Sequence record: MF327006
Direction: 5' to 3' (one strand)
Source of the DNA: Shigella phage Sf20
Length of the DNA: 64,000 bases
Part shown: positions 1-64,000 of the stretch, piece by piece
Position numbering within the stretch: the stretch's first letter is position 1
Layout: every line of letters begins with the position of its first letter
Program-made: the position numbers and the translations under genes
Notes under the pieces: model-generated
The model's database searches: none
What the model was told of the DNA's origin: nothing
What the model saw: only the letters and a program-made list of their open reading frames with translations

Positions 1-675
1 ACGCAGCCATTGCAGAGTATCTTCTTCGCAAACATCCTCACGCCCTGAGCATGTAATGATACGATAACCATTATCACGATACAGTTTAAGCATTTCGATC
101 ACTTGCGGACGCGGTTTATCTTCTTTGACCTTTGTCCAGTCAAACGGATGACGACCGCCCTTATCCGCTAATGTCCCATCAATATCAAAGATCACCGCTT
201 TCGGTAGCATGGTATTCGGTTTGTATACTTCTTGACCCATATATTCCTGCATCAGATAAAATTGGTTACGCAAATGAGAAAGTGGAATTGCTTTCTCGCC
301 GCGATAGAAATTACGTTTCTTTAGTGTCTCAAACGGTTCATTGAACACTTGTTCAGTATACACCGCGTTAAATTCTTTTGCAAGTTCTTTGTAGAATACA
401 CGATGTTTTTCTTTCAGGTTGGTATCAGAGATAATGAGACTCAATCCGCGTGATAGAGTCTCACGAGCAATCATTCTCTGAATAGACTCTACCAGCTTTT
501 CTTTTTCCTTAGTATACTTGTATTTCAAAAGTGAGTCAACACCAAACAACATAAGACGAAGATCATCACGATTCACATTACGATAATTACTAAACCGTTT
601 ACATGTTTCCATAGCCCATGTAGTTTTACCGGACCCAGAACAACCAACGGTTAAAATCACTTCACATTTCGGCAT
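1..675 (-). CDS. pseT: polynucleotide 5'-kinase/3'-phosphatase, N-terminal ~225 aa (gene runs past window start)
   Basis: Hand-translated minus strand: MPKCEVILTVGCSGSGKTTW... (P-loop kinase) then ...AVIFDIDGTLADKGG (HAD DxDGT motif), T4 Pnk-like; ATG at 673-675 overlaps upstream stop (TAATG). Confidence 0.85.
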   Translation of the reverse strand, partial: MPKCEVILTVGCSGSGKTTWAMETCKRFSNYRNVNRDDLRLMLFGVDSLLKYKYTKEKEKLVESIQRMIARETLSRGLSLIISDTNLKEKHRVFYKELAKEFNAVYTEQVFNEPFETLKKRNFYRGEKAIPLSHLRNQFYLMQEYMGQEVYKPNTMLPKAVIFDIDGTLADKGGRHPFDWTKVKEDKPRPQVIEMLKLYRDNGYRIITCSGREDVCEEDTLQWLR

Positions 676-1127
676 TATTTCTCCTTCGGTTTGCACCGTT
701 CCTCATTAAGTTCTTTGCGATAATAACACATGATCAACTTACTTTCAAGTGTATATCTCTTGATATCCGCAAGCCAGACTCTGAATTTTTGGGAGTCCTC
801 CCACGACATAGAAACTCTAGGTTTACCGTCTATTGTATCCACTTTCAGGTCAATGTCAACTTTTTCTATTGGTGCTGGTAGTGGTGGATGTAATTTCGGT
901 TCCTGTGAATAATGGTCCATTGTACACGAAGAAAGAGCAAATACAATAGGCACAGCGAAGACATGGATTATGGCGGTCTGAAAATTCTTATGTGCTTTCT
1001 TAAACAACCAGTGTATCACGAAAATTGAAAACACCATAAGGATAATAATGCTTGCACCTATCCCCAGATAATCAACCAGATTAAAATTGCTTATCTGCTC
1101 TTGCGTAGGCAATATTTCTATGCTCAT
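675..1127 (-). CDS. putative o-spanin-like membrane/lipoprotein
   Basis: ORF track; SD AAAGGAGG; hydrophobic segments, lipobox-like FALSSC, Pro-rich region PPLPAP; position next to pseT as T4 pseT.2/pseT.3 spanins. Confidence 0.4.
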   Translation of the reverse strand: MSIEILPTQEQISNFNLVDYLGIGASIIILMVFSIFVIHWLFKKAHKNFQTAIIHVFAVPIVFALSSCTMDHYSQEPKLHPPLPAPIEKVDIDLKVDTIDGKPRVSMSWEDSQKFRVWLADIKRYTLESKLIMCYYRKELNEERCKPKEK

Positions 1128-1447
1128 TTAGTAGCCTCCTTTAATTCTTCGGTAAACTCCTTAAATGAATCATTAAGCTGTTTCTCTACCAACTTGGGTT
1201 TTTGTGCTACTACATATCCTCGTGTAGCGTCTTTCATTGCTTTGTTTTGTTCTTCTGCAAACTTAGTTCTTATTCCGTACATCTCCTTTTGTAGTGAGTC
1301 TACAACCTTCATCTTTTCATCTGTCTTTTTCTTATACTCTGTAAATTCCTGATTCAGTCGATCTACCTCCTTTTTATTTTCCCACCACATATTGCCACCT
1401 ACCCCCAGCAACACAGATATGATAACAATGTATATCAGCTTTGACAT
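1124..1447 (-). CDS. putative i-spanin-like protein (N-terminal TM helix + charged coiled-coil-like periplasmic region)
   Basis: ORF track ORF trimmed to ATG at 1445-1447 (MSKLIYIVIISVLLGVGG...); stop overlaps next start (ATGA). Confidence 0.4.
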   Translation of the reverse strand: MSKLIYIVIISVLLGVGGNMWWENKKEVDRLNQEFTEYKKKTDEKMKVVDSLQKEMYGIRTKFAEEQNKAMKDATRGYVVAQKPKLVEKQLNDSFKEFTEELKEATK

Positions 1448-1457
1448 ATTACCCCCA

Positions 1458-1485
1458 ACGACAAAAGGCGGGGAACTAGCCCCGC
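1458..1485 (-). terminator. candidate intrinsic terminator downstream of rnlA
   Basis: Minus-sense hairpin GCGGGG-CUAGUU-CCCCGC followed by CUUUUGU. Confidence 0.35.
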
Positions 1486-1491
1486 TTATTA

Positions 1492-2661
1492 TTACCAATC
1501 AATCTTATCAGCCGGAATCAGTTTCTTATAATTCCGTAGATAGTAAGTTTTCATTGAAGCCAGAATACGGTCATAATCAAGACCATCAAATGCAATCATC
1601 AGACACATGAAAATATATGCTTGTGCATCACCGTGTTTACGTGATTCGATAGTCGCATTTGATGCATATGTCTTTCTGTCTTCTCCCGCGTGTGCGTTAT
1701 AAAATTCTGTTGCTGTCGTGAAGGCATTGCGAAGAATAGACCTGAATGCTTCCTCGAATAGCTCGATTCGTTCCAGTGCTTCCGGTTCGCCTTCATATGC
1801 AGCACGCAAATCATCGGTTTCGCTTTCTACGACATAGTAGATCAGGTTATTAGGAAACATCGATGTGTTTTTAATGTTATGCACACCAATATACCATTCA
1901 CTCTTCACTTTGAACAGTTGACCGTCTTTAGTGCGTGCAACAATTCCTTCGATACCTTCTGCGGTCCGAACTTCATCAAGAATATTGCTAAAACGCGCTG
2001 AATCAACCTGTAGCGCATTTACCAGATGAGGACGTAGGATTGCGTCAGCAAATAGCATTTGATGCGGTACGTACTCTCCTGTGACGTTATGGCGTACATT
2101 CAGAAGTGTTAGCGACGGTTCAGAATATTCTACAACAATTCGGTTGCTGGGTGCTGTATATTCAAAGTTGAAAGTATAATCAGACCCAATATCAGCAATC
2201 TTAGCGCGTAGATCCGCATACTTCTCTGAATACAGAAGACCGTTTGCTCTCTCTGCCTGGCTTGAGTACAAGGCCGCTTTAGACTTCAACTGAACATAGC
2301 CGTTATCAATGTATGTGCTTACTAGACTACCGTCCATTTTGTCCATGACCATTTCCACATCTTCCGGCTTAAAGCGAGCGCGATCATTCTCACCCAAATT
2401 AAAAAACTTCTCCATAGGACGAGATGCGATGCGGACCGGACGACCTTTATCGTCAATTTCAAACATGATCCCGCGACACTCTAACGCATCTGGTTTATTC
2501 CACATTTCAGGTTTGCTCAAGTACAGATAGCTAAAAATGCGCATACGGGTTTGCATCGCCGTAATTTCATCTTTGTAATAGAACGTATCAGATCCGTCAC
2601 ATAGTGCCATCAGATTTTTGAACAATGCTAAAACTTTTTTGTTGTTTTCTTTTGTTGACAT
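1492..2661 (-). CDS. rnlA: RNA ligase 1
   Basis: 389 aa; NLMALC...RIFSYLY...RPVRIASRPMEKFFNL...FNFEYTAPSNRIV... strongly T4 gp63-like; ATG at 2659-2661. Confidence 0.9.
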   Translation of the reverse strand: MSTKENNKKVLALFKNLMALCDGSDTFYYKDEITAMQTRMRIFSYLYLSKPEMWNKPDALECRGIMFEIDDKGRPVRIASRPMEKFFNLGENDRARFKPEDVEMVMDKMDGSLVSTYIDNGYVQLKSKAALYSSQAERANGLLYSEKYADLRAKIADIGSDYTFNFEYTAPSNRIVVEYSEPSLTLLNVRHNVTGEYVPHQMLFADAILRPHLVNALQVDSARFSNILDEVRTAEGIEGIVARTKDGQLFKVKSEWYIGVHNIKNTSMFPNNLIYYVVESETDDLRAAYEGEPEALERIELFEEAFRSILRNAFTTATEFYNAHAGEDRKTYASNATIESRKHGDAQAYIFMCLMIAFDGLDYDRILASMKTYYLRNYKKLIPADKIDW

Positions 2662-3058
2662 AATTTGTGTTCCATTCTGGTTTAAATTTGGTGATCAAAA
2701 CAGGTTCTTCGATATCGGCAGTGCTTATAATATCTTTACCCGTTGGATTCTCAATATATAACTCAAAGCACTGGCGGTAATAGAATGTTACTGTCTTACC
2801 TTCCTCTAGCGCCTTATGAATATTCTTACTCTTGCGAGTATCCGCTGTTGGTGTTTGTCTGTTAATGCTAGTCCGGTAATAATTGATCCGCTTTCTGAGA
2901 TTGACAGTCTGACCAATATATACCAGTTCATCATCAACAACAATAGCGTAAAGAACATTTAAACGGTTCTTCTGAGGCGGCAGAATCACATCACCATCTT
3001 TACACTCTAAACATGAATATTTAACGAATCCATAGTTTTCTATTAGCTCATTAATCAT
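2597..3058 (-). CDS. denA: endonuclease II (GIY-YIG family)
   Basis: YGFVKYSCLE...NVLYAIVVDDELVYIGQTVNLRKRINYYRT matches T4 EndoII GIY-YIG core; SD GAGGAAAGG; 3' end overlaps rnlA start by ~65 nt. Confidence 0.8.
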   Translation of the reverse strand: MINELIENYGFVKYSCLECKDGDVILPPQKNRLNVLYAIVVDDELVYIGQTVNLRKRINYYRTSINRQTPTADTRKSKNIHKALEEGKTVTFYYRQCFELYIENPTGKDIISTADIEEPVLITKFKPEWNTNYVNKRKQQKSFSIVQKSDGTM

Positions 3059-3108
3059 TATCCTTTCCTCACGTCACAACAAAGGCGGGATTTCTCCCGC
3101 CCACCTTA

Positions 3109-3507
3109 TTAACTTTCCAGAATATCGCGAGCTTCGTTACGATCCTTGATGATTTTCAAGACAAATTCCAGTTTTTCTTTGTTCAGCGTTCCATTTTCCA
3201 TTGCTTCTTTGACGGTAAACACTCCGCCACCTTGCCCGTATACAGTGACAGTGATTTCACCTAACATCGTGGTATGAAAACCGCCAATTTTCGGTGATTC
3301 GAAAGAAACAATTACCTCGCGAACAGTATTACCGTCGTTGATTTCTGAGAGGGTAATGTCGTTTTTGTAGGCGGTTGCTTTAACCATACGGATCAGCATA
3401 GTCTGATCTGGGGAGATGGTCATTTTGTCCATTGCATGTTGCAATGCAGCGTAACCGAAAACTTTAACGAAGTCCAGAACGTCTTTGCGAGTTTGAAATT
3501 TAATCAT
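3109..3507 (-). CDS. hypothetical protein
   Basis: ORF track 132 aa; SD AAGGAG; preceded by promoter+stem-loop cassette. Confidence 0.5.
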   Translation of the reverse strand: MIKFQTRKDVLDFVKVFGYAALQHAMDKMTISPDQTMLIRMVKATAYKNDITLSEINDGNTVREVIVSFESPKIGGFHTTMLGEITVTVYGQGGGVFTVKEAMENGTLNKEKLEFVLKIIKDRNEARDILES

Positions 3508-3540
3508 CTTGATACTCCTTAGTTGTTTTGGTATGGGAGT

Positions 3541-3569
3541 ATCTTACTACTCCCGTGATATGCTGTCAA
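3541..3569 (-). promoter_or_regulatory. sigma70-type early promoter with stem-loop (PeSL-like)
   Basis: Minus sense TTGACA-N17-TAAGAT; -10 lies in hairpin GGGAGTA...TACTCCC. Confidence 0.55.
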
Positions 3570-3577
3570 CTGCTTTT

Positions 3578-3727
3578 TTATGCAACCGCAAACATCAACA
3601 TTTGAACATTCTTGGCTGTCTGGCTTTCAAAGTTCTGACATTCTTTGATAATGTCCTCTACTTTCTCGCCGGAGATCTCCGCGTAAGTTTCGATTGCCAT
3701 TTTCAGTACCGCGTCAAAGTTGTTCAT
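3578..3727 (-). CDS. small hypothetical protein (~49 aa, below ORF-track cutoff)
   Basis: Hand-translated MNNFDAVLKMAIETYAEISGEKVEDIIKECQNFESQTAKNVQMLMFAVA; SD AAGGAG; flanked by promoter cassettes. Confidence 0.35.
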   Translation of the reverse strand: MNNFDAVLKMAIETYAEISGEKVEDIIKECQNFESQTAKNVQMLMFAVA

Positions 3728-3765
3728 TTGATTCTCCTTAAAGTGTATTTCGTTTCGATGGGGGT

Positions 3766-3794
3766 ATATTACTACCCCCGTTTCATGCTGTCAA
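3766..3794 (-). promoter_or_regulatory. sigma70-type early promoter with stem-loop (PeSL-like)
   Basis: Minus sense TTGACA-N17-TAATAT; hairpin GGGGGTAGTAATATACCCC. Confidence 0.55.
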
Positions 3795-4013
3795 CTACTT
3801 TTTAATGACAAGTTCGAATTTTGCTACCTTGCGTCCTCGTTTATTGAAAGCAACCCACGGACGGTTTTCAATGTAGAACAATTCTTCACCAATAATGAAT
3901 ACTGGCTGATTGTAAAGGCGACCCATCAGGTCACGCTGGCGAATGGTAGTAGATTCGTATACTTCGCCTACTACAAAGTGCTTGCTGATAGAGTCGGTGC
4001 AAGTAAATTTCAT
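3795..4013 (-). CDS. hypothetical protein
   Basis: ORF track 72 aa; SD AAGGAG; own promoter cassette. Confidence 0.45.
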   Translation of the reverse strand: MKFTCTDSISKHFVVGEVYESTTIRQRDLMGRLYNQPVFIIGEELFYIENRPWVAFNKRGRKVAKFELVIKK

Positions 4014-4046
4014 TTTGATTCTCCTTTGTTTCGTTTCGATGGGGGT

Positions 4047-4075
4047 ATATTACTACCCCCGTTATTCAGTGTCAA
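4047..4075 (-). promoter_or_regulatory. sigma70-type early promoter with stem-loop (PeSL-like)
   Basis: Minus sense TTGACA-N17-TAATAT; near-identical copy of the 3766-3794 element. Confidence 0.55.
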
Positions 4076-4082
4076 CTACTTT

Positions 4083-4301
4083 TTACTTGTTGTATTCATT
4101 CCACCATTGGGTTAGCTTATCAATTATTTTTGTGTTTCTATCCAACTTCTCCCACCGTTTTCTAGGGTTTATCAACCGGAATAGGTAAGGTGTACTTGTT
4201 AAGTGAACTCGGTCAATGTAGTGATTGATGTACTGCTTTTCGATTCTAAGTTTCATCTTTTTACGATGAAAATATGCAATGACTTGTTCTTCTGTTTCCA
4301 T
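4083..4301 (-). CDS. hypothetical protein
   Basis: ORF track 72 aa; own promoter. Confidence 0.45.
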   Translation of the reverse strand: METEEQVIAYFHRKKMKLRIEKQYINHYIDRVHLTSTPYLFRLINPRKRWEKLDRNTKIIDKLTQWWNEYNK

Positions 4302-4325
4302 ATGTTCCTCCGTTTCGATGTGCGT

Positions 4326-4354
4326 ATTATGCTATGGTAAGATCAGATTGTCAA
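4326..4354 (-). promoter_or_regulatory. sigma70-type early promoter
   Basis: Minus sense TTGACA-N17-CATAAT. Confidence 0.5.
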
Positions 4355-4363
4355 CACCCAATA

Positions 4364-4392
4364 ACAAAAAAAGTCGCCACTATGGGCGACTT
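4364..4392 (-). terminator. intrinsic terminator downstream of the HAD-like gene
   Basis: Minus-sense hairpin AAGUCGCC-CAUAGU-GGCGACUU followed by UUUUUUGUUAUU. Confidence 0.55.
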
Positions 4393-4402
4393 TGAACAAA
4401 CA

Positions 4403-4879
4403 TTAATCATGACCGTGATTTGCAATATCCGCTCGCGTCTTATCTTTGTGATTTCCTACGTCAAAGACACGATAACCATTTTCACGCAAAACTTTAATCA
4501 CTTCTGGGTTATCCTCAAAGACTCCGACAACTTCATCTTTATCAAAGGATTTAATTACCTCTAATTTGATGTGATAGTCTTTACGGGAATCGGTACGGCC
4601 TCTCATAAAGATTTTATCAAAACACACCCCGTTAGAAATCAACCAATCAATTGTTTCCATGTAAGCATGTGAACTTCGTCCGGTGAGGATGTAAATCAAA
4701 TGCCCGTTGTCGGAAAGAGCATTAATAACACGAATTACATCGTAAATGGGGGAATCTCCCCCACATGCCTTGTTATATTCGATCCATGACTCGACTTTAT
4801 CAAGATTTTCGGTTGGCATCTTTGCTAGTCGATGTGTTGGATCTGTGATTGTAAAATCTAAATCGACAAAATATATCAT
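4403..4879 (-). CDS. HAD-superfamily phosphatase-like protein (possible nucleotidase)
   Basis: FVDLDFT (DxDxT), YILTGRS, GVFEDNP motifs; start overlaps nrdB stop (ATGA). Confidence 0.5.
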   Translation of the reverse strand: MIYFVDLDFTITDPTHRLAKMPTENLDKVESWIEYNKACGGDSPIYDVIRVINALSDNGHLIYILTGRSSHAYMETIDWLISNGVCFDKIFMRGRTDSRKDYHIKLEVIKSFDKDEVVGVFEDNPEVIKVLRENGYRVFDVGNHKDKTRADIANHGHD

Positions 4880-6036
4880 AGATATTTCCCGAATCGGTTG
4901 TAGTCATCGTCTGTTAAATCGGTATTAACCTGAGATACCAGATACATAATCTCTACTTCCTGCGCTGCATTCTGTACTTCGTCAGAGTTCAACCATTTAC
5001 GCATCCACGGTAACGGATGACGACGAACACTAAACGGGCTTTTCAGTCCGGCAGCACGCATACGGGAATCTGCCAGGTATTCTACATAGGTTTTCAGAAT
5101 TTCCGGTGACAGGTTAGGAATTGCCCCCATTGCGAATAGGTGGTCTACCCATTCTTTTTCTTGCTCGACAACATCCAGAAAGATTTTCGTTGCTTCGCCT
5201 TCAAGTTCTTCCGCAATCTGTTTCCACTCATCACCATCAACCCCCGTTTGCCATTGACGAATAATGTATTGTGTGCCTTTTAAGTGAAGTTGTTCATCAC
5301 GCGCAATAAATTTCATGATCTTCGCGTTACCTTCCAGTAAACCACGTTCGGCAAAGCTGAAAGTACATGCAAAGGACACATAAAAACGAATTGCTTCCAG
5401 TGCATTGACGCAGTGTGCACACAGATAAATCGAAGCCATCAGATCTCGTTTTGTATCTTCAAAAAATCTTCTTGCATCATCTAATGCTGTCTGGTCGTCT
5501 CGTTCTTCCCAATAGCGGAGATCTTCTTTTGCATTCTCATACTTACGAATCCAATAAAGAACATCATCATAATATTTCCCGATAGATTCCGCTCGCTTCA
5601 TGATAGCAGGGTTATCGATGATCTGGTCGAACTCACTAGCCGGATCAATGAAACAGTTACGCATAATGTGTGTATAGCTTCGGCTATGAATCGTTTCGCT
5701 GAATGTCCATGTTTGCAACCATGTATCGAGAGTTGGATCAGATACAATTGGACCAAATGCTGCGGACGGTGCGCGACCTTGAATAGAATCAAGTAATGTC
5801 TGATACTTCAAGTTTTCAGTAAAGAAACGCTTTTCAACGTCACCCATATTAAGATATTGAATGCGGTCGGTTGCAAGTGAAATTTCTTCTGGACGCCAGA
5901 AAAATGACAATTGCTTTTCGATCAGTTCTTCAAATACTTGATGACGCTGAATATCATAGCGAGCGATACCCAACCCACTACCCAGAAACATTGGTTCGTT
6001 CATAATATCAACATGTTCGCGGTTAAATACGCTCAT
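4876..6036 (-). CDS. nrdB: ribonucleotide reductase beta subunit
   Basis: 386 aa, class Ia R2-like, uninterrupted (no intron); SD GAGGTG. Confidence 0.9.
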   Translation of the reverse strand: MSVFNREHVDIMNEPMFLGSGLGIARYDIQRHQVFEELIEKQLSFFWRPEEISLATDRIQYLNMGDVEKRFFTENLKYQTLLDSIQGRAPSAAFGPIVSDPTLDTWLQTWTFSETIHSRSYTHIMRNCFIDPASEFDQIIDNPAIMKRAESIGKYYDDVLYWIRKYENAKEDLRYWEERDDQTALDDARRFFEDTKRDLMASIYLCAHCVNALEAIRFYVSFACTFSFAERGLLEGNAKIMKFIARDEQLHLKGTQYIIRQWQTGVDGDEWKQIAEELEGEATKIFLDVVEQEKEWVDHLFAMGAIPNLSPEILKTYVEYLADSRMRAAGLKSPFSVRRHPLPWMRKWLNSDEVQNAAQEVEIMYLVSQVNTDLTDDDYNRFGKYL

Positions 6037-6051
6037 TAATTCACCTCACTA

Positions 6052-6219
6052 TCACTTTTTAACACAAAAGAACTTAGTATTTCTGTTTATTTCGTTATCC
6101 TGTTGCAATTCCTGCACGGCTTCAAAACAGCTTTGATGTGATGAAAACTCCACGCTGGTAACAGTTCCTTTATTATATGATCCTACGCTAACGGAAAGCA
6201 ATAACCATAATGTAGCCAT
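6052..6219 (-). CDS. small hypothetical protein (55 aa), paralog of the next gene
   Basis: Hand-translated MATLWLLLSVSVGSYNKGTVTSVEFSSHQSCFEAVQELQQDNEINRNTKFFCVKK; coupled start (TAATG). Confidence 0.35.
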   Translation of the reverse strand: MATLWLLLSVSVGSYNKGTVTSVEFSSHQSCFEAVQELQQDNEINRNTKFFCVKK

Positions 6220-6392
6220 TAGTTCACCTTTTGTTTTTCAACGCAATATAGATTCATAAAGCGTTTATTGTCTTCGCGGATAATCTCGCGAGCTTTAACG
6301 CAATCCTGCTTTGTTGCAAACTCAATGATTGACATATTTCCGTAATTATACATTGAATTGCTTATTGCAATCAATAACCATACAGTAGCCAT
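6219..6392 (-). CDS. small hypothetical protein (57 aa), paralog of the previous gene
   Basis: Hand-translated MATVWLLIAISNSMYNYGNMSIIEFATKQDCVKAREIIREDNKRFMNLYCVEKQKVN; coupled start. Confidence 0.35.
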   Translation of the reverse strand: MATVWLLIAISNSMYNYGNMSIIEFATKQDCVKAREIIREDNKRFMNLYCVEKQKVN

Positions 6393-6559
6393 TATCCTAC
6401 AACCTCAAAACATTTATCATCGGGAAGAATAACCCATTCTACGCCGTATTCATCCTCAACGTAGTAGCAAGTCCCATCATATCGAGCCTCATATACATTA
6501 CCGACAACAAAGCTATCAGCTAGCTCAAAATCTACAGCAACACATTTTAATTTGGTCAT
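6392..6559 (-). CDS. small hypothetical protein
   Basis: ORF track ORF trimmed to ATG at 6557-6559 with SD GAGGA (track start lies inside the promoter). Confidence 0.4.
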   Translation of the reverse strand: MTKLKCVAVDFELADSFVVGNVYEARYDGTCYYVEDEYGVEWVILPDDKCFEVVG

Positions 6560-6590
6560 AATAAAATCCTCACTTGTTTTTGATGGTTGT

Positions 6591-6619
6591 ATTATAGCGG
6601 GGATTTCTCCCCGCGTCAA
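6591..6619 (-). promoter_or_regulatory. sigma70-type early promoter with spacer stem-loop
   Basis: Minus sense TTGACG-N17-TATAAT; spacer forms GCGGGGA-GAAA-TCCCCGC. Confidence 0.55.
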
Positions 6620-6627
6620 CACTTATT

Positions 6628-8871
6628 TTACAGCTTGCAAGATGAGCACTCGCTAGCGTCTTCCGTACCATCTGCACCGTCGCGAACGTTCGCATAATAC
6701 AGGGTTTTCAGACCGTAATATTGAGCAAACAACATATCATCTAACACATCAGCAATATCGACTTTACCAGTCTTATAAGTGCTTGGATCGTATGATGTAT
6801 TGGAACTAATCGCCTGATCCACAAACTTCTGCATGATCGCTGCCAGTGTCAGATAGGGCTTGTTACCTTTCTTGATCAGTGTCCAAAGCAGGTCAATAAC
6901 ATCAGCATTATTCTCTACGTTCGGAATAACCTGATTAAATTGCCCTTCTTTCGATCCTTTAACCGATACAATCCCGCGAGGCGGTTCAATACCGTTTGTG
7001 CTGTTAGATACCTGAGAAGACGACTCACAAGGCATCAGAGCCGAAAGCGTACTATTACGAATGCCATATTTTTTCAGGTCTTCGCGCAGTTCTTCCCAAT
7101 CCATCTCATACACAGGATCAACCAGTTCATCTACTGTCTTTTTGTACCAGTCGATAGGCAGTTCACCGCGTCCATAACGTGTTTCGTGCATCAGTTCGCA
7201 AGCACCCTTCTCTTTAGCCAGTTGCACACTAGCCTTAATCAGAGCATATTGCAAGCGTTCAAACGTTTTATGCGTAAACTCGTTAGCGTCTTCATATGTG
7301 AAGAAATTATCCGCTAGATATGACGCAAAGTTAGTCACACCAACACCCAGAGAGCGACGTTTTTTGGCTGTCAGAGCTTGTTCTACAGGATAATCCTGAT
7401 AATCTAACAGGTTGTCAAGTGCACGCACCATAACCATAGCAATGCGTTCTACTTCTTCCATGTTTTCGATATCGAAATTACCTAAAACATATGCTGCCAA
7501 AGTACATAGGCTAATTTCTGAATCATCACGACCCATCGGTTTTGTAGGCAGAGCAATTTCACAACACAGGTTAGATTGTTTAATCGGTGCTACATTACGA
7601 ATAAACGCCCCGTGATTGTTCATGTTGTCTGTGAACGTTGGGTAGATTCGACCAGTGTTAAAACGTTCAATTGCCACCGCTAAAAACAGGTCTTCGGCTT
7701 TAACACGAGTTTTACGAACACTCGGATCTTTTTCCAGTTTTTCGTAAAGCTGGCGGAAACCTTCCTCATCTCGGAAGTATAGATCCCACAACAAGCCACC
7801 TGCAATATCTGGACTAAACAGAGTAATGTAATCCCGTTTAAGGAATCGCTCTACCATCAGGTTATTAATCTGTACGCCGTAGTCAAGATGGCGAATGCGG
7901 TTATCTTCCACGCCCTTATTGTTCTTTAACACAATCAGACTTTCAAACTCTAAATGCCACATTGGGTAATAGAGTGTCGCTGCCCCGCCACGAATACCGC
8001 CTTGTGAGCATGACTTAACGGCAGTCTGAAAATGTTTCCAGAATGGGATAACGCCAGTATGACGAACTTCACCATGCCCGATCTTAGATCCTTCCGCGCG
8101 AATCATGCCAGCGTTGATACCGATACCAGCACGCTTGCTAATATACTTAATGATTGCATTTGCGGTTTCATTAATACCCTGCAATGAGTCATCACTTTCA
8201 ATCACCACACACGAACTAAATTGGCGTGTTGGAGTACGCACACCCGCCATAATCGGAGTAGGCAGAGAGATTTGCTTATTCGCAACAGCATTATAAAAAT
8301 CAATCACATGTTCAAGTCGATTTTCTGTCTCTTCTTGATGCAAGCACATACCGATCAGCATATACGCAAATTGCGGTGTTTCAATGATTTTCTTAGTGCT
8401 GCGATCCTGAACAAGATATTTCTCTTTTAACTGCATCGCACCAGCATAGGTCATTTTAAAATCAAGTTTATGGTCGATGAATTTCTCCAGATATTCCACT
8501 TCTTCACGGGAATACTTTTGCAGAATTTCGCGATCATATTTTCCGGTTGCAATATTACGCTCAATATGGCTGTAAAAATCAATCGGTTGGAATTGACCGT
8601 ATACTGATTTGCGAAGCGCGAACATTGCAAGGTTACTTGCTACATATTGATAATCGGGTGTTTCTACAGTGATGTTATCTGCGGCGACCTTAATCAATAC
8701 TTTCTGGATATCATTGGTAGACATACCTTCTGTCAGAAGTGGTTCAACCATATCAAACAATTCATATGGATCAACGTTATGACCTTCGGCTGCCGCTTCC
8801 AGAATTTTCATCACTTTTTCTTTTTCAAACGGAACAGTCAGACCGGAAGACTTAACAACATTTTTAATCAT
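6628..8871 (-). CDS. nrdA: ribonucleotide reductase alpha subunit
   Basis: 747 aa; ATP-cone N-terminus, C-terminal CSSCKL-type tail; SD GAGGT. Confidence 0.95.
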   Translation of the reverse strand: MIKNVVKSSGLTVPFEKEKVMKILEAAAEGHNVDPYELFDMVEPLLTEGMSTNDIQKVLIKVAADNITVETPDYQYVASNLAMFALRKSVYGQFQPIDFYSHIERNIATGKYDREILQKYSREEVEYLEKFIDHKLDFKMTYAGAMQLKEKYLVQDRSTKKIIETPQFAYMLIGMCLHQEETENRLEHVIDFYNAVANKQISLPTPIMAGVRTPTRQFSSCVVIESDDSLQGINETANAIIKYISKRAGIGINAGMIRAEGSKIGHGEVRHTGVIPFWKHFQTAVKSCSQGGIRGGAATLYYPMWHLEFESLIVLKNNKGVEDNRIRHLDYGVQINNLMVERFLKRDYITLFSPDIAGGLLWDLYFRDEEGFRQLYEKLEKDPSVRKTRVKAEDLFLAVAIERFNTGRIYPTFTDNMNNHGAFIRNVAPIKQSNLCCEIALPTKPMGRDDSEISLCTLAAYVLGNFDIENMEEVERIAMVMVRALDNLLDYQDYPVEQALTAKKRRSLGVGVTNFASYLADNFFTYEDANEFTHKTFERLQYALIKASVQLAKEKGACELMHETRYGRGELPIDWYKKTVDELVDPVYEMDWEELREDLKKYGIRNSTLSALMPCESSSQVSNSTNGIEPPRGIVSVKGSKEGQFNQVIPNVENNADVIDLLWTLIKKGNKPYLTLAAIMQKFVDQAISSNTSYDPSTYKTGKVDIADVLDDMLFAQYYGLKTLYYANVRDGADGTEDASECSSCKL

Positions 8872-8940
8872 ATTACCTCACTTCATATTTTAGCAGGAAC
8901 AAGTTTATCCTCCATATTGGGGGCTTTCGCCCCCCTTTGT

Positions 8941-10173
8941 TTATACTGCCATTTGAGCGGTGATTGCTGGATGGCTTTGATAGTTGTGAATTTTAAAGTC
9001 TTTCGGAGTCTTTGTCAATACCTCATCTAAAGATTTAAATTCCGGCAACTCAATTGTTGGTTTATCAAACGGAACACGGCTTAACTGTTCCATAACTTGA
9101 TCAAAGTGGTTTTTGTAAATGTGAGTATCTCCACCAGAGAAAATCAGTTCTCCTACCTCAAGATCACACATTTTCGCTATGATGTGAGTTAACAGCGCAT
9201 AGCTGGCGACGTTAAAGGGCAAGCCCAAAAAGCTATCTACGCTTCTCTGAAACCACATGCAAGATAGTTTACCTTCATTGACATAGAATTGCACGAAAGG
9301 ATGACATACACCTAATACAGCATTATGTGTTCCTTGTACGTTCCATGAGTCAATGATGATACGTCGATCCGTTGGATTGTTTTTAATTTGTTCAATCACG
9401 TTTTGTAACTGGTCTTCCCAAATCTTCGGGCGATAGACATATTCTTCATCGTCTTTAGTGCTCGATGTGTCTACGTCCATACTAGCAAAGATCGTGGTAT
9501 CTGGTGCTAAAATATCCCCACCCAGATAATCACTATCAAGCAGATAACCGAAATAACCATCATCTACCCATTCCTGGAATCCCCACAAGCAATATGCATC
9601 ATTAACAAAATTAGATTGAGTCTTCCAGTGATCGGCTACTAAGAATTGATTATATTCAGAATCAAACTCTTCATAACGCATACCACGCCAGATAGCACAT
9701 AAACGGTCTTCTGTGTCATTGGTTGGCGTAAAGTCTTCTACCCACGGGTGTTTAAATGTATGTGTATATTTGCTCTTAACGCGCTTAATTTTGATTTCAC
9801 CATGTGGATGAATCGGTTTGCGTCGCCACGCCATACCATACATATTGCCGACATTATAACCATTGAATCGCAAAGGATTCTTTTCTTTCATATCAAGACA
9901 GTTGCCGCGCCAAATGTCGAAGGCTTCTTCGTCAAACTTGCCGCGTGTAATTTCTTGTAAGCGACGGCGATCAAGTGATCCCTCCATAAACCATAGCAAC
10001 TCGCCAATTACAGAGGCTGTAGCCATCTTTTTAGTGGTCAGTAAGGGGAAACCCTTGCTTAAGTCAATTCGCATTTCTGCACCGAATTTAGAGAGCGTAC
10101 CTACCCCCGTGCGGTCTTCACGAGGCCAGCCATTATCAAGAACATCACGCAACAGTTTCAAATATTCTTTCAT
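8941..10173 (-). CDS. td: thymidylate synthase with ~130-aa internal insertion
   Basis: DRTGVGT, TTKK, ELLWF, RRIIIDSWNV, CHPFVQFY, LGLPFNVASYALL ThyA motifs; 410 aa versus ~265-290 typical. Confidence 0.85.
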   Translation of the reverse strand: MKEYLKLLRDVLDNGWPREDRTGVGTLSKFGAEMRIDLSKGFPLLTTKKMATASVIGELLWFMEGSLDRRRLQEITRGKFDEEAFDIWRGNCLDMKEKNPLRFNGYNVGNMYGMAWRRKPIHPHGEIKIKRVKSKYTHTFKHPWVEDFTPTNDTEDRLCAIWRGMRYEEFDSEYNQFLVADHWKTQSNFVNDAYCLWGFQEWVDDGYFGYLLDSDYLGGDILAPDTTIFASMDVDTSSTKDDEEYVYRPKIWEDQLQNVIEQIKNNPTDRRIIIDSWNVQGTHNAVLGVCHPFVQFYVNEGKLSCMWFQRSVDSFLGLPFNVASYALLTHIIAKMCDLEVGELIFSGGDTHIYKNHFDQVMEQLSRVPFDKPTIELPEFKSLDEVLTKTPKDFKIHNYQSHPAITAQMAV

Positions 10174-10408
10174 CCCACTTCCCCTTTTTCTTTGCTTTCT
10201 TACGCAGTTTTGCTACTGTCTCGCTAATGTTAATAAAAATATCGTCTGGACCGAATACAGTAACAGGTCTTGATATATCGCTATTTTCTTGTACAGGAAA
10301 CCATGACGCTTTCGATTCATCATAGAGATATTGCAACCCGTAAAGATCTTCTGCTACTGCGTAGTTTTCATGGGTTGCCGACCATAATCGAATAATATTG
10401 ATTTTCAT
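10145..10408 (-). CDS. hypothetical protein
   Basis: ORF track ORF trimmed to ATG at 10406-10408 (MKINIIRLW...); 3' end overlaps td start. Confidence 0.4.
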   Translation of the reverse strand: MKINIIRLWSATHENYAVAEDLYGLQYLYDESKASWFPVQENSDISRPVTVFGPDDIFINISETVAKLRKKAKKKGKWDERIFETVA

Positions 10409-10500
10409 TATTGTTCCCGTCCGCAGTGTAAACACCGACTACCAGCAAACATCAAAGATTCACCACAATGTTTGCACTCATAATCTGTCAGAATTTTCAT
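10408..10500 (-). CDS. zinc-ribbon micro-protein (30 aa)
   Basis: Hand-translated MKILTDYECKHCGESLMFAGSRCLHCGREQ (CxxC...CxxC); between frd stop and next start. Confidence 0.25.
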   Translation of the reverse strand: MKILTDYECKHCGESLMFAGSRCLHCGREQ

Positions 10501-10501
10501 G

Positions 10502-11071
10502 TTACGCCTTCTTACGTTCTAAAATTTGTTCGCTGATCAGGTAATCATCAAGGAAGTAATTATGTTCTTCTTTTGTTGCAAAGTCAAAATATAATTCCTG
10601 AATCATTTCCTTAGAGATACCAACATCATATTCGAACGGATCATTAATTCCTGCTCGTTGAACATACGTTAACACAATACGGTCCGCAAAGTCAACCGCT
10701 TTTTCAATCAGGGAAGGTCCGCCGATAACACTTACCAAACCTTGCGTTTTCTCTAGGGCTTTTAACAGATCCTTCAATTCAATTCCAGTATACACATCAG
10801 GTTGGTCGCCGTTTTTAGCTTTCGGTTCTGGCTTGTTGGTATCGGTGCTAACAACCACATTCAAACGTCCCCAAAGTGCTTTAGGCAGACTTTCAAAGGT
10901 ATTGCGTCCCATTACTACCGCAGAAAAATCAACCTCGCCAATAGTGCGCATTTTAAAGTTTTCCATGTCCTTTTTGATTGGACGCCCCCACGGTAAACCG
11001 CCTTTAAAACCAAAAGCCCAATTTTCATCTGACATTTTAGTGTCACCAATCGCAAATACACATTGAATCAT
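10502..11071 (-). CDS. frd: dihydrofolate reductase
   Basis: 189 aa; AFGFKGGLPWGRP...VMGRNTFESLP...VIGG DHFR motifs. Confidence 0.85.
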   Translation of the reverse strand: MIQCVFAIGDTKMSDENWAFGFKGGLPWGRPIKKDMENFKMRTIGEVDFSAVVMGRNTFESLPKALWGRLNVVVSTDTNKPEPKAKNGDQPDVYTGIELKDLLKALEKTQGLVSVIGGPSLIEKAVDFADRIVLTYVQRAGINDPFEYDVGISKEMIQELYFDFATKEEHNYFLDDYLISEQILERKKA

Positions 11072-11086
11072 AATATAAATCTCCCA

Positions 11087-11416
11087 TCAAATCAGTTTGA
11101 AATAGTTTTCGTTTACATTTTCTTCTGTGATTGCTGTCTTAAATTCTTGACCGTTATCCGGTGTGATGAAATAACGGTCAGAATAATCACGAAAACGTTT
11201 TAAGTGAGATACCCCAACATTAACACCATTTTCCCAAAAACGAAAGGTAATCATTTTTGGTTCATATCGATAGTCGCTGGTTAACACAGTACCATCACCG
11301 CGACGGGCTTCATAAACCGTAATACATTCACGATTAGCGGCTTTAAGACATTCTTCAATAGTGCCGCACGAGATAATACTTAATTTTTCATCTACGATTT
11401 GTTCTACAGTCCACAT
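11087..11416 (-). CDS. hypothetical protein
   Basis: ORF trimmed to ATG at 11414-11416 with SD GAGAGGA. Confidence 0.45.
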   Translation of the reverse strand: MWTVEQIVDEKLSIISCGTIEECLKAANRECITVYEARRGDGTVLTSDYRYEPKMITFRFWENGVNVGVSHLKRFRDYSDRYFITPDNGQEFKTAITEENVNENYFKLI

Positions 11417-11447
11417 AATATAATCCTCTCTTTGTTTCGATATGTGC

Positions 11448-11475
11448 ATTATACACTATTGCGTTACGCTGTCAA
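11448..11475 (-). promoter_or_regulatory. sigma70-type early promoter
   Basis: Minus sense TTGACA-N16-TATAAT. Confidence 0.55.
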
Positions 11476-12273
11476 CTCTTTTTCAAAAGATTTTACGATA
11501 TACATTAAATTTCTAATTTCGGACGGTGGGATTGTCTCTGTCCACCCGTCCGGCATAACTTTTTGCGATACGTGGCGTGTTTTATTACTAAGTTTTTGTC
11601 GAACAATACCCTCTAATTTTAGGGGTATGTTTCCATCTTTAGTTGTTAACGTATGGAATATAAAGTGACGAACGGAAGACACGCTGGATTGCTGTTTCAT
11701 CCTTTCCTCGGCTTTTTTGTTAGTGATTCCGAACTTATACCCGACAATACAACCCCAATTATCAACCAGTTTTTGTATATAAAAGGTTCCTGGTTTTCTT
11801 TTATCATAACCTCCTTTTTGAGTGGGACATTTCGGACACTGCATATCATCTAAAGATGCGACATATTTGCCATGAACGCAGCAATCCATACTTAGATTCT
11901 TTTCTCTTGCATTAATATACCCATTAATAAATCCATTGGATTTTACTTTTTCATTATGAGAACAAAATTCATCAATTCGTATATTTGCTGATATAACATT
12001 TTTTCTTCTCATTCGTTCCATCCAACATTCTTGACAACCACCTCCCCCATTTTTAAGTATATCGATAGTGGTTAATTTTTGCTTGTGGTTTGGATTTAAT
12101 CCACAAGCAATTTTAATTTTAGATCGTACACCAGACCACTCATAGAATCCCAAATATATCATATCTCCGCTTTTTATTTTTGGCGAATTTAATGCTTCAT
12201 TTTCAATCTCAATTGGAGATTTTGAATTATAGTAATGGATATATTCTATATCTTTAGCAAATCTGGTGTTCAT
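11464..12273 (-). CDS. Cys-rich protein with possible C-terminal GIY-YIG-like (T5orf172-like) fold
   Basis: ORF trimmed to ATG 12271-12273 with SD GGAGGA; CQEC, CCVHG, CPKCP clusters; C-terminal FYIQKL...VGYKFGIT...ERMKQ. Confidence 0.45.
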   Translation of the reverse strand: MNTRFAKDIEYIHYYNSKSPIEIENEALNSPKIKSGDMIYLGFYEWSGVRSKIKIACGLNPNHKQKLTTIDILKNGGGGCQECWMERMRRKNVISANIRIDEFCSHNEKVKSNGFINGYINAREKNLSMDCCVHGKYVASLDDMQCPKCPTQKGGYDKRKPGTFYIQKLVDNWGCIVGYKFGITNKKAEERMKQQSSVSSVRHFIFHTLTTKDGNIPLKLEGIVRQKLSNKTRHVSQKVMPDGWTETIPPSEIRNLMYIVKSFEKELTA

Positions 12274-12300
12274 TTTGTCCTCCGTTGTTTCTATGCTTGC

Positions 12301-12328
12301 ATTATACATTATCTCGGATCAGTGTCAA
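12301..12328 (-). promoter_or_regulatory. sigma70-type early promoter
   Basis: Minus sense TTGACA-N16-TATAAT. Confidence 0.55.
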
Positions 12329-12342
12329 CACCTTTTTCATAA

Positions 12343-12371
12343 AAATTTAGGCAATAAAAAAGCCTCCCCTT
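12343..12371 (-). terminator. intrinsic terminator downstream of gene 32
   Basis: Minus-sense hairpin GCCUCCCC-GAA-GGGGAGGC followed by UUUUUUAUU. Confidence 0.7.
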
Positions 12372-12391
12372 CGGGGAGGCTATAAAATTCA

Positions 12392-13360
12392 TCACATCGC
12401 TAACAGAGAGTCCAGGTCATCCAGATCAGAAGCGGAGGAAGTACCGCCACCCAGGTCCAGAGATGCCATCAGGTCATCAGCGGAAGAATCTAACGCCGTG
12501 CTAGCTGCATTAATACCAACTACAGTGCTAGCTGCGGTCATACCAGAATCGAATGCATTCATCTGTGCGTCAAAATCGTCAAGCTGGCTGTTAATCGCTG
12601 CCGCAGCACTGGAAGCCGCAGCACCAGCTACCATAGAAACGCCCATAGTTTTCTTAAATTTGGTTTCCAGTTCATCGAACGGTTTAAACTGGCTAGGCGC
12701 TACAATCTCACTCAGATCAACCATGTTTTCCATCAGATATTTCTGATATGCTTCGTCTTCAATTTTCGGAAGCTGTGATTGCTGCATGAAACGAGAATCA
12801 TCATAGTTCTGGTGTTTATCAACCTTCTTAGCTTTCAGGAGGAAGTTAGCACCAGAGAACACACAAGTTACATCGACCGGAACTTCGCCCATATCGGTAT
12901 TCACGTTAACCATTGCAACGATCTTATCATAAATTTTCTGACCGAAGCGGAATTTGAATACCTTACCTTCATTTTCTGGTGCTTGAGGATCTTTCAGTAC
13001 CAGAATATTTGCGTAGTAAGACGCTTTACGCTTAATCAGTTGCCATTCGGTTTTATCGGTATTGTACAGGTCTTTTTCGTTAATATATTTGCACACAGGG
13101 CAAGAATCAAAATCACCGTGGGTGCTGGAGCAGTTTTCCCAATACCATTTACCATTAACTTTGAAGGAATGGTTTACCAGTTTCACAATCGGCAGACCGT
13201 CTTCTGTCTTAGACGGCAGGAAGCGAATCAGTGCTTCACCGTTACCTGCTGCATCAGTCTTAATCTTCCACTCTTTCGGATCTTCTTTGGAGAAACCGTT
13301 GCCACCTTTCAGTGCGGCCAGTTGAGCTTGCAGTTTGGAAGAATCTTGGCGTTTAAACAT
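12392..13360 (-). CDS. 32: single-stranded DNA-binding protein
   Basis: [19 protein letters not shown] zinc site, [18 protein letters not shown], acidic C-terminus DLDDLDSLL; ATG at 13358-13360. Confidence 0.95.
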
Positions 13361-13396
13361 ATTCACTATTCCTTCTTTTGATTGATTTACTAGACT

Positions 13397-13424
13397 ATTA
13401 TACAGATTTAAATTTACTTGTCAA
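13397..13424 (-). promoter_or_regulatory. sigma70-type promoter upstream of gene 32
   Basis: Minus sense TTGACA-N16-TATAAT. Confidence 0.5.
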
Positions 13425-14101
13425 CTATTTGTTTCGGCTTTTAATTGAGATATTTCTTTACACTCTTTAACTACTTTAACAAATAATGCTCTTGCTTTTG
13501 CGGCGTCAATAACAAGTAGTTTCTTGTACGCCTTCATTTTAACACTATAAGTTTGCCAAATCAAGTCTTTGGCTACCTTATCGTGTTCGTCGATTATATT
13601 TAGAAAGCTATCTAACAACATAAACGACTCAAACGATATAATCCGATTTTGCAGTAGTTTAAAAATACCGCTTGTTTCGGTTGCGGGATTATATGTAATT
13701 AGCTCTTTAAGAGTAACCCCGCGTTTCTCGGAGAAGTATACCAGACTTTTAATGTCATCGTCAAATCGTGTTGCTGCATCGGTTATCTTTCCTATGTATT
13801 CCATATAAAAGCCGTATGCGTCAACATCAGTGATTTCACCTACCCATGCATCGGTATTAGCTACCAGATTGCTTAGGAATAGGAAGTATAATTCTCTTAG
13901 ATTGTACTTTTCCGCTAATTTTGCGAAATAATACTTATCTCTGCGTTTATTGAATGCGGCATCAGACAACCGCATCCTCCAATTGTATTTTACGCAATCA
14001 TAACGCCCGTTCATGTGAGCTTTCATCATGCAATATAACATATACACAGATTTAGCATTAATTCGCATATCTGGATCTGGAGGAAGACGGTTTCTGATCA
14101 T
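13421..14101 (-). CDS. 59: helicase loader
   Basis: 226 aa; KSVYMLYCMMKAHMNGRYDCVKYNWRMRLSDAAFNKRRDKYYF... matches T4 gp59. Confidence 0.85.
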   Translation of the reverse strand: MIRNRLPPDPDMRINAKSVYMLYCMMKAHMNGRYDCVKYNWRMRLSDAAFNKRRDKYYFAKLAEKYNLRELYFLFLSNLVANTDAWVGEITDVDAYGFYMEYIGKITDAATRFDDDIKSLVYFSEKRGVTLKELITYNPATETSGIFKLLQNRIISFESFMLLDSFLNIIDEHDKVAKDLIWQTYSVKMKAYKKLLVIDAAKARALFVKVVKECKEISQLKAETNS

Positions 14102-14110
14102 ACATACCCC

Positions 14111-14380
14111 TTAAATATCGAGAGTGTTGGTCGGTTCGTCGATCACTCCCTTCCTGAGCGTTCTATTTACTATACATTCTTGTGTGATCTTGTCAATAAT
14201 GGACACCGGAATATACTTCTGATAGTGACCATATTCTATAGAGTTTTCCTCTACAAACTGAGTTGTCGCTTCAAGATAAGTCAATCCCTCTTCAACAACC
14301 AGTTTTTCGATTGCAAGACCGTTTGCTGTTTTATTCGCGGCTTTTACCGCATGTTCATTAAGCATTGAACACCCGATCAT
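14111..14380 (-). CDS. 33: late transcription co-activator
   Basis: IEKLVVEEGLTYLEATTQFVEENSI...NTLDI resembles T4 gp33; start uncertain (14380 or 14365). Confidence 0.65.
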   Translation of the reverse strand: MIGCSMLNEHAVKAANKTANGLAIEKLVVEEGLTYLEATTQFVEENSIEYGHYQKYIPVSIIDKITQECIVNRTLRKGVIDEPTNTLDI

Positions 14381-14633
14381 AGAGTTCTACCGCTTCATCG
14401 CGTTCTGCTTCGAAGGTTTCGCGCTGTTGCTGGTGATACAGTTTAAACAGAATGCCCCACATTTTACCATCTACGCCTAATTCTTCTTTAGCACGCTGTT
14501 TGATCTCTTTGATCTTATCGCCATATGCTTCTTGAATGGTTTTCTGATCGCTGGCTTCTTTAATCAGTTGTGCCAGGGTGTTTCCGTGCACTGCTTCGTC
14601 AAATACTACTTTTTCTTTTTTCTGTTCAGTCAT
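14358..14633 (-). CDS. dsbA: putative dsDNA-binding protein DsbA
   Basis: 91 aa; positional match between 33 and rnh; SD AGAGGG. Confidence 0.5.
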   Translation of the reverse strand: MTEQKKEKVVFDEAVHGNTLAQLIKEASDQKTIQEAYGDKIKEIKQRAKEELGVDGKMWGILFKLYHQQQRETFEAERDEAVELYDRVFNA

Positions 14634-14637
14634 AATA

Positions 14638-15237
14638 TTAACCCTCTTTAGTCATTAATTGAAAACCACGTTCAGCTTTTGATATTTCGCTAGGACTTAA
14701 ATCGTCACCAACATATCCTAGCATCATTTCTCGGATAATGTCAAGTGCTTTTTCATCACCTGATTTTAACTCGAACTCAAGTTCATAATGAGCAGTGTCG
14801 CCCAATCCTTCGCCTACTTTGCCATAATAGAAAGTGTCTTTGCACATTTCCACTATACCACAACCCATATCTAGAGTCAATGACTTGCGATATGTCATTA
14901 CTTGCATTATTGCAGTGATATAGTCGGAGTTTACCCCTAGACAATCAATAAAATGGACGAACTCATCCCAATTTGAAAATGTCATTTCCTCGCGGTTGAA
15001 TAGTCCAGATTCATTATCACCCATTTTGACCATGATCTCTGATTTTCTACAGTCAAGTCGTGCATAAATTCCTTTTTGACGTAGCGCATGATCTTCGGTA
15101 TCATAATAAAATTCGTGTTTTAATATGTTATCTCGGTCTAATAGATTGTACCCGTCATACATTGCCACCCACAAATCACAGATTGTTTCTACACCATCCT
15201 GTGAATGGGCATAGTATTTTAATTCAAGTTCTTTCAT
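14638..15237 (-). CDS. CYTH-domain protein (triphosphate tunnel metalloenzyme; CyaB/YgiF-like)
   Basis: N-terminal ELELKY (ExExK), EFYYDTEDHALRQKGIYARL, YELEFELKSGD, SKAERGFQLMT; ATG at 15235-15237. Confidence 0.6.
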   Translation of the reverse strand: MKELELKYYAHSQDGVETICDLWVAMYDGYNLLDRDNILKHEFYYDTEDHALRQKGIYARLDCRKSEIMVKMGDNESGLFNREEMTFSNWDEFVHFIDCLGVNSDYITAIMQVMTYRKSLTLDMGCGIVEMCKDTFYYGKVGEGLGDTAHYELEFELKSGDEKALDIIREMMLGYVGDDLSPSEISKAERGFQLMTKEG

Positions 15238-15247
15238 ATGTCAACCC

Positions 15248-16195
15248 TTAGAACTCACCAATTTTCTGCAACATTTTAACTAACGCATTTGTTACAAAAT
15301 AGTTATAAATTTTACCGCGTGGTGCTGGTTTAGATTTCTCCCATGCTAACAAAATTTCATATTCGATGTTATCAGGAATAAATTCAAAATCAATAAGTTC
15401 GCGGTTTTCGTCAAAGCGTCGTGCTTCTTCCTCTGTCATCAAAGACTTTGGATCTTCGGCATCGAAAATTTGCTCTAACCATTTGGTTGCAATTGGTTTA
15501 GCTCTTTCTCCTTCCAGTCGTGAGATAATGAAATCACTACGGCACTTGATCGAAGCCACACCGTCTTTTGCGTCACCCTTAACACATTTTACCATAAGGT
15601 CTTTGTAAGGGCTACCATATTTGCATTTCTTCCATGCTTTCTGTACTGGTGCCCACTGTTTCACATTTTTGTATTTGTGTAACTGTGTGTAGTCACCATC
15701 GCCGGAGTTGATTAGCACCTGGCGACCTTCTACAGAAAACTTTTTAGTTAACACAGCGATTATATCATCCGCTTCAACTTTGTCAACCTTAATAACGTGA
15801 TAAGGCATGTTCTCTTTAAACTCTTCGGTGATCTTATTGATCGCAGCAAAGATCATCTCCCAATCACGCGGATCTGCGTCTCGTTTTTCCTTACGGTTGC
15901 GTTTATAGTAAGGTGCGATATCACGTCGCCAGTAACCTTTGCTTGAATCAAAGGCAAGTACCGTAATTGGGTATTGCTCTTTGAATTTTGTCATATTATA
16001 ACGCATGGTGTCAAGGATAAGATGACGAATCATGCCTTCATTAATAGGATCTTCCGGTTTAAAGGTATGCGAGATAGTAGCAATCATAAGCTGCGACATA
16101 TCAATCAAATGCACACCTTCCGGCAGTTTATCTTCTGGATCATCAAAAAAATCATTAAGTGTAGCGGTAGTTTTTGTAAACGGGTTATACGTCAT
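15248..16195 (-). CDS. rnh: RNase H / 5'-3' exonuclease (FEN-1 family)
   Basis: 315 aa; acidic clusters VEADDIIAVL, NSGDGDYTQL; SD GGAGAG. Confidence 0.9.
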   Translation of the reverse strand: MTYNPFTKTTATLNDFFDDPEDKLPEGVHLIDMSQLMIATISHTFKPEDPINEGMIRHLILDTMRYNMTKFKEQYPITVLAFDSSKGYWRRDIAPYYKRNRKEKRDADPRDWEMIFAAINKITEEFKENMPYHVIKVDKVEADDIIAVLTKKFSVEGRQVLINSGDGDYTQLHKYKNVKQWAPVQKAWKKCKYGSPYKDLMVKCVKGDAKDGVASIKCRSDFIISRLEGERAKPIATKWLEQIFDAEDPKSLMTEEEARRFDENRELIDFEFIPDNIEYEILLAWEKSKPAPRGKIYNYFVTNALVKMLQKIGEF

Positions 16196-16197
16196 AA

Positions 16198-16383
16198 TTA
16201 AGTTCTCTCCACTCTCACAACAACATATTCGCCAAACGAGTTAGATACTTCACGATCATACCCGTATTTCTCCATAACTCGCAGAATTGCATTGTTTAAT
16301 TCGGCACGGAAATAATTATAATCCTTATCAGGGATTCTGTCAACTACCCATTTTGCACCTTCTGACAAATCAACTTTAACCAT
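16198..16383 (-). CDS. hypothetical protein
   Basis: ORF track 61 aa; coupled to rnh. Confidence 0.4.
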   Translation of the reverse strand: MVKVDLSEGAKWVVDRIPDKDYNYFRAELNNAILRVMEKYGYDREVSNSFGEYVVVRVERT

Positions 16384-16421
16384 AATATATCATCCTCTTT
16401 TGTTTCTATCAAGCCTCATTT

Positions 16422-16429
16422 TATAAATA
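16422..16429 (+). promoter_or_regulatory. T4-type late promoter (TATAAATA) for gene 34
   Basis: Exact TATAAATA ~28 nt upstream of the gene 34 ATG. Confidence 0.6.
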
Positions 16430-16457
16430 TGAACATACTATAAAAGGAGACCCAATA

Positions 16458-19400
16458 ATGGCAGATTTTTCTCAACATTTCAAGGCCACATTTGGCTTTG
16501 ACGCTGGTAATGAAAAGGTCGTCAATGTAGCATTGGCTGATAAGAATGTCAACACCGATGCGGTCAACGTTGAATTTTTCAATTACCATAATGGTATTAC
16601 TCAGTATGACACAACTCGCGGTTATGATCAATACGGAACTACAATCTATCAAAACCGTCCGTATTATGCAAAAGAAGATATCACAAAGCCAGCAGGTGAT
16701 TTTGACCCGACTAAATGGCAAGCACTGCGCACGGACCCACGTTGGGATTATATTGCAGCAACTTCCGGTGATACTCCTTTAAAGTCTGGTGATTATATCG
16801 CAGCAGATGGTCAATTTGCAAACTTGACTTTCTCTATGCCAACTAAACCAGCAGAGGGAGACACTATAACAGTAAAAGATATCGGTGGCAAGTGTGGTGT
16901 TAACGAATTATCGTTCTTGAGTTCAGGACATGAGTTTTACCATAACGGTAATGTGTATAACCGAAAATGGTATTGCACTACCCCGTATGCAATGAACTAT
17001 TTCATCTTTGTTCGTAATCGTTGGCATGTTTATCAGACGGGAACAGAGCCGCGCGGTGTGTACGCACAGCCAGCGATTGATGCTATTCAAATGCAGAATG
17101 GTGATCAGGTATTTCGTCGTAGTTCGTTGGGTAATATTACCTTAGTGCTTCCTAAGTTTGCCAACAATGGCGACATGATCCAGACTACAGACCTTGACGG
17201 ATTAACCGCAACCAACCACGTTACGGTTAAAGTTCATGAGCACGCAGAAGAACAATCAATTGGCACGTCCGGTCTAAAAGAGATTATCGGTAAGCGTAGC
17301 GGTCATGGTGTATTCATCTTTGACAAGACGGAAAACTTATGGCGTTTGTGGGATGGTGATCAGTCTGTTCGTCTTAAACCGATCATCGATGACACTCGCT
17401 TGCAACCTAATAGCTATGTTGCTGTATTTGGTGATCGTGATGTTACTCTGACGCTGCCGACCAATGTCGAGCCGGGTGATCGTATTCAAGTTTCTATGCA
17501 GTATATGCACGGAAACCAGAATTGCCGTATTATCACCGCCACAGAGGATACAAAAATCCTTATGCCGAAAAACATGGTTCAGTTTCCGAAGCGTAGCGAG
17601 TACCCATTCAACGGGACCGACACATGGAAGGAAGTGTCTGAATTGTCGTTCAATGCGGCTAGTGATTATGTACCTTATCTGGAGTTCTCTTATTCAGAAG
17701 GTGATGATGGTAAGAAATACTGGTTGGTGGCACATGCTCACCCGATTGTAGAACGAGTAGATCCGACTCGTAAAGATCGTGTTGGTGTAATTGCACTGGC
17801 TACCCAGGATGAAACAAACAAAAACCATGAAGAGAATCCTAGCGACGAAGTTGCGGTAACACCAAAAATGCTGGCTAATAAAACCGCCAACGAAACTCGA
17901 CGCGGTATTGCTCGCATTGCGACTCAAGCGGAAACGCATCAAGATACTGGTTCCAACTTCCTGGATGATGTTATCGTTACGCCTAAAAAGTTAAATGACT
18001 GTGTTGCTACCGAAGCCCGTCGTGGCGTGATGGAAATTGCAACCCAGCACGAAACCAATGAAGGTTTAGACGATACCCGCGCTATTACTCCTAAGAAATT
18101 AGAAGAACGTCGCGCTTCCGAAGATCTCGCTGGTATTGCTGAAATTGTTCAGGCTGGCGGTAGTGCTGCCGCTCGACGTGGCGAAGCTGGTACAGGGATC
18201 TATAACATCAACGACCATGTTAAAATTGTTACGCCACAAAACATCAACGAAGTCAAGGCGACCGAAACTTCCCGTGGTGTTGGCTATCTGGCAACTGACG
18301 CGGAAGTGCAAGGGGCTACAGAATCAACCCCGCAAGATGCTTTACTAATCACGACTCGCACGCTAACGAAACGTACTGCTACCGAATCGCGCACTGGTAT
18401 CGCTGAAATTGCAACTCAGGAAGAAACAAACTTAGGTCAAAGTGATAGCCATATCATCACGCCTAAAAAGCTGCATACTCGCCGCGCAACGGAAACTTTA
18501 CATGGTTTAGCAGAAATTGCAACTCAACCGGAATTTGACGCAGGTCTTGACGATGCTCGCATTTCTACCCCATTGAAGATTAAAACCTTCTTTGAGAATG
18601 CACAGCGTTTGAAAGTAGATCCGACTCAGGGGCTTAACCTTACTGGTGATTTGTGGCAAGGTATCATGATCAGCGGTCTGGATGCAACCGAAGACACAAA
18701 AGGTGTCGCTAAAGTTGCTACTACTCAGCTTACGGATGCTGGTCAAGATGATACTACAATCATCACGCCTAAAAAGCTGCAAGGCAAAAAGGCAACCGAA
18801 GGTAAAGAAGGTATTATCCGAGTTGGTACTCAAGCCGAAACCGTGGCTGGTGCACTGGCTAATGTAGCAATTTCTCCGAAGAACTTCAAATATGTTGTTC
18901 AGACAGAGGATACATGGAAAGCAACCGAATCGCGTCGTGGCTTCTTGAAAGTTGCTACTCAGGAAAACTGTTTTGTTGGTGATAATCTGCAAGGTTCTAC
19001 TCAAGAACTAGGAAACTACCAGCATGACGGAATTGCTGTTACCCCGAAAGGATTAAACTACGCACTTGCTAATTTCTTACCTAAGATGGCAACCGCTCAG
19101 AATAGTTTGAAATTGGGTAACGTAGAGGCCGCTAAATGGGCGCGTAGAGACATTGACCAGACCATAGAGAGCAATTACACGTTTAATAAAAAAGTTAACG
19201 TGAAGGGCGATTTAGAGTGCTTAAAATCAGGTTCCTTTGAAACTCTGTCTGTGACTAAGAACTCGACCGATGTTCCGAGTAATGGTCATCTGGTGTTGGG
19301 TGAGCGTGGAGTTGACGGTCACACCGGAATTACTCTGCATGGCACAACCGCATCGGAAGGCATGAAAAACTCTTGGTCGATTATCGTTGGTGGTACGGGA

Positions 19401-20530
19401 ACAGCGCAAGTTGTTGATAGTGATGCTATCGCTTTCGGTAAAATCAATGATGGTGGAGTCGTTGAGCATTACGCCTTTGCTATGAAACACAATGGCGACG
19501 CGACAGCATATAGAGACTTTATTGCAGGTCGTAACCTGTATGCGAAACAAGGCGGTTTATACATTGTTGACCAGTCTAATCCGGCAATGACTCGTTCCCC
19601 AGATGGTATGCTGAATATCGGTCACGGTGGAAGTGTTAACATCAAGGCAGGTCATCAAACGTTAACTACAGAGATCGCCGGACAGAAATATCAGATCGTA
19701 CACGCAGGAAACGCTGACGAAGTTCTTAACCGTCAGTTTGTTAAGAATGCTGGCGATACAATGGTCGGTAAGCTGACTATGGATAATGCGCCTATTGTTT
19801 CTGTTAAGCATGAAGCTAGCGCGGCAACCGCTCCGGCAATCGGTAACATCGGTTTCTGGAATATGCGAGTTACTACCCAGAACATCAAAGAAACTTATCC
19901 AGAGAAGAAAAACGGTACTCTGATGCAATGGGGTACTGACGCGGACGGGCTTACCCAGCTTTGGTCCCCTGATGGTACTCATAAACATTATATCCGTTCC
20001 GGTACTGGCGGGGACAGAAATATCAGATCGTACACGCAGGAAACGCTGACGAAGTTCTTAACCGTCAGTTTGTTAAGAATGCTGGCGATACAATGGTCGG
20101 TAAGCTGACTATGGATAATGCGCCTATTGTTTCTGTTAAGCATGAAGCTAGCGCGGCAACCGCTCCGGCAATCGGTAACATCGGTTTCTGGAATATGCGA
20201 GTTACTACCCAGAACATCAAAGAAACTTATCCAGAGAAGAAAAACGGTACTCTGATGCAATGGGGTACTGACGCGGACGGGCTTACCCAGCTTTGGTCCC
20301 CTGATGGTACTCATAAACATTATATCCGTTCCGGTACTGGCGGTCAATGGACCGCATGGGGTGAAATTTACACCAAACAGAACAAACCTACCGCTCAGGA
20401 AATCGGGGCAGTAGTTGCAGAAGGTGGTTTAATGAACTCTATGACGGTTCGTGATTGGATCAAAGTTGGTAATGTTAAAATCATCGCCAATAATCTGACT
20501 CGTACCGTAGACTTTATCTGGGAAGACTAA
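16458..20530 (+). pseudogene. 34: long tail fiber proximal subunit, reading frame broken by a 332-bp tandem duplication
   Basis: N-terminus matches T4 gp34; frame 0 stops at 20108 just after the duplication junction; native C-terminus continues in frame +2 to 20530; removing one copy gives a 1246-aa ORF. Confidence 0.85.
19680..20343 (+). repeat. perfect direct tandem duplication, 2 x 332 bp
   Basis: 19680-20011 identical to 20012-20343 by eye; 332 is not a multiple of 3. Confidence 0.85.
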
Positions 20531-20563
20531 TTAAAGGGGGCGAAAGCCCCCTATGGGGTTATT

Positions 20564-21703
20564 ATGACACAAGATATAGAATTACGCAACACTGGAATTA
20601 GGTTTGCGCATTTCGACGAAGACTCTGCGACATTTACCAGCATTTCAGAAAATAACTCTGTGATGTATAAGCTGGAAGTGCGCGGATCTAATGCGGATTC
20701 TACCAAACCAGCAAGGATTAGATTTAATGGAGTGGAGATCGTTGGCGCTGGCTATGAAAATGGCCTAAATTTGAAAGTTCTTACTCCAACTGGACAACTA
20801 CACGAAGAAAAGGTATTCTATGGTCGCGGTGCTGTTTTGGCAATGCGTGATTATCTTTCTTTGCTGAAAGGTGATTATATCATTGCGATGGCAACTCATG
20901 GAGAATTGTTTGCAGATCCGATAAGTGATGTTGTATTTTCTAAGATGGGATCTGTATCATTCCCGAATCACATTTTGTTACAGCAAATGCCTCGTGTATC
21001 ATATGCAGCAATTTATTCTACTAAAATGGGTAAAATTGTGTGCGAAGGGATGCAAGCGACCCACGGGGAAGGACAAGATTCATCTATACAAATTGAGAAG
21101 GTTTATGATACTATAGATGATCTTGCTATAACAGGAACACCACAACGATTTTTAGATTATCCGGTTGAGTATGTTAGCGAAGATGCCGAACATTTCGAGC
21201 TAATACAATGGCCTCATGATGAGATCAGCGCACCACTTGAATATTTTAACATAAAGGCAGGTGACAAACTATCATTATCATTTGAATTGTTCCGTGATAG
21301 TGCCGCAGCCGCAGCCAACGTAACAGCGCGTTTCTATCACAACTATTTTACTGATGGACAATACAAAACTGGCGTTCGATACAATGCCAGCAAAAAAGAT
21401 CAATGGGAAAAGTTTGAAGCCGTCTATACCGTGCCGGAAGGTGTCGATAGTGTAGTAACTGGTTGTATCAGATATCCAACCAACTCAAATGAAGGTATTG
21501 TTAAAATTAGAAACATACTAATAACGCCGATCAGTGGAGTCGTCAAAACTACTGGTCCTACTTCATTTGGTGTTAATGGTGTTAGAACAACTCATATTCA
21601 GGATAACGGTGATTTTACTAACCCTGTAATGAGTCTTCTTAAGCTGCCTAGAGACAATAAACATATCACATCCAACAACTTTAAAGAGTTCGATGTTGAT
21701 TAA
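20564..21703 (+). CDS. 35: long tail fiber hinge connector
   Basis: 379 aa, size and position as T4 gp35. Confidence 0.75.
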   Translation: MTQDIELRNTGIRFAHFDEDSATFTSISENNSVMYKLEVRGSNADSTKPARIRFNGVEIVGAGYENGLNLKVLTPTGQLHEEKVFYGRGAVLAMRDYLSLLKGDYIIAMATHGELFADPISDVVFSKMGSVSFPNHILLQQMPRVSYAAIYSTKMGKIVCEGMQATHGEGQDSSIQIEKVYDTIDDLAITGTPQRFLDYPVEYVSEDAEHFELIQWPHDEISAPLEYFNIKAGDKLSLSFELFRDSAAAAANVTARFYHNYFTDGQYKTGVRYNASKKDQWEKFEAVYTVPEGVDSVVTGCIRYPTNSNEGIVKIRNILITPISGVVKTTGPTSFGVNGVRTTHIQDNGDFTNPVMSLLKLPRDNKHITSNNFKEFDVD

Positions 21704-21713
21704 CATTTTTAAC

Positions 21714-21745
21714 AAGCCGATCCATGTGGTCGGCTTTATTTTTAT
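21714..21745 (+). terminator. intrinsic terminator downstream of gene 35
   Basis: Hairpin AAGCCGAUCC-AUGU-GGUCGGCUU followed by UAUUUUUAU. Confidence 0.55.
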
Positions 21746-21864
21746 ACAGTTGGTTAAATTGTAACCAAAACGAAGAAAGATCTTTAGAATATAGAAAAGT
21801 TTGTTTCGGTTAAAAATTAGTCAGTGCCGTAGGCACGTCGCGAAGCGATATTTTGTTAACATTC

Positions 21865-21872
21865 TATAAATA
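21865..21872 (+). promoter_or_regulatory. T4-type late promoter (TATAAATA) for gene 36
   Basis: Exact TATAAATA 34 nt upstream of the gene 36 ATG. Confidence 0.6.
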
Positions 21873-21905
21873 CTCGGAACTATAACTAATTTTTGAGGTT
21901 ACTTT

Positions 21906-23396
21906 ATGGCAGATTTGAAACATGGATCTACTGTAGGCGGATCTCCCATTTGGACGCAAGGAAACTTGACGATCCAGCCAGCGGGGGATCAGCTTTTCTA
22001 CAAAGGTCATAAAATCTATACCGCTTTTGATAGACCTTCGGCTACCGATTTTGATGCTGTTAGTGCATCCGAAGGTGGCACATTTCAAAAGCAAGTTCAT
22101 TTCGAGGAAGGTTTAAGCGTAGGTAGCGCATCGGCTGGAGAAACCAAAAAGAATGGTATCTTTAAAGGTCAGAGCGACGCTGCTAATTTTGACGGCGTAA
22201 GCTGGGGTTTGCATTCATGGAAGTCAATCGGCTTTGTTAATGCCCGTGATGGCGTTATCATGGCGTATATTGACACCACAACGGGCGAATTTAAGTCTAA
22301 AGGGACTATCGAAGGGACAACCATTAAAGACACAGGTCAACGCGTCTATAGCCCTGTTAATAAACCAACGAATAATGATTTAGATTTGGTGTCTCGTCGC
22401 GGTGATACCCTAACAGGAACATATAATTTAAACACTGTCACTGTTAAACTATCGGTTGATTCGAAATTAATTGCAAGGGAACGTGATTTAATTAATTTTG
22501 ATGCGACTAAGATCTATTATGGTAACGTTCTTGATACGTTGGTCTTCCGAAGTAAAGATGAGCCTACCATTTTTGTTAATGGCAGAGAAGGTCGTTTTTA
22601 TCACACCAACAATAAACCAACTAAAGCCGATGTTGGGCTAGGCAATGTCACCAATGATGCACAGGTTAAACGTGCTGGTGATATTATGGAAGGTAACTTG
22701 CAAGCGCCTAGAATGTTGGCGACAAACGATCCTGCTGGTCCTAATGAATTGGTTCGTTTGAGCTACTTTGAGAGAAAATCAATGGTAGCAAATCCAACCA
22801 TCATTGGAAACGTTGATTGGAACACTCTTATTAATCGCGGTATCTATCGTGTGGAAAATGCTGGGTCGGGTACTAATAAACCGTCTGATAGCTATTATAA
22901 TGGCGTTTTGATGGTATATCGCCCAGAAGATGCGGTCGGTACTCGTCGAATTGTTCAGGTGTATTATCCTGAATCTATTGACCATCCGATGTGCTGGCGT
23001 TCGTGTTCTAATGAATCCTGGACTGCATGGAACTATGTAGATCACCGTAAATTAGCCGATATTCGCTATGTTAACGTAACTGGCGATACCATGACAGGAC
23101 CGTTAACTGTTCCGGCTGCAAATGGCGTTAGAACAGCTAAAACTAACTATAACGGGGATAACTGTTATGCGGCGTTAAGCGGTGCTGATGGCACTGCGAT
23201 GATTCACCGCATTAGTGATATTAAAGGGACCGAAAAGCTGGGGATCACCCACGACTCAAAGGTCGTGTTTTTCCGTTCTAGAAACAATACTCAAACCGTG
23301 GACCGCTATCAGCTTTATCATGAAGGTAATAAACCTACTCCGGCTGATGTTGGAGCGGTTCCACTTAATGCGGTGATTGATTTTGGTACTTTCTAA
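21906..23396 (+). CDS. 36: long tail fiber distal connector (extended form)
   Basis: N-terminus MADLKHGSTVGGSPIWTQGN matches T4 gp36; 496 aa versus ~221 in T4. Confidence 0.8.
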   Translation: MADLKHGSTVGGSPIWTQGNLTIQPAGDQLFYKGHKIYTAFDRPSATDFDAVSASEGGTFQKQVHFEEGLSVGSASAGETKKNGIFKGQSDAANFDGVSWGLHSWKSIGFVNARDGVIMAYIDTTTGEFKSKGTIEGTTIKDTGQRVYSPVNKPTNNDLDLVSRRGDTLTGTYNLNTVTVKLSVDSKLIARERDLINFDATKIYYGNVLDTLVFRSKDEPTIFVNGREGRFYHTNNKPTKADVGLGNVTNDAQVKRAGDIMEGNLQAPRMLATNDPAGPNELVRLSYFERKSMVANPTIIGNVDWNTLINRGIYRVENAGSGTNKPSDSYYNGVLMVYRPEDAVGTRRIVQVYYPESIDHPMCWRSCSNESWTAWNYVDHRKLADIRYVNVTGDTMTGPLTVPAANGVRTAKTNYNGDNCYAALSGADGTAMIHRISDIKGTEKLGITHDSKVVFFRSRNNTQTVDRYQLYHEGNKPTPADVGAVPLNAVIDFGTF

Positions 23397-23401
23397 TTTT
23401 A

Positions 23402-23426
23402 GCGGGGATTATCTCCCCGCTTTTCT
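23402..23426 (+). terminator. intrinsic terminator downstream of gene 36
   Basis: Hairpin GCGGGGA-UUAUC-UCCCCGC followed by UUUUCU. Confidence 0.5.
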
Positions 23427-23466
23427 AAATAATGTTATTCTAATAACCGTTTAAGGATTTTATAAA

Positions 23467-26406
23467 ATGGCAGATTTAAGCAGAATCCAATTTAAACGTA
23501 CTAGCACTAAAGGCCGTCGACCTGATGCTGGTACGATGAATCCGGGGGAATTGGCAATCAACCTTGCGGATCAATATCTTCTTACTAAAAATGATTCCGG
23601 TGCTATTATCAATTTAAGTTGTCCTCCGGTTTATGACCGCGATGTTACAATGGCAGGTAAGGTTAAAGGTAATAATTATATCTTAAGTAAAACCGCCAAC
23701 TATCTGGAAGATCAGACAGCGAGAGACCTTAACTACTTTGGTGCTTTCCGTACCAATGGTCTTGACGGTTTTCTCGAACTCACGCTAAACGTTCCTCATT
23801 CTTCTGGTGTTCAGCATGGTCGAGGATTTACTTTCCAGTATGGACACACAGGAAACCGTGTAGAAACTTATGGTTATAATAAAGAAGGACAAAAAGCATT
23901 TAGCTATAAAATGTATCATGAAGGTGATAAACCTACCCCATCGGAATTGAACGTTTATAGCAAACAAGAAGTTGACCGTATGTTTGTTAAAACCGTTAAA
24001 CTTGCTACAGTTCCTGTTGATATCGTTGACGGTTATTTTAAATTAGCAACTGCAATGATTCCGCAAAACGGTCGTAGTGTATTTTTCCGTATTCATGGTG
24101 GTAACGGATATAACGTTACCGCATACGATCAAGTTGATATTGTAGAAATTGTTATTCGCAGTGGAAATAATCGTCCTAAAGGTGTTAACGTTATTGCATA
24201 CCGACGAAATACAAACAAATCATTTGATGTTTTGGCTGTTAATACTTCTGGTGATAACTATGATATCTACGTGAAATATCAGCGTTACACTGATAACGTT
24301 ATTGTTGAATTTGGTAAAAGTGTTGATGTTGATCTGGTAGTCCATGACGTTCCCGACTTTGTTGTTGATCGTCCTGCTGGCGATAATGTTATTGGCGGTC
24401 GCGCGGTAACTCTTTTCAACACAGAAAATAAACGTGGTGTGTTGAGTTTTGACGATAACACACAAAATAGTTATGATATTGTTCACTTGAGTAATGATAA
24501 AGGTACTGGTCGGAAATATATTCGTAAATTCCGCAGTAACTATAATGAAATGATCTGGCATGAGACGGTTCAAGGTTCTACCTATCGACTCGCCACGGGT
24601 AGTACCGATGCTCAGGAGATTCTAACCGTTGAATCTGTTAGCTCAATTGCTGGAACTCATAAAGGTAATATTATTTCTGGACGTATGCTGTTAAATGGCG
24701 GTAGTAATGTTATTACCTTGCGGCGTCCTGCTGGTCAATCCAACCATATTGCGTTTCAAGATAATCGTACTGGAGATATTACCCGTCAAGGATGGATCGG
24801 TTATGCCAATGCTGATACTAACATTTTTGAATGGTATAGTGATGTAGGTGGCAGTTCTATTCGTCAACATATTGACGGACAGATCGAACTTGCAACCGGT
24901 AACACAAAACGCGTTTATACTAACGCTCAATTCATCTCAATGAATAGCGACGCCTACCGCATGCTCTACGGTAATTATGGTGCATTCTGGCGTAATGACG
25001 GCGTTAAAGTTTATCTTCTTTCTACTGCCGAAAATGATAAATTGGGCGGGTGGAATGCCTATCGTCCATTCATTTATGATTTAACTTCCGGTAACGTTCA
25101 ATTAGGCGGTGATGGTAACGAAGAAGCATTAACGTTAGAACGTGCTTCTCGTGCCGCTCGATTTAGTAATGACGTTTACATTAAGAAAGGGCTTTTGACT
25201 TTCGACGCTGGTCGTGCTGGATCTCGCGATTATATTCGATTTAATCATTGGGGTGATAGCAATAATGCTCGTGATAACGTTTTGTACATAGAAGATAGTC
25301 AAGGCCGACATTTTAGTACAGAACGTGCGATGGGTACTGGTGCTCTTAAAGCATACTTCTTAGGCGATCTTGAAGTCGGTGGTAAGTTTACTTGGGGTAA
25401 AAATACAGCTACATCTAGCTTTAATATCCGTGCATGGGGTGCTGATGCTCGTAAACAGGTATTAGAATGTGCTGATGAAAGCGGTTGGCATTGGTATACC
25501 CAACGACCGGGCGGTCCTGGTACTGATGCAATTGAATTTTCTATTAACGGTACGGTTAAGCCTAAAGCAATTCATACTGGCGGCAATATCACTATCAACG
25601 GTGCTGATATTGAGTTTAAACGCGCTGGCAATAAGCATTTATGGTTTAGAGATCCAAACGGATTAGAATTGGGTTTGATTTATTGTGATGATGCTGGTGT
25701 TATTCGTGTCCGTGGTGAGAAGTCGACCGAAGTGTGGAAATTCTCGGCAAAACAGATTCATTTAGAAACGGGTACTGCTGGTAACGGTGTTGGTTTAATC
25801 CGTGGTGCAGTTGGTGGTGGTGCGTGGACTCAATGGAGAGACCGTGGTACTGGCTTACAGGTTGACTGCCAACAATCAGAAAACTCAGCACACAACATAT
25901 GGCGAGCGACTCATCAAGGTAAGTACCATCTTGCAGCAATGGGTGTTCATGCATCTGGTGGTAGTGTTGCTAATACCGTTGTTCGCTTACATGTTCATGA
26001 CTCAAACTATGATTTCACTGCTGTTGGTGACTTCACCGCAGGTCGTAACGGTTCGTTTAACGATGTGTACATTCGTTCTGATGCTCGCCTTAAAATCAAC
26101 AAGGAAGAGTATAAAGAGAATGCCACCGATAAAGTTAATCGCTTAACTGTATACACCTATGACAAGGTTAAATCTTTAACCGACCGTACTGTCATTGCTC
26201 ATGAAGTTGGCATTATCGCACAGGATCTTGAGAAAGAATTGCCGGAAGCAGTAACAACCTCGAAGATCGGAGACGGTGATACACCAGAAGAGATCTTAAC
26301 AATTTCTAACTCTGCTGTCAACGCTCTTTTAATTAAGGCGTTTCAGGAAATGAGCGAAGAATTGAAAGCCGTTAAAGCTGAACTAGCGGAACTTAAAAAG
26401 AATTAA
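23467..26406 (+). CDS. 37: long tail fiber distal subunit with C-terminal intramolecular chaperone (S74-like) domain
   Basis: N-terminus MADLSRIQFKRTS...GELAINLAD matches gp37; C-terminal SDARLK motif (Ser codon 26077-26079) plus coiled-coil tail. Confidence 0.8.
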   Translation: MADLSRIQFKRTSTKGRRPDAGTMNPGELAINLADQYLLTKNDSGAIINLSCPPVYDRDVTMAGKVKGNNYILSKTANYLEDQTARDLNYFGAFRTNGLDGFLELTLNVPHSSGVQHGRGFTFQYGHTGNRVETYGYNKEGQKAFSYKMYHEGDKPTPSELNVYSKQEVDRMFVKTVKLATVPVDIVDGYFKLATAMIPQNGRSVFFRIHGGNGYNVTAYDQVDIVEIVIRSGNNRPKGVNVIAYRRNTNKSFDVLAVNTSGDNYDIYVKYQRYTDNVIVEFGKSVDVDLVVHDVPDFVVDRPAGDNVIGGRAVTLFNTENKRGVLSFDDNTQNSYDIVHLSNDKGTGRKYIRKFRSNYNEMIWHETVQGSTYRLATGSTDAQEILTVESVSSIAGTHKGNIISGRMLLNGGSNVITLRRPAGQSNHIAFQDNRTGDITRQGWIGYANADTNIFEWYSDVGGSSIRQHIDGQIELATGNTKRVYTNAQFISMNSDAYRMLYGNYGAFWRNDGVKVYLLSTAENDKLGGWNAYRPFIYDLTSGNVQLGGDGNEEALTLERASRAARFSNDVYIKKGLLTFDAGRAGSRDYIRFNHWGDSNNARDNVLYIEDSQGRHFSTERAMGTGALKAYFLGDLEVGGKFTWGKNTATSSFNIRAWGADARKQVLECADESGWHWYTQRPGGPGTDAIEFSINGTVKPKAIHTGGNITINGADIEFKRAGNKHLWFRDPNGLELGLIYCDDAGVIRVRGEKSTEVWKFSAKQIHLETGTAGNGVGLIRGAVGGGAWTQWRDRGTGLQVDCQQSENSAHNIWRATHQGKYHLAAMGVHASGGSVANTVVRLHVHDSNYDFTAVGDFTAGRNGSFNDVYIRSDARLKINKEEYKENATDKVNRLTVYTYDKVKSLTDRTVIAHEVGIIAQDLEKELPEAVTTSKIGDGDTPEEILTISNSAVNALLIKAFQEMSEELKAVKAELAELKKN

Positions 26407-26448
26407 GGAAAACTCCCAGGGAAGGGAAACTACTAAGGAGAAACGGCT

Positions 26449-26688
26449 ATGGTCTATAATATCGTCATTGGTGCTTTGTCTAGTTTCGGAATGAAACTAT
26501 TGTCAAAGTTAATTAGTGAAAAGATGCTCACTAAAATTTTCTTCTATTGCGCTCGTCGTCTTGCGGCCTATACCAATACGCCAATTGATGATCGTTTTGT
26601 GGAAGAACTTTATAAGGAGTTTAATAAAGATCAGTCAGAAGATAGTAACGAGCAAGATAAACCTAGTGATAGTCAACTACCTAAATAA
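26449..26688 (+). CDS. hypothetical small protein in the position of gene 38
   Basis: ORF track 79 aa; SD AAGGAG; hydrophobic N-terminus, acidic C-terminus. Confidence 0.45.
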   Translation: MVYNIVIGALSSFGMKLLSKLISEKMLTKIFFYCARRLAAYTNTPIDDRFVEELYKEFNKDQSEDSNEQDKPSDSQLPK

Positions 26689-26721
26689 GAGTACACTGTC
26701 ATAGTTATCTTAGGGCATTAT

Positions 26722-27378
26722 ATGCAAGTTTCTGAAAAAGGGAAAGACTTTGCTATCTCAAATGTCCTGCGCGCTATTTTCACAACTAAAAGCACGGAGT
26801 TGCTCGTACTTCGTGTTTTTGCTGCCGTCGTGTTGTCCATATTGGCATTTGTCGTTTATAGTAAAAACGAGTTATTTGCGCTTTATAAAGAGACTCGTTA
26901 TGAGACTTATGCTCACATTCTCCAGGTAGAGAAAGACCGCAATTTTGATAATGCAGCACAGGAGCAGTTACAGATAGTTCATGTGTCGGCTGATGCCGAT
27001 TTTTCTGCTGTTTTTAGTTTTCGTCCGAAAAACCTAAACTATTTTGTTGATTTGGTGGCATATGAAGGAAAGCTACCGCATACAATCGATGAAAAGAATT
27101 TAGGCGGATTCCCTATCAATAAAACGAGTGAAGAATATCGTAGACATCTTTTAGGTAAATCATATTTTACCGATAAAGATTTCCAGTATATTCCATCAAG
27201 AGAAAAGAAATTAGAGAATATCGATATAGGTTTCATGTATTCTTGTCCTATATTCAATCTCGATAATGTCTATTCTGGTAGTATCGCCATTTCATGGAAG
27301 AATAAACCGGATATTGACATTGAGAATTTAGATACTCTTTGCAATCAATCTGCCAGAATCCTCGGAAGGATTAGATAA
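26722..27378 (+). CDS. t: holin
   Basis: 218 aa; LQIVHVSADADFSAVFSFRPKNLNYFVDLVAYEGKLP...MYSCPIFNLDNVYSGSI matches T4 holin T. Confidence 0.9.
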   Translation: MQVSEKGKDFAISNVLRAIFTTKSTELLVLRVFAAVVLSILAFVVYSKNELFALYKETRYETYAHILQVEKDRNFDNAAQEQLQIVHVSADADFSAVFSFRPKNLNYFVDLVAYEGKLPHTIDEKNLGGFPINKTSEEYRRHLLGKSYFTDKDFQYIPSREKKLENIDIGFMYSCPIFNLDNVYSGSIAISWKNKPDIDIENLDTLCNQSARILGRIR

Positions 27379-27384
27379 CTTAAA

Positions 27385-27416
27385 GGGGAAGCCTTTCGGC
27401 CTCCCCTTCTTTTTAT
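27385..27416 (+). terminator. intrinsic terminator after the late tail-fiber/holin unit
   Basis: Hairpin GGGGAAGCC-UUUC-GGCCUCCCC (one mismatch) followed by UUCUUUUUAUU. Confidence 0.6.
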
Positions 27417-27661
27417 TGGCGCATAGAAGCCCCTGAATCACATTTTGACGCTGTATGATGAAAACATGTAGCGTACCAGTCATCGGCTTGTTTGTCTTCG
27501 TCAGAAAACGCGTAATTGCGTTGTATGCCGTTTTCTACTTTGACCAGTGCAATAGCTGTTTCTGGAAGATCAATCAATCGGACAAAATCACCGTCTTCCC
27601 ACTCCACACGGGCAATATCATAGCCCATCTCAAAGTATACAATCGCTTGTTCTAATTTCAT
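27413..27661 (-). CDS. DUF2829-like small protein (Tad2-family candidate)
   Basis: 82 aa; N-terminal AIVYFEMGYDIARVEW and C-terminal DEDKQADDWYA resemble the DUF2829 pattern; from memory. Confidence 0.4.
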   Translation of the reverse strand: MKLEQAIVYFEMGYDIARVEWEDGDFVRLIDLPETAIALVKVENGIQRNYAFSDEDKQADDWYATCFHHTASKCDSGASMRQ

Positions 27662-27987
27662 TCTGGAAACTTCCCGTAAACATTCTCTGCCAGCTTACGT
27701 GCATCTTTTACAATATCTTTCATATAATGACTATAATTTTTAGCTAGATCAATGATGCAATCAACAAAGAAGTAATAGCGTCGCAGTGCTACCAGCTCAA
27801 CATCTTCAAGATGACCATTTTCTCCAATCGCTGAAATATGTTTAAATTCCTTTCGGATCGCGTCCATCGCTACATTAACTTCTTTTATAATATCTTTCGT
27901 ATTATATGCACCTCGACTAATCAAAATTTTGGTTAGGTCTTCTGCTTTTTCGTGAAAGTTGTCAATTTCAAACTCGATCATAATCAC
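27658..27987 (-). CDS. hypothetical protein, paralog of 28096-28428
   Basis: ORF track 109 aa; C-terminal ...ENVYGKF shared with the paralog. Confidence 0.5.
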   Translation of the reverse strand: MIMIEFEIDNFHEKAEDLTKILISRGAYNTKDIIKEVNVAMDAIRKEFKHISAIGENGHLEDVELVALRRYYFFVDCIIDLAKNYSHYMKDIVKDARKLAENVYGKFPE

Positions 27988-28095
27988 CTCTCATAATTTC
28001 ACGCTGTTGTTTCAACATTTTTTCGTGGTTTGCTAATTCTATACCTTGTAATAGCATAACCAGTGCAATTTTCAATGATTCATCATCTTTCATAA

Positions 28096-28428
28096 TCAAA
28101 ATTTACCGAAAATATTCTCTGTCATAATTCTTGCTTCGTCGATTATTTTCGTCATGTTCATGGTGTAGTTATGATCATTTAGTGCTTTAATAACAACGAG
28201 CAAGGAATCTAAAAACACTCGATACCGGGTATATTCTACGCTATTTGTGAATACCGATGTTTTCTCTACTTTATCGATCAGATAGCCTAAAGCCGATAGC
28301 GCCTCGTTTACTTCCCTTGTTACTTTATCGGCGCTAAACAACACCGGATAAAGACGCGGTGTGATTAACCGCGCTGCCTCTTTCAATTCGGTCGCTTTCC
28401 ATGATTCATATTTGTCATAGTTAAACAT
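28096..28428 (-). CDS. hypothetical protein, paralog of 27658-27987
   Basis: ORF track 110 aa; C-terminal ...ENIFGKF. Confidence 0.5.
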   Translation of the reverse strand: MFNYDKYESWKATELKEAARLITPRLYPVLFSADKVTREVNEALSALGYLIDKVEKTSVFTNSVEYTRYRVFLDSLLVVIKALNDHNYTMNMTKIIDEARIMTENIFGKF

Positions 28429-28440
28429 TGTATAATCTCC

Positions 28441-28773
28441 TTACAGATGAAAACCTGTTACGATCACCGCATCGATCATACCGTTAGGAATAAACGGTTC
28501 GCCATCTTTTATTTCAACTTTGAATTGATGCCATTTCGCTAATACTTCTTCCGGTACACCCAGCGATTCAGCGTCTGCTTTAGTTTCATCCATAATCCAA
28601 CTAGGCTGCATGAGAGCATAGTTTACATAGTCCATTTCTGGGGTCATGTCATCAATGTTAATATATTTGCAGTTGACGCGTTTCAGAATTTCAAATTCTT
28701 TATTGTCAACCTGTACCATGTATAATTCAGTAGTTTCTGGAATCAGTTCCCACACAATCAGTACATTTTTCAT
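28441..28773 (-). CDS. hypothetical protein
   Basis: ORF track 110 aa. Confidence 0.45.
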   Translation of the reverse strand: MKNVLIVWELIPETTELYMVQVDNKEFEILKRVNCKYINIDDMTPEMDYVNYALMQPSWIMDETKADAESLGVPEEVLAKWHQFKVEIKDGEPFIPNGMIDAVIVTGFHL

Positions 28774-28781
28774 AGTTCACC

Positions 28782-29150
28782 TCACTTAACAAAGATTTTC
28801 TTTAATGCTTTCAGGATCGTTGCTTCCGGCGCTTCTTCCGGTGGAGGAAGCAATTCTACCACTTCCTCTTCCAACTCGATATAGTCTACCAGATATTCTA
28901 CATAGAATGCAAGTGCTTCCATGAAATTAGATGCTACATCCGATTCACCACACGCGCCTACATGCATTGTATAAACATCACTGCGATCAAGTTTGTGGAT
29001 GCTTCCCAGATAGTTTCGGTTATACCAGACTTCCCACACTTTCAACTTTCCGGTTTTTGTTGATGTTTTATAATCGGTTTCGTAATGATGTAATTGACGT
29101 TGCAGATCATTGATAATAACACATTTTTCGTAATTGTTTTGAATTTCCAT
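28782..29150 (-). CDS. hypothetical protein
   Basis: ORF track 122 aa. Confidence 0.45.
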   Translation of the reverse strand: MEIQNNYEKCVIINDLQRQLHHYETDYKTSTKTGKLKVWEVWYNRNYLGSIHKLDRSDVYTMHVGACGESDVASNFMEALAFYVEYLVDYIELEEEVVELLPPPEEAPEATILKALKKIFVK

Positions 29151-29160
29151 GATGCAATCC

Positions 29161-29352
29161 TCACTTATCGTTCAGAAGTTCTAAAACTTTCTGTCGTACT
29201 TTGTCAATATTAGTTGATTCAAAAACTGTACGGTATCCCCAGCTTTGACCGTATGAGCGGTTGCAATCTCCATATCCCCATTGTTCAACCTGATAGTATT
29301 CAAGGAATGGGTGCTGCCGAACTATGATACCATCGCGATTAAAAATTACCAT
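29161..29352 (-). CDS. hypothetical protein
   Basis: ORF track 63 aa. Confidence 0.4.
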   Translation of the reverse strand: MVIFNRDGIIVRQHPFLEYYQVEQWGYGDCNRSYGQSWGYRTVFESTNIDKVRQKVLELLNDK

Positions 29353-29375
29353 AATATAATCCTCACGTCAACAAC

Positions 29376-29663
29376 TTATTTTCGGTTGTGGTCACGATAT
29401 GTTTTAAAATATCCCTCGTACCACGGTAAAATATCTGGATTTTTACCACTATACAGACCTTTAACCATCATGTCAATAAGGCCATCTGGTGTTTGATAGT
29501 TTCCCGCTTTTATAAGCTCTCTGATTAAAATCTCTCTGTATATGTCTTTCGGATCTTCGTAATCAACTTGTATTGTGGTTGTGGTCTCATTCAATTTGGT
29601 TTCTGGAGTATCTCGGATCGCATCCCACCAATCTTTTGTGATCTTCATGTTATTGAATTGCAT
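29376..29663 (-). CDS. hypothetical protein
   Basis: ORF track 95 aa. Confidence 0.45.
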   Translation of the reverse strand: MQFNNMKITKDWWDAIRDTPETKLNETTTTIQVDYEDPKDIYREILIRELIKAGNYQTPDGLIDMMVKGLYSGKNPDILPWYEGYFKTYRDHNRK

Positions 29664-29674
29664 AATTTAACCTC

Positions 29675-30433
29675 TTACTTGCAAACGTATTGATCTACAT
29701 CAATTGCGCCACCGAATGTAGGATGACGTTTTTCGAATCGAATAGTTCCGTCGTTTGGTTCGAAAACGGAGTATTCATATAGATCTTTCTTGCCAACATT
29801 CTTATAAAACCCGCCTTTAGTCATAACGGTTTCTTGTACGTTTGCTTTGTGTACGTTGTATTCATCAATGTATACAAAATCAACCATCTTCCCATTTTTA
29901 ATGGTTACTTTAAGATCTCCTGGTTGGTTTCCATATTTTGCATACAGTGGGGCTTCTTTAATTTTGGTGGAAATTCCATCTTTCATACTCCACTCATAAC
30001 GAACGGTGCATTGATAGGTAAAAGTTTCGACCTTCGGTTCTTCTACCACTTTTGCTTCCTGTTTCGGTTGTTCTTCTTCAACCTTCGCAGAAGTCTCTGA
30101 ATAGCTTTCTGACGCGGTTTCTTCTTTAGGTAATACATTCATCAAGTTTTGGATTTGAGCGTTATATACAGCCTCCAGTGGCTGAATCTGCCCGATATTG
30201 ATCATTGTATCACGAACAGTTTTATTCCAGTTGCGTTGCTCTTGTTTAAGAGACGGATCAATCTTAACAGCCTTAACATACACCTCATGAAGTTTAGAGT
30301 CCAGTGCGGAGATAGACTCATTAGCACAAATAAACTTCTCTGATTTGGTAGTAGCTTTAGCGCAATCAAAGGACGCAGCGTTAGCACCGAAAGCAGTAGC
30401 AGAAAGAACGATAGCAGCGATAATGTTTTTCAT
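29675..30433 (-). CDS. secreted protein with DUF1311/LprI-like (lysozyme-inhibitor-like) N-terminal domain
   Basis: Signal peptide MKNIIAAIVLSATAFGANA; CAKATTKSEKFICANESISALDSKLHEVY...KQEQRNWNKTVRD; C-terminal Cys-flanked domain; own promoter. Confidence 0.55.
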   Translation of the reverse strand: MKNIIAAIVLSATAFGANAASFDCAKATTKSEKFICANESISALDSKLHEVYVKAVKIDPSLKQEQRNWNKTVRDTMINIGQIQPLEAVYNAQIQNLMNVLPKEETASESYSETSAKVEEEQPKQEAKVVEEPKVETFTYQCTVRYEWSMKDGISTKIKEAPLYAKYGNQPGDLKVTIKNGKMVDFVYIDEYNVHKANVQETVMTKGGFYKNVGKKDLYEYSVFEPNDGTIRFEKRHPTFGGAIDVDQYVCK

Positions 30434-30468
30434 AATATATTCCTCAGTGTTTTGTCTTGATGGGAGTA

Positions 30469-30497
30469 TCTTACTACTCCCTTAATCCGGTGTCAAC
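30469..30497 (-). promoter_or_regulatory. sigma70-type early promoter with stem-loop (PeSL-like)
   Basis: Minus sense TTGACA-N17-TAAGAT; hairpin GGGAGTAGTAAGATACTCCC. Confidence 0.55.
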
Positions 30498-30507
30498 TAC
30501 TTTTAAA

Positions 30508-30768
30508 TTATTTTCGCCATTCACCGGAAACAATAAAGTTTGTAAAGTGAACGTGGTCCGTGATAACGTCATTAAGTACCATATGCGGATATGCTTTAGT
30601 GTAATCACGTTTACGATCAGTCATCCAACCAACGAAAGTCGGTGCAAAGTACGGCACACCGTCAGATGATGCCATATTAAACCATTTATCAGCCATAAAT
30701 GCAGCCGCCCTAAGATTTTTAATTGAAGTAGTGCGACTAATTTCAAAAACTTTATCGGTAAAATTCAT
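30508..30768 (-). CDS. hypothetical protein
   Basis: ORF track 86 aa. Confidence 0.45.
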   Translation of the reverse strand: MNFTDKVFEISRTTSIKNLRAAAFMADKWFNMASSDGVPYFAPTFVGWMTDRKRDYTKAYPHMVLNDVITDHVHFTNFIVSGEWRK

Positions 30769-30980
30769 TTTAAGCCCCCCGCTCGTGCATTAATACGCAT
30801 TTTCTGCATAGCCATGATCTGGTTTACTGCTTCTTCTTTACGTTCTTGCGTGATAACGTGACCAGATTCCGTAAACTCTCCCGCAACTTCTTCTACGATC
30901 TCGCGAACTTGAGAACGTCCAAAGATGCGGTTTCCTTCGTAGCTCATAAATTCAGTCACTACTTGCTCGATAGATTTCAT
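30765..30980 (-). CDS. hypothetical protein
   Basis: ORF trimmed to ATG 30978-30980 with SD AAGGAG. Confidence 0.45.
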   Translation of the reverse strand: MKSIEQVVTEFMSYEGNRIFGRSQVREIVEEVAGEFTESGHVITQERKEEAVNQIMAMQKMRINARAGGLK

Positions 30981-31012
30981 GTGATTCTCCTTCTTTCGTT
31001 TGGTATGGGAGT

Positions 31013-31041
31013 ATAATACTACTCCCATTTCTTTACGTCAA
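31013..31041 (-). promoter_or_regulatory. sigma70-type early promoter with stem-loop (PeSL-like)
   Basis: Minus sense TTGACG-N17-TATTAT; hairpin GGGAGTAGTATTATACTCCC. Confidence 0.55.
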
Positions 31042-31044
31042 CAA

Positions 31045-31206
31045 CTATTTTAAATTATTTTCGACCTTCACCCATTCCGCGTATTCTTGCGCGGCTACTT
31101 TCGGATTTAGTCCGTCTTCGTACATTGCATCAAGTAATTCTTTGTCGGTGGGCTTATACCCTAGATAAGCCTCCACCTGATTTTTCCAAATTTTATACCA
31201 GTTCAT
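31045..31206 (-). CDS. small hypothetical protein
   Basis: ORF trimmed to ATG 31204-31206 (MNWYKIWKN...). Confidence 0.35.
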   Translation of the reverse strand: MNWYKIWKNQVEAYLGYKPTDKELLDAMYEDGLNPKVAAQEYAEWVKVENNLK

Positions 31207-31210
31207 ATTA

Positions 31211-31483
31211 TCACCAGTCAAGAGCGCGTGTCTCTGCGTCTTCCCATGCTTGATCCATAACAGCCTTGAAAACATATTCTAAAGTATCATCTTTAGAGAA
31301 TCCGAAGATTTTAGACGGAATATCTTCAATTGCTACTCCCGCAACTTCTGCATTACGCGCTTGACAATAATGCAACTCTAAGTTATCGAGATAGCGACCG
31401 CCTAATTTCTCCATATCATCCCAGCATTTCCAGTAACCTACTTTATTTGCAATTGCTAACACTTTGCTGTTTTCGTTGCTCAT
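31211..31483 (-). CDS. hypothetical protein
   Basis: ORF trimmed to ATG 31481-31483 with SD AAGGAG. Confidence 0.45.
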   Translation of the reverse strand: MSNENSKVLAIANKVGYWKCWDDMEKLGGRYLDNLELHYCQARNAEVAGVAIEDIPSKIFGFSKDDTLEYVFKAVMDQAWEDAETRALDW

Positions 31484-31514
31484 CTTTGATTCTCCTTTTG
31501 TTTGGTATGTGTGT

Positions 31515-31543
31515 ATTATGCGAGGCTGGATTCGTGAAGTCAA
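31515..31543 (-). promoter_or_regulatory. sigma70-type early promoter
   Basis: Minus sense TTGACT-N17-CATAAT. Confidence 0.5.
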
Positions 31544-31550
31544 CAACTTT

Positions 31551-31584
31551 TTAAAATAAAAAAGCCGACCACAAGGATCGGCTT
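31551..31584 (-). terminator. intrinsic terminator
   Basis: Minus-sense hairpin AAGCCGAUCC-UUGU-GGUCGGCUU followed by UUUUUAUUUU; near-identical to the plus-strand terminator at 21714-21736. Confidence 0.6.
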
Positions 31585-31593
31585 AATAATCAG

Positions 31594-31989
31594 TTACTTA
31601 CTAAATTTCTTTTTGGCTTCGTCTACCGCATGAGATGCCAGTACCGCAGCCGCATGTGCGCTTTTATCTGTGTTGCAGAGAACGCCCAGATAAACATCAC
31701 GCCAAAGTTTAATCATCTCGTAGATCATATCAATATCATTTTCTTGTTTGTTGGCGATGCTATTCGTCGTTATCTGGTAAGGTAACGGCTTGATCTGTAC
31801 TGGTTCCGCCATCGGGCTAATCGGTTTCGGATCAGTCATAATAGGTGCTGTTGTGGGTGGTGTTTTCCATACATCATTATTCCACGGTTTAATCGTTGTA
31901 TCGTAAAGTTTATAAGGATTTTTGTCTGGATTAACCATCCAGGCATGATGAGTACCCAAACCATTTGAAGTAATGCGTCGTTCAGTCAT
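31594..31989 (-). CDS. hypothetical protein
   Basis: ORF track 131 aa. Confidence 0.5.
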   Translation of the reverse strand: MTERRITSNGLGTHHAWMVNPDKNPYKLYDTTIKPWNNDVWKTPPTTAPIMTDPKPISPMAEPVQIKPLPYQITTNSIANKQENDIDMIYEMIKLWRDVYLGVLCNTDKSAHAAAVLASHAVDEAKKKFSK

Positions 31990-32191
31990 ACTTTCCCTCC
32001 AAAAATTCTTTCATCAAATAGTCTATCGTTGCTCTGTGTTCTGGTGTGTTTGTTATCTCTGCTAACTTGTTCAGAGATTCAATAGTGATCCGGTTGGCTT
32101 CTTCCATAGTCTCAAAGACCATCGGTACAATCTTTTTATTGTTGTACACGAAAGCCACATAACCGCCTTCTGGATATTCTTTCATAATCAA
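31982..32191 (-). CDS. hypothetical protein
   Basis: ORF track 69 aa; coupled to gene 52. Confidence 0.45.
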   Translation of the reverse strand: MIMKEYPEGGYVAFVYNNKKIVPMVFETMEEANRITIESLNKLAEITNTPEHRATIDYLMKEFLEGKYD

Positions 32192-33552
32192 CCCTTCTTA
32201 AGTTCTTTAAGATCTTTCTTATATTCCTTCATTGCGGTCGTCTTTGTCCAATACTCATATTCACTATGATGTTTATCGGCATCTTTGACCAGTCGATCAT
32301 ACTCTTCTTGAGTAACGCTATACAATGGCATAGAAACTAGCTTATCGGCGTATGGACGCAGTTTTTCATGTCCATTGATGGATTGCATTACCTCGGCCTT
32401 TTTCTTTCCCTGTAGTTCGATTTCGCCCTTAATTACAAGGTCGATAAATTCAGCTTTAGCCATTGCATAATTGTATGCTTCCAGTGTTTCCGCTTGCATC
32501 AATTCAATGCGTTTATCTACATAGCCTAATCGGATTTCGACGAATCGACGGATCAGATCGCTCGCTTTCTCGAATACTTCTACTAAACCACGTTCGTTAA
32601 CTACTACGATATTCTGGGCTACTAACTGCGTTAGTTTAAAATCCTTCATGATTTGCTCATGTCGAGCGGATTCATCTTCGCTTTTGAAATAATCACGTTT
32701 CAGTGTTACCTCAAATCTGAATCCGTCCTTAGAGCAACGGTCATTATACGATACAATCAGATCTTTTTCTTCCAGTGCATCCAGTACCGCTACATATTCT
32801 TCACGGTCGAACTTATAAGGAACTTCTGATATTGTCAGCTTAGTCTTGCCGTTTAGTTCATATGTACCCTCAAGAATAACACCATCGCGGTCATCGCGCG
32901 GGATAACTTTACCCGTGAATTTTGGGAATTGAACACTAGGTTCTTTATCCAGTTTTCCGGCAAGTGCTAGCTCTGTGCATTCAATGAGGCTTTCCAGTGA
33001 ATGCGGTAAAATGTCAGTTTTATACCCTGTAGCAATACCACTAATACCATTAGCCAATACCATTGGCACAACTGGCAAGTAGAACGCTGGCGGGATGTGT
33101 TCCAGATCTTCGTGCTTGGGTGCGCAATTCATATCTTTATAGATTTTAAAGAAGTTTTCATGCACACGAGCAAAGATATAACGTGCCGCACCTGCTTTCT
33201 GGACTAAACGAGATCCGAAGTTACCTTGACCGTCAAGCAGTGGAGTATTATTGCTCCATGTATTCGCCATGAGTGATCCGGCTTCTACGGCATTAGTTTC
33301 CCCGTGGTGATAACCCAACTCAGCAACACCAGATCCAATATCTGCCATCTTACGGAATTTCTTACGGTCGCCTTTACTCTTTTGTAAAGCACATTCCATA
33401 ACAAAGCGTTGCACTGGTTTAAGCCCATCCACTAATTGAGGAATCCCGCGTTCCTCGGCAGAATAGATCGCATATTCCTTAGCTTCATTATGTACAATGC
33501 TTTCAAGGCTGCGGTAAGTAAATGTGTTTACAATTTGACTAATTTTATCCAT
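32188..33552 (-). CDS. 52: DNA topoisomerase II medium subunit
   Basis: GIPQLVDGLKPVQRFV, AELGYHHGE, GNFGS, ARYIFARV motifs; ATG at 33550-33552 preferred over the track GTG start. Confidence 0.9.
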   Translation of the reverse strand: MDKISQIVNTFTYRSLESIVHNEAKEYAIYSAEERGIPQLVDGLKPVQRFVMECALQKSKGDRKKFRKMADIGSGVAELGYHHGETNAVEAGSLMANTWSNNTPLLDGQGNFGSRLVQKAGAARYIFARVHENFFKIYKDMNCAPKHEDLEHIPPAFYLPVVPMVLANGISGIATGYKTDILPHSLESLIECTELALAGKLDKEPSVQFPKFTGKVIPRDDRDGVILEGTYELNGKTKLTISEVPYKFDREEYVAVLDALEEKDLIVSYNDRCSKDGFRFEVTLKRDYFKSEDESARHEQIMKDFKLTQLVAQNIVVVNERGLVEVFEKASDLIRRFVEIRLGYVDKRIELMQAETLEAYNYAMAKAEFIDLVIKGEIELQGKKKAEVMQSINGHEKLRPYADKLVSMPLYSVTQEEYDRLVKDADKHHSEYEYWTKTTAMKEYKKDLKELKKG

Positions 33553-33559
33553 CTTCACC

Positions 33560-33922
33560 TCATACGCGCTTACAAATCACATTCTTTACTTTATCAGATT
33601 TATCAGCCCAATCCAATAGCCATTTTAACGGAAGGATTGAAACAATAAACGGGGCAGCAATCAAAGCAAACATGATACACCTGATAATCAGGAAAACGCA
33701 AGTGACAAAACTAGCGATAGTGATCCCGACAAAACAAAATACCATAGAAAACAGAGTAATGATATAGAAAGGCCAGAATACCCACTCCCGCATCTTAACT
33801 CCTTTGTATTCTCTGAATTGCTTAAAATCTACAAACAACTCTCGGATAGACGCGTACAGGACCGAAAAATCATCTTTCATTGCTCTGAATGAGCAATCTT
33901 CTATTTTAGAATGACCTAGCAT
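33560..33922 (-). CDS. small membrane protein
   Basis: ORF track 120 aa; two hydrophobic helices. Confidence 0.45.
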   Translation of the reverse strand: MLGHSKIEDCSFRAMKDDFSVLYASIRELFVDFKQFREYKGVKMREWVFWPFYIITLFSMVFCFVGITIASFVTCVFLIIRCIMFALIAAPFIVSILPLKWLLDWADKSDKVKNVICKRV

Positions 33923-33924
33923 TA

Positions 33925-34218
33925 TTAACCGCCTTTCATCATTGATACTGGAATTGTTTTCTGATTTGTGTATAATTGGCCTACTTCAATTTTTTCTTGA
34001 ATCACCACGACGTTACAATATCCACTGTCTTTAAGTTTTCTGATAATGACTCGCTTTTGTTCGTCGGTGATAGGGTTGACTGTTCTCACCAATTCACCGC
34101 AAATAATAGCACCATCTTTACAATTGCCAGTAACTTTCATGCTACGACCGTGAACAACAACCACATCACCGTAAATCACATTTTCGTCGTCGTATTTGGT
34201 AATAACCGTGACCGTCAT
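33925..34218 (-). CDS. hypothetical protein
   Basis: ORF track 97 aa. Confidence 0.45.
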   Translation of the reverse strand: MTVTVITKYDDENVIYGDVVVVHGRSMKVTGNCKDGAIICGELVRTVNPITDEQKRVIIRKLKDSGYCNVVVIQEKIEVGQLYTNQKTIPVSMMKGG

Positions 34219-34263
34219 AATGTATTCCCTCTAAGAAAGGCCGCGCAAAGCGGCCTATGTTTA

Positions 34264-34590
34264 TTATTGTTCTACAGTATAACCGTTGTTTTCAAGCCAT
34301 GCAATAACAATCTTTTCGCCAATTTCATCGAGCATTTCATCAGCGCCATATTCTTTGATGAAAATCGATGGATCGTTATTGCTTACTACGTGCTGGATCA
34401 CAACATGTTCAGGAATTGCGTCTAGCAGTTCGCTATGATCATACTCATTAACGATATCTTCAACACTAACATTATTAACCAAATCAACATCATCCATAGT
34501 CACAGTAACGCGGCCTGACGGACGCAATGAATATTGGCTACTTTCAACTTCAACATGTGCACTTTCGCAAGTAACTTTCATATCAACCAT
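34264..34590 (-). CDS. hypothetical acidic protein
   Basis: ORF track 108 aa. Confidence 0.45.
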   Translation of the reverse strand: MVDMKVTCESAHVEVESSQYSLRPSGRVTVTMDDVDLVNNVSVEDIVNEYDHSELLDAIPEHVVIQHVVSNNDPSIFIKEYGADEMLDEIGEKIVIAWLENNGYTVEQ

Positions 34591-34604
34591 AATTAATTCC
34601 TCTG

Positions 34605-35606
34605 TTAGTAATGGCTAAAACCTTCGGTTACATCTTCAACCACATAGTAACGATGACAGCGCATTTTGGCATTCGCATAATCTTTCGGGATACTTACAAC
34701 GTGACGCGGATCAACTTTACATTTAATGATTCGGCCTCGTCCACCGCCATAGTGCGGAATATAGTGTTTAGCTGCAACGTGGAGGCCATTAGAGCAAGTG
34801 CGATCATCATCTGGGTCCACGTCTTTACGCTTCATTTTAACCGTGCGACCTGGGCTATTATCAAACGTATGCGTAAAGAAATCTTTATAATCAACATCAA
34901 CACGTTTCCATGCATAGAAACAACCATCTTCCACGATCTCAATGTCGTTGTGCTCTAAGAAGTCAAACAGACGATCTACGGCCTTACGGCTAGGGTTTTT
35001 CTTGCACTTCTCAAAGAAGTTCAGATAGTGCGTATATGGCTTATTCTCTTTAATCGACTCCACAACTCGACGAGTCAGATTATTATCAAGAACAATATTA
35101 TGATAATACACAATACCATTTTCGATACGGAAAGCGCCGTGATAATATACTTCAACCGCTTTCTTAATGTCAATCAGCGTAATAGCTTTGATGAAATCAT
35201 TATGTTTAATCGCTTCCAGTGCTTCATTAAAGTTAACATGCGACGGATCAGCAGTATAAACAATGTCACCACATGTAATAGTAATAAACTTAGTTGAGGC
35301 TATTGCTACGATTTTTGAGGAAGTAGTCACGGGCTTTTTTGCGCGTTCACCTCCTTTTCCTTTACTGGTTTTACGGCGTGCTTTACGTTTTTCTAGTGCC
35401 TTGCGACCTTCCGCTACTGCGTCTTTCTGAATCAGTAATACACGGGAGGCAGTACGACGAGATACCCCAAATGCTGCCGCAAGTGCTTCGCGGGTAGTAA
35501 ACTTACCTTCGCCCCACTGTTTGGCCAGTTTGATTTGTTTCGCAGAATCCAGGCATTGAACGTTACGGTCAGAGACGGTGATTTTTGCTTTAGTCATAGT
35601 ATTCAT
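34605..35606 (-). CDS. rIIB: rIIB protein
   Basis: N-terminal HTH-like FTTREALAAAFGVSRRTASRVL; SRKAVDRLFDFLEHNDIEIVEDGCFYAWK; DPRHVVSIPKDYANAKMR; resembles T4 rIIB. Confidence 0.8.
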   Translation of the reverse strand: MNTMTKAKITVSDRNVQCLDSAKQIKLAKQWGEGKFTTREALAAAFGVSRRTASRVLLIQKDAVAEGRKALEKRKARRKTSKGKGGERAKKPVTTSSKIVAIASTKFITITCGDIVYTADPSHVNFNEALEAIKHNDFIKAITLIDIKKAVEVYYHGAFRIENGIVYYHNIVLDNNLTRRVVESIKENKPYTHYLNFFEKCKKNPSRKAVDRLFDFLEHNDIEIVEDGCFYAWKRVDVDYKDFFTHTFDNSPGRTVKMKRKDVDPDDDRTCSNGLHVAAKHYIPHYGGGRGRIIKCKVDPRHVVSIPKDYANAKMRCHRYYVVEDVTEGFSHY

Positions 35607-35659
35607 TCCTCTATTAGTTGGGCGACTATCGCCGCCCGATTCACATCATTATACCAGAA

Positions 35660-35790
35660 TTATTTTGCTTCTACAACCTTGCGGATTGTGCGGTCTGATA
35701 CATTATAGATTCGTGCCAGTTCGCCTTTAGTCAAGCCGCGAGCGTATTGTTTACGGATGGTTTCTTTCTGGATAGCGGTCAGTTTAGTCA
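35660..35790 (-). pseudogene. frame-broken HTH minigene (duplicate of the rIIB N-terminal module)
   Basis: ATG 35788-35790 with SD GAGGTGA gives MTKLTAIQKE then stop after 19 codons; -1 frame continues TIRKQYARGLTKGELARIYNVSDRTIRKVVEAK. Confidence 0.35.
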
Positions 35791-35802
35791 TAATATCACC
35801 TC

Positions 35803-37911
35803 TTAAAATTTAACATTCTTAACCAGTTTCATAAAGTCTTGTGCGCGTTTGTCATTATGCAGAATACGATACCAGTTATCGACAATATCATACAGTAACG
35901 GGCTATTCTCTTTAAACTTCGCACAAACTGCTTTAATTCGTTCGTTTGCTACCGTGAATTTTTCATCACAGATCTTTTTAGTTTCTTCGTCCATAATCCA
36001 ACGAGTACGAAGGAGTAACTTGGAAACCTCTTTATTATAATGACGACCGTACAGTCTGTCAATAAATTCTGGAACACAGCGTTCTAGTTCATCGTCATGA
36101 AACAACATAGTGATCACACCCAGATATTCGCCATACCCCAGATGATTGGTCTTAACCTTCTTAGCCAGACCAGCCAGCTTACCGCGAACAAATTCTAGCG
36201 CACATTCCAATTGTTCGTCAACGAGATATTTTTGTGTCTCGTTTCGAGTAATAATATACTTTGTTACCCCGAAGTAGTCAAGCGCCGTATGTAATGTATT
36301 TTCACTATAGATCGATTTACGACTACGGCTTTCGAATGCATCACCTACGCGGAACATGTGCAAGCCTGATAACTCGCGAATCTCTGCCGCTTTCATGTGA
36401 TGGCTGGTTTTGTGCCAACTATCACCAATCTTTTCCATGATATACACGTTAGGCAGCTTGGGAGTAGCTTCACGTTGTGTACGCTCGGTCTTCTCCGGCT
36501 TAACTGCTTTAGCACGCAGATCATCGGCCTCTGATACCTTAATCACGGTCATTTCAGAATCATCATAATACTGTTTGATGTACTCGAAAGTCTCCATATG
36601 TTTTTCGTTGTTCTGACGGAACACCAGTACCTTTTTATTGATTCCGTATTCCTGGACCATGCCGTTAAGAGTCAGTGCACGCAGTTTCGGTTTATCGGTA
36701 TCATCAATAAGACACGTAATATCTTCTTTATGCATCCATACAAAATGCGTAATGTTGTATTGACTGCTAACGAAAGCAGGGCGCAATTTGCTGATTGTGT
36801 GACGAGTACGATACAGAGTATACACCTGACCTTCTACGTCATTTGGCGAATCTTTACCAGCATTCACAAACTTATTATAGATTGCTACCGGATCATCCCA
36901 CTGCCCGATCTTACCCATCTTGCTAATAATATTGCGTTGAGTCGATGAATACTCGCTCATAAATTGCGCAAGTTTACGCTCTGTTTTAATGTTGGCGATC
37001 TTTTCTTTAACCTTTTCCAACATCATTTCATTGATTTCTGCAATGCGTTTTTCGATGTTCGCTTTAGTCTCAATTGACAAGTGAACTTCTTCACGCGATG
37101 GCATAAGGTCCAGATCACCCAACTCAAAATTAATGTAAATGGTCTGGTGCTGGCGGTTTACAGCTTCTAACCATGTTCCGCGAACATATTCATACGGGAT
37201 CGGATACTGGATCTTACCCATGATTGCATATACTACATATGAATCGTTATCACGCCCATTGCAAACATAATAATTATCAAAGCTAGGGAAATAATTAATT
37301 TCGATTGCATTGATATTAGGTTTGTGTTCCCCAAAATGACGAAGTACAAATTGTGCTTCTCGATGCCATGTCTGAATGTCTTTTTCTTTCACCGGAATAG
37401 TGATTTTCAGACCGTTGTCTTCATAGGTCGGTTCGTCGAAAATCTGCACCATTTTCGGCATCGAGTTTTGCACAAATGCCGTAAAGCCATAAGCGCGACC
37501 ATTGTAATAGTTTACGATTGTAAAGGTGTCGGTATAGCTATAAGCAGATTTCGCACCTAAACCAAAAGATCCGATATAATCATTAGTCTGGTCTTTTGTT
37601 GATTCAAAGTAAACCGTAAACAGTTGTTCTAATTCTTTCTTAGACGGAATACCAGTACCATAATCACGCACAGAAAAATACGGTTCGATTGCAGTCGGTA
37701 AATGAATATCAAACGGACGATCTAAGGTTCCGGCTTCTTTGTGAGTGTCGGTAGCATTGCACGAATACTCACGGACGCAAGCACGCTCACAATATTGATA
37801 AGTGTTCTTAGAAAGCACCATAAAAGCCTTGCTACTTGCTTTCAGTGAAAAATCAACCGCACCGCTCAAGTCACTGCCAAATACTTCTTCATTATCAATA
37901 TGCATTTTCAT
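35803..37911 (-). CDS. rIIA: rIIA protein
   Basis: 702 aa; GHKL-ATPase-like DYGTGIP...GSFGLGAKSAYS; position next to rIIB. Confidence 0.8.
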   Translation of the reverse strand: MKMHIDNEEVFGSDLSGAVDFSLKASSKAFMVLSKNTYQYCERACVREYSCNATDTHKEAGTLDRPFDIHLPTAIEPYFSVRDYGTGIPSKKELEQLFTVYFESTKDQTNDYIGSFGLGAKSAYSYTDTFTIVNYYNGRAYGFTAFVQNSMPKMVQIFDEPTYEDNGLKITIPVKEKDIQTWHREAQFVLRHFGEHKPNINAIEINYFPSFDNYYVCNGRDNDSYVVYAIMGKIQYPIPYEYVRGTWLEAVNRQHQTIYINFELGDLDLMPSREEVHLSIETKANIEKRIAEINEMMLEKVKEKIANIKTERKLAQFMSEYSSTQRNIISKMGKIGQWDDPVAIYNKFVNAGKDSPNDVEGQVYTLYRTRHTISKLRPAFVSSQYNITHFVWMHKEDITCLIDDTDKPKLRALTLNGMVQEYGINKKVLVFRQNNEKHMETFEYIKQYYDDSEMTVIKVSEADDLRAKAVKPEKTERTQREATPKLPNVYIMEKIGDSWHKTSHHMKAAEIRELSGLHMFRVGDAFESRSRKSIYSENTLHTALDYFGVTKYIITRNETQKYLVDEQLECALEFVRGKLAGLAKKVKTNHLGYGEYLGVITMLFHDDELERCVPEFIDRLYGRHYNKEVSKLLLRTRWIMDEETKKICDEKFTVANERIKAVCAKFKENSPLLYDIVDNWYRILHNDKRAQDFMKLVKNVKF

Positions 37912-37925
37912 AATATGATCCTCAC

Positions 37926-38183
37926 TTAATTAAAATCTTCTTTGTCCATCTCTGCGTAGATTACATCCCACGCCCATAAATCAATAAACGCATTATATGT
38001 CACGGTGCAATCGTTGTCAATCACTTCTTTCGCATATTTCTTGATGTTTTCGTAGGAAACTTGCGGATCAATTTTGTGTTTACGAAGGTGTGCATATTCA
38101 TACCTCAAACATTTCATAAACAGGTCCATCGATTTCTTTTCTCGATGACACTTGGCGATCAGAAAATCAAAACTTCGACTCAT
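37926..38183 (-). CDS. hypothetical protein
   Basis: ORF track 85 aa. Confidence 0.45.
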   Translation of the reverse strand: MSRSFDFLIAKCHREKKSMDLFMKCLRYEYAHLRKHKIDPQVSYENIKKYAKEVIDNDCTVTYNAFIDLWAWDVIYAEMDKEDFN

Positions 38184-38193
38184 TTTCTACTCC

Positions 38194-38388
38194 TTATACA
38201 TTTTCAATCACCCATTGCAGATGGGCTTCTGCGTCAACCAGTTCAGCGCGGCTTTTCTCTAAGCACTTGCTGTATTCTTTACGTTCCCAATCAGCAATTT
38301 TGTTTTTCAGGACTTCTTCATAGTAAGCAATTACGCCTTTCAGATCGGAAACTCTACGGCTTGCCAGTTCGATGTAATGGTTACGCAT
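38194..38388 (-). CDS. hypothetical protein
   Basis: ORF track 64 aa. Confidence 0.4.
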   Translation of the reverse strand: MRNHYIELASRRVSDLKGVIAYYEEVLKNKIADWERKEYSKCLEKSRAELVDAEAHLQWVIENV

Positions 38389-38575
38389 TTTGATTCTCCT
38401 TTGTTACTAGATAACGAATTTGGTCTTGCATTGCGATCAGTTCCCAGCGTGCTACTTTCATCATGGAAACCGACTCTTTGAACATAATATTAGCTTTTTC
38501 CTTATTCCCTGTCAAGTAGATTTCTGCAATTTTTTCACAAAATTTTTGAGTTTCTTCATTCTTAAACGGTTTCAT
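38381..38575 (-). CDS. hypothetical protein
   Basis: ORF trimmed to ATG 38573-38575. Confidence 0.4.
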   Translation of the reverse strand: MKPFKNEETQKFCEKIAEIYLTGNKEKANIMFKESVSMMKVARWELIAMQDQIRYLVTKENQNA

Positions 38576-38605
38576 ATAAGTCAACCTTTTGTTTTCGATG
38601 GGGAC

Positions 38606-38634
38606 ATTATGATATATCCCCGAACCAGTGTCAA
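38606..38634 (-). promoter_or_regulatory. sigma70-type early promoter with stem-loop
   Basis: Minus sense TTGACA-N17-CATAAT; GGGGA...TCCCC hairpin. Confidence 0.5.
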
Positions 38635-38641
38635 CAGATTT

Positions 38642-38941
38642 TTAATCTTTTTTCAATGCATCCATTACTCGCTCTGCGATCAGTTCTCGTAAGCACTGAT
38701 AACCATGATATTTGATGGCAATGTCACGCAGATCATTAACCAGTTCCCGTACTTCATGGTCTTTCAGATCGTCTCTGTATTTCGATTTAACCGTGTCTTT
38801 AGGTGGATTGTGGATAACCTGAAAACCTTGTTCTGCAATCACTGCGGCTTCGCGCTGGCGTTCATGCTGTACTGTATTTTTGATCAGGTCTGCTTCCATG
38901 AACTTTGCCATACTCATCATCATGTTATTCTTTTTGCTCAT
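38642..38941 (-). CDS. hypothetical protein
   Basis: ORF trimmed to ATG 38939-38941 with SD GAGGA. Confidence 0.45.
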   Translation of the reverse strand: MSKKNNMMMSMAKFMEADLIKNTVQHERQREAAVIAEQGFQVIHNPPKDTVKSKYRDDLKDHEVRELVNDLRDIAIKYHGYQCLRELIAERVMDALKKD

Positions 38942-38975
38942 TATTAAATCCTCATAAAAGAAAAGGGAGACTCCC

Positions 38976-39003
38976 ATTATAGAGAATCTCCCTTGTATGT
39001 CAA
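38976..39003 (-). promoter_or_regulatory. sigma70-type early promoter with stem-loop
   Basis: Minus sense TTGACA-N16-TATAAT, then GGGAGUCUCCC hairpin; overlaps the 3' end of gene 39. Confidence 0.5.
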
Positions 39004-39006
39004 GTG

Positions 39007-40830
39007 TTATGATTGCATCCAAATTTTGCGCTGATCTGCATCTTCACTATAGAGCAAATCGAATAGCTCTTTATAGTTTTCCGGTAACGTGATGATCTCC
39101 ATGACAGGATCGTTGATCACGCGATGATAGTCTGATTCTGTGAGCGATGCTAAACCTTTGATATATCGAATGTTGTAACCTTTGATATTATCTCGGTCGT
39201 TCTCGAAATCTTCTAGGTCATAATACCATCGAACATCATCACCTTTCTTTGGTTCAGCAATGATAATAGGTGTTTTGATAAACCGGATTCGTCCATCTTC
39301 GAACAATTCAGGCCAACGTGCAAAGAAAGAGATCAGACTAGGTTTAATAGACCCGATCCCGTCAGTATCAGCGTCGGTCATAATCGCAATATTTTTGTAT
39401 TGCATAACTTCCAATGCATCAACACCAAATTGCAAGCCAGTGATCGCCATGATGTTAAAAATTTCGGCGTTCTTAACGATCTTTGCCTCCGGTTGTTCCC
39501 ACGTTGTAAGAGTTTTGCCTCGCAACGGGAAACCGCCATGTAAATCTTGATCACGTACAGAGATCAGATAGTTGATCGCGGAATCACCTTCCGTCAAAAA
39601 CAGGGTAGTTTCTGCGTCAGTTCCAATAAGGTTAGCTTTAACGTGTTTTGCTACCTTAGCCCGTTTTGCTGCCTTTGCTGCCTTAGTCGCTGCCGCTTTA
39701 TCTGCTGCCTCTTTGCGTGCCAGGACTACAGCAATAATAGGCATGATAATGTTTTCTTTCTTCGCAATGACTTTAGCCAGCTTTTTAAAATCAAGATCAA
39801 TATGACGCTTGATATCACCAGTCGGGTTAGTCAAGCGTTCTTTTGTCTGTGAATCAAAACGAAGGTTAGGCAATTCACGAACAATAAGAATACAGGTCAA
39901 TCCAGATTTAACCGCAGCTTTAGTAACATCAACCTTATATTCTTTCTTGATTCGTTTTACAATCTCTTCACAAAGATCATCTGTCACATAATCAACGTGT
40001 GTTCCCCCGTTTTTGGTAAACAGACCGTTAGCAAAGGATACTGATTTAAAACCTTCTCCCTCGACCGCAGGAACTAGGGCAAGTGAAAAGTTTTTATCTT
40101 CAATGACAAACGGATCATCATTGTATAGTTTAGCATAATCCTTGAACTTACTAACAATACGTTTACCATTAAACTTAAACGTGATCTTAGGAAAGATTAC
40201 GCTCAATGATTGCAGACGATCATGAACAATATCTAAAACAGAGTTGTCCATCATATAACCTTCGAAGTGGTCGAAGTCTGGGCAAAATGTAACCTTTGTT
40301 CCCTTCAATTTTGATGGTTTTGATGACCATGTGATATTTTCAGCACCGTTTGTGCACTGTACGGTCATTTCTGTTTCGCCGTCACAGGTCACACCAGTAA
40401 ACCAATCGCTAAAGAAATTTGACAACGACGACCCCACACCGTTCATCCCTTGCGTTAATCGATTTGTATCATCAAAGTTAGACCCTGCTTTTGTTCGTGT
40501 CCATGCGGCTACAGGTTGCGGAATCTGCGTACCCTCTGGGGTAGTAACCATATGTTGAGGAATACCGCGACCATTGTCTGTTACCGTAACAATATTGTTT
40601 TGGATATCGACGCTAATCACATTGGCAAATTCAAAGTTAGTGCGGATCGCCTCGTCTACAGAGTTGTCGATGATCTCATCAATGATTTTAACCAGTCCAG
40701 GAACGTATGAAATTTTTGTCCATTTACCGAACAGGAAACGTTGATGTTCTTCGTAAGTTGTTGATCCTATATACATTCCTGCACGCTTAAGGACATGTTC
40801 ACGATCAGATAAAATGCGAAACTCACTCAT
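39007..40830 (-). CDS. 39: DNA topoisomerase II large (ATPase) subunit, unsplit 39+60 form
   Basis: 607 aa; GHKL ATPase N-terminus IDEIIDNSVDEA...TDNGRGIP; single continuous ORF. Confidence 0.85.
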   Translation of the reverse strand: MSEFRILSDREHVLKRAGMYIGSTTYEEHQRFLFGKWTKISYVPGLVKIIDEIIDNSVDEAIRTNFEFANVISVDIQNNIVTVTDNGRGIPQHMVTTPEGTQIPQPVAAWTRTKAGSNFDDTNRLTQGMNGVGSSLSNFFSDWFTGVTCDGETEMTVQCTNGAENITWSSKPSKLKGTKVTFCPDFDHFEGYMMDNSVLDIVHDRLQSLSVIFPKITFKFNGKRIVSKFKDYAKLYNDDPFVIEDKNFSLALVPAVEGEGFKSVSFANGLFTKNGGTHVDYVTDDLCEEIVKRIKKEYKVDVTKAAVKSGLTCILIVRELPNLRFDSQTKERLTNPTGDIKRHIDLDFKKLAKVIAKKENIIMPIIAVVLARKEAADKAAATKAAKAAKRAKVAKHVKANLIGTDAETTLFLTEGDSAINYLISVRDQDLHGGFPLRGKTLTTWEQPEAKIVKNAEIFNIMAITGLQFGVDALEVMQYKNIAIMTDADTDGIGSIKPSLISFFARWPELFEDGRIRFIKTPIIIAEPKKGDDVRWYYDLEDFENDRDNIKGYNIRYIKGLASLTESDYHRVINDPVMEIITLPENYKELFDLLYSEDADQRKIWMQS

Positions 40831-40929
40831 TATTAAACCTCTTCATAACATAACCATAACTTACTGCAACCGCCACAAAGACGGCTGCAACAATCATATT
40901 AAAAATTGAGTGATTGTCAAGTATATGAC

Positions 40930-41103
40930 TCATGACACGCGCACATTTTTATCATAGTACCCGCCATTAATCCCGCGCGGGGCAGTTAATCCCTGTTTGC
41001 ATTCTTTACCACATTCAGGGCATTCTGCCTTTTCACGCTCGGAAATTTTGCGGATTTTCTGAAATTGACCGTGTTCTTCACAAGAATAATCGTATAATGG
41101 CAT
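40930..41103 (-). CDS. FmdB-like zinc-ribbon small protein
   Basis: ORF trimmed to ATG 41101-41103: MPLYDYSCEEHGQFQ...CPECGKEC; coupled to dexA stop. Confidence 0.4.
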   Translation of the reverse strand: MPLYDYSCEEHGQFQKIRKISEREKAECPECGKECKQGLTAPRGINGGYYDKNVRVS

Positions 41104-41104
41104 A

Positions 41105-41773
41105 TTATCCCCTTTGTTTCTTAACTGAATTTGGATCTGGATTTTCTGGTAGGTCTTCCAGACCCATAGCATAACGTTGTGCATAGATTAGCATAAGAAT
41201 ATCGCGAGCGCAATCATGAATTGCATCATGTGCGATAAAACCATCTAGCGTACCCATTGGTAACGGACACTCACACATCCCGCGATGCATCAATGTACGC
41301 TCAATGGCGGTGCGAACATCTCGGATATTCCAGAATCGCACAGGTTCAAGGCTGAACGTCTCTCGTGTATTGTGTGCACGGCGGATCATATCAACTAGTA
41401 ACGGAATATCAAACGCATTACCGCGTGACCACAATACGGATTTAACCGGATCTACTCCTACGGCTTCACAGAATGCGTTAAAACGCGCTAAACCTTCTTT
41501 AGTTGATACTTCCGTACCATTTGTGATTAATTGCTTTCTCATGCCTTCTGAGGCGGTATTCTTCCACCATTCAACCACACCATGATCAAACACCCTTACA
41601 CCTTTCTGGGAAGGAATATCAAATTTTACCAGAAAGGAATTGTCAACCAGTTCTTTAAATGTAGGTGGATTGTGCGGATCTTCTTTAAATCCGATTGCCG
41701 CCATATTGATAACCGCCCCATCAGGCGGATAACCTAAACTTTCAAAGTCAATCATTAAATCCACTGGAAGCAT
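41105..41773 (-). CDS. dexA: exonuclease A (DEDDh 3'-5' exonuclease)
   Basis: ATG 41771-41773 with SD GGAGGA; MIDFESLG, HNTRETFSLEP, AHDAIHDCARD motifs. Confidence 0.8.
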   Translation of the reverse strand: MLPVDLMIDFESLGYPPDGAVINMAAIGFKEDPHNPPTFKELVDNSFLVKFDIPSQKGVRVFDHGVVEWWKNTASEGMRKQLITNGTEVSTKEGLARFNAFCEAVGVDPVKSVLWSRGNAFDIPLLVDMIRRAHNTRETFSLEPVRFWNIRDVRTAIERTLMHRGMCECPLPMGTLDGFIAHDAIHDCARDILMLIYAQRYAMGLEDLPENPDPNSVKKQRG

Positions 41774-41774
41774 T

Positions 41775-42017
41775 TTAAATATCCTCCGCGATATGCCGGA
41801 ACAACTCCAGATCGTTTTTATCCAGAATGAAACCGCTACAATCAATAATCCCGTTACCGTAATTATCGGTTAACAGTCGTTCCGTTGCCATGTATGCGCG
41901 TACTTTGTTGTTAAAATTCATTACATGTTGTGCATAGTCACAATGAATCTTTTGACGGTTCCACGCGACAATTGATTGTAGATGTATTACATTAGCCACA
42001 TTATTAATAACAACCAT
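41775..42017 (-). CDS. hypothetical protein
   Basis: ORF track 80 aa. Confidence 0.45.
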   Translation of the reverse strand: MVVINNVANVIHLQSIVAWNRQKIHCDYAQHVMNFNNKVRAYMATERLLTDNYGNGIIDCSGFILDKNDLELFRHIAEDI

Positions 42018-42196
42018 ATCAAAACCCTCGCTTAGTGAAATATTCGATCATTTTATTGATACATTCAGCTTCACTGTCGCCGGATACGTTCCATCCATAA
42101 TGACCCCAACTAAAACACATGGTAACAGTTCCATTGTGACGGCGTACCGTCACATCGTCAAATTCTGGGATACTTCGCATAATCATAATAATTTCC

Positions 42197-43588
42197 TCAA
42201 ATATAGTCTACTCGATACCGCGCACGGGTAACACCAACATATAATAACTGCATTGCCAATTCAAAGTCAACATTGTCTGTACACATGCAAGGGGTATACA
42301 GGAACACGCGGTCTACGCTGATCCCTTGTGACTTATGAATGGTGCAAGCTGGTAATGCTTTTACATTCAAGAACATACGCTTCATCGTCCAGAAGGAATC
42401 CCAATCTGGTTTAAATTTTGGATTCTCTTTCTTCATTTCGCGATATTGTCCGGCGACCGTATTCAGATAGATAGAGAAAATGTTCTTCTGACGTTGTTCT
42501 GTCAGAATGTTGATTTCTACTAAATCTGGTTTATCTGTAGTGATTCCGACTGCATCTAAACCGACTTTCTGATTTAGGATTTCTTTGTCTTCGTCATCAT
42601 CGACGCTTTCCACTTTCAGAGTATATCCTAAAACTGGTTGTGGATCTACCCCCGTGCAACGTAATGTAAATTCACGCGGTATAACCTCTTTAACCCGGAT
42701 CATCTCACCATTGTTAAAAATAACATTGGGAATTTTCTTCCCGCGTTCATCTCGCAGATATTCGATCAATGGTTCCTGAGTAACCAGAATTTCATCTACA
42801 ATCACTGGTTCATCGGTGTTATAAACGCGCTTACGCACAATTTCATTGAGTTTTTCGACGCTCTTGTTAGTGTAGGCCAGAATACGGTTTTCTAGAAGGT
42901 CTTCCGGCGTTTTAACAGCTTCAAAATAATGTTTCATGAACTCTGGCAGCGTTGAGCTATGGAATACACCCTCGTTGTCGCACTGCTTTTCAAATACCCA
43001 TTTACCATTACGGACAGCGGTCGCCACATCAATTATTGGCGCATTAGATCGTTTAATCTCTGTAAGTTCTACATTCTGAAACCTTTCATCGGTGAAGAAA
43101 GGAGAGATCGACGTTGCACCGCTCGGATCAACTGGTCGTAACTGGTACAGATCACCAACGGCAATAATAACAATTCGACCGTTGATACTCTTCATGAGAA
43201 TATCAAATAGTTTCTTATCGACCATACTCGCTTCATCAACAATGATGATCTGAACATCATCTAGCTTAGGAGTATCTTTTTGCTCAAATACTTGAGTATC
43301 TTCATAGTTGGTCGGGTTTAGTCGCAGTAGTGCATGTAAAGTAAATGCTTGACGACCTACCGCTTTACTCAAAACTTTTTTAGCCTGGTGGGTAGGCGTT
43401 GCCAAAACCACACCAGTTACCCCACGACGGACCATTTCCTGAACAATGAATTTCATCATTGCGGTTTTACCAGTACCCGCCGCACCACGGACAGTTGTAT
43501 GCTTCTTTTGTTCAATGCGTTTCATTAGAACATCAAAAGCATGTTTTTGCCCGTCTGTTAACATATCGAAAGTTAATACTCTGCTCAT
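42197..43588 (-). CDS. dda: Dda DNA helicase (SF1B)
   Basis: 463 aa; Walker A GAAGTGKT; IIVDEASMV; RPVD motifs. Confidence 0.85.
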   Translation of the reverse strand: MSRVLTFDMLTDGQKHAFDVLMKRIEQKKHTTVRGAAGTGKTAMMKFIVQEMVRRGVTGVVLATPTHQAKKVLSKAVGRQAFTLHALLRLNPTNYEDTQVFEQKDTPKLDDVQIIIVDEASMVDKKLFDILMKSINGRIVIIAVGDLYQLRPVDPSGATSISPFFTDERFQNVELTEIKRSNAPIIDVATAVRNGKWVFEKQCDNEGVFHSSTLPEFMKHYFEAVKTPEDLLENRILAYTNKSVEKLNEIVRKRVYNTDEPVIVDEILVTQEPLIEYLRDERGKKIPNVIFNNGEMIRVKEVIPREFTLRCTGVDPQPVLGYTLKVESVDDDEDKEILNQKVGLDAVGITTDKPDLVEINILTEQRQKNIFSIYLNTVAGQYREMKKENPKFKPDWDSFWTMKRMFLNVKALPACTIHKSQGISVDRVFLYTPCMCTDNVDFELAMQLLYVGVTRARYRVDYI

Positions 43589-43902
43589 TATCCTAAAATC
43601 CTCACCTTGCGAACACAGATAGTATTGAGTTCTCGCCGTACCCGTTCTTTTTCATATTCAGGAATTTTATATTCGATACCATCCCGAACAATTTCAGAAG
43701 ACCGGATTATGCCAAATTTTCGTTTAGGTACAACCTTGTATTTCGGTTCACCCGCCAATAGACTCTCACAATAATCTATCTGATCACACATTGACGCTAA
43801 CGCAGCATCATGTGTTTCGCAAGTTAGGACGCGACCTTTCGCGTCCACTGAGTATTGAAAGAATCCGTCTTTATCACGATAACATACAGCAAATACATGC
43901 AT
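43588..43902 (-). CDS. hypothetical protein
   Basis: ORF track 104 aa; coupled. Confidence 0.45.
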   Translation of the reverse strand: MHVFAVCYRDKDGFFQYSVDAKGRVLTCETHDAALASMCDQIDYCESLLAGEPKYKVVPKRKFGIIRSSEIVRDGIEYKIPEYEKERVRRELNTICVRKVRILG

Positions 43903-44657
43903 TATAAACCTACCTTCGCTTTCATCAATTCAATCCACGACGCATCAATCGGAAGCCCGTATTTCACGCGTTCTTTTTGTGCTGGCGTTAAGTTCTCATA
44001 CTTAGAAAGAGATTCAATCAAAACGCTGGTATATTTTAGCACGACTTCGGTATTGTTTGCAATAGCCTTAAGTTTTTCTTCTTTCTTGTTGATTTCGCTA
44101 AGGGCTTGCTTGAGATCTGCAATTTTCTGATAACGTTCTTCCATACGGAAGAGAGTATTTTTAATCGCTCGCTCGGCTGCCTCTGCTTTCTCCGGTTCGT
44201 TGTGCTTTTTGTGGCGCTCGATTGCTAACTTCTTTTCTTCGATGGCTATTTCCTGATTTTTGATGCGATTCTCGTTAAGTTCGATCCACTCGATGTACTT
44301 CGCACGTAGGGCAATTTCATCATCAGAAAGTTTACCGTTAGTTCCTAGTTCCTGGATCTCTTTAAGAGATTCGATAGTGTGATTGCCACGGAAAGAATTG
44401 TATTTCAGTTTAACCGGAATTACATTGCCATCAACATATCCCAGATTGCAATCAATGCGCTCTAAGGAGAGTCCATCATCACCTTCACCGAAAGCCTCAC
44501 CGGAATAGGCGCAATGAGTCTGTCGGTAAATGTTACGCACAGTGACTAAGCTCATAGAGAAGTCTTTGTTGCGACGTGAAGCACCAGCCATGATAGAGTT
44601 CAGCCGGAAAACAACCAGCGCCAATTCTTCGTTAGATTTAAAAGCAAACAGTTTCAT
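43902..44657 (-). CDS. HNH_3-like (possibly degenerate) endonuclease-fold protein with C-terminal coiled coil
   Basis: CAYSGEAFGEGDDGLSLERIDCNLGYVDGNVIPV...NSFRGN resembles the HNH_3 core with His replaced; SD AAGGAG. Confidence 0.4.
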   Translation of the reverse strand: MKLFAFKSNEELALVVFRLNSIMAGASRRNKDFSMSLVTVRNIYRQTHCAYSGEAFGEGDDGLSLERIDCNLGYVDGNVIPVKLKYNSFRGNHTIESLKEIQELGTNGKLSDDEIALRAKYIEWIELNENRIKNQEIAIEEKKLAIERHKKHNEPEKAEAAERAIKNTLFRMEERYQKIADLKQALSEINKKEEKLKAIANNTEVVLKYTSVLIESLSKYENLTPAQKERVKYGLPIDASWIELMKAKVGL

Positions 44658-44686
44658 AATTGATTCTCCTTAGTTGGCATGTGTGT

Positions 44687-44714
44687 ATTATTGTCTATCT
44701 GGTTTGTGCTGTCA
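44687..44714 (-). promoter_or_regulatory. sigma70-type early promoter (weak -10)
   Basis: Minus sense TTGACA-N17-AATAAT. Confidence 0.4.
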
Positions 44715-44718
44715 ACAC

Positions 44719-45222
44719 TTAAATTAAAGAAAATTTGTAAATCTCTATCAGATCGCCATTACACGCGTAAACTTCCTCGATCTCATCAAGGATCATGGTC
44801 GTCCCTGTCTTGTATATACACTCGCGCTCATCTGCCAACATAGCATACAAAGACAGTCGAGTAGTCGGATTGTCATACTCTTTAGACACCACTCGGTCAA
44901 TAGCATGTTCGTAATAATTCATGCAAGGCTTGGTAGGTTTTATTGCAATAATCTTTCCTGTTGCATAAACATCGGTTGCAAAGTCCTCTGCTGTTGATTG
45001 CAGTGGCGTAAAGCTCATAGGACGCTCTACAACGAAAGAATCACCAACAATTAAGGTATCCAGCTTACGGCCTTCTCTTTTGCTCACACCGCGATACAAG
45101 GCTTCATGATGCACTAACCGCTCAGTCTTTTCGATCAATCCATTAAGGATCGACATATCGATATTTTCTTTAGAGTTCATCACTTCATCAATGATGTTAA
45201 GTTCTTCTGGTGTAAATTGCAT
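44719..45222 (-). CDS. mono-ADP-ribosyltransferase (ModA/ModB-like)
   Basis: 167 aa; R-S-ExE signature: ALYRGVS, FTPLQST, ADERECI. Confidence 0.6.
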   Translation of the reverse strand: MQFTPEELNIIDEVMNSKENIDMSILNGLIEKTERLVHHEALYRGVSKREGRKLDTLIVGDSFVVERPMSFTPLQSTAEDFATDVYATGKIIAIKPTKPCMNYYEHAIDRVVSKEYDNPTTRLSLYAMLADERECIYKTGTTMILDEIEEVYACNGDLIEIYKFSLI

Positions 45223-45255
45223 AATAAAAAAGCCTCCAATCTTTCGACGGGAGGC

Positions 45256-45284
45256 ATAATAAAACCATTATAGAGTAGTGTCAA
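45256..45284 (-). promoter_or_regulatory. sigma70-type early promoter
   Basis: Minus sense TTGACA-N17-TATTAT. Confidence 0.4.
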
Positions 45285-45291
45285 CTAATTT

Positions 45292-45810
45292 TTAGTAGCC
45301 GCGTTCTTGACGGGCGAAGTTTTCAGCATTTTTCAGATAGTACAGAATAAAGAGTTCTTGAGCGTCAATACCCAGCGGGATCATCTTTGACAGAATGAAG
45401 TGGATCGCGTCCACAAATTCAAATTTCACTTCAAGCTGATCTTCTGGTGACAGTTCAGAGAATTTACGCGCTCGCGCTTCCCCGTGGTTCTTTTTCCACA
45501 TTTTCCAGATTGCACTTGCATCTTTACCATTGGACATTCCACCCAGCGATGTGTAAAGCTCTCGTGTTTCGTCTGCGATAGCGTCATCCATCCGTTGCAT
45601 CCAATCCAGCATTTCACCGCAAGTCTCTAGCTTAGTTGGATTTGGGACCCAATCAAATTTTTCGGATAGTGCAACCTGCAAACCAGTTTGCATTTCTAGC
45701 ATCACCTGAAACGGATCTTTACCTTCTGCAATCGCGTGATGATATGCGGCGATAGCCGCGTTAATATCTTTTTCGTTAACCAGACCAGCACAAGAATTAA
45801 ATTCTGACAT
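45292..45810 (-). CDS. 56: dCTPase/dUTPase (MazG-like)
   Basis: ATG 45808-45810 with SD GAGGTGA; ...FARQERGY C-terminus matches T4 gp56. Confidence 0.8.
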   Translation of the reverse strand: MSEFNSCAGLVNEKDINAAIAAYHHAIAEGKDPFQVMLEMQTGLQVALSEKFDWVPNPTKLETCGEMLDWMQRMDDAIADETRELYTSLGGMSNGKDASAIWKMWKKNHGEARARKFSELSPEDQLEVKFEFVDAIHFILSKMIPLGIDAQELFILYYLKNAENFARQERGY

Positions 45811-45824
45811 ATTCACCTCATTAA

Positions 45825-46853
45825 TTAAAATTTACAATATTTCATAAACCGCATTTTAGCCATCAGACCTTGTACGGTGTTCTCTTTGATATATTCCATG
45901 ATCTGGTCGCGTGTAGCGCCCTCGTCCTGAATCATGGCGTTAACGTCTTTAGAATGCCACGGGCAACGGTCCCACAATACAATCTTTTCCCCTGCATTGA
46001 TAAACTTTTCCAGTCGGTGCATTGTATCGGCAGACCGTGGTTCCGCATCAAGTACAAACACTCGCTGGTCTGGGAAAGGGATTTCATCTAATCCCAAAGT
46101 ACCGCCAGTAATTGCACACCCGTTATCAATAAACAATGAATCGATCGGACCTTCTAAGAAATACACTGGTTTACTCGGATCGGCGCGTTCAAGACCATAG
46201 ACCTTACTCGCTAACTCGTGAGTTTTAATCGTCATATATTTGGTCTTTCCGTAATCCTTTCTCAATGCTCGCCCCTGAATGGATTCTATCTTGTTCTCGC
46301 GGTTAAAGATAGGAATCACTAAACGTGGTTCAGGTTGTGGATTCTTGAAAGTATCAGCCTTAATGTGATTTGCTACCTTTTGCCATTCTCTCGTGAAATA
46401 CAGAAGATCCCATTTATCGTGAGGGATGCAACGATCACTGACATACTTTATTATAGGATGATTAGCCGGAAGAGTATCTAATCTCTCGCAGAAAGGCAAT
46501 GTTTGCACTTTCTTAATCTCCGGCTTTTCTACCTTTTTCAGTGGCTTGAACGTGGTGTTCTTGTGGTCGCCTTGTTCCTTCCGTCGTTCCATAAGCCATT
46601 CCCTGAATAGGTCCGGCTTATACTGTTTGAGAAATTCACCTAACGGCTGATTGTAGTTACAGTTGAAACAGCCGCAACGCAAACTATCCTTATAGGTATA
46701 GATACGGAATCGCGCTTGAGTATGATTTTTCTTTGAGTCACCGCAGATCGGACAACTACAGACCAGCGTAAATGAGCTAGTATGCAACCGTTTAAAATTT
46801 CGTTCGCCGTATATGGCTTTTTCCGCTATTTCATAATCTGCGTAGTAAATCAT
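45825..46853 (-). CDS. 61: DNA primase
   Basis: 342 aa; zinc ribbon CSCPICGDSKKN...CGCFNC; TOPRIM-like core. Confidence 0.85.
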   Translation of the reverse strand: MIYYADYEIAEKAIYGERNFKRLHTSSFTLVCSCPICGDSKKNHTQARFRIYTYKDSLRCGCFNCNYNQPLGEFLKQYKPDLFREWLMERRKEQGDHKNTTFKPLKKVEKPEIKKVQTLPFCERLDTLPANHPIIKYVSDRCIPHDKWDLLYFTREWQKVANHIKADTFKNPQPEPRLVIPIFNRENKIESIQGRALRKDYGKTKYMTIKTHELASKVYGLERADPSKPVYFLEGPIDSLFIDNGCAITGGTLGLDEIPFPDQRVFVLDAEPRSADTMHRLEKFINAGEKIVLWDRCPWHSKDVNAMIQDEGATRDQIMEYIKENTVQGLMAKMRFMKYCKF

Positions 46854-46862
46854 AATAACCTC

Positions 46863-47066
46863 TTATAGCTCAAATTTCATGAAAGTTCCTACACTTTCAT
46901 TTTCATTCTCTCCGTTTTCATCTAAGCCAAATTTGTAGACACTACCATCTGGCGATGTGTAAGAGAATACACGAAAACGGCCTACCGAATCAAGTTCTGT
47001 AAATTCATATTCTTTTCCGGCTTCAAAAAGTGCATATGTGCTTTTAAGACATTTCATCGTAATCAT
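46863..47066 (-). CDS. hypothetical protein
   Basis: ORF track 67 aa. Confidence 0.45.
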   Translation of the reverse strand: MITMKCLKSTYALFEAGKEYEFTELDSVGRFRVFSYTSPDGSVYKFGLDENGENENESVGTFMKFEL

Positions 47067-47214
47067 TTAAGCGCCACCGACAACAGGATGAGAACTACAC
47101 CAACATACATTGTGATCTCGGATAACTTTTCTGTTTTTGTTTTGTGTCCAGATAATCCGAAAACAACAACACCGACAATAGCGGACAGCAAGCCAACGAT
47201 AAACATGATGATAC

Positions 47215-47390
47215 TAAGCACCGTCTTTCTCCTTTTTGCGTTTTTCTTTACCCGCTACACTAGGTCCACGATTGGTAATAGATCCGCTCGTTTCACCTGC
47301 TGCGATCTTCTCAGGATTGCCGCCAGCATCGCCAGCGGTCATATCTTCTTTGAGTTTATTTTCTTCAACAAACTGTTTAAATCCAATCAT
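47215..47390 (-). CDS. small hypothetical protein (~58 aa, below ORF-track cutoff)
   Basis: Hand-translated MIGFKQFVEENKLKEDMTAGDAGG...; start overlaps upstream stop (ATGA); coordinates approximate. Confidence 0.25.
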
Positions 47391-47764
47391 AGAATAATCT
47401 CTTTCAGTAAGTCAACAATCTGGTCTTTCGTCAGTTTATCCTGATTCTCTACAATCTTGATAACACAAGCATTAACATCTTTTCGAGTCACGCGGGAGAT
47501 CGTTTTAATACGATGAAACGGTTCGTAGAAATATACTGCTTCATTATAGAGCGCAGCAATTTTTCGACGCATTTGATCTTTATCTGACAAGAAAACAAGT
47601 GCTGTTTTATGACCTTCTACACCAGCCACGTTATATAGTTCAGCAACACCCCAGCGACCTTCCGGTTCAATCATTCCGGCGTGTTTACCGTCGATAAAAA
47701 TAAGAATATCTCCGTTGAATGCGGTTTTGAATGCTACATCTTCCGGCGTAATCATATTTTTCAT
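47387..47764 (-). CDS. hypothetical protein
   Basis: ORF track 125 aa. Confidence 0.5.
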   Translation of the reverse strand: MKNMITPEDVAFKTAFNGDILIFIDGKHAGMIEPEGRWGVAELYNVAGVEGHKTALVFLSDKDQMRRKIAALYNEAVYFYEPFHRIKTISRVTRKDVNACVIKIVENQDKLTKDQIVDLLKEIIL

Positions 47765-47794
47765 AATATAGTCTCCTTAGAGTTTCATTATAGA

Positions 47795-48430
47795 TCAAGC
47801 GAATGTAGAAAGCAAACGTTTTGTTTCTTTCAGTTGTCGTTCAAGATCTTTGCGTTTCTCTTTAAGTTGCATTTTAGCATTATTTCGCTGTTTTTCAACA
47901 TCTTTATCAATATGCTTAGTCCAATTATCAATATCAGAATAAGTTGGCATACCCAATTCTAGACCTAATGCGGTTGGATACAGGGTAACAGTCCATAAAC
48001 CGCTAATCTTCTTAAATAGGTCGGGGTGTAGTGTACTATCTACATCTTCCGGTGTCAACTCTTTTTCTTCTTTCAGTGGTGGGATCTCGTCATATGGTTC
48101 CAGTGCATTTACTTTAATATCAGATACCTCATCAAAGAATCCGCGTACATCCGCAGGAAATACACAAGCAATTTCCCAACCGTGATCACGCAGAGAAGTA
48201 ATATTTTTCACTCCCCCACCATGTGTGATGATTGATGTGACATTGCCATCAAGGTCCACCGAATTTACGAGAAATGGCTTATCGTCTGTCAGATCATTAT
48301 AAAACTGTGCTTCGGCTGTAGTCATCTCCAGAAACAGATCTCGGATCGGACGACCATCAGGTGCGTTACCTTCCTTGAGAGTATAAAAGCGACTTACGAT
48401 CCATTTTGGCGGTAAAGCATTAGCGATCAT
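47795..48430 (-). CDS. hypothetical protein
   Basis: ORF track 211 aa. Confidence 0.5.
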   Translation of the reverse strand: MIANALPPKWIVSRFYTLKEGNAPDGRPIRDLFLEMTTAEAQFYNDLTDDKPFLVNSVDLDGNVTSIITHGGGVKNITSLRDHGWEIACVFPADVRGFFDEVSDIKVNALEPYDEIPPLKEEKELTPEDVDSTLHPDLFKKISGLWTVTLYPTALGLELGMPTYSDIDNWTKHIDKDVEKQRNNAKMQLKEKRKDLERQLKETKRLLSTFA

Positions 48431-48480
48431 GTTATATCTCCTATCAAATCATTCACCAGCGCCCCGTAGGGCGCATTTTA

Positions 48481-49893
48481 TTAGAAAGTCATGTTATTTG
48501 CTAGCTCGTCGAGTTTTTCTCGTTTCTCGGCTTGCTGTGCGCTTTGTGGTTTAACTTGTGCATTCTCCTGATCTGCGATCTGGTTTGGAACTTCATACCA
48601 ACGCTGATTGCCTTTTTTCACACCAACGTTAAACCGTGAATAATAGTTCTTATCACCGTAACGAGACTTGATCTGCTTCATGAGTTGAACGCCCATTTTA
48701 GCAAGGTCTTCGGTCTCGATAACACCCAACATAAAATCGGCTGTAGCCGGAAGACCTGCTGATTCAGCGGTATCACTCATGTTAAGGTCTGACGCATCCC
48801 AACCCGCGCGGGTAGTCTGTGCCGCAGTCCAACCAACAACATCCCACTTAACAAAAAATCCTCGCAGTTCTTCCGCAATCGCCTTAACTAGTGTGTAACT
48901 ATTTTCAGAGTATACACGCAAGCGAGACGATGCGCAAATCCCCAGATAGTCAACAATCACAACATCAGGTTTAAACTGTTTCTTGAGTCGCAATTCATTC
49001 ATTAACGCCTCAAAGTGATTGGAGTTCGCGCCACCAGTAGGATACTGCTTGATCATCAATTTTCCAACCGGACGATCTCCGATCTTCTTATTCTTAACAC
49101 GCTTCATACGTGCGGAATATTCCGCAAAAGAAACATTACCATTATCCAATTCATCTAATGTAATGTCAAGCAAGTTTGCGTCGATACGTTTGGCTACGAC
49201 ATGCTCTGCCATCTCCATTGAGATATACAATACATCATAACCACATTCCATATAATCCGCAGCAAGAGAACACAAGCCCAATGATTTGCCAACGTTTACA
49301 CCAGCAAGCAACACATTTAGCGTTTTTCTTTCCGCACCTCCTTTCGTGATTTTATTCAACATCGGCAGCTTAAACGGGATCTTATTCGCCTTAGTCTGAT
49401 ATAGCAAGAATCGTTTTTCGAAGTCATTAAACCAGTCATGACCTACATCAGAATCAAACGTAATGGATAGTGCTTCCTGCATGATCTCAGGAATAGCGCC
49501 CTCACCAGGCAATTTCTTATTCTGTTTCTCTTTTGGTAATTGTGCGTTCGCCTGAATCTCTAGCGCCCGTGACATTGCATTATACATGGCACGGTCACGA
49601 ATAAATTTTTCGGTTTCCTTCATTAACCAATCAAGGTCTTCCGGTGTATTCTCAAGCGAATCAAGAAGAGTTTTAGCCCCTTCATATGTTGTCTGATTGC
49701 CTCTCTCCTTGTCTAAAGCAATCTGTAATGCAGTTGGCGTAGGAATATTGGAATATTCGTCTACGTGCTTTTTAATCAGTTTATAAATCAGTTTTTCTTC
49801 GTCTTCGGTGAAGTAGTCCGCTTTAAGATGAGGCCATACATTCGTAAAGAATGTGCCATTGTAAATCAACTGTGAAAAGATAGTTTTAATCAT
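48481..49893 (-). CDS. 41: replicative DNA helicase (DnaB-like)
   Basis: 470 aa; Walker A GVNVGKS; start overlaps upstream stop (ATGA). Confidence 0.9.
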   Translation of the reverse strand: MIKTIFSQLIYNGTFFTNVWPHLKADYFTEDEEKLIYKLIKKHVDEYSNIPTPTALQIALDKERGNQTTYEGAKTLLDSLENTPEDLDWLMKETEKFIRDRAMYNAMSRALEIQANAQLPKEKQNKKLPGEGAIPEIMQEALSITFDSDVGHDWFNDFEKRFLLYQTKANKIPFKLPMLNKITKGGAERKTLNVLLAGVNVGKSLGLCSLAADYMECGYDVLYISMEMAEHVVAKRIDANLLDITLDELDNGNVSFAEYSARMKRVKNKKIGDRPVGKLMIKQYPTGGANSNHFEALMNELRLKKQFKPDVVIVDYLGICASSRLRVYSENSYTLVKAIAEELRGFFVKWDVVGWTAAQTTRAGWDASDLNMSDTAESAGLPATADFMLGVIETEDLAKMGVQLMKQIKSRYGDKNYYSRFNVGVKKGNQRWYEVPNQIADQENAQVKPQSAQQAEKREKLDELANNMTF

Positions 49894-50207
49894 ACGTAGC
49901 CCCCAACTACACGCATAACAAAGGTCTTGAGTTTATACCAGAAAGTTTCTTTTTTCAACTTTTCTTCTGCTTCTTTGATCTGCGCGGTTAACGCCTTGAT
50001 GACGTGAGGATATACCACATCACGATCTGACGGCGTGGAGTAGTCGACCACAATACCTTTAGTGTCTGGATCGTATTCAACATTATGAATATAGACAATA
50101 TGATGCTCTCCCTCTTCATCAACAATTATCAGTTCCTGAATAACTGTCTTCATTGCTTCTTGAATCAAGCCGTGTGCTTCTTCTAAACTCGTTGGTTTCT
50201 TATCCAT
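49890..50207 (-). CDS. hypothetical protein (gene 40 position)
   Basis: ORF track 105 aa; hydrophobic C-terminus. Confidence 0.45.
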   Translation of the reverse strand: MDKKPTSLEEAHGLIQEAMKTVIQELIIVDEEGEHHIVYIHNVEYDPDTKGIVVDYSTPSDRDVVYPHVIKALTAQIKEAEEKLKKETFWYKLKTFVMRVVGGYV

Positions 50208-50233
50208 AATATAATCCTCTCAGTAAAAATATC

Positions 50234-50262
50234 ATTTTACTACTTTAATTATTCTATGTCAA
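50234..50262 (-). promoter_or_regulatory. sigma70-type early promoter
   Basis: Minus sense TTGACA-N17-TAAAAT; overlaps the 3' end of the HNH gene. Confidence 0.5.
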
Positions 50263-50998
50263 CAAATTTCCAATTTGGAAAGTCTGGACTCATACAACGA
50301 CGCCGAACGGTTCCGCGCTCGTTTCCTAGTACCTTAGACACTTCCGATACGGATTTATATATCACACCATCAACAGATACAGCCTTTCGGTCTTTCCTGT
50401 TTTGGTTTTTGCTCTTTTCTCTTCTGGCTTCTACGTTCTCCGAATCATTCCATTGTCTCTTTGCTGTCTCACGGGAAGATATTGCCTTTTGTTCTTTAAC
50501 AATATCTTTAACGAGTTGTTCTTGTCCTGTTATCTTCGCCCACACATTAACAGACTGAATAGCATTAGCCTCACTCATTCCCCAGCGTTTACCGGATATA
50601 TTCTTACGACGCACGCGTAGAAATTCGTTAAAGACTTCTTCGCATTGGTGCATATAATCACGAAATCCATATTTCTTAGCCCATGCCTCTTTAATTGCAT
50701 CAGACATATTTTCGGCAATACGTCTACGCACCCATGCATACTCCTTATTATTTCGACCGTGACTGGTCATGCACATCATACGTGCAGCCATAAGAAGACC
50801 AACATTCTTAGGATACATTTTAGCTAACAATAAGTGAGCGGTAAAATGTTCCTCCGGTGTCAATGGAACGAGATTTTCTCGGTCATCCGTACCACCCATA
50901 CAACGCGGTTTAACGTGATGGATCTCTATGTATCCGGTCGGCTTCTCGCGGGTTCTTGCTCGTTCAATCAATCTTTCGTAATGTGCTTTGTAGTTCAT
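50249..50998 (-). CDS. HNH homing-endonuclease-like protein
   Basis: ATG 50996-50998 with SD GGAGGA; IEIHHVKPRCMGGTDDRENLVPLTPEEHFTAH; basic C-terminus. Confidence 0.7.
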   Translation of the reverse strand: MNYKAHYERLIERARTREKPTGYIEIHHVKPRCMGGTDDRENLVPLTPEEHFTAHLLLAKMYPKNVGLLMAARMMCMTSHGRNNKEYAWVRRRIAENMSDAIKEAWAKKYGFRDYMHQCEEVFNEFLRVRRKNISGKRWGMSEANAIQSVNVWAKITGQEQLVKDIVKEQKAISSRETAKRQWNDSENVEARREKSKNQNRKDRKAVSVDGVIYKSVSEVSKVLGNERGTVRRRCMSPDFPNWKFVDIE

Positions 50999-51009
50999 GT
51001 GATCCTCCA

Positions 51010-51035
51010 TATGAAAAAGGGGCATAAAGCCCCTT
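51010..51035 (-). terminator. candidate intrinsic terminator downstream of uvsX
   Basis: Minus-sense hairpin AAGGGGC-UUUAU-GCCCCUU then UUUCAU. Confidence 0.4.
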
Positions 51036-51049
51036 AACCGCCACTGATA

Positions 51050-52120
51050 TTATGCTAACATATCTTCTACTTCTTTGTCAACAGCTTCATCACTGATAAC
51101 TTGACCTAACTGATAGTGATCATTGATCGCTTTCTGGAAGTGTTCATTGGTCAGAAGTGGTTTCCAAAAATCAACACTATCCGTTTCTTTCGCTCGGAAC
51201 TTGCGTTCTTCGGTTTCCATTTCTCCTGTTTCAGCATTCAGGATTGAACGAGAATACCAACCATTCGACGGTTTAACAATCCAACCCAACTCGATAGCCA
51301 GTTCAAGTAATCCAGAGTAAGGATCAATACCACCGCTAAAGGTTACGCTAATAGGGAACTTCGATTTTTCTTTAACGGTTCGTGATTTTTCCGCATTCAG
51401 GATAAAATCATAACCAGTAATTTCGGTTCCTTCTTTCTGCTGACGACGGCTAATAATGAACACTTCGTTTGCACTGTACATACCACCAGTACCACCAGAC
51501 ATAATCTCTTTCGGATACAGAGACATTTCAGAGTAAGTATGGTTAATAGCGATGCACGGGATATCATTCATAGTCAGATAAGGTGTCATCATACGGAACA
51601 AGCCTTTAAGTGCTTTAGCTCGCGTCATATCCTGTGCGGATTTCTCATTAATCGCGTCTTCAACTTCTTTTTTACTTGCTAAGTTACCGATTGAGTCAAT
51701 AAAGATGATCACTTTATCTTCACGGGTAATTTGCTCAAGCTGGTTCATGATCTCAAATTTAAGTTCTTCGATGTTCTTGATTGGAACGTGCACCACGCGA
51801 TCAGGATCTACACCCATAGATGACAGATATGCGGAAGTAATACCAAACTCAGAATCAAAGAACAAGCAAGCCGCATCGGGATTCTGTTTCATGTATGCAC
51901 TAACACAAGTTAATCCCATGTTTGATTTAAAGTGCTTAGATGGACCAGCAAAGAAAATCAGACCAGATTGAAAGCCTTTTTTAAGATCGCCAGAAAACGC
52001 AATATTCAGCATCGGGATCTTAGTGCGAGTATTTGTTTTTTCGTTAAAGAAGCTGGATTTAGACAGTACCGCAGTAGTTTTCAGGGTAGAGTTCTTTTTC
52101 AGTTTTTCCAGTACAGACAT
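51050..52120 (-). CDS. uvsX: UvsX recombinase (RecA-like)
   Basis: 356 aa; FFNEKTNTRTKIPMLNIAFSG; Walker A GPSKHFKS. Confidence 0.9.
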   Translation of the reverse strand: MSVLEKLKKNSTLKTTAVLSKSSFFNEKTNTRTKIPMLNIAFSGDLKKGFQSGLIFFAGPSKHFKSNMGLTCVSAYMKQNPDAACLFFDSEFGITSAYLSSMGVDPDRVVHVPIKNIEELKFEIMNQLEQITREDKVIIFIDSIGNLASKKEVEDAINEKSAQDMTRAKALKGLFRMMTPYLTMNDIPCIAINHTYSEMSLYPKEIMSGGTGGMYSANEVFIISRRQQKEGTEITGYDFILNAEKSRTVKEKSKFPISVTFSGGIDPYSGLLELAIELGWIVKPSNGWYSRSILNAETGEMETEERKFRAKETDSVDFWKPLLTNEHFQKAINDHYQLGQVISDEAVDKEVEDMLA

Positions 52121-52131
52121 TATTAATACCT

Positions 52132-52359
52132 CTATTCAGTTAATCCGTAATACTTTAATTGCTTCATTGTTATTCGATCTTTGTAGTGCTCTTGAATTAA
52201 CTTTTTCATCGCATCAACATCGATCGTCACAAATACTTCGTTGCTGTGATTTCCGTGAACTTTCTTGAAATGCTCTATGCCTTCCTCACGTTCACGTTTA
52301 ATCTTTTCAATGTCTCTCATAATATATTTCTCACATTGGCGGGTATCGTAACCCAACAC
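52132..52359 (-). CDS. hypothetical protein
   Basis: ORF track 75 aa; only ORF between uvsX and 43. Confidence 0.4.
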   Translation of the reverse strand: MLGYDTRQCEKYIMRDIEKIKREREEGIEHFKKVHGNHSNEVFVTIDVDAMKKLIQEHYKDRITMKQLKYYGLTE

Positions 52360-52381
52360 CCGCCATTATACACACTTTATC

Positions 52382-55060
52382 TTAAATGTCAAACAGGTCC
52401 GTAAGCGATGCCACCTTTTCATATTGCAGCTTTGCAGCCGTGGTAATGTTCTCCAGTGGTTTGACGAAAGTCTTATTAAACAACAAAGGCCAGTCCAACC
52501 ACTTCAACACCTCTGATTCAATTTCTGGAGGAATACGAGTACCAGACAACCAACCAAAACAGATTTCTCCAAACGGATTTCGATCTTTCAGCGGTACAAT
52601 CATAACCTTCTCGCCTTCACGAATCGGATCTAGTCCGAATTTTCGAGCATTACGATTATAACACAATACACTCTTAACCGCATACGGACAACCCTTAATC
52701 GGATACCCGTTTGAATCGCTGTATTTCTGTAGGTTGTTTGCAGATGATACCGCAGCAACATCAAGATAGTCAAGTTTTCTAAATTCTTGCTCAAAAATAC
52801 CGTAGTATTCCTGCAATGACTCTTCACCTTCCTGCAACATACGGCGAATACATTCTTTCAGTGATTTCTGACATGCTTTAGGGGTGGAGCTACGTTGCGT
52901 TTCCAAGCCCATGATTTTTAGCTTAGGTTCAGCAAAGCGCGTTCCTTCCATATCCCAAACATTAAGAGCATAACGCTTTTTACCAGTCCAGAATCCACCG
53001 ATACCCGCAGATTTCAACGGAGGACCAGCAATTGCCTCTCGGTCCATAAACATCAAGTGCTCATAATTGTTCATGTACTCGCACAACTCGCGATATCCTT
53101 TGTCGATAATCGGTTCCATTCGATGTTTACCGAAATTATCAAGGAAGTCAACAAGTTTTTCGGTATCGTCGAAACGGTCTTCCCCGCCAACCTTATCAAC
53201 AACATTGTTAACCAGCACATAAACGGAGTCAGTATCACAATAACGAACATATGCAAAATCGGTTGTTCCGCAAAGCTCGTTTAAGTATTCGTTAATCTTA
53301 CGCTCAATCCACTGAATTGCAAGCTGACCGAACAGTGTGATCGCACTAGCGTTACGGAGATCATAAAAACGGAATTTAGGATTCCCCAACGCACCATAAA
53401 GGGAGTTGATCAAAACTTTTCGAGAAAGCTGGTTTGTATTGCACAAGATCGACTCGTCTTTACATTCTTCCAGCAATTTCTCTAAGGTATCTTTGCTTAA
53501 TTCAGAAAGCATCGATTTAAACGCTTCATCAAAGTCGTGACGCACTTCAACGCTATAGCTAATGGTTCCCCCATAAACATGATTTTCATCGTGTAGAATC
53601 GCTTTACATAGTTCAGCATTGCGATCACATGCCAACATCATGTTTTTGTACTGCTTACGCTGATCGAATACCTTTTTAATCTCAATCGGTACGATACCAT
53701 GAATATCTTTTCGATACATCCATCCGTTAGGCGAGCAAGAATACTCATCACTAGGACGTGGTGCAGTTTTATTGATATACTCGTGCATCGGTGCAGCATC
53801 AAAAGATCCGGCGATTGTTTCAGGCGAAATATTAACCTGTCGAATAATAGATGGATACAGACTTGTTAAGTCAAAGCTCATCATCCAACGGTAAGCATTA
53901 GGTACTGGCTCTTTTACAAATGCGCCCGGATAAGTCTGCTTAGGCTGTATCTTGTTCTCCGGTACTACTTTACCCTCAGCTTTCAGAGATCCGAAAATAA
54001 TAGCATCCCATACTTTCATCGGGTTATAAACATGGTTAAATTTAATCTTTGCATAGAAACATAGACTATACACAAGATCGATAAATCCACGCTTTTTATC
54101 AATCGCCAGCACACGATCAACGTCGCCGATGTTATAATCGATGTAAAGTTGATGGTTATCATCACGCAATTTCTTTAACGGACCATCATAATCAACCTTA
54201 CCGATTCCTGTCTCATATTCAGCAACATAATCTAACGCATATGTTGGTTGAGTCGTAAAGCTAAATTTCTTGTACAGGTCAATATAATCAAGGCTTTCGA
54301 TCCCCATGATCGTAAATGCTTCACGCTCGTTACCAAAATCATCCTGTGAGATTCGGGATTTAATCTTACCGCACGGGCTTAGACGGTTAGCGGTTCTACT
54401 TCCGAACTTATTACTGATACGTTTAATGATATATGGAATATCGAATGTTTCTGTGTTCCAGCCAGTGAAACCAACGGGTCGGTTTTCCTCAAAGAATCGG
54501 ATGTATTCTAACAGCAATTCATCTTCTGTGTCATAGAAGTTATAAACAACGCGCTCTACAATATCAGGTCGAAGAATAGACTTGCTAGATTCCCAGATTT
54601 CACCGTTTTTTCCTTTCAAATCAAATACAAAGAAACGATCATGTACGGAATCATAATGCGTAATTGCATCGATAGGATATTTCGCTTCTTCTGGTTTAGG
54701 AAATTCTGGGGCAGTGACCTCAATATCAACCCATGCTACACGGATTTTATTTCGGTCATATCGAATCTCGCCTTTATATGTATCGGACAGATAGGAGATG
54801 ATAAAATCATCCATCCCTAGTGCCTCCTGCCCCATTTCTCCCATCTTTTTACGCCATTTGTTGGCCTCGTTCATAGATGGGAATTTTTTAGCAATGCAAG
54901 GCTTGCCGTAGATATCTTTATAATTCGTAACCATACCAGGAGCGGCATGATGAAATAAAGTTGGCGTATATTCAACGTAACGCTCTTGTTCTTGTCCAGC
55001 ATCATCAATATAACGCTCGTAGATCTTATCACCCACTCGCTCACATGACAGAAAATACAT
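52382..55060 (-). CDS. 43: DNA polymerase (family B)
   Basis: ATG 55058-55060 with SD AAGGAG (track GTG extension rejected); DIEV exo motif, SLYPSII, YCDTDS. Confidence 0.95.
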   Translation of the reverse strand: MYFLSCERVGDKIYERYIDDAGQEQERYVEYTPTLFHHAAPGMVTNYKDIYGKPCIAKKFPSMNEANKWRKKMGEMGQEALGMDDFIISYLSDTYKGEIRYDRNKIRVAWVDIEVTAPEFPKPEEAKYPIDAITHYDSVHDRFFVFDLKGKNGEIWESSKSILRPDIVERVVYNFYDTEDELLLEYIRFFEENRPVGFTGWNTETFDIPYIIKRISNKFGSRTANRLSPCGKIKSRISQDDFGNEREAFTIMGIESLDYIDLYKKFSFTTQPTYALDYVAEYETGIGKVDYDGPLKKLRDDNHQLYIDYNIGDVDRVLAIDKKRGFIDLVYSLCFYAKIKFNHVYNPMKVWDAIIFGSLKAEGKVVPENKIQPKQTYPGAFVKEPVPNAYRWMMSFDLTSLYPSIIRQVNISPETIAGSFDAAPMHEYINKTAPRPSDEYSCSPNGWMYRKDIHGIVPIEIKKVFDQRKQYKNMMLACDRNAELCKAILHDENHVYGGTISYSVEVRHDFDEAFKSMLSELSKDTLEKLLEECKDESILCNTNQLSRKVLINSLYGALGNPKFRFYDLRNASAITLFGQLAIQWIERKINEYLNELCGTTDFAYVRYCDTDSVYVLVNNVVDKVGGEDRFDDTEKLVDFLDNFGKHRMEPIIDKGYRELCEYMNNYEHLMFMDREAIAGPPLKSAGIGGFWTGKKRYALNVWDMEGTRFAEPKLKIMGLETQRSSTPKACQKSLKECIRRMLQEGEESLQEYYGIFEQEFRKLDYLDVAAVSSANNLQKYSDSNGYPIKGCPYAVKSVLCYNRNARKFGLDPIREGEKVMIVPLKDRNPFGEICFGWLSGTRIPPEIESEVLKWLDWPLLFNKTFVKPLENITTAAKLQYEKVASLTDLFDI

Positions 55061-55092
55061 AATATAAACTCCTTCACTTACGAAAGACACTC

Positions 55093-55121
55093 ATTATAGG
55101 GGAATCGACTTAGTTTGTCAA
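55093..55121 (-). promoter_or_regulatory. sigma70-type promoter upstream of gene 43
   Basis: Minus sense TTGACA-N17-TATAAT, flanked by TAGGGG/CCCCTA inverted repeat. Confidence 0.5.
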
Positions 55122-55142
55122 TACCCCTATCCCATCAGTATC

Positions 55143-55505
55143 TTAGCGTCCGATCTGATATTTCTCGATCAGCGTCCACTCTTCTTTCTGTTTGAAAGAC
55201 AGTACACGGAAATTATTAACTTCGGTAGTTTCAAAATCACTATCAATCAGGGTACACAGATTCCACTGCGCCAGAAGTTTTGCAATGTTATTACGGCGTA
55301 ATTCATCTTCCCACGTCATTTTAACACTACGACCATCTAATTTCAACAACTCCTTGAAATGAACGATGTAATAGCGCCCCTTCTTCTGGAGAATATGACA
55401 AGACTGATACAGTGTCTTGTCTCGATTGTTGGCAATGCCGCAGCGGGTTAAAGTCTCCTTAATTTTAAGGAAGTTTTCGGGACTAATCAAATTAATTTCA
55501 ATCAT
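55143..55505 (-). CDS. regA: translational repressor RegA
   Basis: 120 aa; ETLTRCGIANNRDKTLYQSCHILQKKGRYYIVHFKE nearly identical in pattern to T4 RegA. Confidence 0.9.
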   Translation of the reverse strand: MIEINLISPENFLKIKETLTRCGIANNRDKTLYQSCHILQKKGRYYIVHFKELLKLDGRSVKMTWEDELRRNNIAKLLAQWNLCTLIDSDFETTEVNNFRVLSFKQKEEWTLIEKYQIGR

Positions 55506-55506
55506 T

Positions 55507-56085
55507 TTACCACCTTTCTATAATCTTTTTAAGTCGTTTCCTTTCTGTCTGATTCTTAGTAACACCCGCCAAAAGTTCATCGGTCGCATACGGTTTAATG
55601 TGCTTCAATAACTTGTCCATATATCCCTTTTCATTAGCCAAATCGAGATAAAACCGGGCGTCATCCATATTTACACAATATGCTTTCGCCACTGCCATTA
55701 AAACCAATTTTTGGTCCAATTCTTCTGTTAGTTTAGCCCATTTACCGTATCGTTTCCCCTTAGAAATACTCTGTAAGAGATAATCAAAATGCATTTGATC
55801 TGGGAGGCCATGACCGATTAAATTCATCACATACGCGCTATATAGGCAATCTGCGTGCTGGGAAAGAGCGGTGTTAATCCATCTCTGGTTATATGCAGAA
55901 TTGTTTCCCACATTAACGCGCTGTTTATCTAAGGTGATATGATCCATCAGAGCAAATAATGCATTGTCGGTTTTCTCGGTGAATGTGTCAGCTAATTCAG
56001 ACACCTTTTCCCAATCACGAGAGCGCCATGCAATTTCATGCTCGTTTAATTGTGTATCATCTTCACCGAAAAATTGACCTAACAT
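55507..56085 (-). CDS. 62: clamp loader small subunit
   Basis: 192 aa; QLNEHEIAWRSRDW...KRYGKWAKL matches gp62; coupled (TAATG). Confidence 0.85.
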   Translation of the reverse strand: MLGQFFGEDDTQLNEHEIAWRSRDWEKVSELADTFTEKTDNALFALMDHITLDKQRVNVGNNSAYNQRWINTALSQHADCLYSAYVMNLIGHGLPDQMHFDYLLQSISKGKRYGKWAKLTEELDQKLVLMAVAKAYCVNMDDARFYLDLANEKGYMDKLLKHIKPYATDELLAGVTKNQTERKRLKKIIERW

Positions 56086-57059
56086 TATACGAACTCCAAT
56101 TCAACCATTAATTGCATTAACAAAAAGACAATGTGAATCTCTTTATCAGCCGCGTGCGCAAACATCTGATTATTTTCACCGATAATCTCAGTGAGACGAA
56201 TAATAGAAGCTGGCTTAACTTGAGTATACAACTCATTATAAAGTTTCTTGACAAATTGAGCGTATGTATTGGTATAGCGTGGCGCGAGTTTACGCACATT
56301 AGCAAACTGTTTAGTTTTAAGTGCTTCCACCACATCGGTTACTTCGGTATTGCTACTTTCGATAACCATGCTCAATACGCCAGCATCAATTTTACCATGT
56401 TTAGCGTAGCGATCCAAAAGTTTCATTACGCGTCGGAAGTCTGGGAAGTTCTGCTTAACCAATTCCGCTAATACGCGCATTTCTTCTACTGGTATACCTT
56501 CTTTATCAAGAATTGCTTTACACCGGACGATCATTTCTTTCATCATGCGAAGCTGATCATCTTTAGTCGGAGATCCAAACGTGATGGGGTCAAAACGAGA
56601 TCGTAACGCTGGGATAATACCTTCTAGATCGTTTGCTGTGATAATGAATGTTACATTGTTTGAGTATGCCTCAGAGAAACTACGCAAGTGTCTTTGAGCG
56701 TCAGCCAACCCCGCTCGGTCATACTCATCGATAATAACAACTTTGCCTTTTTCTCGTTTTTCTTCATCGAGTGATACACTCTGCGCAAAGCGTGTAATCT
56801 CATCGCGGATAAAATCAATCTTACAATCTGCGCCGTTAACAAACAGATAATCAACACCCACATCTTCGCAAAGCGCCTTAGCAACGGTTGTTTTACCAGT
56901 ACCCGGCGATGGGCTATGCAGAATCATTGAAGGGATTCGGCCTTGCTTAACAATCTGCGCGAAGATCTTTTTATCTGCTTCCGGCAGAATACATTCAGAA
57001 ATTGATTTCGGACGGTATTTCTGTTCCCACTGAAACTCATTTTCATTAACACTCAGCAT
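56085..57059 (-). CDS. 44: clamp loader large subunit (AAA+)
   Basis: ATG 57057-57059 with SD GAGAGGTGA; EQKYRP, Walker A SPSPGTGKTT, IIDEYDR. Confidence 0.9.
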   Translation of the reverse strand: MLSVNENEFQWEQKYRPKSISECILPEADKKIFAQIVKQGRIPSMILHSPSPGTGKTTVAKALCEDVGVDYLFVNGADCKIDFIRDEITRFAQSVSLDEEKREKGKVVIIDEYDRAGLADAQRHLRSFSEAYSNNVTFIITANDLEGIIPALRSRFDPITFGSPTKDDQLRMMKEMIVRCKAILDKEGIPVEEMRVLAELVKQNFPDFRRVMKLLDRYAKHGKIDAGVLSMVIESSNTEVTDVVEALKTKQFANVRKLAPRYTNTYAQFVKKLYNELYTQVKPASIIRLTEIIGENNQMFAHAADKEIHIVFLLMQLMVELEFV

Positions 57060-57124
57060 ATAATCACCTCTCACAAATTACATCATTAAAACGGGGAGTA
57101 TTTACACTCCCCACAAACATTATA

Positions 57125-57811
57125 TTAGTCGGTGTAGCTGGAGTCAAGGTCACACGCGATCATATAAGATACGGTTTCACTTGCCAGCCATACAGCCTTA
57201 CGGCGAGTGAAGCTCAGTTTGTAATCGCCGAAGTCAGTAGCAACCAGTTTCATGTTATCTTTACGAATAAAGAAATGGAAGTCTGCGGTTCCGGTATATT
57301 CGCCCATATCAAGACAAAACATCTCATTAGGATTATTTTTGTCAATCTCTTCCCAACCTTTGATCATCAGACGACCATCAATCGGAAGAAATTCAAGGCG
57401 GTCCACTTTAAGCTGATTGCTCATTTTCATAAGCTGTTTCAGATCGTCGTTGCTCAGTTCGTAATCTACATCGCTTGCAGGTGGAGTAACTCGGCCTTTC
57501 GGTGATACGATAGCAGCAGCACTAGCACCAGGATAATTAATTTTCAGACGATCATTAGACACACGAATGTTTCCGGTGCGGTCATCAACCGTAATATCTG
57601 CTTCATCGCCCACCAGATTCAGAATGCCCAGGAAAGAGTTAAGATCATAGATCCCGATTTCGTGTTCCAGTTCTTGATTCAGAGTCGCTTCACCATATAC
57701 AACGTTTGTCATGTTTTTGGTGATTAGGACGTTTCCTTTTTTCAGGATGATACCTGGGTTAATAGCGGAAAAGTTTTTCAGGGTAGCAATGGTTTCTTTA
57801 GTCAGTTTCAT
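57125..57811 (-). CDS. 45: sliding clamp
   Basis: ATG 57809-57811 with SD AAAGGTGA; MKLTKETIATLKNFSAINPGI matches gp45. Confidence 0.9.
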   Translation of the reverse strand: MKLTKETIATLKNFSAINPGIILKKGNVLITKNMTNVVYGEATLNQELEHEIGIYDLNSFLGILNLVGDEADITVDDRTGNIRVSNDRLKINYPGASAAAIVSPKGRVTPPASDVDYELSNDDLKQLMKMSNQLKVDRLEFLPIDGRLMIKGWEEIDKNNPNEMFCLDMGEYTGTADFHFFIRKDNMKLVATDFGDYKLSFTRRKAVWLASETVSYMIACDLDSSYTD

Positions 57812-57841
57812 CAAATCACCTTTATCATGTTAATCAATTAA

Positions 57842-58219
57842 TTACGGGTTTACTTCGTGCTCATTTTGAATCTTTAGCATTCTTTCGATAAATTTTTTCT
57901 CGGCTTCCTTATCGGATGAGTGAGTATACTTCAATCCAATGTAAGCTGTCAAGTATTGTTGCAGAGCATAGACAGTAACAGGATTCTTTGCGGTCTTTTT
58001 GCCGTCGAGATATACCAGATCACCACGAACATCAAACGCAAGTTTACGACGAATCACATCATCAACAAATTTATCTAGGACAAAATACCACTCAATACAC
58101 TCTATCCCGTGACGGTAGTTCATTACATCATTATCTTTGATATAGTCAAACGGAATATGACATAATTTACTATTTTGTAGGATGAATAGCATTTGTTCTT
58201 TTAAGCTCATACGTTTCAT
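57842..58219 (-). CDS. hypothetical protein
   Basis: ORF track ORF; start uncertain (58219 or 58210). Confidence 0.4.
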   Translation of the reverse strand: MKRMSLKEQMLFILQNSKLCHIPFDYIKDNDVMNYRHGIECIEWYFVLDKFVDDVIRRKLAFDVRGDLVYLDGKKTAKNPVTVYALQQYLTAYIGLKYTHSSDKEAEKKFIERMLKIQNEHEVNP

Positions 58220-58223
58220 TCTA

Positions 58224-58601
58224 TCACTTCCCATCAGCAATTGCGATCAGACGAGTTACTACTACGCTAGCGGCTTCAATCAGCAGTTCATCAGTGTCAA
58301 TCTGATAACCCTTTTCGAGAATATCTTTACCACGAATGGTTTTAGCTCCTTTAGCAATTGAATCCTCGTAATACTTGCGCATTGCCGCGATCCATTCTTT
58401 TTGCACCATATCATCAATATGCGCGTATAGTTCAAAGCGTGCTTGCTGCGGGATAACCTTCATTTTAGCTTTCTCGCTTTCCGGCATTTGTAGTACCCAC
58501 GCTTTACGGATCTTGTTCATTGCTCGGTCAAATTCGAGGCTGGTTTTCTTGTTCTGAATGTCTGCTACAGTAATTTTAGCCAGGTTTGCGGAAGTAGTCA
58601 T
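58224..58601 (-). CDS. hypothetical protein (rpbA/45.2 neighbourhood)
   Basis: ORF trimmed to ATG 58599-58601 with SD GGAGA; identity by position only. Confidence 0.4.
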   Translation of the reverse strand: MTTSANLAKITVADIQNKKTSLEFDRAMNKIRKAWVLQMPESEKAKMKVIPQQARFELYAHIDDMVQKEWIAAMRKYYEDSIAKGAKTIRGKDILEKGYQIDTDELLIEAASVVVTRLIAIADGK

Positions 58602-58632
58602 AATATTAATCTCCAAAAATAAAATCAGTATA

Positions 58633-58863
58633 TCACGTTCTAAAGTTTGTTGCAACCCCAGCATCAGGGTAATCAAGTTTATCTAAGTTGGGGACCAGCA
58701 TAAACTCATGATGACGACAAGACAACATTTTTGTTATGTCTTCATCGCTGTATATGCTGTTTTTCATATCCCCCATACTAACTACATATTCTTCACCGGA
58801 ATATAGATTGATTAAGGTATACAATTCTAATTCCGGCTGCGTTACTCTGTCAAATGTTAACAT
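58633..58863 (-). CDS. hypothetical protein
   Basis: ORF track 76 aa. Confidence 0.4.
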   Translation of the reverse strand: MLTFDRVTQPELELYTLINLYSGEEYVVSMGDMKNSIYSDEDITKMLSCRHHEFMLVPNLDKLDYPDAGVATNFRT

Positions 58864-60532
58864 TCATTTCAGTGAATCGCCCACGTTTAACCATCTTGAG
58901 ATGACGGCTAAAATCATCAGGGTTATGGTCACGATGGCTGATAATATACACGTTATCATCTAACTTGTCAATGATGGAATCAAGTGCTTTTACGCCTTGA
59001 ACGTCCGTAGCCCCATCATAAATTTCGTCGAGTACCAACAAAGAAATATTAGTACCAGATACTTTACCAGCAACATCACGCCATGTAAAGAGCATCGCAA
59101 GGTCAATACGTGCTTTTTCGCCTTGACTGAATGATGTATACGAAAACGATTCACGCCCCCGTGATTTGATTGTTTCGTTAAACTCTTCATCTAGCGTAAA
59201 GATATAATCCGCTTCCATAATATCAAGATAATACGCAATCCGATCATTGAAATATGGAATATATTTCTTGACGATAGACGCCTTAACACCGGAATCCTTC
59301 AACATTTCTGTTACAAATCCACGGTGATATTTTTCAAGAACTAGCTTTGATTTTTCATTAGTAATCTCTACCAGTTCGTGTTCCAGTTTAGCAAGTTCTT
59401 CGGAATTGTCAACCCTTTCTTTTTGTAATTCCTGAATTGCTTTCTGGATCTGTTTAGCCCGACCTACAGATGCCGTTAAATTCGCTCTCTGTGACTCTAT
59501 AGCGCGTTTAATTTCCAAGACCTTAGTTTGTGCTGTCTGGAAAGAATTGGCCTTCTCCGCGTATTCTACGCGTTTCTCGTCAATCAGAGACAGTTTATGT
59601 TCTGCTTGTGCTTTTTGTTCGCGTACAGCTTGATCATTACCTTGAATGATCGGTTGTGTGCACGTAGGACAGACCCCGCCTTTCTCATGCATATGAATAA
59701 CACGGTCAAAGTTCTGGATCTGCGCACCAATCTGTGCGATAGCCGTATTAATTTTAGCCAATGCCGCGCTAGGATCTTCCGGCATAACAACAGCCAATAG
59801 CTCATCGGTCAAGCGCGTTTCTTCGGCTTTAAATGCTTTAGCCGATTCTACCTCTTTATCATACATATTCTGTAAACGCTGGATATTCTCGGCACTCGCC
59901 TTGCTAGCGTCTTCTATGTACTTTTTATGAGTGTTGATTTGTTGCTGAACGTGATTAGCTTTCATTTCCTGCATTTGGATATTCTGGGTAATCTCGCGCA
60001 CATACGCTTTATTCAGTTTATCCATTTCGCCTAGCGTAGCAATATCAAGCAAATCCTCTACCAGTTTACGGCGACCCGCTGCCGGAAGACTCATAAACGG
60101 AACATAACCAGCAGTGCCTAAAACAACGATCTGTTTGAAGCTGGCTAGGTTCATGCCTATGATACCTTCAAAATATTCCTGAAAGTCTTTGGTGCTTGCG
60201 CTCTCGTCGATCTTTTGACCGTCGCGATGCACTTCGAATACTTCCGGCTTTTGACCACGTTTGATATAAAACTCTTTCCCGTCCAGTTCAAACCAGACTT
60301 CGACTAACAGTTTCTTTTTGTTGACGCTGTTAATCAATTGGCCTTTCTTGATACTACGAAACGGTTTACCGAACAACACAAAGCAAAGCGCCTCGATCAT
60401 TGTTGATTTACCAGCACCGTTAACACCAGTGATTAGTGTCTTTTTGAATCCGTCTAGCTGAATCTCAACAGGTTCAGCACCCACGCTCATTATATTTTGA
60501 TAGCGCAAGGTTTTAAAATTTAACTTTGCCAT
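58850..60532 (-). CDS. 46: recombination nuclease ATPase subunit (Rad50/SbcC-like)
   Basis: ATG 60530-60532; Walker A GVNGAGKST; CPTC zinc hook; LVLDEIYDG; matches gp46. Confidence 0.9.
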   Translation of the reverse strand: MAKLNFKTLRYQNIMSVGAEPVEIQLDGFKKTLITGVNGAGKSTMIEALCFVLFGKPFRSIKKGQLINSVNKKKLLVEVWFELDGKEFYIKRGQKPEVFEVHRDGQKIDESASTKDFQEYFEGIIGMNLASFKQIVVLGTAGYVPFMSLPAAGRRKLVEDLLDIATLGEMDKLNKAYVREITQNIQMQEMKANHVQQQINTHKKYIEDASKASAENIQRLQNMYDKEVESAKAFKAEETRLTDELLAVVMPEDPSAALAKINTAIAQIGAQIQNFDRVIHMHEKGGVCPTCTQPIIQGNDQAVREQKAQAEHKLSLIDEKRVEYAEKANSFQTAQTKVLEIKRAIESQRANLTASVGRAKQIQKAIQELQKERVDNSEELAKLEHELVEITNEKSKLVLEKYHRGFVTEMLKDSGVKASIVKKYIPYFNDRIAYYLDIMEADYIFTLDEEFNETIKSRGRESFSYTSFSQGEKARIDLAMLFTWRDVAGKVSGTNISLLVLDEIYDGATDVQGVKALDSIIDKLDDNVYIISHRDHNPDDFSRHLKMVKRGRFTEMNVNI

Positions 60533-60776
60533 TAATCCACTCCGCAATCACACATTCCATAATATTAAATGCTAACACATCTTCATCAATGTTGTAAACA
60601 CTTGCCGCCTTCACTTTAACTAGTGTGTCTCTGCGATCTGGCAGCATGATCACATAATCCAGTGTCGCAGGATCATATGTCATAAAGGGATCAACATAAA
60701 TCCCTTTATTCAATGCCAGATATTCGCGAAGACCTTCTATAACCCTGTGTCTAAGGTAGGTCATCGATAGAATCAT
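60513..60776 (-). CDS. hypothetical protein
   Basis: ORF track 87 aa. Confidence 0.4.
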   Translation of the reverse strand: MILSMTYLRHRVIEGLREYLALNKGIYVDPFMTYDPATLDYVIMLPDRRDTLVKVKAASVYNIDEDVLAFNIMECVIAEWINGKVKF

Positions 60777-61369
60777 TTTAGTTTATGTTCCTCTAAAAAT
60801 TCTTCAATTTCACCTTGCAGGTCTTCCGCTTGTTGTTCCAGAATATCGCGAAATTCACCTACAGTCAAGCGGTAATCACACTTCACCAGTCGATGTGGGA
60901 GAATATACCCTTTATACATCGTCTCTGACGCTTCCAGGAATACCCCACTATGCATGACAGAGATCCAACCTGTTAGCGTCAATGGAGTATTCGGAAAATA
61001 ATATTTGCTGGATTGTTTCCACTGGACGAAAGCACCATATACAATCGGATTATATTCACCAACCACACTCTTAATAATGGATTCTACTTTGTCTTTTACA
61101 AAGTCGCCAATGTCCATAGTTACCATCAAATCCTGTGGATGAATCACTTTAAGGTAACGACGATAACCGTCATCATACCACATCTTAACCACTGGCTGAC
61201 CCCACATTTTAGCAATACGCGCTTTCAGATAGCCATAGATCGGATTCTTGCAATGTGATTGTTTTAGTGTGTATGTGTGCACCAATTTAATAAAATGTTC
61301 CATTACCAACAAATCAGAATCAGCCGCGACCATAGTCGTATTCATAATATGTTCCTCGTTCAATCTCAT
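60773..61369 (-). CDS. hypothetical protein
   Basis: ORF track 198 aa. Confidence 0.5.
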   Translation of the reverse strand: MRLNEEHIMNTTMVAADSDLLVMEHFIKLVHTYTLKQSHCKNPIYGYLKARIAKMWGQPVVKMWYDDGYRRYLKVIHPQDLMVTMDIGDFVKDKVESIIKSVVGEYNPIVYGAFVQWKQSSKYYFPNTPLTLTGWISVMHSGVFLEASETMYKGYILPHRLVKCDYRLTVGEFRDILEQQAEDLQGEIEEFLEEHKLK

Positions 61370-61637
61370 ATTGTTTCAGGTCTTCTAAAAGTTCATCCAC
61401 TGCTTGTTTCAGCACATGACGCAGCGTAAAGTAATAGCTTTCATCAAATTCTATTTCCGCGCGAGGAATAGAGCGAAACTTACACTTAACGGTAGTATCG
61501 GTGAGTCGCTTTTCGACCATCATCCGAACTTCTTCATGCTCTTTGGAATACCATACATCAACGGAGATCCCCTTGCGTCGAGCAAACATAGGCAACGCTG
61601 CATTAAATTCCATTACTTTTTGTGCAAGTGTTTTCAT
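61320..61637 (-). CDS. hypothetical protein
   Basis: ORF track 105 aa. Confidence 0.4.
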   Translation of the reverse strand: MKTLAQKVMEFNAALPMFARRKGISVDVWYSKEHEEVRMMVEKRLTDTTVKCKFRSIPRAEIEFDESYYFTLRHVLKQAVDELLEDLKQYEIERGTYYEYDYGRG

Positions 61638-61897
61638 CGTACAGACCCCATAGATCCACGCGCAATAACATTCTGGGTAATATCAGCAACCTTACGGGAT
61701 ATGATGTTTGTTAGCCCCTCTTTGGTGATATTTTCACGATCAAATGGGATTTCGTCATGAGTCCATAAACCATAGTTAGACCGAAATGATAGCATATACT
61801 GACCATCTCGCACAACCTCAAATACATGGATCTTAGTGAATTTCGACAAACCTTCGTTGATTTCTTTCAGTGCATTAGTAATCATAACAACCTCCAA
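61634..61897 (-). CDS. hypothetical protein
   Basis: ORF track 87 aa; SD GGAGG. Confidence 0.45.
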   Translation of the reverse strand: MEVVMITNALKEINEGLSKFTKIHVFEVVRDGQYMLSFRSNYGLWTHDEIPFDRENITKEGLTNIISRKVADITQNVIARGSMGSVR

Positions 61898-61911
61898 TCA
61901 ATTTTTTAGAG

Positions 61912-61940
61912 AGTATAACGGGGATTTCTCCCCGCGTCAA
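61912..61940 (-). promoter_or_regulatory. sigma70-type early promoter with spacer stem-loop
   Basis: Minus sense TTGACG-N17-TATACT; same GCGGGGA-GAAA-TCCCCG hairpin as at 6597-6614. Confidence 0.5.
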
Positions 61941-62966
61941 CTAACTTTTTGCGTTATTTACTTCGGCTAAAAGTTCATCAGAAATACGCTTGACCGCCGC
62001 AAGTTCTTCCGGTTCTAGGTTTTGTTCTTCCAGATATTCATAGACCATCTGAATAGTGCTTTTAACTTCAATAACACTTGTTTCCTGTGATGCGCTACTC
62101 TCCAGTTTATGGACCACTTTTAGCTTGTGTACAACGGCCTCTAACGCGCTTTCTAACTTAGTTAATCCATTATCAGCGACCGTTGCGATAAGACGCACAC
62201 TAAGCCCCTTAAAGCGTTCTACATCGATTTTATCATCTGACGGGTAAGTGATACGCACATGATAAGTTTTGTCATTCTGGATAAACTCTTTTTTGTGTGT
62301 ATCGGTATCGAATACCCAAAAACCACGCGGATCGTTTTCGTCACCAGCCGTTAGTGTGTATGGTGTACCAATATACGTTACGTTACCGCCATCGCTGATA
62401 GTATGAAAATGACCAGAAAACACTTCACGGTATTTCTTGAGGAAGTCCGCGCTATAACCTTCGGATTTTAGCCCTTTATAGAAATAGTAACCGGACAATT
62501 CCCAATGGCCTACACAATATTCGCTGAATGAGTTTTGAATAAACTCTAAAATCTCTGATTTATTGTCATCACAAAACCACGGGAACAGATCAAATGATAC
62601 ACCATCAAAGGTAACTGTTTCCGGTTTATCGATAACCTTAATGCAATCATACTGGCTTAACACTTCACGCGGTGCGTTAGGCTGGATCTTGTTTCGTTTA
62701 AACATATCATGATTCCCGACCGTGGTATAACAAGTAATATCAGCCTCTTCCAGTAACGGGATGACCTTAGTACGGTTAAATTTCATGGTTTCATGGGTAA
62801 TTGCTTTTCGGCAATCAAACCAATCCCCTGTTTGAATCCATGTCTTAATATTATGCTCTTTGGAGTATTCAACCGCTTTCTTGATGGTATCAAGAATATA
62901 CTCATGCACCCACGGATCATCGCCACCGATACCAGTATGCAGATCACCTAAAAGCAAAATTTTCAT
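61941..62966 (-). CDS. 47: recombination nuclease subunit (Mre11/SbcD-like)
   Basis: 341 aa; LLGDLH, GDWFD, GNHD, GHFH phosphoesterase motifs. Confidence 0.9.
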   Translation of the reverse strand: MKILLLGDLHTGIGGDDPWVHEYILDTIKKAVEYSKEHNIKTWIQTGDWFDCRKAITHETMKFNRTKVIPLLEEADITCYTTVGNHDMFKRNKIQPNAPREVLSQYDCIKVIDKPETVTFDGVSFDLFPWFCDDNKSEILEFIQNSFSEYCVGHWELSGYYFYKGLKSEGYSADFLKKYREVFSGHFHTISDGGNVTYIGTPYTLTAGDENDPRGFWVFDTDTHKKEFIQNDKTYHVRITYPSDDKIDVERFKGLSVRLIATVADNGLTKLESALEAVVHKLKVVHKLESSASQETSVIEVKSTIQMVYEYLEEQNLEPEELAAVKRISDELLAEVNNAKS

Positions 62967-63010
62967 AGTCTCTTCCTCTCTTCGTTTTCGATGCTCTCAC
63001 TATATCACAG

Positions 63011-63034
63011 AAAAATAAAAAGGGAAACCCCTTT
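63011..63034 (-). terminator. candidate intrinsic terminator
   Basis: Minus-sense hairpin AAAGGG-GUUU-CCCUUU followed by UUAUUUUU. Confidence 0.4.
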
Positions 63035-63056
63035 CAGAGTCTCCCTTATAAAGCCA

Positions 63057-63344
63057 TTACAGCATACTTAATACCGTTTGCCGTGTACTAACCCACATAG
63101 CAGAAAGCAGTTCTGGCGTGTGTGGCTGTTTGTAGATATCACGTAATTTTCCGATCGCGTAGATATACGCATCACGATTATCATCGATGATAGCTTGTTC
63201 AGCCCACCGCTTAAGGCGTGCAATCTCTCGCGAGTTCTTACGCAAGATCTTTTCCGCTTTCTTAGCGGCTTTAGCCTCTAGTTCTGCTTGTACTTTGTCT
63301 ACTTCATTCACTGCAATCTGGTCATGCTGTTCATCGTAAGTCAT
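63057..63344 (-). CDS. hypothetical protein
   Basis: ORF track 95 aa. Confidence 0.45.
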   Translation of the reverse strand: MTYDEQHDQIAVNEVDKVQAELEAKAAKKAEKILRKNSREIARLKRWAEQAIIDDNRDAYIYAIGKLRDIYKQPHTPELLSAMWVSTRQTVLSML

Positions 63345-63345
63345 G

Positions 63346-63579
63346 TTATTTTACCTCTGGGATATAATCAATTATTAAAGAAAATTCATCTTCTGATACA
63401 TTATAGCTATGTGAGATTGTACCCGTAAAGACCTCAAGATCCGGTGATTTGATATTGCACGGATCGATAATCACCGGAACGCCGCAATCTCTCAAAAATA
63501 ATTTGGCGAAATACGGCACGAGGTCAGTTTCAAACTCTGCTTCTTCCAGCAAACGGGAAATGTTAATTTTCAATCTCAT
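63346..63579 (-). CDS. hypothetical protein
   Basis: ORF track 77 aa. Confidence 0.45.
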
Positions 63580-64000
63580 AAAATTGGTCCAGGCTAGGCA
63601 ATTCCTCGGTCAATACATCTTCAACCTTTGGCGCTTTCGGTTTATTGACCGATTCCTCGTAGTTGTTGATTTTATCGTAAATGTCCTGTATGAATGCCTC
63701 ATCAGCAATCTGGCACATATCAGCGTCGCGTTCGTCATATACATGATGCACAAAATATTTGTATTTTGCGGCTGTCGCTGTTCTCTCTTTTTTAATGCGC
63801 TGTACAAAAGCATTAAAGCACGCTTGCGTGATGTAAGCATGAGGATTTTTATACTTTGTCTCGTCAAAATTAATCAAACCCTTGACCGCCGCTTCGATTC
63901 CGTCGTCGATCATTTCTTCGCGCCATGTTTGACTATAACCAGAAAAGTTAAAACGACGTGATAGATTTTTAGAGATTTGCATAATTGCAAGGCCGATTTG
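63563..64000 (-). CDS. 55: late-promoter sigma factor, C-terminal ~145 aa (N-terminus beyond window end)
   Basis: [25 protein letters not shown]...[30 protein letters not shown] matches T4 gp55; frame stays open to 64000. Confidence 0.85.

What the first reader, a model, noticed from the sequence alone, without database searches (positions are those of the whole stretch)
27413..27661. DUF2829-like small protein, a candidate Tad2-family anti-Thoeris sponge
The 82-aa product has an N-terminal AIVYFEMGYDIARVEW and C-terminal DEDKQADDWYA pattern, resembling the DUF2829 family that includes Tad2. It is the first gene of the early accessory region after the late-operon terminator. The assignment is from memory of the family pattern.
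Basis: inference. Interest (0 to 1): 0.55.

Follow-up and report, generated by a model that had tools for sequence, protein, structure and literature searches.

The report
Divergent minimal Tad2-like phage protein
This small, highly conserved gene of RB49-like E. coli phages really does belong to the Tad2 family of proteins that soak up bacterial immune signals, but it is a stripped-down, atypical member whose altered binding loop makes the proposed anti-Thoeris role unproven and rather unlikely in its classical form.

Summary
The ORF is real: window 27413-27661, minus strand, 82 aa. It is RB49p255 of an RB49-like Krischvirus, annotated 'hypothetical' everywhere and 97.6-100% identical in about 58 isolates.

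Its assignment to the DUF2829/Tad2-like family holds on four independent tests:
- Pfam PF11195 scores 27.9 bits against a cutoff of 25.
- It shares phrog_1048 with SPO1 and Myroides Tad2.
- hhalign against experimentally tested Tad2s gives 95% probability, E 3e-8.

It is nevertheless an edge-of-family, minimal form:
- The beta2-beta3 insert with helix alpha2 is missing. That insert forms the V-dimer interface and the second ligand pocket.
- The phosphate-clamping W-N-G-K-G loop reads W-E-D-G.
- W73 is Y, and S-Q-T-D is S-D-E-D.
- The 15-aa tail is disordered and unconstrained.

The pocket positions W21, Y50 and D56 are invariant, and the domain is under purifying selection. I therefore read it as a probable ligand sponge of altered, unknown specificity. 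Classical anti-Thoeris activity is untested and less likely than not.

The gene is the last, not the first, gene of the leftward early cluster. Related short forms in Klebsiella phages travel with a tail-spike module, which is an unexplained rival clue.

The parts
27413..27661 (-). CDS of the 82-aa DUF2829/Tad2-like protein (RB49p255 orthologue); the stop codon is at 27413-27415
   Evidence: ORF list. RB49 annotation. Pfam PF11195 27.9 bits. phrog_1048 E 5e-19. Conserved in 58 Krischvirus records.
27461..27661 (-). Tad2-like domain, residues 1-67: alpha1 (3-11), beta1 (14-19), beta2 (26-32), beta3 (36-43), beta4 (46-50), short helix (54-58), beta5 (62-67). It carries W21/E22/D23 (the WNGK-loop equivalent), Y50 (the W73 equivalent), S53-D54-E55-D56 and D61-W62.
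   Evidence: AF2 models with block pLDDT 76-90 over this range. hhalign map to SPO1 Tad2 residues 5-86. Residue table. pN 0.30 vs pS 0.81-0.93.
27416..27460 (-). C-terminal tail, residues 68-82 (HHTASKCDSGASMRQ): predicted disordered and not conserved
   Evidence: pLDDT <50 for residues 69/70-82 in both models. Orthologue tails are unalignable. In the tail pN is about equal to pS, 0.76/0.74 and 0.82/0.82.
27658..27661 (-). ATGA overlap: the stop codon of the upstream gene overlaps the start codon of this gene, suggesting translational coupling
   Evidence: Sequence read on the minus strand...CCAGAATGAAATTA.... The same abutting or overlapping arrangement is present in orthologous loci L003 (380/380) and L004 (6001-6004).
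27382..27409 (.). GC-rich hairpin filling the 34-bp gap between holin t and this gene. It is a bidirectional terminator-like element shared by the convergent transcripts.
   Evidence: RNA folds of -16.8 kcal/mol (+ strand, followed by UCUUUUUAUU) and -23.2 kcal/mol (- strand, z -4.7). Annotated as a terminator in phage TB34. The U-tract on the minus strand is weak, so termination of the leftward transcript is inferred.
27658..27987 (-). Upstream, translationally coupled gene (107-109 aa, phrog_9457, unknown function), paralogous to 28096-28428
   Evidence: The pairing with the DUF2829 gene is conserved in L003 and L004.
29448..29476 (-). Nearest strong sigma-70-like promoter upstream on the same strand (TTGACA-17-TATAGT, 11/12); candidate early promoter for the transcript that ends with this gene
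   Evidence: Consensus scan only. No T4-type late promoter TATAAATA is present on the minus strand anywhere near. Early expression is an inference, not shown.
26722..27378 (+). Holin t, the convergent neighbour (context only, not part of the system)
   Evidence: Pfam Phage_holin_T, 206.7 bits.

Best explanation
The gene encodes a genuine but minimal and divergent member of the Tad2-like (DUF2829) fold family, and it is fixed in RB49-like Krischvirus phages.

Shown here:
- Homology to, and the same fold as, the Tad2 signal sponges.
- Strong purifying selection on the 67-residue domain.
- A disordered, unconstrained tail.
- Position as the last gene of the leftward accessory cluster between gene 52 and holin t, coupled to the upstream gene by an ATGA overlap.
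- It is the only DUF2829 gene in the RB49 genome.

Inferred:
- It is made early, from sigma-70-type promoters.
- It assembles into a homo-oligomer.
- It uses the inter-protomer pocket that is retained in this clade (W21, Y50, D56, equivalent to SPO1 W25, W73, D79) to sequester a small host molecule. That molecule is most probably an immune second messenger, so the protein would blunt a signalling defence system.

Ligand recognition must differ from SPO1, HgmTad2 or MoTad2, for two reasons. The phosphate-clamping W-N-G-K-G loop has become the acidic W-E-D-G, and the facing S-Q-T-D has become S-D-E-D. The beta2-beta3/alpha2 insertion is absent, so there can be no second cyclic-nucleotide pocket and possibly no tetramer. 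The target signal is unknown, and classical type I Thoeris 3'cADPR/gcADPR is not the most likely one.

My estimates: membership of the fold family about 0.9; acts as a small-molecule sponge about 0.45-0.5; inhibits type I Thoeris about 0.15.
For: Family and fold:
- Pfam PF11195 27.9 bits against a gathering threshold of 25, covering residues 1-63.
- phrog_1048 is the best PHROG for this protein (70 bits), for SPO1 Tad2 (101 bits) and for MoTad2 (112 bits).
- hhalign against 13 experimentally tested Tad2s gives 95.1% probability and E 3e-8.
- Two AF2 models (pLDDT 76.5 and 78.0) share the topology alpha1-beta1-4-alpha-beta5.
- The top 8 Foldseek PDB hits are all SPO1 or Myroides Tad2, with TM 0.57-0.62 and probability 1.00.
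- BFVD neighbours are almost all 'Thoeris anti-defense 2-like' proteins.

Pocket retained:
- W21, Y50 and D56, together with R18, D61 and W62, are invariant across nine short-clade sequences from two phage lineages.
- They map onto SPO1 ligand contacts W25, W73 and D79.

Selection:
- In the domain pN is about 0.30 against pS 0.81-0.93; in the tail pN is about equal to pS.

Context:
- Sponge-like traits are present: under 100 aa, phage-borne, in an accessory gene cluster.
- No late promoter is nearby and sigma-70-like promoters lie upstream.
- The Tad2 family is functionally plastic. Members inhibit Thoeris I, II and IV, CBASS and Pycsar, and Tad2_79 with a non-WNG loop (W-S-K-D) is still active.
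Against: - There is no experimental datum for this protein or clade.
- The loop whose N and G bind the diphosphate in HgmTad2 is changed to E plus a deletion, and the conserved K to D.
- The domain pI is 4.08, whereas sponge pockets are reported to be 'almost always highly positively charged'.
- The alpha2 region that forms the V-shaped dimer is absent, so the oligomeric state is unknown.
- The Pfam score is marginal compared with 41-94 bits for active sponges.
- Tad2_80, another short homologue without the insertion, showed no inhibition in the four systems where it could be tested. It is only 18% identical to this protein, so this carries little weight.
- The related Klebsiella short clade is physically tied to a tail-spike gene and coexists with a canonical Tad2 in the same phage. 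This could mean the short form does something other than sponge signals.
- The beta3 residue mapping differs by one position between MAFFT and hhalign, so only the W25-N29 and W73-W85 segments are mapped reliably.
Confidence: 0.5

Rival explanations
1. One reading: a classical Tad2 sponge that binds type I Thoeris 3'cADPR/gcADPR in the canonical pocket and thereby protects the phage from Thoeris.
For: - The Pfam family hit passes its threshold and the fold matches.
- W21, D56, S53, R18 and D61-W62 match SPO1 W25, D79, S76, R22 and D84-W85.
- Most tested Tad2 homologues inhibit type I Thoeris.
- Tad2_79 inhibits types I and IV despite having a W-S-K-D loop.
Against: - N26 is E, G27 is deleted, K28 is D, W73 is Y, T78 is E and Q77 is D.
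- In HgmTad2 the N and G bind the diphosphate, and W21A/N22A abolishes binding.
- Four acidic side chains are added around a site that must accept a diphosphate. All nine active homologues aligned have W at the 73 position and K at the 28 position.
- The alpha2 dimer element is missing.
- The Pfam score is 27.9 bits, against 86-94 bits for validated type I/II sponges.
Confidence: 0.15
2. The Tad2 fold has been re-purposed in the short clade for a role that is not signal sequestration. One possibility is a protein-protein role linked to tail-spike or tail-fibre biogenesis or to lysis, with the protein acting as a small chaperone or accessory factor.
For: - In Klebsiella phages and prophages the related short form starts with a TGATG/TAATG overlap on the end of a tail-spike gene. 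That spike's roughly 600-aa C-terminal module is 85-95% identical across N4-like, Tail_spike_N-type and P2-like backgrounds, and 54% identical in L012.
- In the Tail_spike_N-type prophages (L008-L010) the lysis cassette follows directly.
- Phage VLCpiP4b has both this short form in its tail module and a canonical Tad2 domain (81.3 bits) elsewhere, which suggests the two are not redundant.
- In the window the gene abuts holin t and lies about 1 kb from distal tail-fibre gene 37.
Against: - In Krischvirus and its two divergent relatives the gene is on the opposite strand from the tail-fibre and holin genes. It lies inside the early-type cluster, has no late promoter, and is coupled to an unrelated upstream gene.
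- The two short clades are only 28-34% identical, so the context need not transfer from one to the other.
- Module boundaries next to tail-fibre and lysis genes are common sites for accessory cargo (established knowledge, not tested here). The Klebsiella linkage could simply be co-transfer of a cassette.
- Invariance of the ligand-pocket positions W, Y and D across both clades fits a binding pocket better than a chaperone surface.
Confidence: 0.2
3. A decaying or functionless remnant of a Tad2 gene, or a chance ORF with a spurious marginal Pfam hit.
For: - The Pfam score is only 2.9 bits above threshold.
- phmmer and BLASTP against PDB and SPO1 Tad2 find nothing.
- Some phmmer hits were spurious FN3-like repeat proteins.
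Against: - Homology is independently supported by hhalign and by two structure searches.
- The gene is 97.6-100% conserved in 58 isolates.
- Syntenic orthologues exist at 49-59% identity, with pN far below pS in the domain.
- The model is confidently folded.
Confidence: 0.03

Closest known systems
SPO1 Tad2 (PDB 8SME/8SMF/8SMG), founding member of Pfam PF11195 / DUF2829; type I Thoeris gcADPR sponge
   Same: - Same fold: N-terminal helix, five-stranded antiparallel sheet and a short helix before the last strand. Foldseek TM 0.57-0.62.
- Same PHROG.
- Conserved A, G, R and W in the N-terminal half and S..D....DW in the C-terminal half; W25, D79 and S76 equivalents are retained.
- A small, acidic phage protein.
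   Different: - Only about 22% identity at profile level, and no BLASTP or phmmer hit.
- The roughly 25-residue beta2-beta3 insert with alpha2 is missing. In SPO1 that insert forms the V-dimer interface.
- WNGKN reads WE-DG, W73 is Y, and SQTDV reads SDEDK.
- There is an extra 15-aa disordered tail.
- Oligomeric state and ligand are unknown.
HgmTad2 / AcrIIA7 (PDB 8KBI) and Myroides ModTad2 (PDB 9EIB, 8V3E)
   Different: Their extra specificities depend on the long beta2-beta5 insertion pocket, which is entirely absent here. Both keep the WNGKG loop.
Tad2_80 (IMG/VR Ga0315297_1000001274 = P0010), a short 73-aa Tad2 homologue tested in the 2025 sponge-diversity preprint
   Same: It has no beta2-beta3 insertion, an acidic non-WNG loop (W-P-D-D-G) and a marginal Pfam score (29.9 bits).
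   Different: It is only 18% identical to the window protein and has L rather than Y or W at the W73 position. It showed no inhibition of type I or II Thoeris, E. albertii CBASS or Bacillus Pycsar, and could not be transformed with the other three systems.
Klebsiella short-clade DUF2829 proteins (for example UVX31119.1 of phage VLCpiP4b; P0009, P0011-P0015)
   Same: They are the closest relatives outside T4-like phages: hhalign 95.8% probability, E 7e-9, 33% identity. They share derived characters: W-[D/V]-D, Y at the W73 position, T-D-[D/S]-D-[K/R/M], and no insertion.
   Different: They are 71-72 aa with no tail. They are encoded co-directionally with, and overlapping, a tail-spike gene in late or structural modules, not in an early cluster.
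T4 AsiA (positional analogue only)
   Same: This gene occupies the slot immediately convergent with holin t, where T4 carries asiA. The T4 gene order comes from established knowledge. The RB49 annotation of a neighbouring gene refers to the T4 'AsiA-MotA region'.
   Different: A Pfam scan at E<=10 gives no AsiA family hit, only Tad2-like, and the fold is different. This is not a homologue.

Membership tests
Tad2-like / DUF2829 (Pfam PF11195) | Scores at or above the Pfam gathering threshold | tested here: met
   27.9 bits against a cutoff of 25, E 3.4e-6, residues 1-63 on profile positions 1-71 of 73. The orthologues score 26.1 and 25.5 bits. The match is marginal compared with 86-94 bits for the founding members.
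Tad2-like / DUF2829 (Pfam PF11195) | Profile-level homology to experimentally validated Tad2 proteins | tested here: met
   hhalign A1 vs A2 gives 95.1% probability and E 3e-8 over 63 columns. phrog_1048 is shared with SPO1 and Mo Tad2.
Tad2-like / DUF2829 (Pfam PF11195) | Fold: alpha1 followed by antiparallel beta1-beta5, with a short helix before beta5 | tested here: met
Tad2-like / DUF2829 (Pfam PF11195) | Family-wide conserved residues (SPO1 numbering F7, A10, G17, R22, W25, W73, D79, D84, W85) | tested here: met
   Seven of nine are identical (A6, G13, R18, W21, D56, D61, W62) and two are conservative (L3 for F, Y50 for W).
Functional Tad2 signal sponge (SPO1/HgmTad2 type) | W-N-G-(K)-G loop, in which the N and G bind the ligand diphosphate | tested here: not met
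   The loop reads W21-E22-(gap)-D23-G24, and orthologues have E or D at the N position.
Functional Tad2 signal sponge (SPO1/HgmTad2 type) | Second tryptophan (W73) packing on the ligand | tested here: inconclusive
   Y50 is invariant in all nine short-clade sequences. It is aromatic, but all nine active homologues in the alignment have W.
Functional Tad2 signal sponge (SPO1/HgmTad2 type) | Asp (D79) and Ser (S76) contacting ribose hydroxyls and waters | tested here: met
   D56 and S53 align to D79 and S76 in both hhalign and MAFFT.
Functional Tad2 signal sponge (SPO1/HgmTad2 type) | beta2-beta3 insertion with helix alpha2, which forms the V-shaped dimer and, in long forms, the second cyclic-nucleotide pocket | tested here: not met
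   About 8 residues (30-37) replace about 26 in SPO1. Neither AF2 model has a full helix there.
Functional Tad2 signal sponge (SPO1/HgmTad2 type) | Homotetramer with inter-protomer pockets | not testable with these tools
   Only single-chain prediction is available. This needs AF-Multimer/AF3 or SEC-MALS.
Functional Tad2 signal sponge (SPO1/HgmTad2 type) | Positively charged ligand pocket (a general sponge trait) | tested here: inconclusive
   At sequence level the pocket-lining positions gain E22, D23, D54 and E55 and lose K28, while gaining R48 and K57. The domain pI is 4.08. The trait is described. No oligomer model is available from which to compute pocket electrostatics.
Functional Tad2 signal sponge (SPO1/HgmTad2 type) | Binds 3'cADPR/gcADPR, or another immune signal, and inhibits the cognate defence system in vivo | not testable with these tools
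   No published test was found. The sequence is not in Table S2, nor in the stored part of Table S1, of the 2025 survey.
T4 AsiA anti-sigma factor (positional analogue) | Sequence-family membership | tested here: not met
   A Pfam scan at E<=10 returns only PF11195.

The most novel reading that the evidence does not exclude
The short, insertion-less Tad2 clade with an acidic loop (Krischvirus plus the Klebsiella tail-spike-linked forms) has kept the aromatic inter-protomer pocket but re-tuned it for an immune or regulatory small molecule that is not among the known Thoeris, CBASS or Pycsar signals. The ligand might lack an exposed diphosphate or carry positive charge. The protein could then serve as bait to discover a new signalling defence system in Enterobacteriaceae, as ModTad2 did for His-ADPR.
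Probability: 0.15. Interest if true: 0.75.

Novelty: new member of a known kind. Interest (0 to 1): 0.35.

Why it matters
RB49-like Krischvirus phages are widely isolated broad-host-range E. coli phages, and they are used as models and as therapy candidates. Knowing which anti-defence genes they carry helps predict host range.

This gene is their only Tad2-family gene and is nearly invariant, so it probably matters to the phage. If it is an active sponge with a re-modelled pocket, it would extend the known ligand range of the Tad2 family and could serve as a handle for finding the signal it binds. If it does not sequester signals, it would show that the Tad2 fold has been recruited for another job, and that automatic 'Thoeris anti-defense 2-like' labels over-predict function at the family's margin.

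Tried and rejected
- Single-sequence searches gave nothing. phmmer against PDB and BLASTP against SPO1 Tad2 found no hit, and a four-sequence profile against PDB also found none.
- The exhaustive phmmer search over 1.84 billion representatives found only 8 hits. Three of them are FN3-like repeat proteins matching 'RVEW.DG', which I judged spurious.
- The word-indexed searches did not extend the Krischvirus clade beyond P0004 and P0005.
- P0002 and P0006 are not real variants. P0002 is a fold-back chimera: its C-terminus is the translation of the opposite strand.
- The IMG/VR pattern scan confirmed only two Krischvirus contigs.
- I considered a zinc or metal site in the tail (C66, H68, H69, C74). 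I rejected it because the tail is not conserved in the orthologues and is predicted disordered.
- I considered homology to T4 AsiA on positional grounds and rejected it.
- I looked for a second, canonical Tad2 in RB49 by an HMM scan of the whole genome. None was found.
- I looked for Acb1, Acb2 or Tad1 families among 49 small leftward ORFs of the window. None was found.
- Literature searches for RB49 or Krischvirus together with Thoeris or Tad2 found nothing relevant.
- The consensus terminator scan missed the t / DUF2829 hairpin because of an internal mismatch on the + strand. Direct folding recovered it.

Full report
**1. The observation**

The window is an RB49-like Krischvirus (Straboviridae). 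Region 26400-29400 is 98.7% identical to phage RB49 and to many isolates.

Both motifs are at the stated places. It corresponds to RB49p255 / NP_891826.1, which is annotated 'hypothetical protein' in every record inspected.

It is a real gene:
- tblastn finds it at 97.6-100% identity in 58 Krischvirus genomes.
- Two much more divergent orthologues from metagenomes, P0004 (59% identity) and P0005 (49%), lie at the same position: last gene of the cluster running from topoisomerase gene 52 towards holin t, tail-to-tail with t.
- Between these orthologues, synonymous sites in residues 1-67 are saturated (pS 0.81-0.93) while pN is about 0.30. In the 15-residue tail pN equals pS.

**2. Local anatomy**

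The gene converges on holin t (26722-27378, Pfam Phage_holin_T). The 34-bp gap between them is almost entirely a GC-rich hairpin at 27382-27409. It folds on both strands, at -16.8 kcal/mol on + (followed by a U-run) and -23.2 kcal/mol on -. Phage TB34 annotates it as a terminator.

Physically it is the first gene after the terminator, but transcriptionally it is the last.

Its ATG overlaps the stop codon of the upstream gene (ATGA, 27658-27661). The same tight junction occurs in both divergent loci.

No T4-type late promoter (TATAAATA) occurs on the minus strand anywhere near. Sigma-70-like promoters lie upstream on the same strand at 29476, 30496 and 31041. Early expression is therefore plausible, but it is inferred from consensus matches only.

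All neighbouring genes are of unknown function.

**3. Family membership**

Pfam PF11195, now called 'Tad2-like', scores 27.9 bits against a gathering threshold of 25 (E 3.4e-6, residues 1-63). Three independent lines agree:
- The best PHROG, phrog_1048 (E 5e-19), is also the best PHROG for SPO1 Tad2 and Myroides Tad2.
- I aligned the 13 Tad2 homologues whose sequences and phenotypes are given in Table S2 of bioRxiv 10.1101/2025.08.24.671296. hhalign of the Krischvirus-clade alignment against them gives 95.1% probability and E 3e-8 over 63 columns.
- Two AlphaFold2 models built from different alignments (pLDDT 76.5 and 78.0, pTM 0.63-0.64) share the same topology: helix 3-11, four strands, a short helix 54-58, a last strand 62-67, and a disordered tail from residue 69/70.

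The structure searches all point the same way:
- Foldseek against the PDB returns SPO1 and Myroides Tad2 chains as its eight best hits (probability 1.00, TM 0.57-0.62), then drops to E about 1.
- Foldseek against BFVD returns the protein's own entry, then about twenty 'Thoeris anti-defense 2-like domain-containing' proteins.

Single-sequence methods find nothing, which shows how divergent the protein is.

**4. How it differs from validated sponges**

The published SPO1 Tad2-gcADPR structure names W25, W73, N26 and D79 as principal contacts, with T78, I63, T65, D67, H71 and S76 as secondary or water-mediated contacts (10.1101/2023.05.01.538930). In HgmTad2 the diphosphate is held by the N and G of the WNG loop from both protomers, and W21A/N22A abolishes binding (10.1101/2023.11.15.567273).

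| SPO1 Tad2 residue | Window protein |
|---|---|
| W25 | W21 |
| N26 | E22 |
| G27 | deleted |
| K28 | D23 |
| W73 | Y50 |
| S76 | S53 |
| Q77 | D54 |
| T78 | E55 |
| D79 | D56 |
| D84-W85 | D61-W62 |

The beta3 positions are offset by one residue between MAFFT and hhalign, so I do not rely on them.

All nine active homologues in the alignment have W at position 73 and K at position 28, and eight of the nine have WNGKG.

The roughly 26-residue beta2-beta3 insertion that carries helix alpha2 is reduced to about 8 residues here. That element forms the V-shaped dimer in SPO1 Tad2. In longer forms it also builds the second pocket, which binds cyclic dinucleotides or cUMP.

The domain is strongly acidic (pI 4.08). 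A survey of sponges reports that their pockets are almost always positively charged (10.1101/2025.07.12.664507).

On Pfam score the protein sits at the edge of the family:

| Protein | PF11195 score (bits) | Activity reported |
|---|---|---|
| Window protein | 27.9 | untested |
| SPO1 Tad2 | 85.8 | active |
| MoTad2 | 94.5 | active |
| Tad2_79 | 41.3 | active but divergent |
| Tad2_80 | 29.9 | none detected |

Tad2_80 is a short homologue that gave no inhibition in the four systems in which it could be tested.

**5. Evidence that a binding function is nevertheless retained**

The only close relatives outside T4-like phages are 71-72-aa proteins of Klebsiella phages and prophages. They are related to the Krischvirus clade at 33% identity (hhalign 95.8%, E 7e-9).

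Across the nine sequences of these two short clades the invariant positions include W21, Y50 and D56. These are the equivalents of three of the four principal SPO1 ligand contacts. R18 and D61-W62 are invariant as well. Decay of the pocket would not preserve these positions, so a ligand-binding function with altered chemistry is the most economical reading.

The family is known to be plastic. Members inhibit type I, II and IV Thoeris, CBASS and Pycsar. The authors note that 19 of 84 sponge homologues inhibited none of seven systems and may bind undiscovered signals.

**6. An unexpected rival clue**

The Klebsiella short forms are always encoded immediately after a tail-spike gene, with a TGATG or TAATG stop/start overlap. 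This holds in an N4-like phage, in Tail_spike_N-type prophages (where the lysis cassette follows), in a P2-like prophage and in further contigs.

Those spikes share a roughly 600-aa C-terminal module. It is 85-95% identical, or 54% in one case, and is grafted onto different N-terminal anchors. The small gene therefore travels as a cassette with that module.

The N4-like phage VLCpiP4b also carries a canonical Tad2 domain (81.3 bits) as the C-terminal half of a 164-aa protein in another region. The short form is therefore probably not redundant with a canonical sponge.

RB49, by contrast, has no second DUF2829 gene. HMMs of canonical and short Tad2s find only this gene in the whole genome.

The tail-spike linkage could indicate a non-sponge role, or it could simply reflect cargo placement at a module boundary. 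In Krischvirus the gene is on the opposite strand from the tail-fibre and holin genes and belongs to the early-type cluster. For that reason I rank this rival below the sponge reading.

**7. Verdict**

The family assignment is correct and now rests on four independent tests.

The functional label 'anti-Thoeris sponge' is not established. Two defining features of the characterised sponges were tested and are not met: the WNG(K)G phosphate loop and the alpha2 insertion. I therefore file the protein as a member of the Tad2-like fold family, not as a demonstrated Tad2-type Thoeris inhibitor.

My best explanation, at about 0.5, is a minimal homo-oligomeric small-molecule sponge of altered, unknown specificity. 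Classical type I Thoeris inhibition is about 0.15, a non-sponge role about 0.2, and a functionless remnant about 0.03.

The domain assignment is already implicit in public databases: the collection holds a precomputed PF11195 hit for the 98%-identical cluster representative P0001. No study of the protein was found. The novelty is that of a new, atypical member of a known kind, and the interest is moderate.

Noticed in passing
L005 2453-2659; L009/L010 6001-6216; L012 5001-5216; L013 5001-5216; L014 1195-1410: A 71-72-aa short-form DUF2829 gene in Klebsiella phages and prophages always overlaps (TGATG/TAATG) the end of a tail-spike gene. The spike's roughly 600-aa C-terminal module is 85-95% identical (54% in L012) across N4-like, Tail_spike_N-type and P2-like phage backgrounds. 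Spike C-terminus and small gene therefore move as one cassette.
   Followed up: partly
ON602751.1 (Klebsiella phage VLCpiP4b): L018 2264-2758 and L005 2453-2659: The same phage encodes two DUF2829 proteins. One is a canonical Tad2 domain (PF11195, 81.3 bits) forming the C-terminal half of a 164-aa protein, which has an unassigned 80-aa N-terminal part and lies among small accessory genes. The other is the short form, between two tail-protein genes.
   Followed up: partly
window 27658-27987 (-) and 28096-28428 (-): These two adjacent genes of about 110 aa are paralogues: both fall in phrog_9457, BLASTP E 8e-8, and they share a ...EN[VI][YF]GKF C-terminus. Their function is unknown. The first is ATGA-coupled to the DUF2829 gene here and in the divergent loci L003 and L004.
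   Followed up: partly
window 29675-30433 (-): A 252-aa protein with a signal-peptide-like N-terminus (MKNIIAAIVLSATAFGANA...) and a Pfam LprI 'lysozyme inhibitor' domain (25.1 bits against a cutoff of 22). It is a possible exported phage protein in the early cluster.
   Followed up: no
P0002 (83 aa, metagenome contig) versus window 27455-27655 (+): P0002 matches the gene for residues 1-58. It then continues as the translation of the opposite-strand ORF (…SDKITVFP…HLK.NNRLF). This indicates a fold-back chimeric assembly rather than a natural variant. P0006 (40 aa) is a truncated or frameshifted copy.
   Followed up: partly
P0003, P0007, P0008 (long repeat proteins): Exhaustive phmmer with the 82-aa query pulled out FN3-like tandem-repeat proteins with 6-8 matched stretches around 'YRVQWTDGN'. 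These are compositional or motif artefacts, not homologues.
   Followed up: partly
L016 10826-11290 (RB49 record 60725-61189, outside the window): RB49 annotates a 57B gene, labelled 'RNA ligase'. In T4, 57B is the cyclic-nucleotide-degrading Acb1 (from my own knowledge, not verified here). Krischvirus may therefore carry at least one other anti-signalling gene. No Acb2 or Tad1 family hit was seen among 49 small ORFs of the window.
   Followed up: no
L011 5001-5222 (94-kb viral contig Ga0315297_10000012): The tested but inactive short homologue Tad2_80 (P0010) is a lone plus-strand gene. It is embedded in a minus-strand block of glycosyltransferase, asparagine-synthase and methyltransferase genes, which is an unusual context for a sponge.
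   Followed up: no

Follow-up and report, generated by a model that had tools for sequence, protein, structure and literature searches.

Among T4-like phages, molecular accounts of superinfection exclusion are, to our knowledge, limited to the Spackle and Imm proteins of the T-even phages. Spackle (gp61.3 of T4) serves as the functional model of exclusion through inhibition of the incoming tail lysozyme (PMC7677548). Another group of exported proteins carries the DUF1311, or LprI-type, domain. Mycobacterium tuberculosis LprI joins DUF1311 to an MliC domain, and in the account relayed by the ScwA study the MliC part is sufficient for lysozyme resistance (Sethi et al. 2016, via PMC7933661). ScwA itself, a periplasmic LprI-domain protein of Salmonella, plays no part in resistance to lysozyme; it controls the levels of MltD (PMC7933661). 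DUF1311-only secreted proteins are known or predicted periplasmic immunity proteins against wall-directed type VI secretion system (T6SS) effectors: Etsi4 of EHEC saves cells from Etse4, an effector that acts in the periplasm (PMC12981562), and homologues of orphan LprI-domain genes of Pantoea lie directly after lysozyme-like T6SS effectors (PMC9796082).

Among T4-like phages, RB49 and phi1 contain PeSL (promoter-early stem-loop) elements, which flank exchangeable ORFan cassettes (Arbiol et al. 2010, PMC2839356), and a weak DUF1311 match was listed in 2006 for an RB49 ORF of the area treated here (PMC1524935). We analysed a gene of this area in Shigella phage Sf20 (MF327006), within a stretch of 64,000 nucleotides referred to below as the window. 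A sequence-only reading had proposed that its product, a secreted protein with a DUF1311/LprI-like domain, could as a lysozyme inhibitor act in superinfection exclusion or lysis timing, an interpretation that our results partly support.

Locus, early promoter and exported N-terminal module

Over positions 29000-31000, the window shares 96-99% identity with RB49-like coliphages (genus Krischvirus). The gene, on the minus strand like the promoter, the coding segments and ORF261 described below, occupies 29675..30433, starts with ATG, encodes 252 aa and ends in a stop codon at 29675-29677. It corresponds to RB49p262 (NP_891833.1, 99% identity), which is annotated 'hypothetical protein'. The site lies in a run of small leftward genes between topoisomerase gene 52 and holin gene t, the latter 2.3 kb away, and the immediate neighbours in this phage are small phage ORFans. 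The ORF is truly coding, with dN/dS of 0.03-0.3 across both halves.

The gene has its own promoter, as had been read from the letters. A -35 box TTGACA (30496-30491) and a -10 box TAAGAT (30473-30468) are separated by 17 nt, and direct reading places a ribosome-binding site, GAGGA (30441..30445), 7 nt before the ATG. The -10 box falls inside a stem-loop, GGGAGTA-gtaaga-TACTCCC (30481-30462), whose 7-bp stem overlaps the promoter. Stem-loops of the form GGGAGTA-N6-TACTCCC number five in the window against 0.05 expected, and the promoter/stem-loop motif is kept upstream of the gene in Phi1, in JSE and in all metagenomic Krischvirus contigs examined. The element combines a consensus sigma-70 promoter with a G/C-stem stem-loop and is repeated in hyperplastic regions. 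By sequence and conservation, the segment 30462..30496 matches the PeSL early elements published for RB49 and phi1 (PMC2839356), which predicts transcription early in infection.

Residues 1-19 (MKNIIAAIVLSATAFGANA; 30377..30433) form a Sec (signal peptidase I) signal peptide, in agreement with the sequence-only reading: an n-region MK and a hydrophobic core IIAAIVLSATAF are followed by GANA, with an A-x-A site before A20. Cleavage is predicted between GANA and ASFDC. The mature ASFDC start is invariant in distant homologues with other signal peptides, which end in AQA, AFA or VNA; this same mature start despite differing signal peptides supports the cleavage site. The RB49p262 homologue contains no lipobox ([LVI][ASTVI][GAS]C motif), and its first cysteine is at mature position +5. 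The phage protein is therefore predicted to be soluble in the periplasm, not a lipoprotein.

The DUF1311 signature was also borne out. Pfam PF07007 matches aa 24-76 at 25.1 bits against a gathering score of 22 (E 2.4e-5), a match that spans model positions 1-71 of 106 only. An AlphaFold model of the full protein, built from 20 homologues, has a four-helix N-domain (aa 20-100, 30134..30376; pLDDT 73-82), the helical-bundle fold of solved DUF1311 proteins. It is followed by an acidic, E/K/P-rich linker (aa 101-136, 30026..30133), modelled as disordered over aa 104-131 (pLDDT <50), a segment with 11 Glu and 5 Lys. The N-domain carries a single cysteine pair, C24 and C36, that is invariant across the phage family, and the other two cysteines belong to the C-domain; ScwA-type DUF1311 members carry four conserved cysteines (PMC7933661). 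Among Krischviruses the N-half is conserved to the level of the genome background and no further, which is little evidence for an invariant target.

The C-terminal barrel and the lysozyme-inhibitor name

Downstream of the linker, aa 137-252 (29678..30025) form a polymorphic domain that the AlphaFold model renders as an eight-stranded up-and-down beta-barrel with pLDDT 85-90; modelled alone, the domain reaches pLDDT ~85 and pTM 0.77. It is the second Cys-flanked domain of the sequence-only reading: Cys142 and Cys251 stand at the two barrel ends and are invariant in 20/20 homologues. Two disulfides, C24-C36 and C142-C251, are predicted from these positions. The only invariant residues of the C-domain are C, DG, D and E.

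In sequence the C-domain is an orphan. Its profile, run against 1.84 billion representative proteins, recovered only members of its own family; one match, P0022, is a Calx-beta repeat protein that we judged spurious. Searched against PDB sequences, the whole protein found none with phmmer, and the C-domain profile gave chance matches only. The annotation and defence libraries NCBIfam and PADLOC contained nothing for the protein. Structural comparison was similarly unspecific: Foldseek against the PDB gave nothing at E <= 1e-3 for the C-domain, the best matches being fatty-acid-binding proteins (FABP), lipocalins and the Cap15 barrel at TM <= 0.54. Among viral models, the only good matches were the RB49 protein itself and one 157-aa phage protein (TM 0.72). 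On the strength of the model, we describe the domain as an orphan barrel of eight up-and-down strands, clamped by a disulfide.

Databases suggest more than this. The RB49p262 homologue appears in UniProt as 'Lysozyme inhibitor LprI-like N-terminal domain-containing protein', and the name 'lysozyme inhibitor LprI family protein' used in RefSeq and UniProt overstates the case, since it rests on DUF1311 and not on demonstrated inhibition. The same distinction divides the sequence-only reading: the DUF1311 fold that it saw is present, and the link to lysozyme inhibition is weaker than it had supposed, because the activity of LprI is assigned to MliC and not to DUF1311.

A true LprI architecture would make the phage C-domain an MliC domain, and this identification fails every sequence check applied. 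Pfam gave no match at E <= 10 for four C-domain types, against 64.9 bits for E. coli MliC as control. Aligned directly with E. coli MliC in hhalign, the C-domain profile scored a probability of 0.4%, and the 1.84-billion profile search likewise led only to the protein's own family. MliC (PF09864) is marked by the active-site-inserting loop motifs SxSGAxY and YxxxTKG. Of these MliC-type motifs, TKG occurs in the RB49-type only (...VMTKGGF...) and is invariant neither in types 1-5 nor in all types. In structure, the C-domain fits PliC-type barrels no better than other eight-stranded barrels: the MliC/PliC/PhiA/ACP family of eight-stranded inhibitors is absent from the best 50 Foldseek matches and gives no sequence signal, and Cap15, OmpW and designed barrels score the same as or above it. 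The phage protein thus resembles M. tuberculosis LprI in being exported and in having two domains, DUF1311 followed by a small beta-barrel of similar size, but LprI is a lipoprotein, whereas the phage protein has no lipobox and its barrel no detectable homology to MliC.

A variable block, and passage of the gene between phages

The first ~125 residues are near-identical in 20 database homologues, and identity drops to 16-40% in the C-domain. In nucleotide comparisons of the window with Phi1 and JSE, identity is 92-100% on either flank of a single block and 30-60% inside it. The block runs from the linker (~30080) to a point past the downstream gene ORF261 (~29361), and the collapse in identity falls at ~30080-30026, in the linker-coding region. 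The barrel and ORF261 thus form one recombination-shuffled variable block within genomes that are otherwise ~95-100% identical, and it is the block, not the N-half, that is the outlier. Its base composition has no clear foreign anomaly (GC 0.37 against 0.41 for the window). Like the PeSL-flanked cassettes of RB49 and phi1 (Arbiol et al. 2010, PMC2839356), the gene follows a PeSL in a hyperplastic region, and it is among the genes in which the two phages differ. The unit exchanged is another: here it consists of ORF261 and the 3' half of the gene before it, not a whole cassette from PeSL to PeSL, and its 5' junction lies inside the linker-coding region.

At least seven C-domain types occur, in at least two unrelated classes; between JSE-type and RB49-type barrels there is no detectable homology past the first strand (hhalign probability 5%). 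Synonymous divergence between types has reached saturation. For dN/dS we obtained 0.1-0.3 among members of one type and 0.03-0.1 in the N-half. These values rule out rapid positive selection on the C-domain; the barrel types are old modules under purifying selection, exchanged at the linker, and not fast-evolving sequence. Loci that face diverse antagonists typically have such old alleles, kept by selection and swapped as cassettes.

ORF261 (29376..29663; 95 aa, phrog_15915) has no signal peptide and begins 12 nt past the RB49p262 stop codon, and the two genes are probably co-transcribed. It is itself mosaic, and its types sort without regard to those of the C-domain: type A accompanies both RB49-type and 'AIYAC'-type barrels, and type B accompanies two other types. 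Judged by this assortment, ORF261 is not an obligate partner of RB49p262.

The gene also occurs outside Krischvirus. Of 5426 complete E. coli genomes, 26 have it, under the annotation 'lysozyme inhibitor LprI family protein'. These copies match the window at 94-96% identity over the first 371-408 nt and diverge thereafter. All cases examined place it last among the genes of a siphovirus-type prophage of ~35 kb, which encodes a serine recombinase and interrupts hicB. Its neighbours there are a conserved protein of 184 aa and what remains of hicB. The prophage copy is preceded by a promoter-like site and followed by a terminator-like hairpin, both of them consensus matches only; together with the terminal position, this is how cargo ('moron') genes are usually arranged. 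The upstream prophage gene was considered as a partner and discarded, being 90-97% conserved whatever the C-domain type.

Three barrel types are common to the prophage and Krischvirus contigs, and for one prophage/Krischvirus pair the whole-gene dS is ~0.11. Homology between the two begins exactly at the ATG, the upstream regions being unrelated. Downstream of the gene, the prophage keeps 65 nt of the ORF261 5' end at 91% identity. This remnant points to a Krischvirus-like genome as the source of the prophage's gene and thereby documents the direction of gene flow, from a virulent T4-like phage to a temperate prophage.

More distant relatives extend the family further. The phrog_4675 proteins, represented by Klebsiella Marfa gp026, Aeromonas CC2 gp061 and lambdoid ev099 gp35, share a signal peptide, an ASFDC-type DUF1311 N-module (39-43% identity), a linker and a two-Cys C-domain; the Marfa, ev099 and CC2 proteins likewise pass the PF07007 gathering score. 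Their C-domain is of another family, and the phrog_14799 match covers the first ~135 aa only. The ev099 gene lies between ea22 and xis, and a further copy is found in the early-left region of a P22-like prophage, so that the lambdoid and P22-like relatives sit in the early-left accessory region. The closest relatives of the N-module recovered by a profile search are short DUF1311 proteins that are phage-borne or uncharacterised.

Candidate targets and functions

The sequence-only reading had drawn an analogy to T4 Spackle, and neither sequence similarity nor shared position upholds it. With AR1 and Marfa Spackle as queries, tblastn against the window returned one spurious match in gene 41 (E 0.008) and none at 29675-30433. 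The gene lies between 52 and t, not between 41 and 61, and in this phage the gene 41-61 interval (46853-48481) contains no exported ORF of ~97 aa and no Spackle gene. Klebsiella phage Marfa encodes both Spackle and a protein of the present family, which is therefore not simply a Spackle substitute. The likeness that remains is one of kind: like Spackle, the protein studied here is by prediction a small periplasmic phage protein that is expressed early, exported by Sec and stabilised by disulfides. It differs from Spackle in sequence, in locus and in having two domains.

The C-domain was also compared with components of the phage's own particle. Across 54 Krischvirus records, which include phages with Phi1-type barrels such as E26, the lysozyme domain of gp5 keeps at least 99% identity. 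Phages that agree to this degree in the lysozyme have C-domains with no more than ~35% identity to each other. The C-domain, then, does not track the phage's own tail lysozyme, and co-evolution with gp5 was rejected for want of co-variation. A tie to the receptor-binding tip of gp37, by analogy with receptor masking by T5 Llp, is not supported by the sequences either: phages whose ORF262 is at least 98% identical have gp37 tips only 61-90% identical to that of the window, so that this comparison, an indirect one, shows no simple link between the two.

Export, tethered disulfide domains, early transcription, cargo position and traded old alleles together are best fitted by a periplasmic binder or inhibitor. 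We put at roughly 0.4 the probability that the protein is a modular periplasmic binder/inhibitor directed against incoming proteins, for exclusion or immunity. It would be a soluble periplasmic protein made early in infection, its two parts joined by the flexible acidic linker. The DUF1311 helical domain would be the common part, heading a family of phage proteins, and the exchangeable, disulfide-clamped barrel would be the specificity part that sets which foreign protein is recognised. In this way the protein would shield the infected cell, or the lysogen, from proteins that enter the periplasm from outside. Its most likely targets would be wall-degrading or penetration proteins of superinfecting phages, with superinfection exclusion or immunity as the result. 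An early gene in virulent phages and a terminal cargo gene in the prophage would both fit such a role. The DUF1311-only immunity proteins, such as Etsi4 (PMC12981562) and the orphans of Pantoea (PMC9796082), offer a precedent; the old, exchanged barrel types point the same way, and so does the want of a Spackle gene in the gp41-gp61 interval. Periplasmic binding, the kind of target and the exclusion outcome are what we infer; the sequences themselves show the gene with its signal peptide, folds and early promoter, its cassette-like variability under purifying selection, its passage between virulent and temperate phages, and how far the family has spread.

Another reading draws on the DUF1311 literature. 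Here DUF1311, and possibly the barrel, would neutralise bacterial weapons (T6SS effectors, colicin-type toxins) or host lysozymes, and the phage or prophage would thereby keep its host alive. T6SS immunity is the only role reported for DUF1311-only proteins from experiment and genomic context, and Etsi4 and its Pantoea counterparts, which act in the periplasm, likewise combine a signal peptide with DUF1311; by this analogy, neutralisation of wall-directed enzymes by the N-domain is plausible. The prophage cargo position would suit lysogenic conversion, and the gene is polymorphic in the manner of orphan immunity genes. The phage protein nevertheless departs from the T6SS immunity proteins in its extra polymorphic barrel, its phage-borne gene and its early promoter, and no cognate effector gene adjoins it in any phage or prophage context examined. 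T6SS immunity would be of little gain to a virulent phage with a short latent period, and the closest N-module relatives recovered are all phage-borne. On balance we regard protection of the host against such weapons as unlikely.

Control of the host's own wall enzymes, in the manner of ScwA and MltD, is another reading to which we give little credence. The protein would then stabilise or remodel the sacculus during infection, with possible effects on lysis timing or on resistance to lysis from without. ScwA offers a precedent, in that it controls the lytic transglycosylase MltD and overproduction leads to lysis (PMC7933661), but its LprI domain is C-terminal, in a different architecture. The holin gene t, 2.3 kb off, is the sole pointer to the lysis timing put forward earlier, and in other phages the gene is without linkage to lysis genes. 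Host targets are moreover conserved, which would leave the many old versions of the C-domain unexplained.

The barrel might alternatively capture a small periplasmic molecule (a lipid, a siderophore or a signal) as calycins do. Ligand binding is equally compatible with the barrel fold, since the domain has no specific structural or sequence relative. We nonetheless consider it very unlikely: the structural matches are all weak (TM <= 0.54, none at E <= 1e-3), conserved pocket residues are not evident beyond the few invariant positions, and a single ligand needs no array of versions, some of them mutually undetectable. Barely credible, finally, is a polymorphic secreted toxin with ORF261 as its cognate immunity protein: the variable block, in spanning C-domain and ORF261, resembles CdiA-CT/CdiI or Rhs modules, but the pairing is largely refuted by independent assortment (the types are not one-to-one) and by the loss of ORF261 in the prophage, which keeps the gene with just the 65-nt remnant, while the barrel is predicted to be periplasmic and ORF261 lacks a signal peptide, and the prophage gene upstream stays 90-97% conserved across C-domain types.

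If the protein is a periplasmic binder/inhibitor of incoming proteins, a wider reading can be entertained, which we hold to be doubtful as it stands: that T4-like virulent, lambdoid and hicB-integrating temperate phages share a 'plug-in' periplasmic defence, made of a common DUF1311 module and interchangeable binders, whose cassettes are traded in co-infected cells. Each binder domain would be specific for a different protein injected into the periplasm by competitor phages or bacteria. If true, this would be a polymorphic exclusion/immunity system with a logic like that of the immunity side of polymorphic toxin systems. For RB49-like phages, the locus offers a concrete, domain-swappable candidate for exclusion, and the natural versions of its barrel could be used directly as specificity variants.

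Barrel relatives and the Spackle interval

We compared the C-terminal beta-barrel of ORF262, the signal-peptide and DUF1311 protein, with predicted viral structures in BFVD using Foldseek. The only good match outside the ORF262 family was A0A482GC65, a 157-aa viral protein (E = 1.9e-5, TM 0.72, 16% identity). A lipoprotein of Erwinia phage Kwan aligned with the barrel at TM 0.59.

In T-even phages, spackle, the gene for the periplasmic exclusion protein gp61.3 of T4, sits in the interval flanked by gene 61 (primase) and gene 41 (helicase). The gene 61-41 interval of Sf20 (46853-48481, minus strand) carries small ORFs unrelated to spackle, and no Spackle-like exported protein is present within 46853-48481. 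One product encoded there, a 52-aa protein (47063-47221), has two hydrophobic segments.

Stem-loops and small ORFs towards the holin gene

PeSL, the promoter-early stem-loop described in RB49 and phi1, has the form GGGAGTA-N6-TACTCCC and occurs five times in the window, against 0.05 occurrences expected. In addition to the copy upstream of ORF262, we located it at 3535-3554, 3760-3779, 4041-4060 and 31007-31026; two of these further copies are the variant GGGGGTA…TACCCCC, and the loop of the copy at 31007 contains TATAAT.

Small minus-strand ORFs lie between ORF261, the neighbour of ORF262, and the holin gene t. Adjoining t is the homologue of RB49p255 (27413-27661, 82 aa), which matches Pfam PF11195, "Thoeris anti-defense 2-like", at 27.9 bits (gathering score 25, E = 3.4e-6). 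We regard this Krischvirus protein as a candidate anti-Thoeris sponge. Another of these ORFs (28782-29150, 122 aa) returned no matches in the Pfam copy searched; precomputed annotations list PF26821 (Phage_T4_Y16F) for its homologues, and the RB49 annotation describes it as resembling a 12.8-kDa T4 protein from the asiA-motA region.

Variable genes and the hicB prophage

[quoted passage not shown] By an indirect test, this polymorphism is independent of ORF262 type.

ORF261 itself (29376-29663, minus strand; 95 aa, phrog_15915) varies as a mosaic from one Krischvirus to another; its 5' end (MKFNNMKITKDWWDA) is conserved. A siphovirus-type E. coli prophage of about 35 kb, carried by 26 of 5426 complete genomes of the species, retains a 65-nt ORF261 stub 3' of its ORF262 homologue (locus L006, 7772-7837). 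The conserved 5' end of ORF261 could act as the 3' homology arm in cassette exchange. The prophage splits hicB, which encodes an antitoxin; hicA, beside the truncated hicB, is intact. In E. coli H2 (NZ_CP028733.1, 2523685-2558848), it has a serine recombinase, and its lysis-region genes include a D-Ala-D-Ala carboxypeptidase-family metallohydrolase.

Directly upstream of ORF262 lies an 86-aa gene of phrog_19692 (30508-30768, minus strand), which corresponds to ORF263.1 in Phi1 and is absent from RB49; the RB49 match to a 2-kb query reaches only 87% coverage. The presence or absence of this gene is another insertion/deletion difference within the hyperplastic region.

What the first reader, a model, noticed from the sequence alone, without database searches (positions are those of the whole stretch)
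35607..35802. Frame-broken duplicate of the rIIB N-terminal HTH between rIIA and rIIB
An ATG with SD GAGGTGA at 35790 opens MTKLTAIQKE, then hits a stop after 19 codons. The -1 frame continues as TIRKQYARGLTKGELARIYNVSDRTIRKVVEAK, which parallels the HTH-like start of rIIB itself (KFTTREALAAAFGVSRRTASRVL). The break is in an A-rich run (CAGAAAGAACC). This is either a homopolymer sequencing error, a decaying duplicate, or a slippage site.
Basis: seen in the sequence. Interest (0 to 1): 0.45.

Follow-up and report, generated by a model that had tools for sequence, protein, structure and literature searches.

The report
Intact small HTH gene beside rIIB
The reported frame break is a misreading by one base: the window (an RB49-like T4 relative) carries an intact, strongly conserved 43-amino-acid gene between rIIA and rIIB that encodes a free-standing copy of the DNA-binding helix-turn-helix module normally found at the start of rIIB.

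Summary
The frame break does not exist. The real sequence is CAGAAAGAAACC, and 35660..35791(-) is one uninterrupted 43-aa ORF.

The window is a Krischvirus (RB49-like). The ORF is RB49p274, annotated "hypothetical protein" in 58 phage records, seen on 515 contigs, and matching PHROG 15481 over its full length. It is not decaying: against relatives with saturated synonymous sites it keeps 77-86% amino-acid identity, while rIIA keeps 38-44% and rIIB about 62%.

The ORF is a confident three-helix HTH (pLDDT 90.7) and is homologous to the N-terminal HTH module of rIIB proteins (hhalign 99.1%, E=1.2e-18). It starts 11 nt after the rIIA stop, where rIIB starts in T4. A published type of promoter-plus-stem-loop cassette (PeSL) separates it from an rIIB that keeps its own, more diverged HTH.

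Best reading: a split-off or partially duplicated rIIB 5' module, kept as a small DNA-binding protein expressed with the rII genes. Its function is untested. A generic-HTH or homing-endonuclease origin is not excluded. It is ordinary as a gene and mildly interesting as an rII architecture variant.

The parts
35660..35791 (-). Intact 43-aa ORF (MTKLTAIQKETIRKQYARGLTKGELARIYNVSDRTIRKVVEAK, stop TAA). It is a free-standing three-helix HTH, equal to RB49p274 and PHROG 15481.
   Evidence: ORF list and translation; PHROG 15481 positions 1-43 of 43, E=3e-34; Pfam CENP-B_N 26 bits against a cut-off of 21.2; AF2 pLDDT 90.7 with helices 6-18, 22-28 and 33-41; annotated CDS in kaaroe, GEC-3S and RB49.
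35796..35802 (-). Shine-Dalgarno GAGGTGA of the small ORF, directly after the rIIA stop (TAA 35805..35803). The gap from stop to ATG is 11 nt.
   Evidence: Sequence; junction comparison with T4 (11 nt), KPV15 (0 nt) and L002/L003/L009/L013 (4-16 nt).
35759..35770 (-). CAGAAAGAAACC, the place of the alleged frame break.
35803..37911 (-). rIIA (702 aa), upstream gene on the same strand.
   Evidence: PHROG 612 E=5e-188; annotation in relatives.
34605..35597 (-). rIIB (330 aa from ATG 35597; the longest ORF starts at 35606 but lies directly against the SD).
   Evidence: PHROG 609 E=3e-106; GenBank records give 993 nt; SD AGAGGA at 35612..35607 is 9 nt from ATG 35597.
35436..35564 (-). rIIB's own N-terminal HTH module (about residues 12-54), a diverged copy of the same module (...FGVSRRTASRVL).
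   Evidence: rIIB-N profile 24.5-24.6 bits; AF2 model of rIIB has helices 18-29, 36-42 and 47-56 at pLDDT 96-98, then a disordered linker at 80-93 and the C-terminal domain.
35607..35676 (-). PeSL-type intergenic cassette: -35 TTGTAG (35676..35671, inside the ORF's 3' end), 17-nt spacer, TGG-TATAAT (-10 at 35653..35648), stem-loop GGGCGGC-GAUA-GUCGCCC (35637..35620), SD AGAGGA (35612..35607).
   Evidence: Sequence; fold -17.9 kcal/mol, z=-2.4; the same promoter is annotated by the depositors of GEC-3S; hairpins with different sequence at the same place in L002, L003, L009 and L013; PeSL definition in PMC2839356.
36034..36062 (-). Perfect sigma-70 consensus promoter (TTGACA-17-TATAAT) inside the 3' end of rIIA, 243 nt upstream of the small ORF's ATG. 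It is a likely early promoter for the ORF, with read-through into rIIB.
   Evidence: 10 perfect matches in the window, all on the minus strand, 0.07 expected.

Best explanation
The locus is an intact, expressed-looking 43-codon gene, not a broken one. It encodes a minimal three-helix helix-turn-helix protein that is a free-standing homolog of the HTH module forming the N-terminus of rIIB in T4 and many T4-like phages.

Shown: the ORF is uninterrupted. It is conserved in the same slot (rIIA | small ORF | rIIB) across phages whose rIIA is only about 40% identical, and it is under strong purifying selection. Its profile matches rIIB N-terminal modules. It begins a few nucleotides after the rIIA stop with its own SD, as rIIB does in T4 and KPV15. 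A promoter-plus-stem-loop (PeSL-type) cassette separates it from an rIIB that keeps a second, more diverged HTH.

Inferred origin (about 0.65): the gene descends from an rIIB 5' end. One route is a multi-HTH rIIB, like the 3-module rIIB of L002, split by a stop and a PeSL. The other is replacement of the body of a resident T4-type rIIB by an incoming PeSL-rIIB cassette, of the arrangement seen in L011, leaving the resident HTH as a stub that was then retained.

Inferred function (about 0.35): it is made early from the rIIA promoters and the perfect promoter at 36062..36034, translated right after rIIA, and acts as a small sequence-specific DNA-binding protein supplying in trans the HTH activity that other phages carry on rIIB. 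In that case it would be a third component of the rII system. Its target is unknown. Helix 2, the turn and helix 3 (TKGELAR[IV]YNVSDRTIR) are invariant across the clade, which argues for a conserved target.
For: Intact ORF. Identity and annotation. Same slot in divergent phages L002, L003/L004, L009/L010 and L013, and absent from L011, T4 and KPV15/Kpn6N. Selection: amino-acid identity 77-86% against rIIA 38-44% and rIIB about 62%; pN 0.07-0.17 with pS 0.65-0.73. Fold: pLDDT 90.7, three helices; best structural matches are DNA-bound HTHs of IstA, Hin, gamma-delta resolvase and CENP-B at TM 0.74-0.83. Homology to the rIIB N-module: hhalign 99.1%, E=1.2e-18. An rIIB-only profile, excluding the rIIBs of ORF-bearing phages, scores the ORF family at 39-47 bits, at the top of 160 targets and above the HNH-linked HTHs at 23-28 bits. 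That profile hits only two places in the window. Pairwise, KPV15 gives E=1e-8, T4 5e-4 and L002 repeats 7e-5 and 2e-4. Across 50,697 phage records, the non-self tblastn hits shown fall overwhelmingly on rIIB N-termini. Variable HTH copy number in rIIB: three modules in L002 and two in P0135. Junction geometry. PeSL cassette. rIIB's own N-terminus still folds as an HTH.
Against: From the ORF's side, the best single-domain matches among 1.84 billion proteins are not rIIB. They are C-terminal HTHs of NUMOD4/HNH_3 endonucleases and small standalone HTH proteins at 42-49 bits, against at most 34 bits for any rIIB N-terminus. Pairwise identity to those HNH HTHs (52-55%) is as high as to the best rIIB modules (48-50%). 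In the reciprocal test the ORF family's margin over the best generic HTHs is small (39-47 against up to 40.5 bits). There is no direct similarity to the adjacent rIIB. No un-split intermediate was found whose first module groups with the ORF. DNA binding, expression and any link to rII function are untested. dS is saturated, so dN/dS values are only rough.
Confidence: 0.6

Rival explanations
1. Independent acquisition of a generic mobile HTH. The ORF is the surviving C-terminal DNA-binding domain of a homing (NUMOD4/HNH) endonuclease that once sat between rIIA and rIIB, or a small HTH regulator picked up as a cassette. Its likeness to the rIIB N-terminus would then only reflect membership of the same broad HTH class.
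For: The best single-domain hits of the ORF profile are HNH_3/NUMOD4 proteins P0093 (49 bits) and P0111 (47 bits) and standalone 49-60-aa HTH proteins. Identity is 52-55% to those HTHs. The ORF is next to a PeSL, an element documented to shuffle small ORFs in RB49 and phi1. Homing endonucleases are common between conserved genes in T4-like phages (established knowledge).
Against: Those hits are the extreme tail of 1.84 billion proteins, whereas only about 70 rIIBs were sampled. The rIIB-only profile prefers the ORF (39-47 bits) to the HNH HTHs (23-28 bits). No nuclease remnant is possible, because the ORF's ATG is 11 nt after the rIIA stop, so the whole nuclease part would have had to be deleted flush. 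A PeSL lies only downstream, so the ORF is not a PeSL-flanked cassette. No other copy of the module or linked HNH is found in the window. The position is the same in all five divergent lineages.
Confidence: 0.2
2. The small HTH is a local transcription regulator. It binds at or near the promoter that overlaps its own 3' end and tunes rIIB expression or termination at the stem-loop, with no role in the rII function itself.
For: The -35 of the downstream promoter lies inside the ORF's last codons, and the -10 and hairpin follow immediately. Small HTH genes next to promoters are often their regulators (general knowledge). There are weak profile matches to Mor/late activator, sigma-70 region 4 and antiterminator Q HTHs. 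RB49 lacks MotA and middle promoters, which leaves room for other regulators (PMC1524935).
Against: No operator-like repeat is evident apart from the hairpin, and the promoter and hairpin sequences differ between lineages while the recognition helix is invariant, which does not fit a co-evolving local operator. Nothing was tested experimentally.
Confidence: 0.15
3. One reading: a frame-broken ORF caused by a homopolymer sequencing error, a decaying duplicate, or a programmed slippage site.
For: None in the sequence. It rests on a one-base misreading.
Against: The ORF is continuous and the quoted string is absent. The ORF is identical and intact in 58 independently sequenced phages and on 515 contigs. 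It is under strong purifying selection. There is no slippery heptamer or A-run longer than 3.
Confidence: 0.01

Closest known systems
N-terminal HTH module of T4-type rIIB proteins (T4 rIIB residues about 5-47; proteins carrying Pfam PF26926 Phage_T4_rIIB)
   Same: Same three-helix HTH with the shared motif L-x3-QK-x2-I-x6-G-x-TK-x-ELA-x3-VS-x-RTI-x-RV. Profile-profile probability is 99.1%. It sits in the same place, directly after the rIIA stop with a tightly spaced SD.
   Different: It is not attached to the rIIB C-terminal domain. It is its own cistron, ending 3-4 residues after helix 3, in a different frame from rIIB, and separated from it by a 62-nt promoter and stem-loop cassette. The downstream rIIB has a second HTH of its own. 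The ORF is far better conserved than rIIB N-termini generally are.
PHROG 15481 / RB49p274 (NP_891845) and orthologs in Krischvirus genomes
   Same: It is this family: full-length match at E=3e-34, with 98-100% identity to the annotated CDS.
   Different: None. The family has no assigned function, and my paper searches found no published link to rIIB.
C-terminal HTH of phage NUMOD4/HNH_3 homing endonucleases and related 49-60-aa standalone HTH proteins
   Same: Highest single-domain sequence scores (42-49 bits) and 52-55% identity, with the same KLT...Q...I...Y..G.T..ELA..Y.VS..TI..V pattern.
   Different: There is no nuclease domain and no room for one. The rIIB-only profile scores these HTHs clearly lower than the ORF. 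The genomic context is different.
PeSL (promoter-early stem-loop) cassettes of RB49 and phi1, Arbiol et al. 2010 (PMC2839356)
   Same: The 62-nt spacer after the ORF has the described parts in the described order: upstream stop in an AT-rich stretch, sigma-70-type -35 and -10, a G-run/C-run stem-loop just after the -10, then SD and ATG.
   Different: The -35 is a weak match (TTGTAG, 3 of 6). Neither PeSL paper mentions rII genes. The ORF has a PeSL on one side only, so it is not a typical PeSL-flanked ORFan cassette.
DNA-binding domains of Hin and gamma-delta resolvase, the IstA transposase N-terminal HTH, and CENP-B N-terminal domain
   Same: Closest solved folds: TM 0.74-0.83 normalised to the query, with rmsd 1.1-1.6 A for IstA, Hin and CENP-B and 4.3 A for resolvase. 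The Pfam CENP-B_N hit is above its cut-off.
   Different: Foldseek E-values are not significant for so small a domain. No recombinase or transposase catalytic domain is present. The similarity is to a fold class, not evidence of shared function.

Membership tests
rIIB N-terminal HTH module | Three-helix helix-turn-helix fold | tested here: met
   AF2 pLDDT 90.7 with helices 6-18, 22-28 and 33-41. The window's rIIB N-terminus has helices 18-29, 36-42 and 47-56.
rIIB N-terminal HTH module | Sequence profile match to rIIB N-termini | tested here: met
   hhalign 99.1%, E=1.2e-18. A profile from 46 rIIB N-termini gives 41 bits, E=7e-12 in the window.
rIIB N-terminal HTH module | Closest relatives overall are rIIB N-termini | tested here: inconclusive
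   Yes among 50,697 phage genomes and in the reciprocal profile test. No by single-domain score in the 1.84-billion-protein search, where HNH-linked and standalone HTHs score higher.
rIIB N-terminal HTH module | Covalently joined to the rIIB C-terminal domain | tested here: not met
   Stop TAA at 35662..35660, a 62-nt spacer, and rIIB in another frame.
rIIB N-terminal HTH module | Encoded immediately downstream of the rIIA stop | tested here: met
   11-nt gap, as in T4; 0 nt in KPV15.
PHROG 15481 | Full-length profile match | tested here: met
   Positions 1-43 of 43, E=3e-34.
Pfam CENP-B_N (PF04218) / psq-type HTH | Score above the gathering cut-off | tested here: met
   26.0 bits against 21.2. 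Sigma70_r4 at 21.1 against 24.1, and all other HTH families, fall below their cut-offs.
Programmed frameshift / slippage site | Coding sequence continues in a shifted frame after an in-frame stop | tested here: not met
   Single continuous frame. The apparent shift arises only if one A is deleted.
Programmed frameshift / slippage site | Slippery homopolymer or X XXY YYZ heptamer | tested here: not met
   The sequence is CAGAAAGAAACC, and the longest run is AAA.
Pseudogene / decaying duplicate | Disabling mutations or relaxed selection | tested here: not met
   Intact in 58 phage records and 5 divergent lineages. pN is far below pS, and the ORF is better conserved than rIIA and rIIB.
PeSL cassette (Arbiol et al. 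2010) | Intergenic sigma-70-like promoter plus stable stem-loop between the upstream stop and the downstream SD/ATG | tested here: met
   The elements are located. A 7-bp GC stem folds at -17.9 kcal/mol. The promoter is annotated in GEC-3S.
PeSL cassette (Arbiol et al. 2010) | Promoter and terminator activity | not testable with these tools
   Needs reporter fusions or transcript mapping. The -35 matches the consensus at only 3 of 6 positions, so the consensus scan did not list it.
HNH homing endonuclease with C-terminal HTH | HNH/NUMOD nuclease domain upstream of the HTH | tested here: not met
   The ORF is 43 aa and starts 11 nt after the rIIA stop. P0093 and P0111 carry HNH_3/NUMOD4 domains, and the ORF does not.

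The most novel reading that the evidence does not exclude
In the RB49-like clade the rII system would have three parts. The ancestral N-terminal HTH of rIIB was cut off as a separate cistron, by PeSL-mediated replacement or splitting of rIIB. It has since been kept under stronger constraint than rIIA or rIIB because it carries out, in trans, the DNA-binding (or other target-binding) step of rII function. If so, the HTH's role could be studied separately from the rest of rIIB. That region corresponds to the classic 'dispensable' B1 segment of T4 rIIB (my own knowledge, not checked here).
Probability: 0.3. Interest if true: 0.45.

Novelty: new member of a known kind. Interest (0 to 1): 0.25.

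Why it matters
As flagged (a frameshift, slippage site or pseudogene), it does not matter, because the break is a reading slip. What remains is modest but useful. A 43-aa gene annotated as "hypothetical" in dozens of RB49-like genomes can now be described as a free-standing rIIB-type HTH sitting where rIIB begins in T4, next to a PeSL cassette. The molecular function of rIIA and rIIB is still unclear, although rIIAB counters RexAB and RIIB triggers CARD-gasdermin defence (PMC10312443). A naturally detached and unusually conserved copy of the rIIB HTH gives a simple genetic handle: knock out one small gene to ask what that domain does. It is also a plausible worked example of PeSL-linked gene splitting.

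Tried and rejected
- Direct BLASTP of the ORF against the window's own rIIB gave only a 6-residue chance match, E=27, so the relationship is visible only through profiles or other phages' rIIBs.
- Rfam scan of 35400..36200 at E up to 1 found nothing.
- IMG/VR scan with the ORF family returned only two Krischvirus contigs and one unrelated high-GC phage with a generic HTH (L017), which was not informative.
- Paper searches for RB49p274, NP_891845 and ORF274c gave no hits. A search for r1589 and rIIB gave only the BASEL paper's note on an rIIAB fusion strain. Neither PeSL paper mentions rII.
- The sigma-70 consensus scan did not list the promoter overlapping the ORF's 3' end, because its -35 matches only 3 of 6 positions. 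I rely on the sequence and on the GEC-3S depositors' annotation.
It was rerun without them.
That was wrong, because position 3 is U, and I withdraw it. The loops in L009 (UGCG) and L011 (UUCG) are UNCG-type.
- Read-through of the ORF into rIIB was considered and rejected. The two are in different frames, and an in-frame TGA follows.
- I treated the exact 11-nt match to T4's rIIA-rIIB gap as partly coincidental, because relatives vary from 0 to 16 nt. Only the tight coupling to the rIIA stop is meaningful.

Full report
**1. Checking the observation**

On the minus strand, the rIIA stop (TAA, 35805..35803) is followed by GAGGTGA and, 11 nt after the stop, an ATG at 35791. From that ATG the frame runs without interruption for 43 codons to TAA at 35662..35660. 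The product is MTKLTAIQKETIRKQYARGLTKGELARIYNVSDRTIRKVVEAK.

The real sequence at 35770..35759 is CAGAAAGAAACC.

So the ATG, the SD and the HTH-like peptide are real, and the frame break is a one-base reading slip. The longest A-run is three, and there is no slippery heptamer.

**2. What the window is and how the ORF is known**

The 801 bases around the site match 58 phage records at 95-99% identity. All are RB49-like Krischvirus of E. coli and Shigella. The ORF is annotated as a 132-nt "hypothetical protein" CDS in kaaroe, GEC-3S and RB49 (RB49p274, NP_891845).

tblastn finds it full-length at 95% identity or more in all 58 records. The exact protein occurs on 515 contigs under the names "hypothetical protein", "sigma24 family protein" and "HTH psq-type domain-containing protein". 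It matches PHROG 15481 end to end (E=3e-34) and Pfam CENP-B_N above its cut-off, with sub-threshold hits to many other HTH families.

My searches found no paper that discusses it.

**3. It is a real gene under strong constraint**

Homologs of 43-45 aa lie in the same slot, between rIIA and rIIB, in four further lineages from metagenomes: L002, L003/L004, L009/L010 and L013. The comparison of the window with these lineages is in the table below.

| Measure | Small ORF | rIIA | rIIB |
|---|---|---|---|
| Amino-acid identity (L003, L009, L013) | 77-86% | 38-44% | about 62% (L009, L013) |
| pS, synonymous differences (L003, L009, L013) | 0.65-0.73 (saturated) | 0.74-0.77 | 0.73 (L009, L013) |
| pN, non-synonymous differences (L003, L009, L013) | 0.07-0.17 | 0.38-0.43 | 0.26-0.27 (L009, L013) |
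| Amino-acid identity, window vs L002 | 73% | 39% | 54% |

Residues 21-37 (TKGELAR[IV]YNVSDRTIR), which cover helix 2, the turn and the recognition helix, are invariant except for one I/V position. This is the opposite of a decaying duplicate.

AlphaFold2 gives a confident three-helix bundle (pLDDT 90.7; helices 6-18, 22-28 and 33-41). The nearest solved folds are DNA-bound HTHs of IstA, Hin, gamma-delta resolvase and CENP-B (TM 0.74-0.83).

**4. Relationship to the rIIB N-terminus**

Direct BLASTP against the neighbouring rIIB finds nothing. The ORF does align to the N-termini of other phages' rIIBs:

- KPV15 residues 3-42: 53% identity, pairwise E=1e-8.
- T4 residues 7-45: 41% identity, E=5e-4.
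- Repeats 2 and 3 of the L002 rIIB: E=7e-5 and 2e-4.

Across 50,697 phage records, the non-self tblastn hits shown fall overwhelmingly on the first roughly 40 codons of rIIB genes of Klebsiella, Enterobacter, Serratia, Raoultella and Erwinia T4-likes.

I then built a profile from 46 rIIB N-termini, excluding the rIIBs of ORF-bearing phages.

- It scores the ORF family at 39-47 bits. That is the top of 160 targets, which included the 149 proteins most similar to the ORF out of 1.84 billion.
- The HNH-linked HTHs score 23-28 bits.
- In a six-frame search of the whole window it hits only two adjacent places: the ORF (41 bits, E=7e-12) and the rIIB N-terminus (24.5 bits, E=3e-7).

hhalign of the two alignments gives 99.1% probability, E=1.2e-18, over 39 columns. 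The window's rIIB still folds with an N-terminal three-helix HTH, then a disordered linker and the C-terminal domain.

The HTH copy number on rIIB varies. L002's rIIB has three tandem modules, P0135 has two, and distant rIIBs have none.

**5. The caveat**

The exhaustive profile search from the ORF's side shows that the module belongs to a very widespread HTH type. By single-domain score, the best matches are C-terminal HTHs of NUMOD4/HNH_3 endonucleases (P0093 at 49 bits, P0111 at 47 bits) and small standalone HTH proteins (39-46 bits). No rIIB N-terminus scores above 34 bits. Pairwise identities to those HNH HTHs (52-55%) equal or exceed those to rIIB modules.

Those hits are the extreme tail of a huge library, while only about 70 rIIBs were sampled, and the reciprocal test favours rIIB. 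Still, the margin in that test is small (the best generic HTH scores 40.5 bits). Homology to the rIIB module family is well supported. Descent specifically from an rIIB gene is likely but not proven.

**6. Anatomy and likely origin**

The ORF begins where rIIB begins in T4.

| Phage | Junction after the rIIA stop |
|---|---|
| T4 (rIIA to rIIB) | TAA-TAAGGAAAATT-ATG...CTGACC |
| Window (rIIA to ORF) | TAA-GAGGTGATATT-ATG...CTGACC |

The gap from the rIIA stop to the next ATG is 11 nt in both. It is 0 nt in KPV15 and 4-16 nt in the other ORF-bearing phages.

The rIIB of every ORF-bearing phage is instead preceded by a 50-80-nt spacer. In the window this spacer contains:

- -35 TTGTAG (35676..35671), inside the ORF's last codons
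- a 17-nt spacer
- TGG-TATAAT (-10 at 35653..35648)
- a 7-bp GC stem-loop (35637..35620)
- SD AGAGGA (35612..35607)

The depositors of GEC-3S annotated the same promoter. Each related lineage has a stable hairpin at this place with a different sequence.

This matches the PeSL (promoter-early stem-loop) cassettes described in RB49 and phi1, which act as promoters and terminators and mediate shuffling of small genes (PMC2839356). L011 lacks the small ORF and has a hairpin and a promoter directly between rIIA and a complete rIIB.

Two routes fit the data:

- A multi-HTH rIIB was split by a stop and a PeSL.
- The body of a resident T4-type rIIB was replaced by an incoming PeSL-rIIB cassette, leaving the resident HTH as a stub.

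The second route would explain why the ORF resembles single-module T4-type N-termini more than its own neighbour. I could not discriminate between the two.

**7. Likely function**

Expression signals are good:

- a strong SD
- tight coupling to rIIA
- a perfect TTGACA-17-TATAAT promoter 243 nt upstream, inside rIIA. It is one of 10 perfect promoters in the window, all on the minus strand, with 0.07 expected by chance.

From the fold and the invariant recognition helix, I infer a small sequence-specific DNA-binding protein made early together with rIIA and rIIB. It probably provides in trans what the rIIB N-terminal HTH provides in other phages. rIIB has been regarded as a transcription-factor-like protein and rIIA as a GHKL ATPase (PMC7824862). 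rIIAB counters RexAB, and RIIB is sensed by CARD-gasdermin systems (PMC10312443).

From my own knowledge, not checked here, the N-terminal segment of T4 rIIB is the classically dispensable "B1" region used in the Crick-Brenner frameshift work. The role of this HTH is therefore genuinely open. A local regulatory role at the overlapping promoter is a rival. It sits poorly with the invariant helix facing variable promoter and hairpin sequences in different lineages.

**8. Verdict**

The flagged anomaly is an artefact of reading. The underlying feature is an already annotated, intact, highly conserved small HTH gene. The useful new point is that it is a free-standing rIIB-type HTH in the rIIB start position, separated from rIIB by a PeSL.

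- Novelty: new member of a known kind.
- Interest: low to moderate (0.25).

Noticed in passing
window 35607..35676 (-): PeSL-type cassette between the small ORF and rIIB: -35 TTGTAG inside the ORF's 3' end, TGG-TATAAT, a 7-bp GC stem-loop GGGCGGC-GAUA-GUCGCCC (35637..35620), then the SD. A hairpin with a different sequence sits at the same place in L002, L003, L009 and L013. In L003 and L013 the -10 box lies in the hairpin loop.
   Followed up: partly
window, minus strand: 11448, 12301, 13397, 15759, 16315, 36034, 37992, 38976, 52365, 55093: Ten perfect TTGACA-N16-18-TATAAT promoters, all on the minus strand (0.07 expected by chance). Two lie inside coding sequence: 36034..36062 in the 3' end of rIIA and 37992..38020 in the ORF upstream of rIIA. 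The spacer of the 36034 promoter holds the near-palindrome GACTGTACGGTC.
   Followed up: partly
window 35595..35606 (-): The longest rIIB ORF starts at ATG 35606, but that codon abuts the SD AGAGGA. The ATG at 35597 (9-nt spacing, MTKAK...) is the start used in GenBank records, giving 330 aa. Both rIIB and the small ORF then begin with MTK.
   Followed up: partly
L002 4685..6064 (protein P0009): An rIIB of 459 aa with three tandem N-terminal HTH modules (56, 52 and 38 bits to the rIIB-N profile), in addition to the separate 43-aa HTH gene upstream. P0135 (775 aa) has two HTH modules, a long insert and the rIIB C-terminal domain.
   Followed up: partly
proteins P0075-P0092 from the exhaustive search: Proteins of 220-720 aa made of 2-5 tandem copies of this HTH type scoring 10 bits or more in my recount (4-7 matched stretches in the search output), without an rIIB domain. 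Their function and genomic context are unknown.
   Followed up: no
L011 3917..4001; L009 3948..4001: The intergenic hairpins here have UNCG-type tetraloops (UUCG in L011, UGCG in L009), reminiscent of the very stable tetraloop hairpins known from T4 intercistronic regions (my own knowledge). In L011 the hairpin precedes a TTTACA-17-TATAAT promoter directly between rIIA and rIIB.
   Followed up: no
window 39007..40830 (-) and 32188..33558 (-): The topoisomerase II large subunit is a single 607-aa ORF here, not split into genes 39 and 60 as annotated in T4. The medium subunit (gp52 homolog, 456 aa) lies about 1 kb downstream of rIIB.
   Followed up: no
window 37926..38183 (-): An 85-aa ORF sits directly upstream of rIIA, in the position of T4 rIIA.1. 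It contains one of the perfect promoters (38020..37992) in its coding sequence.
   Followed up: no
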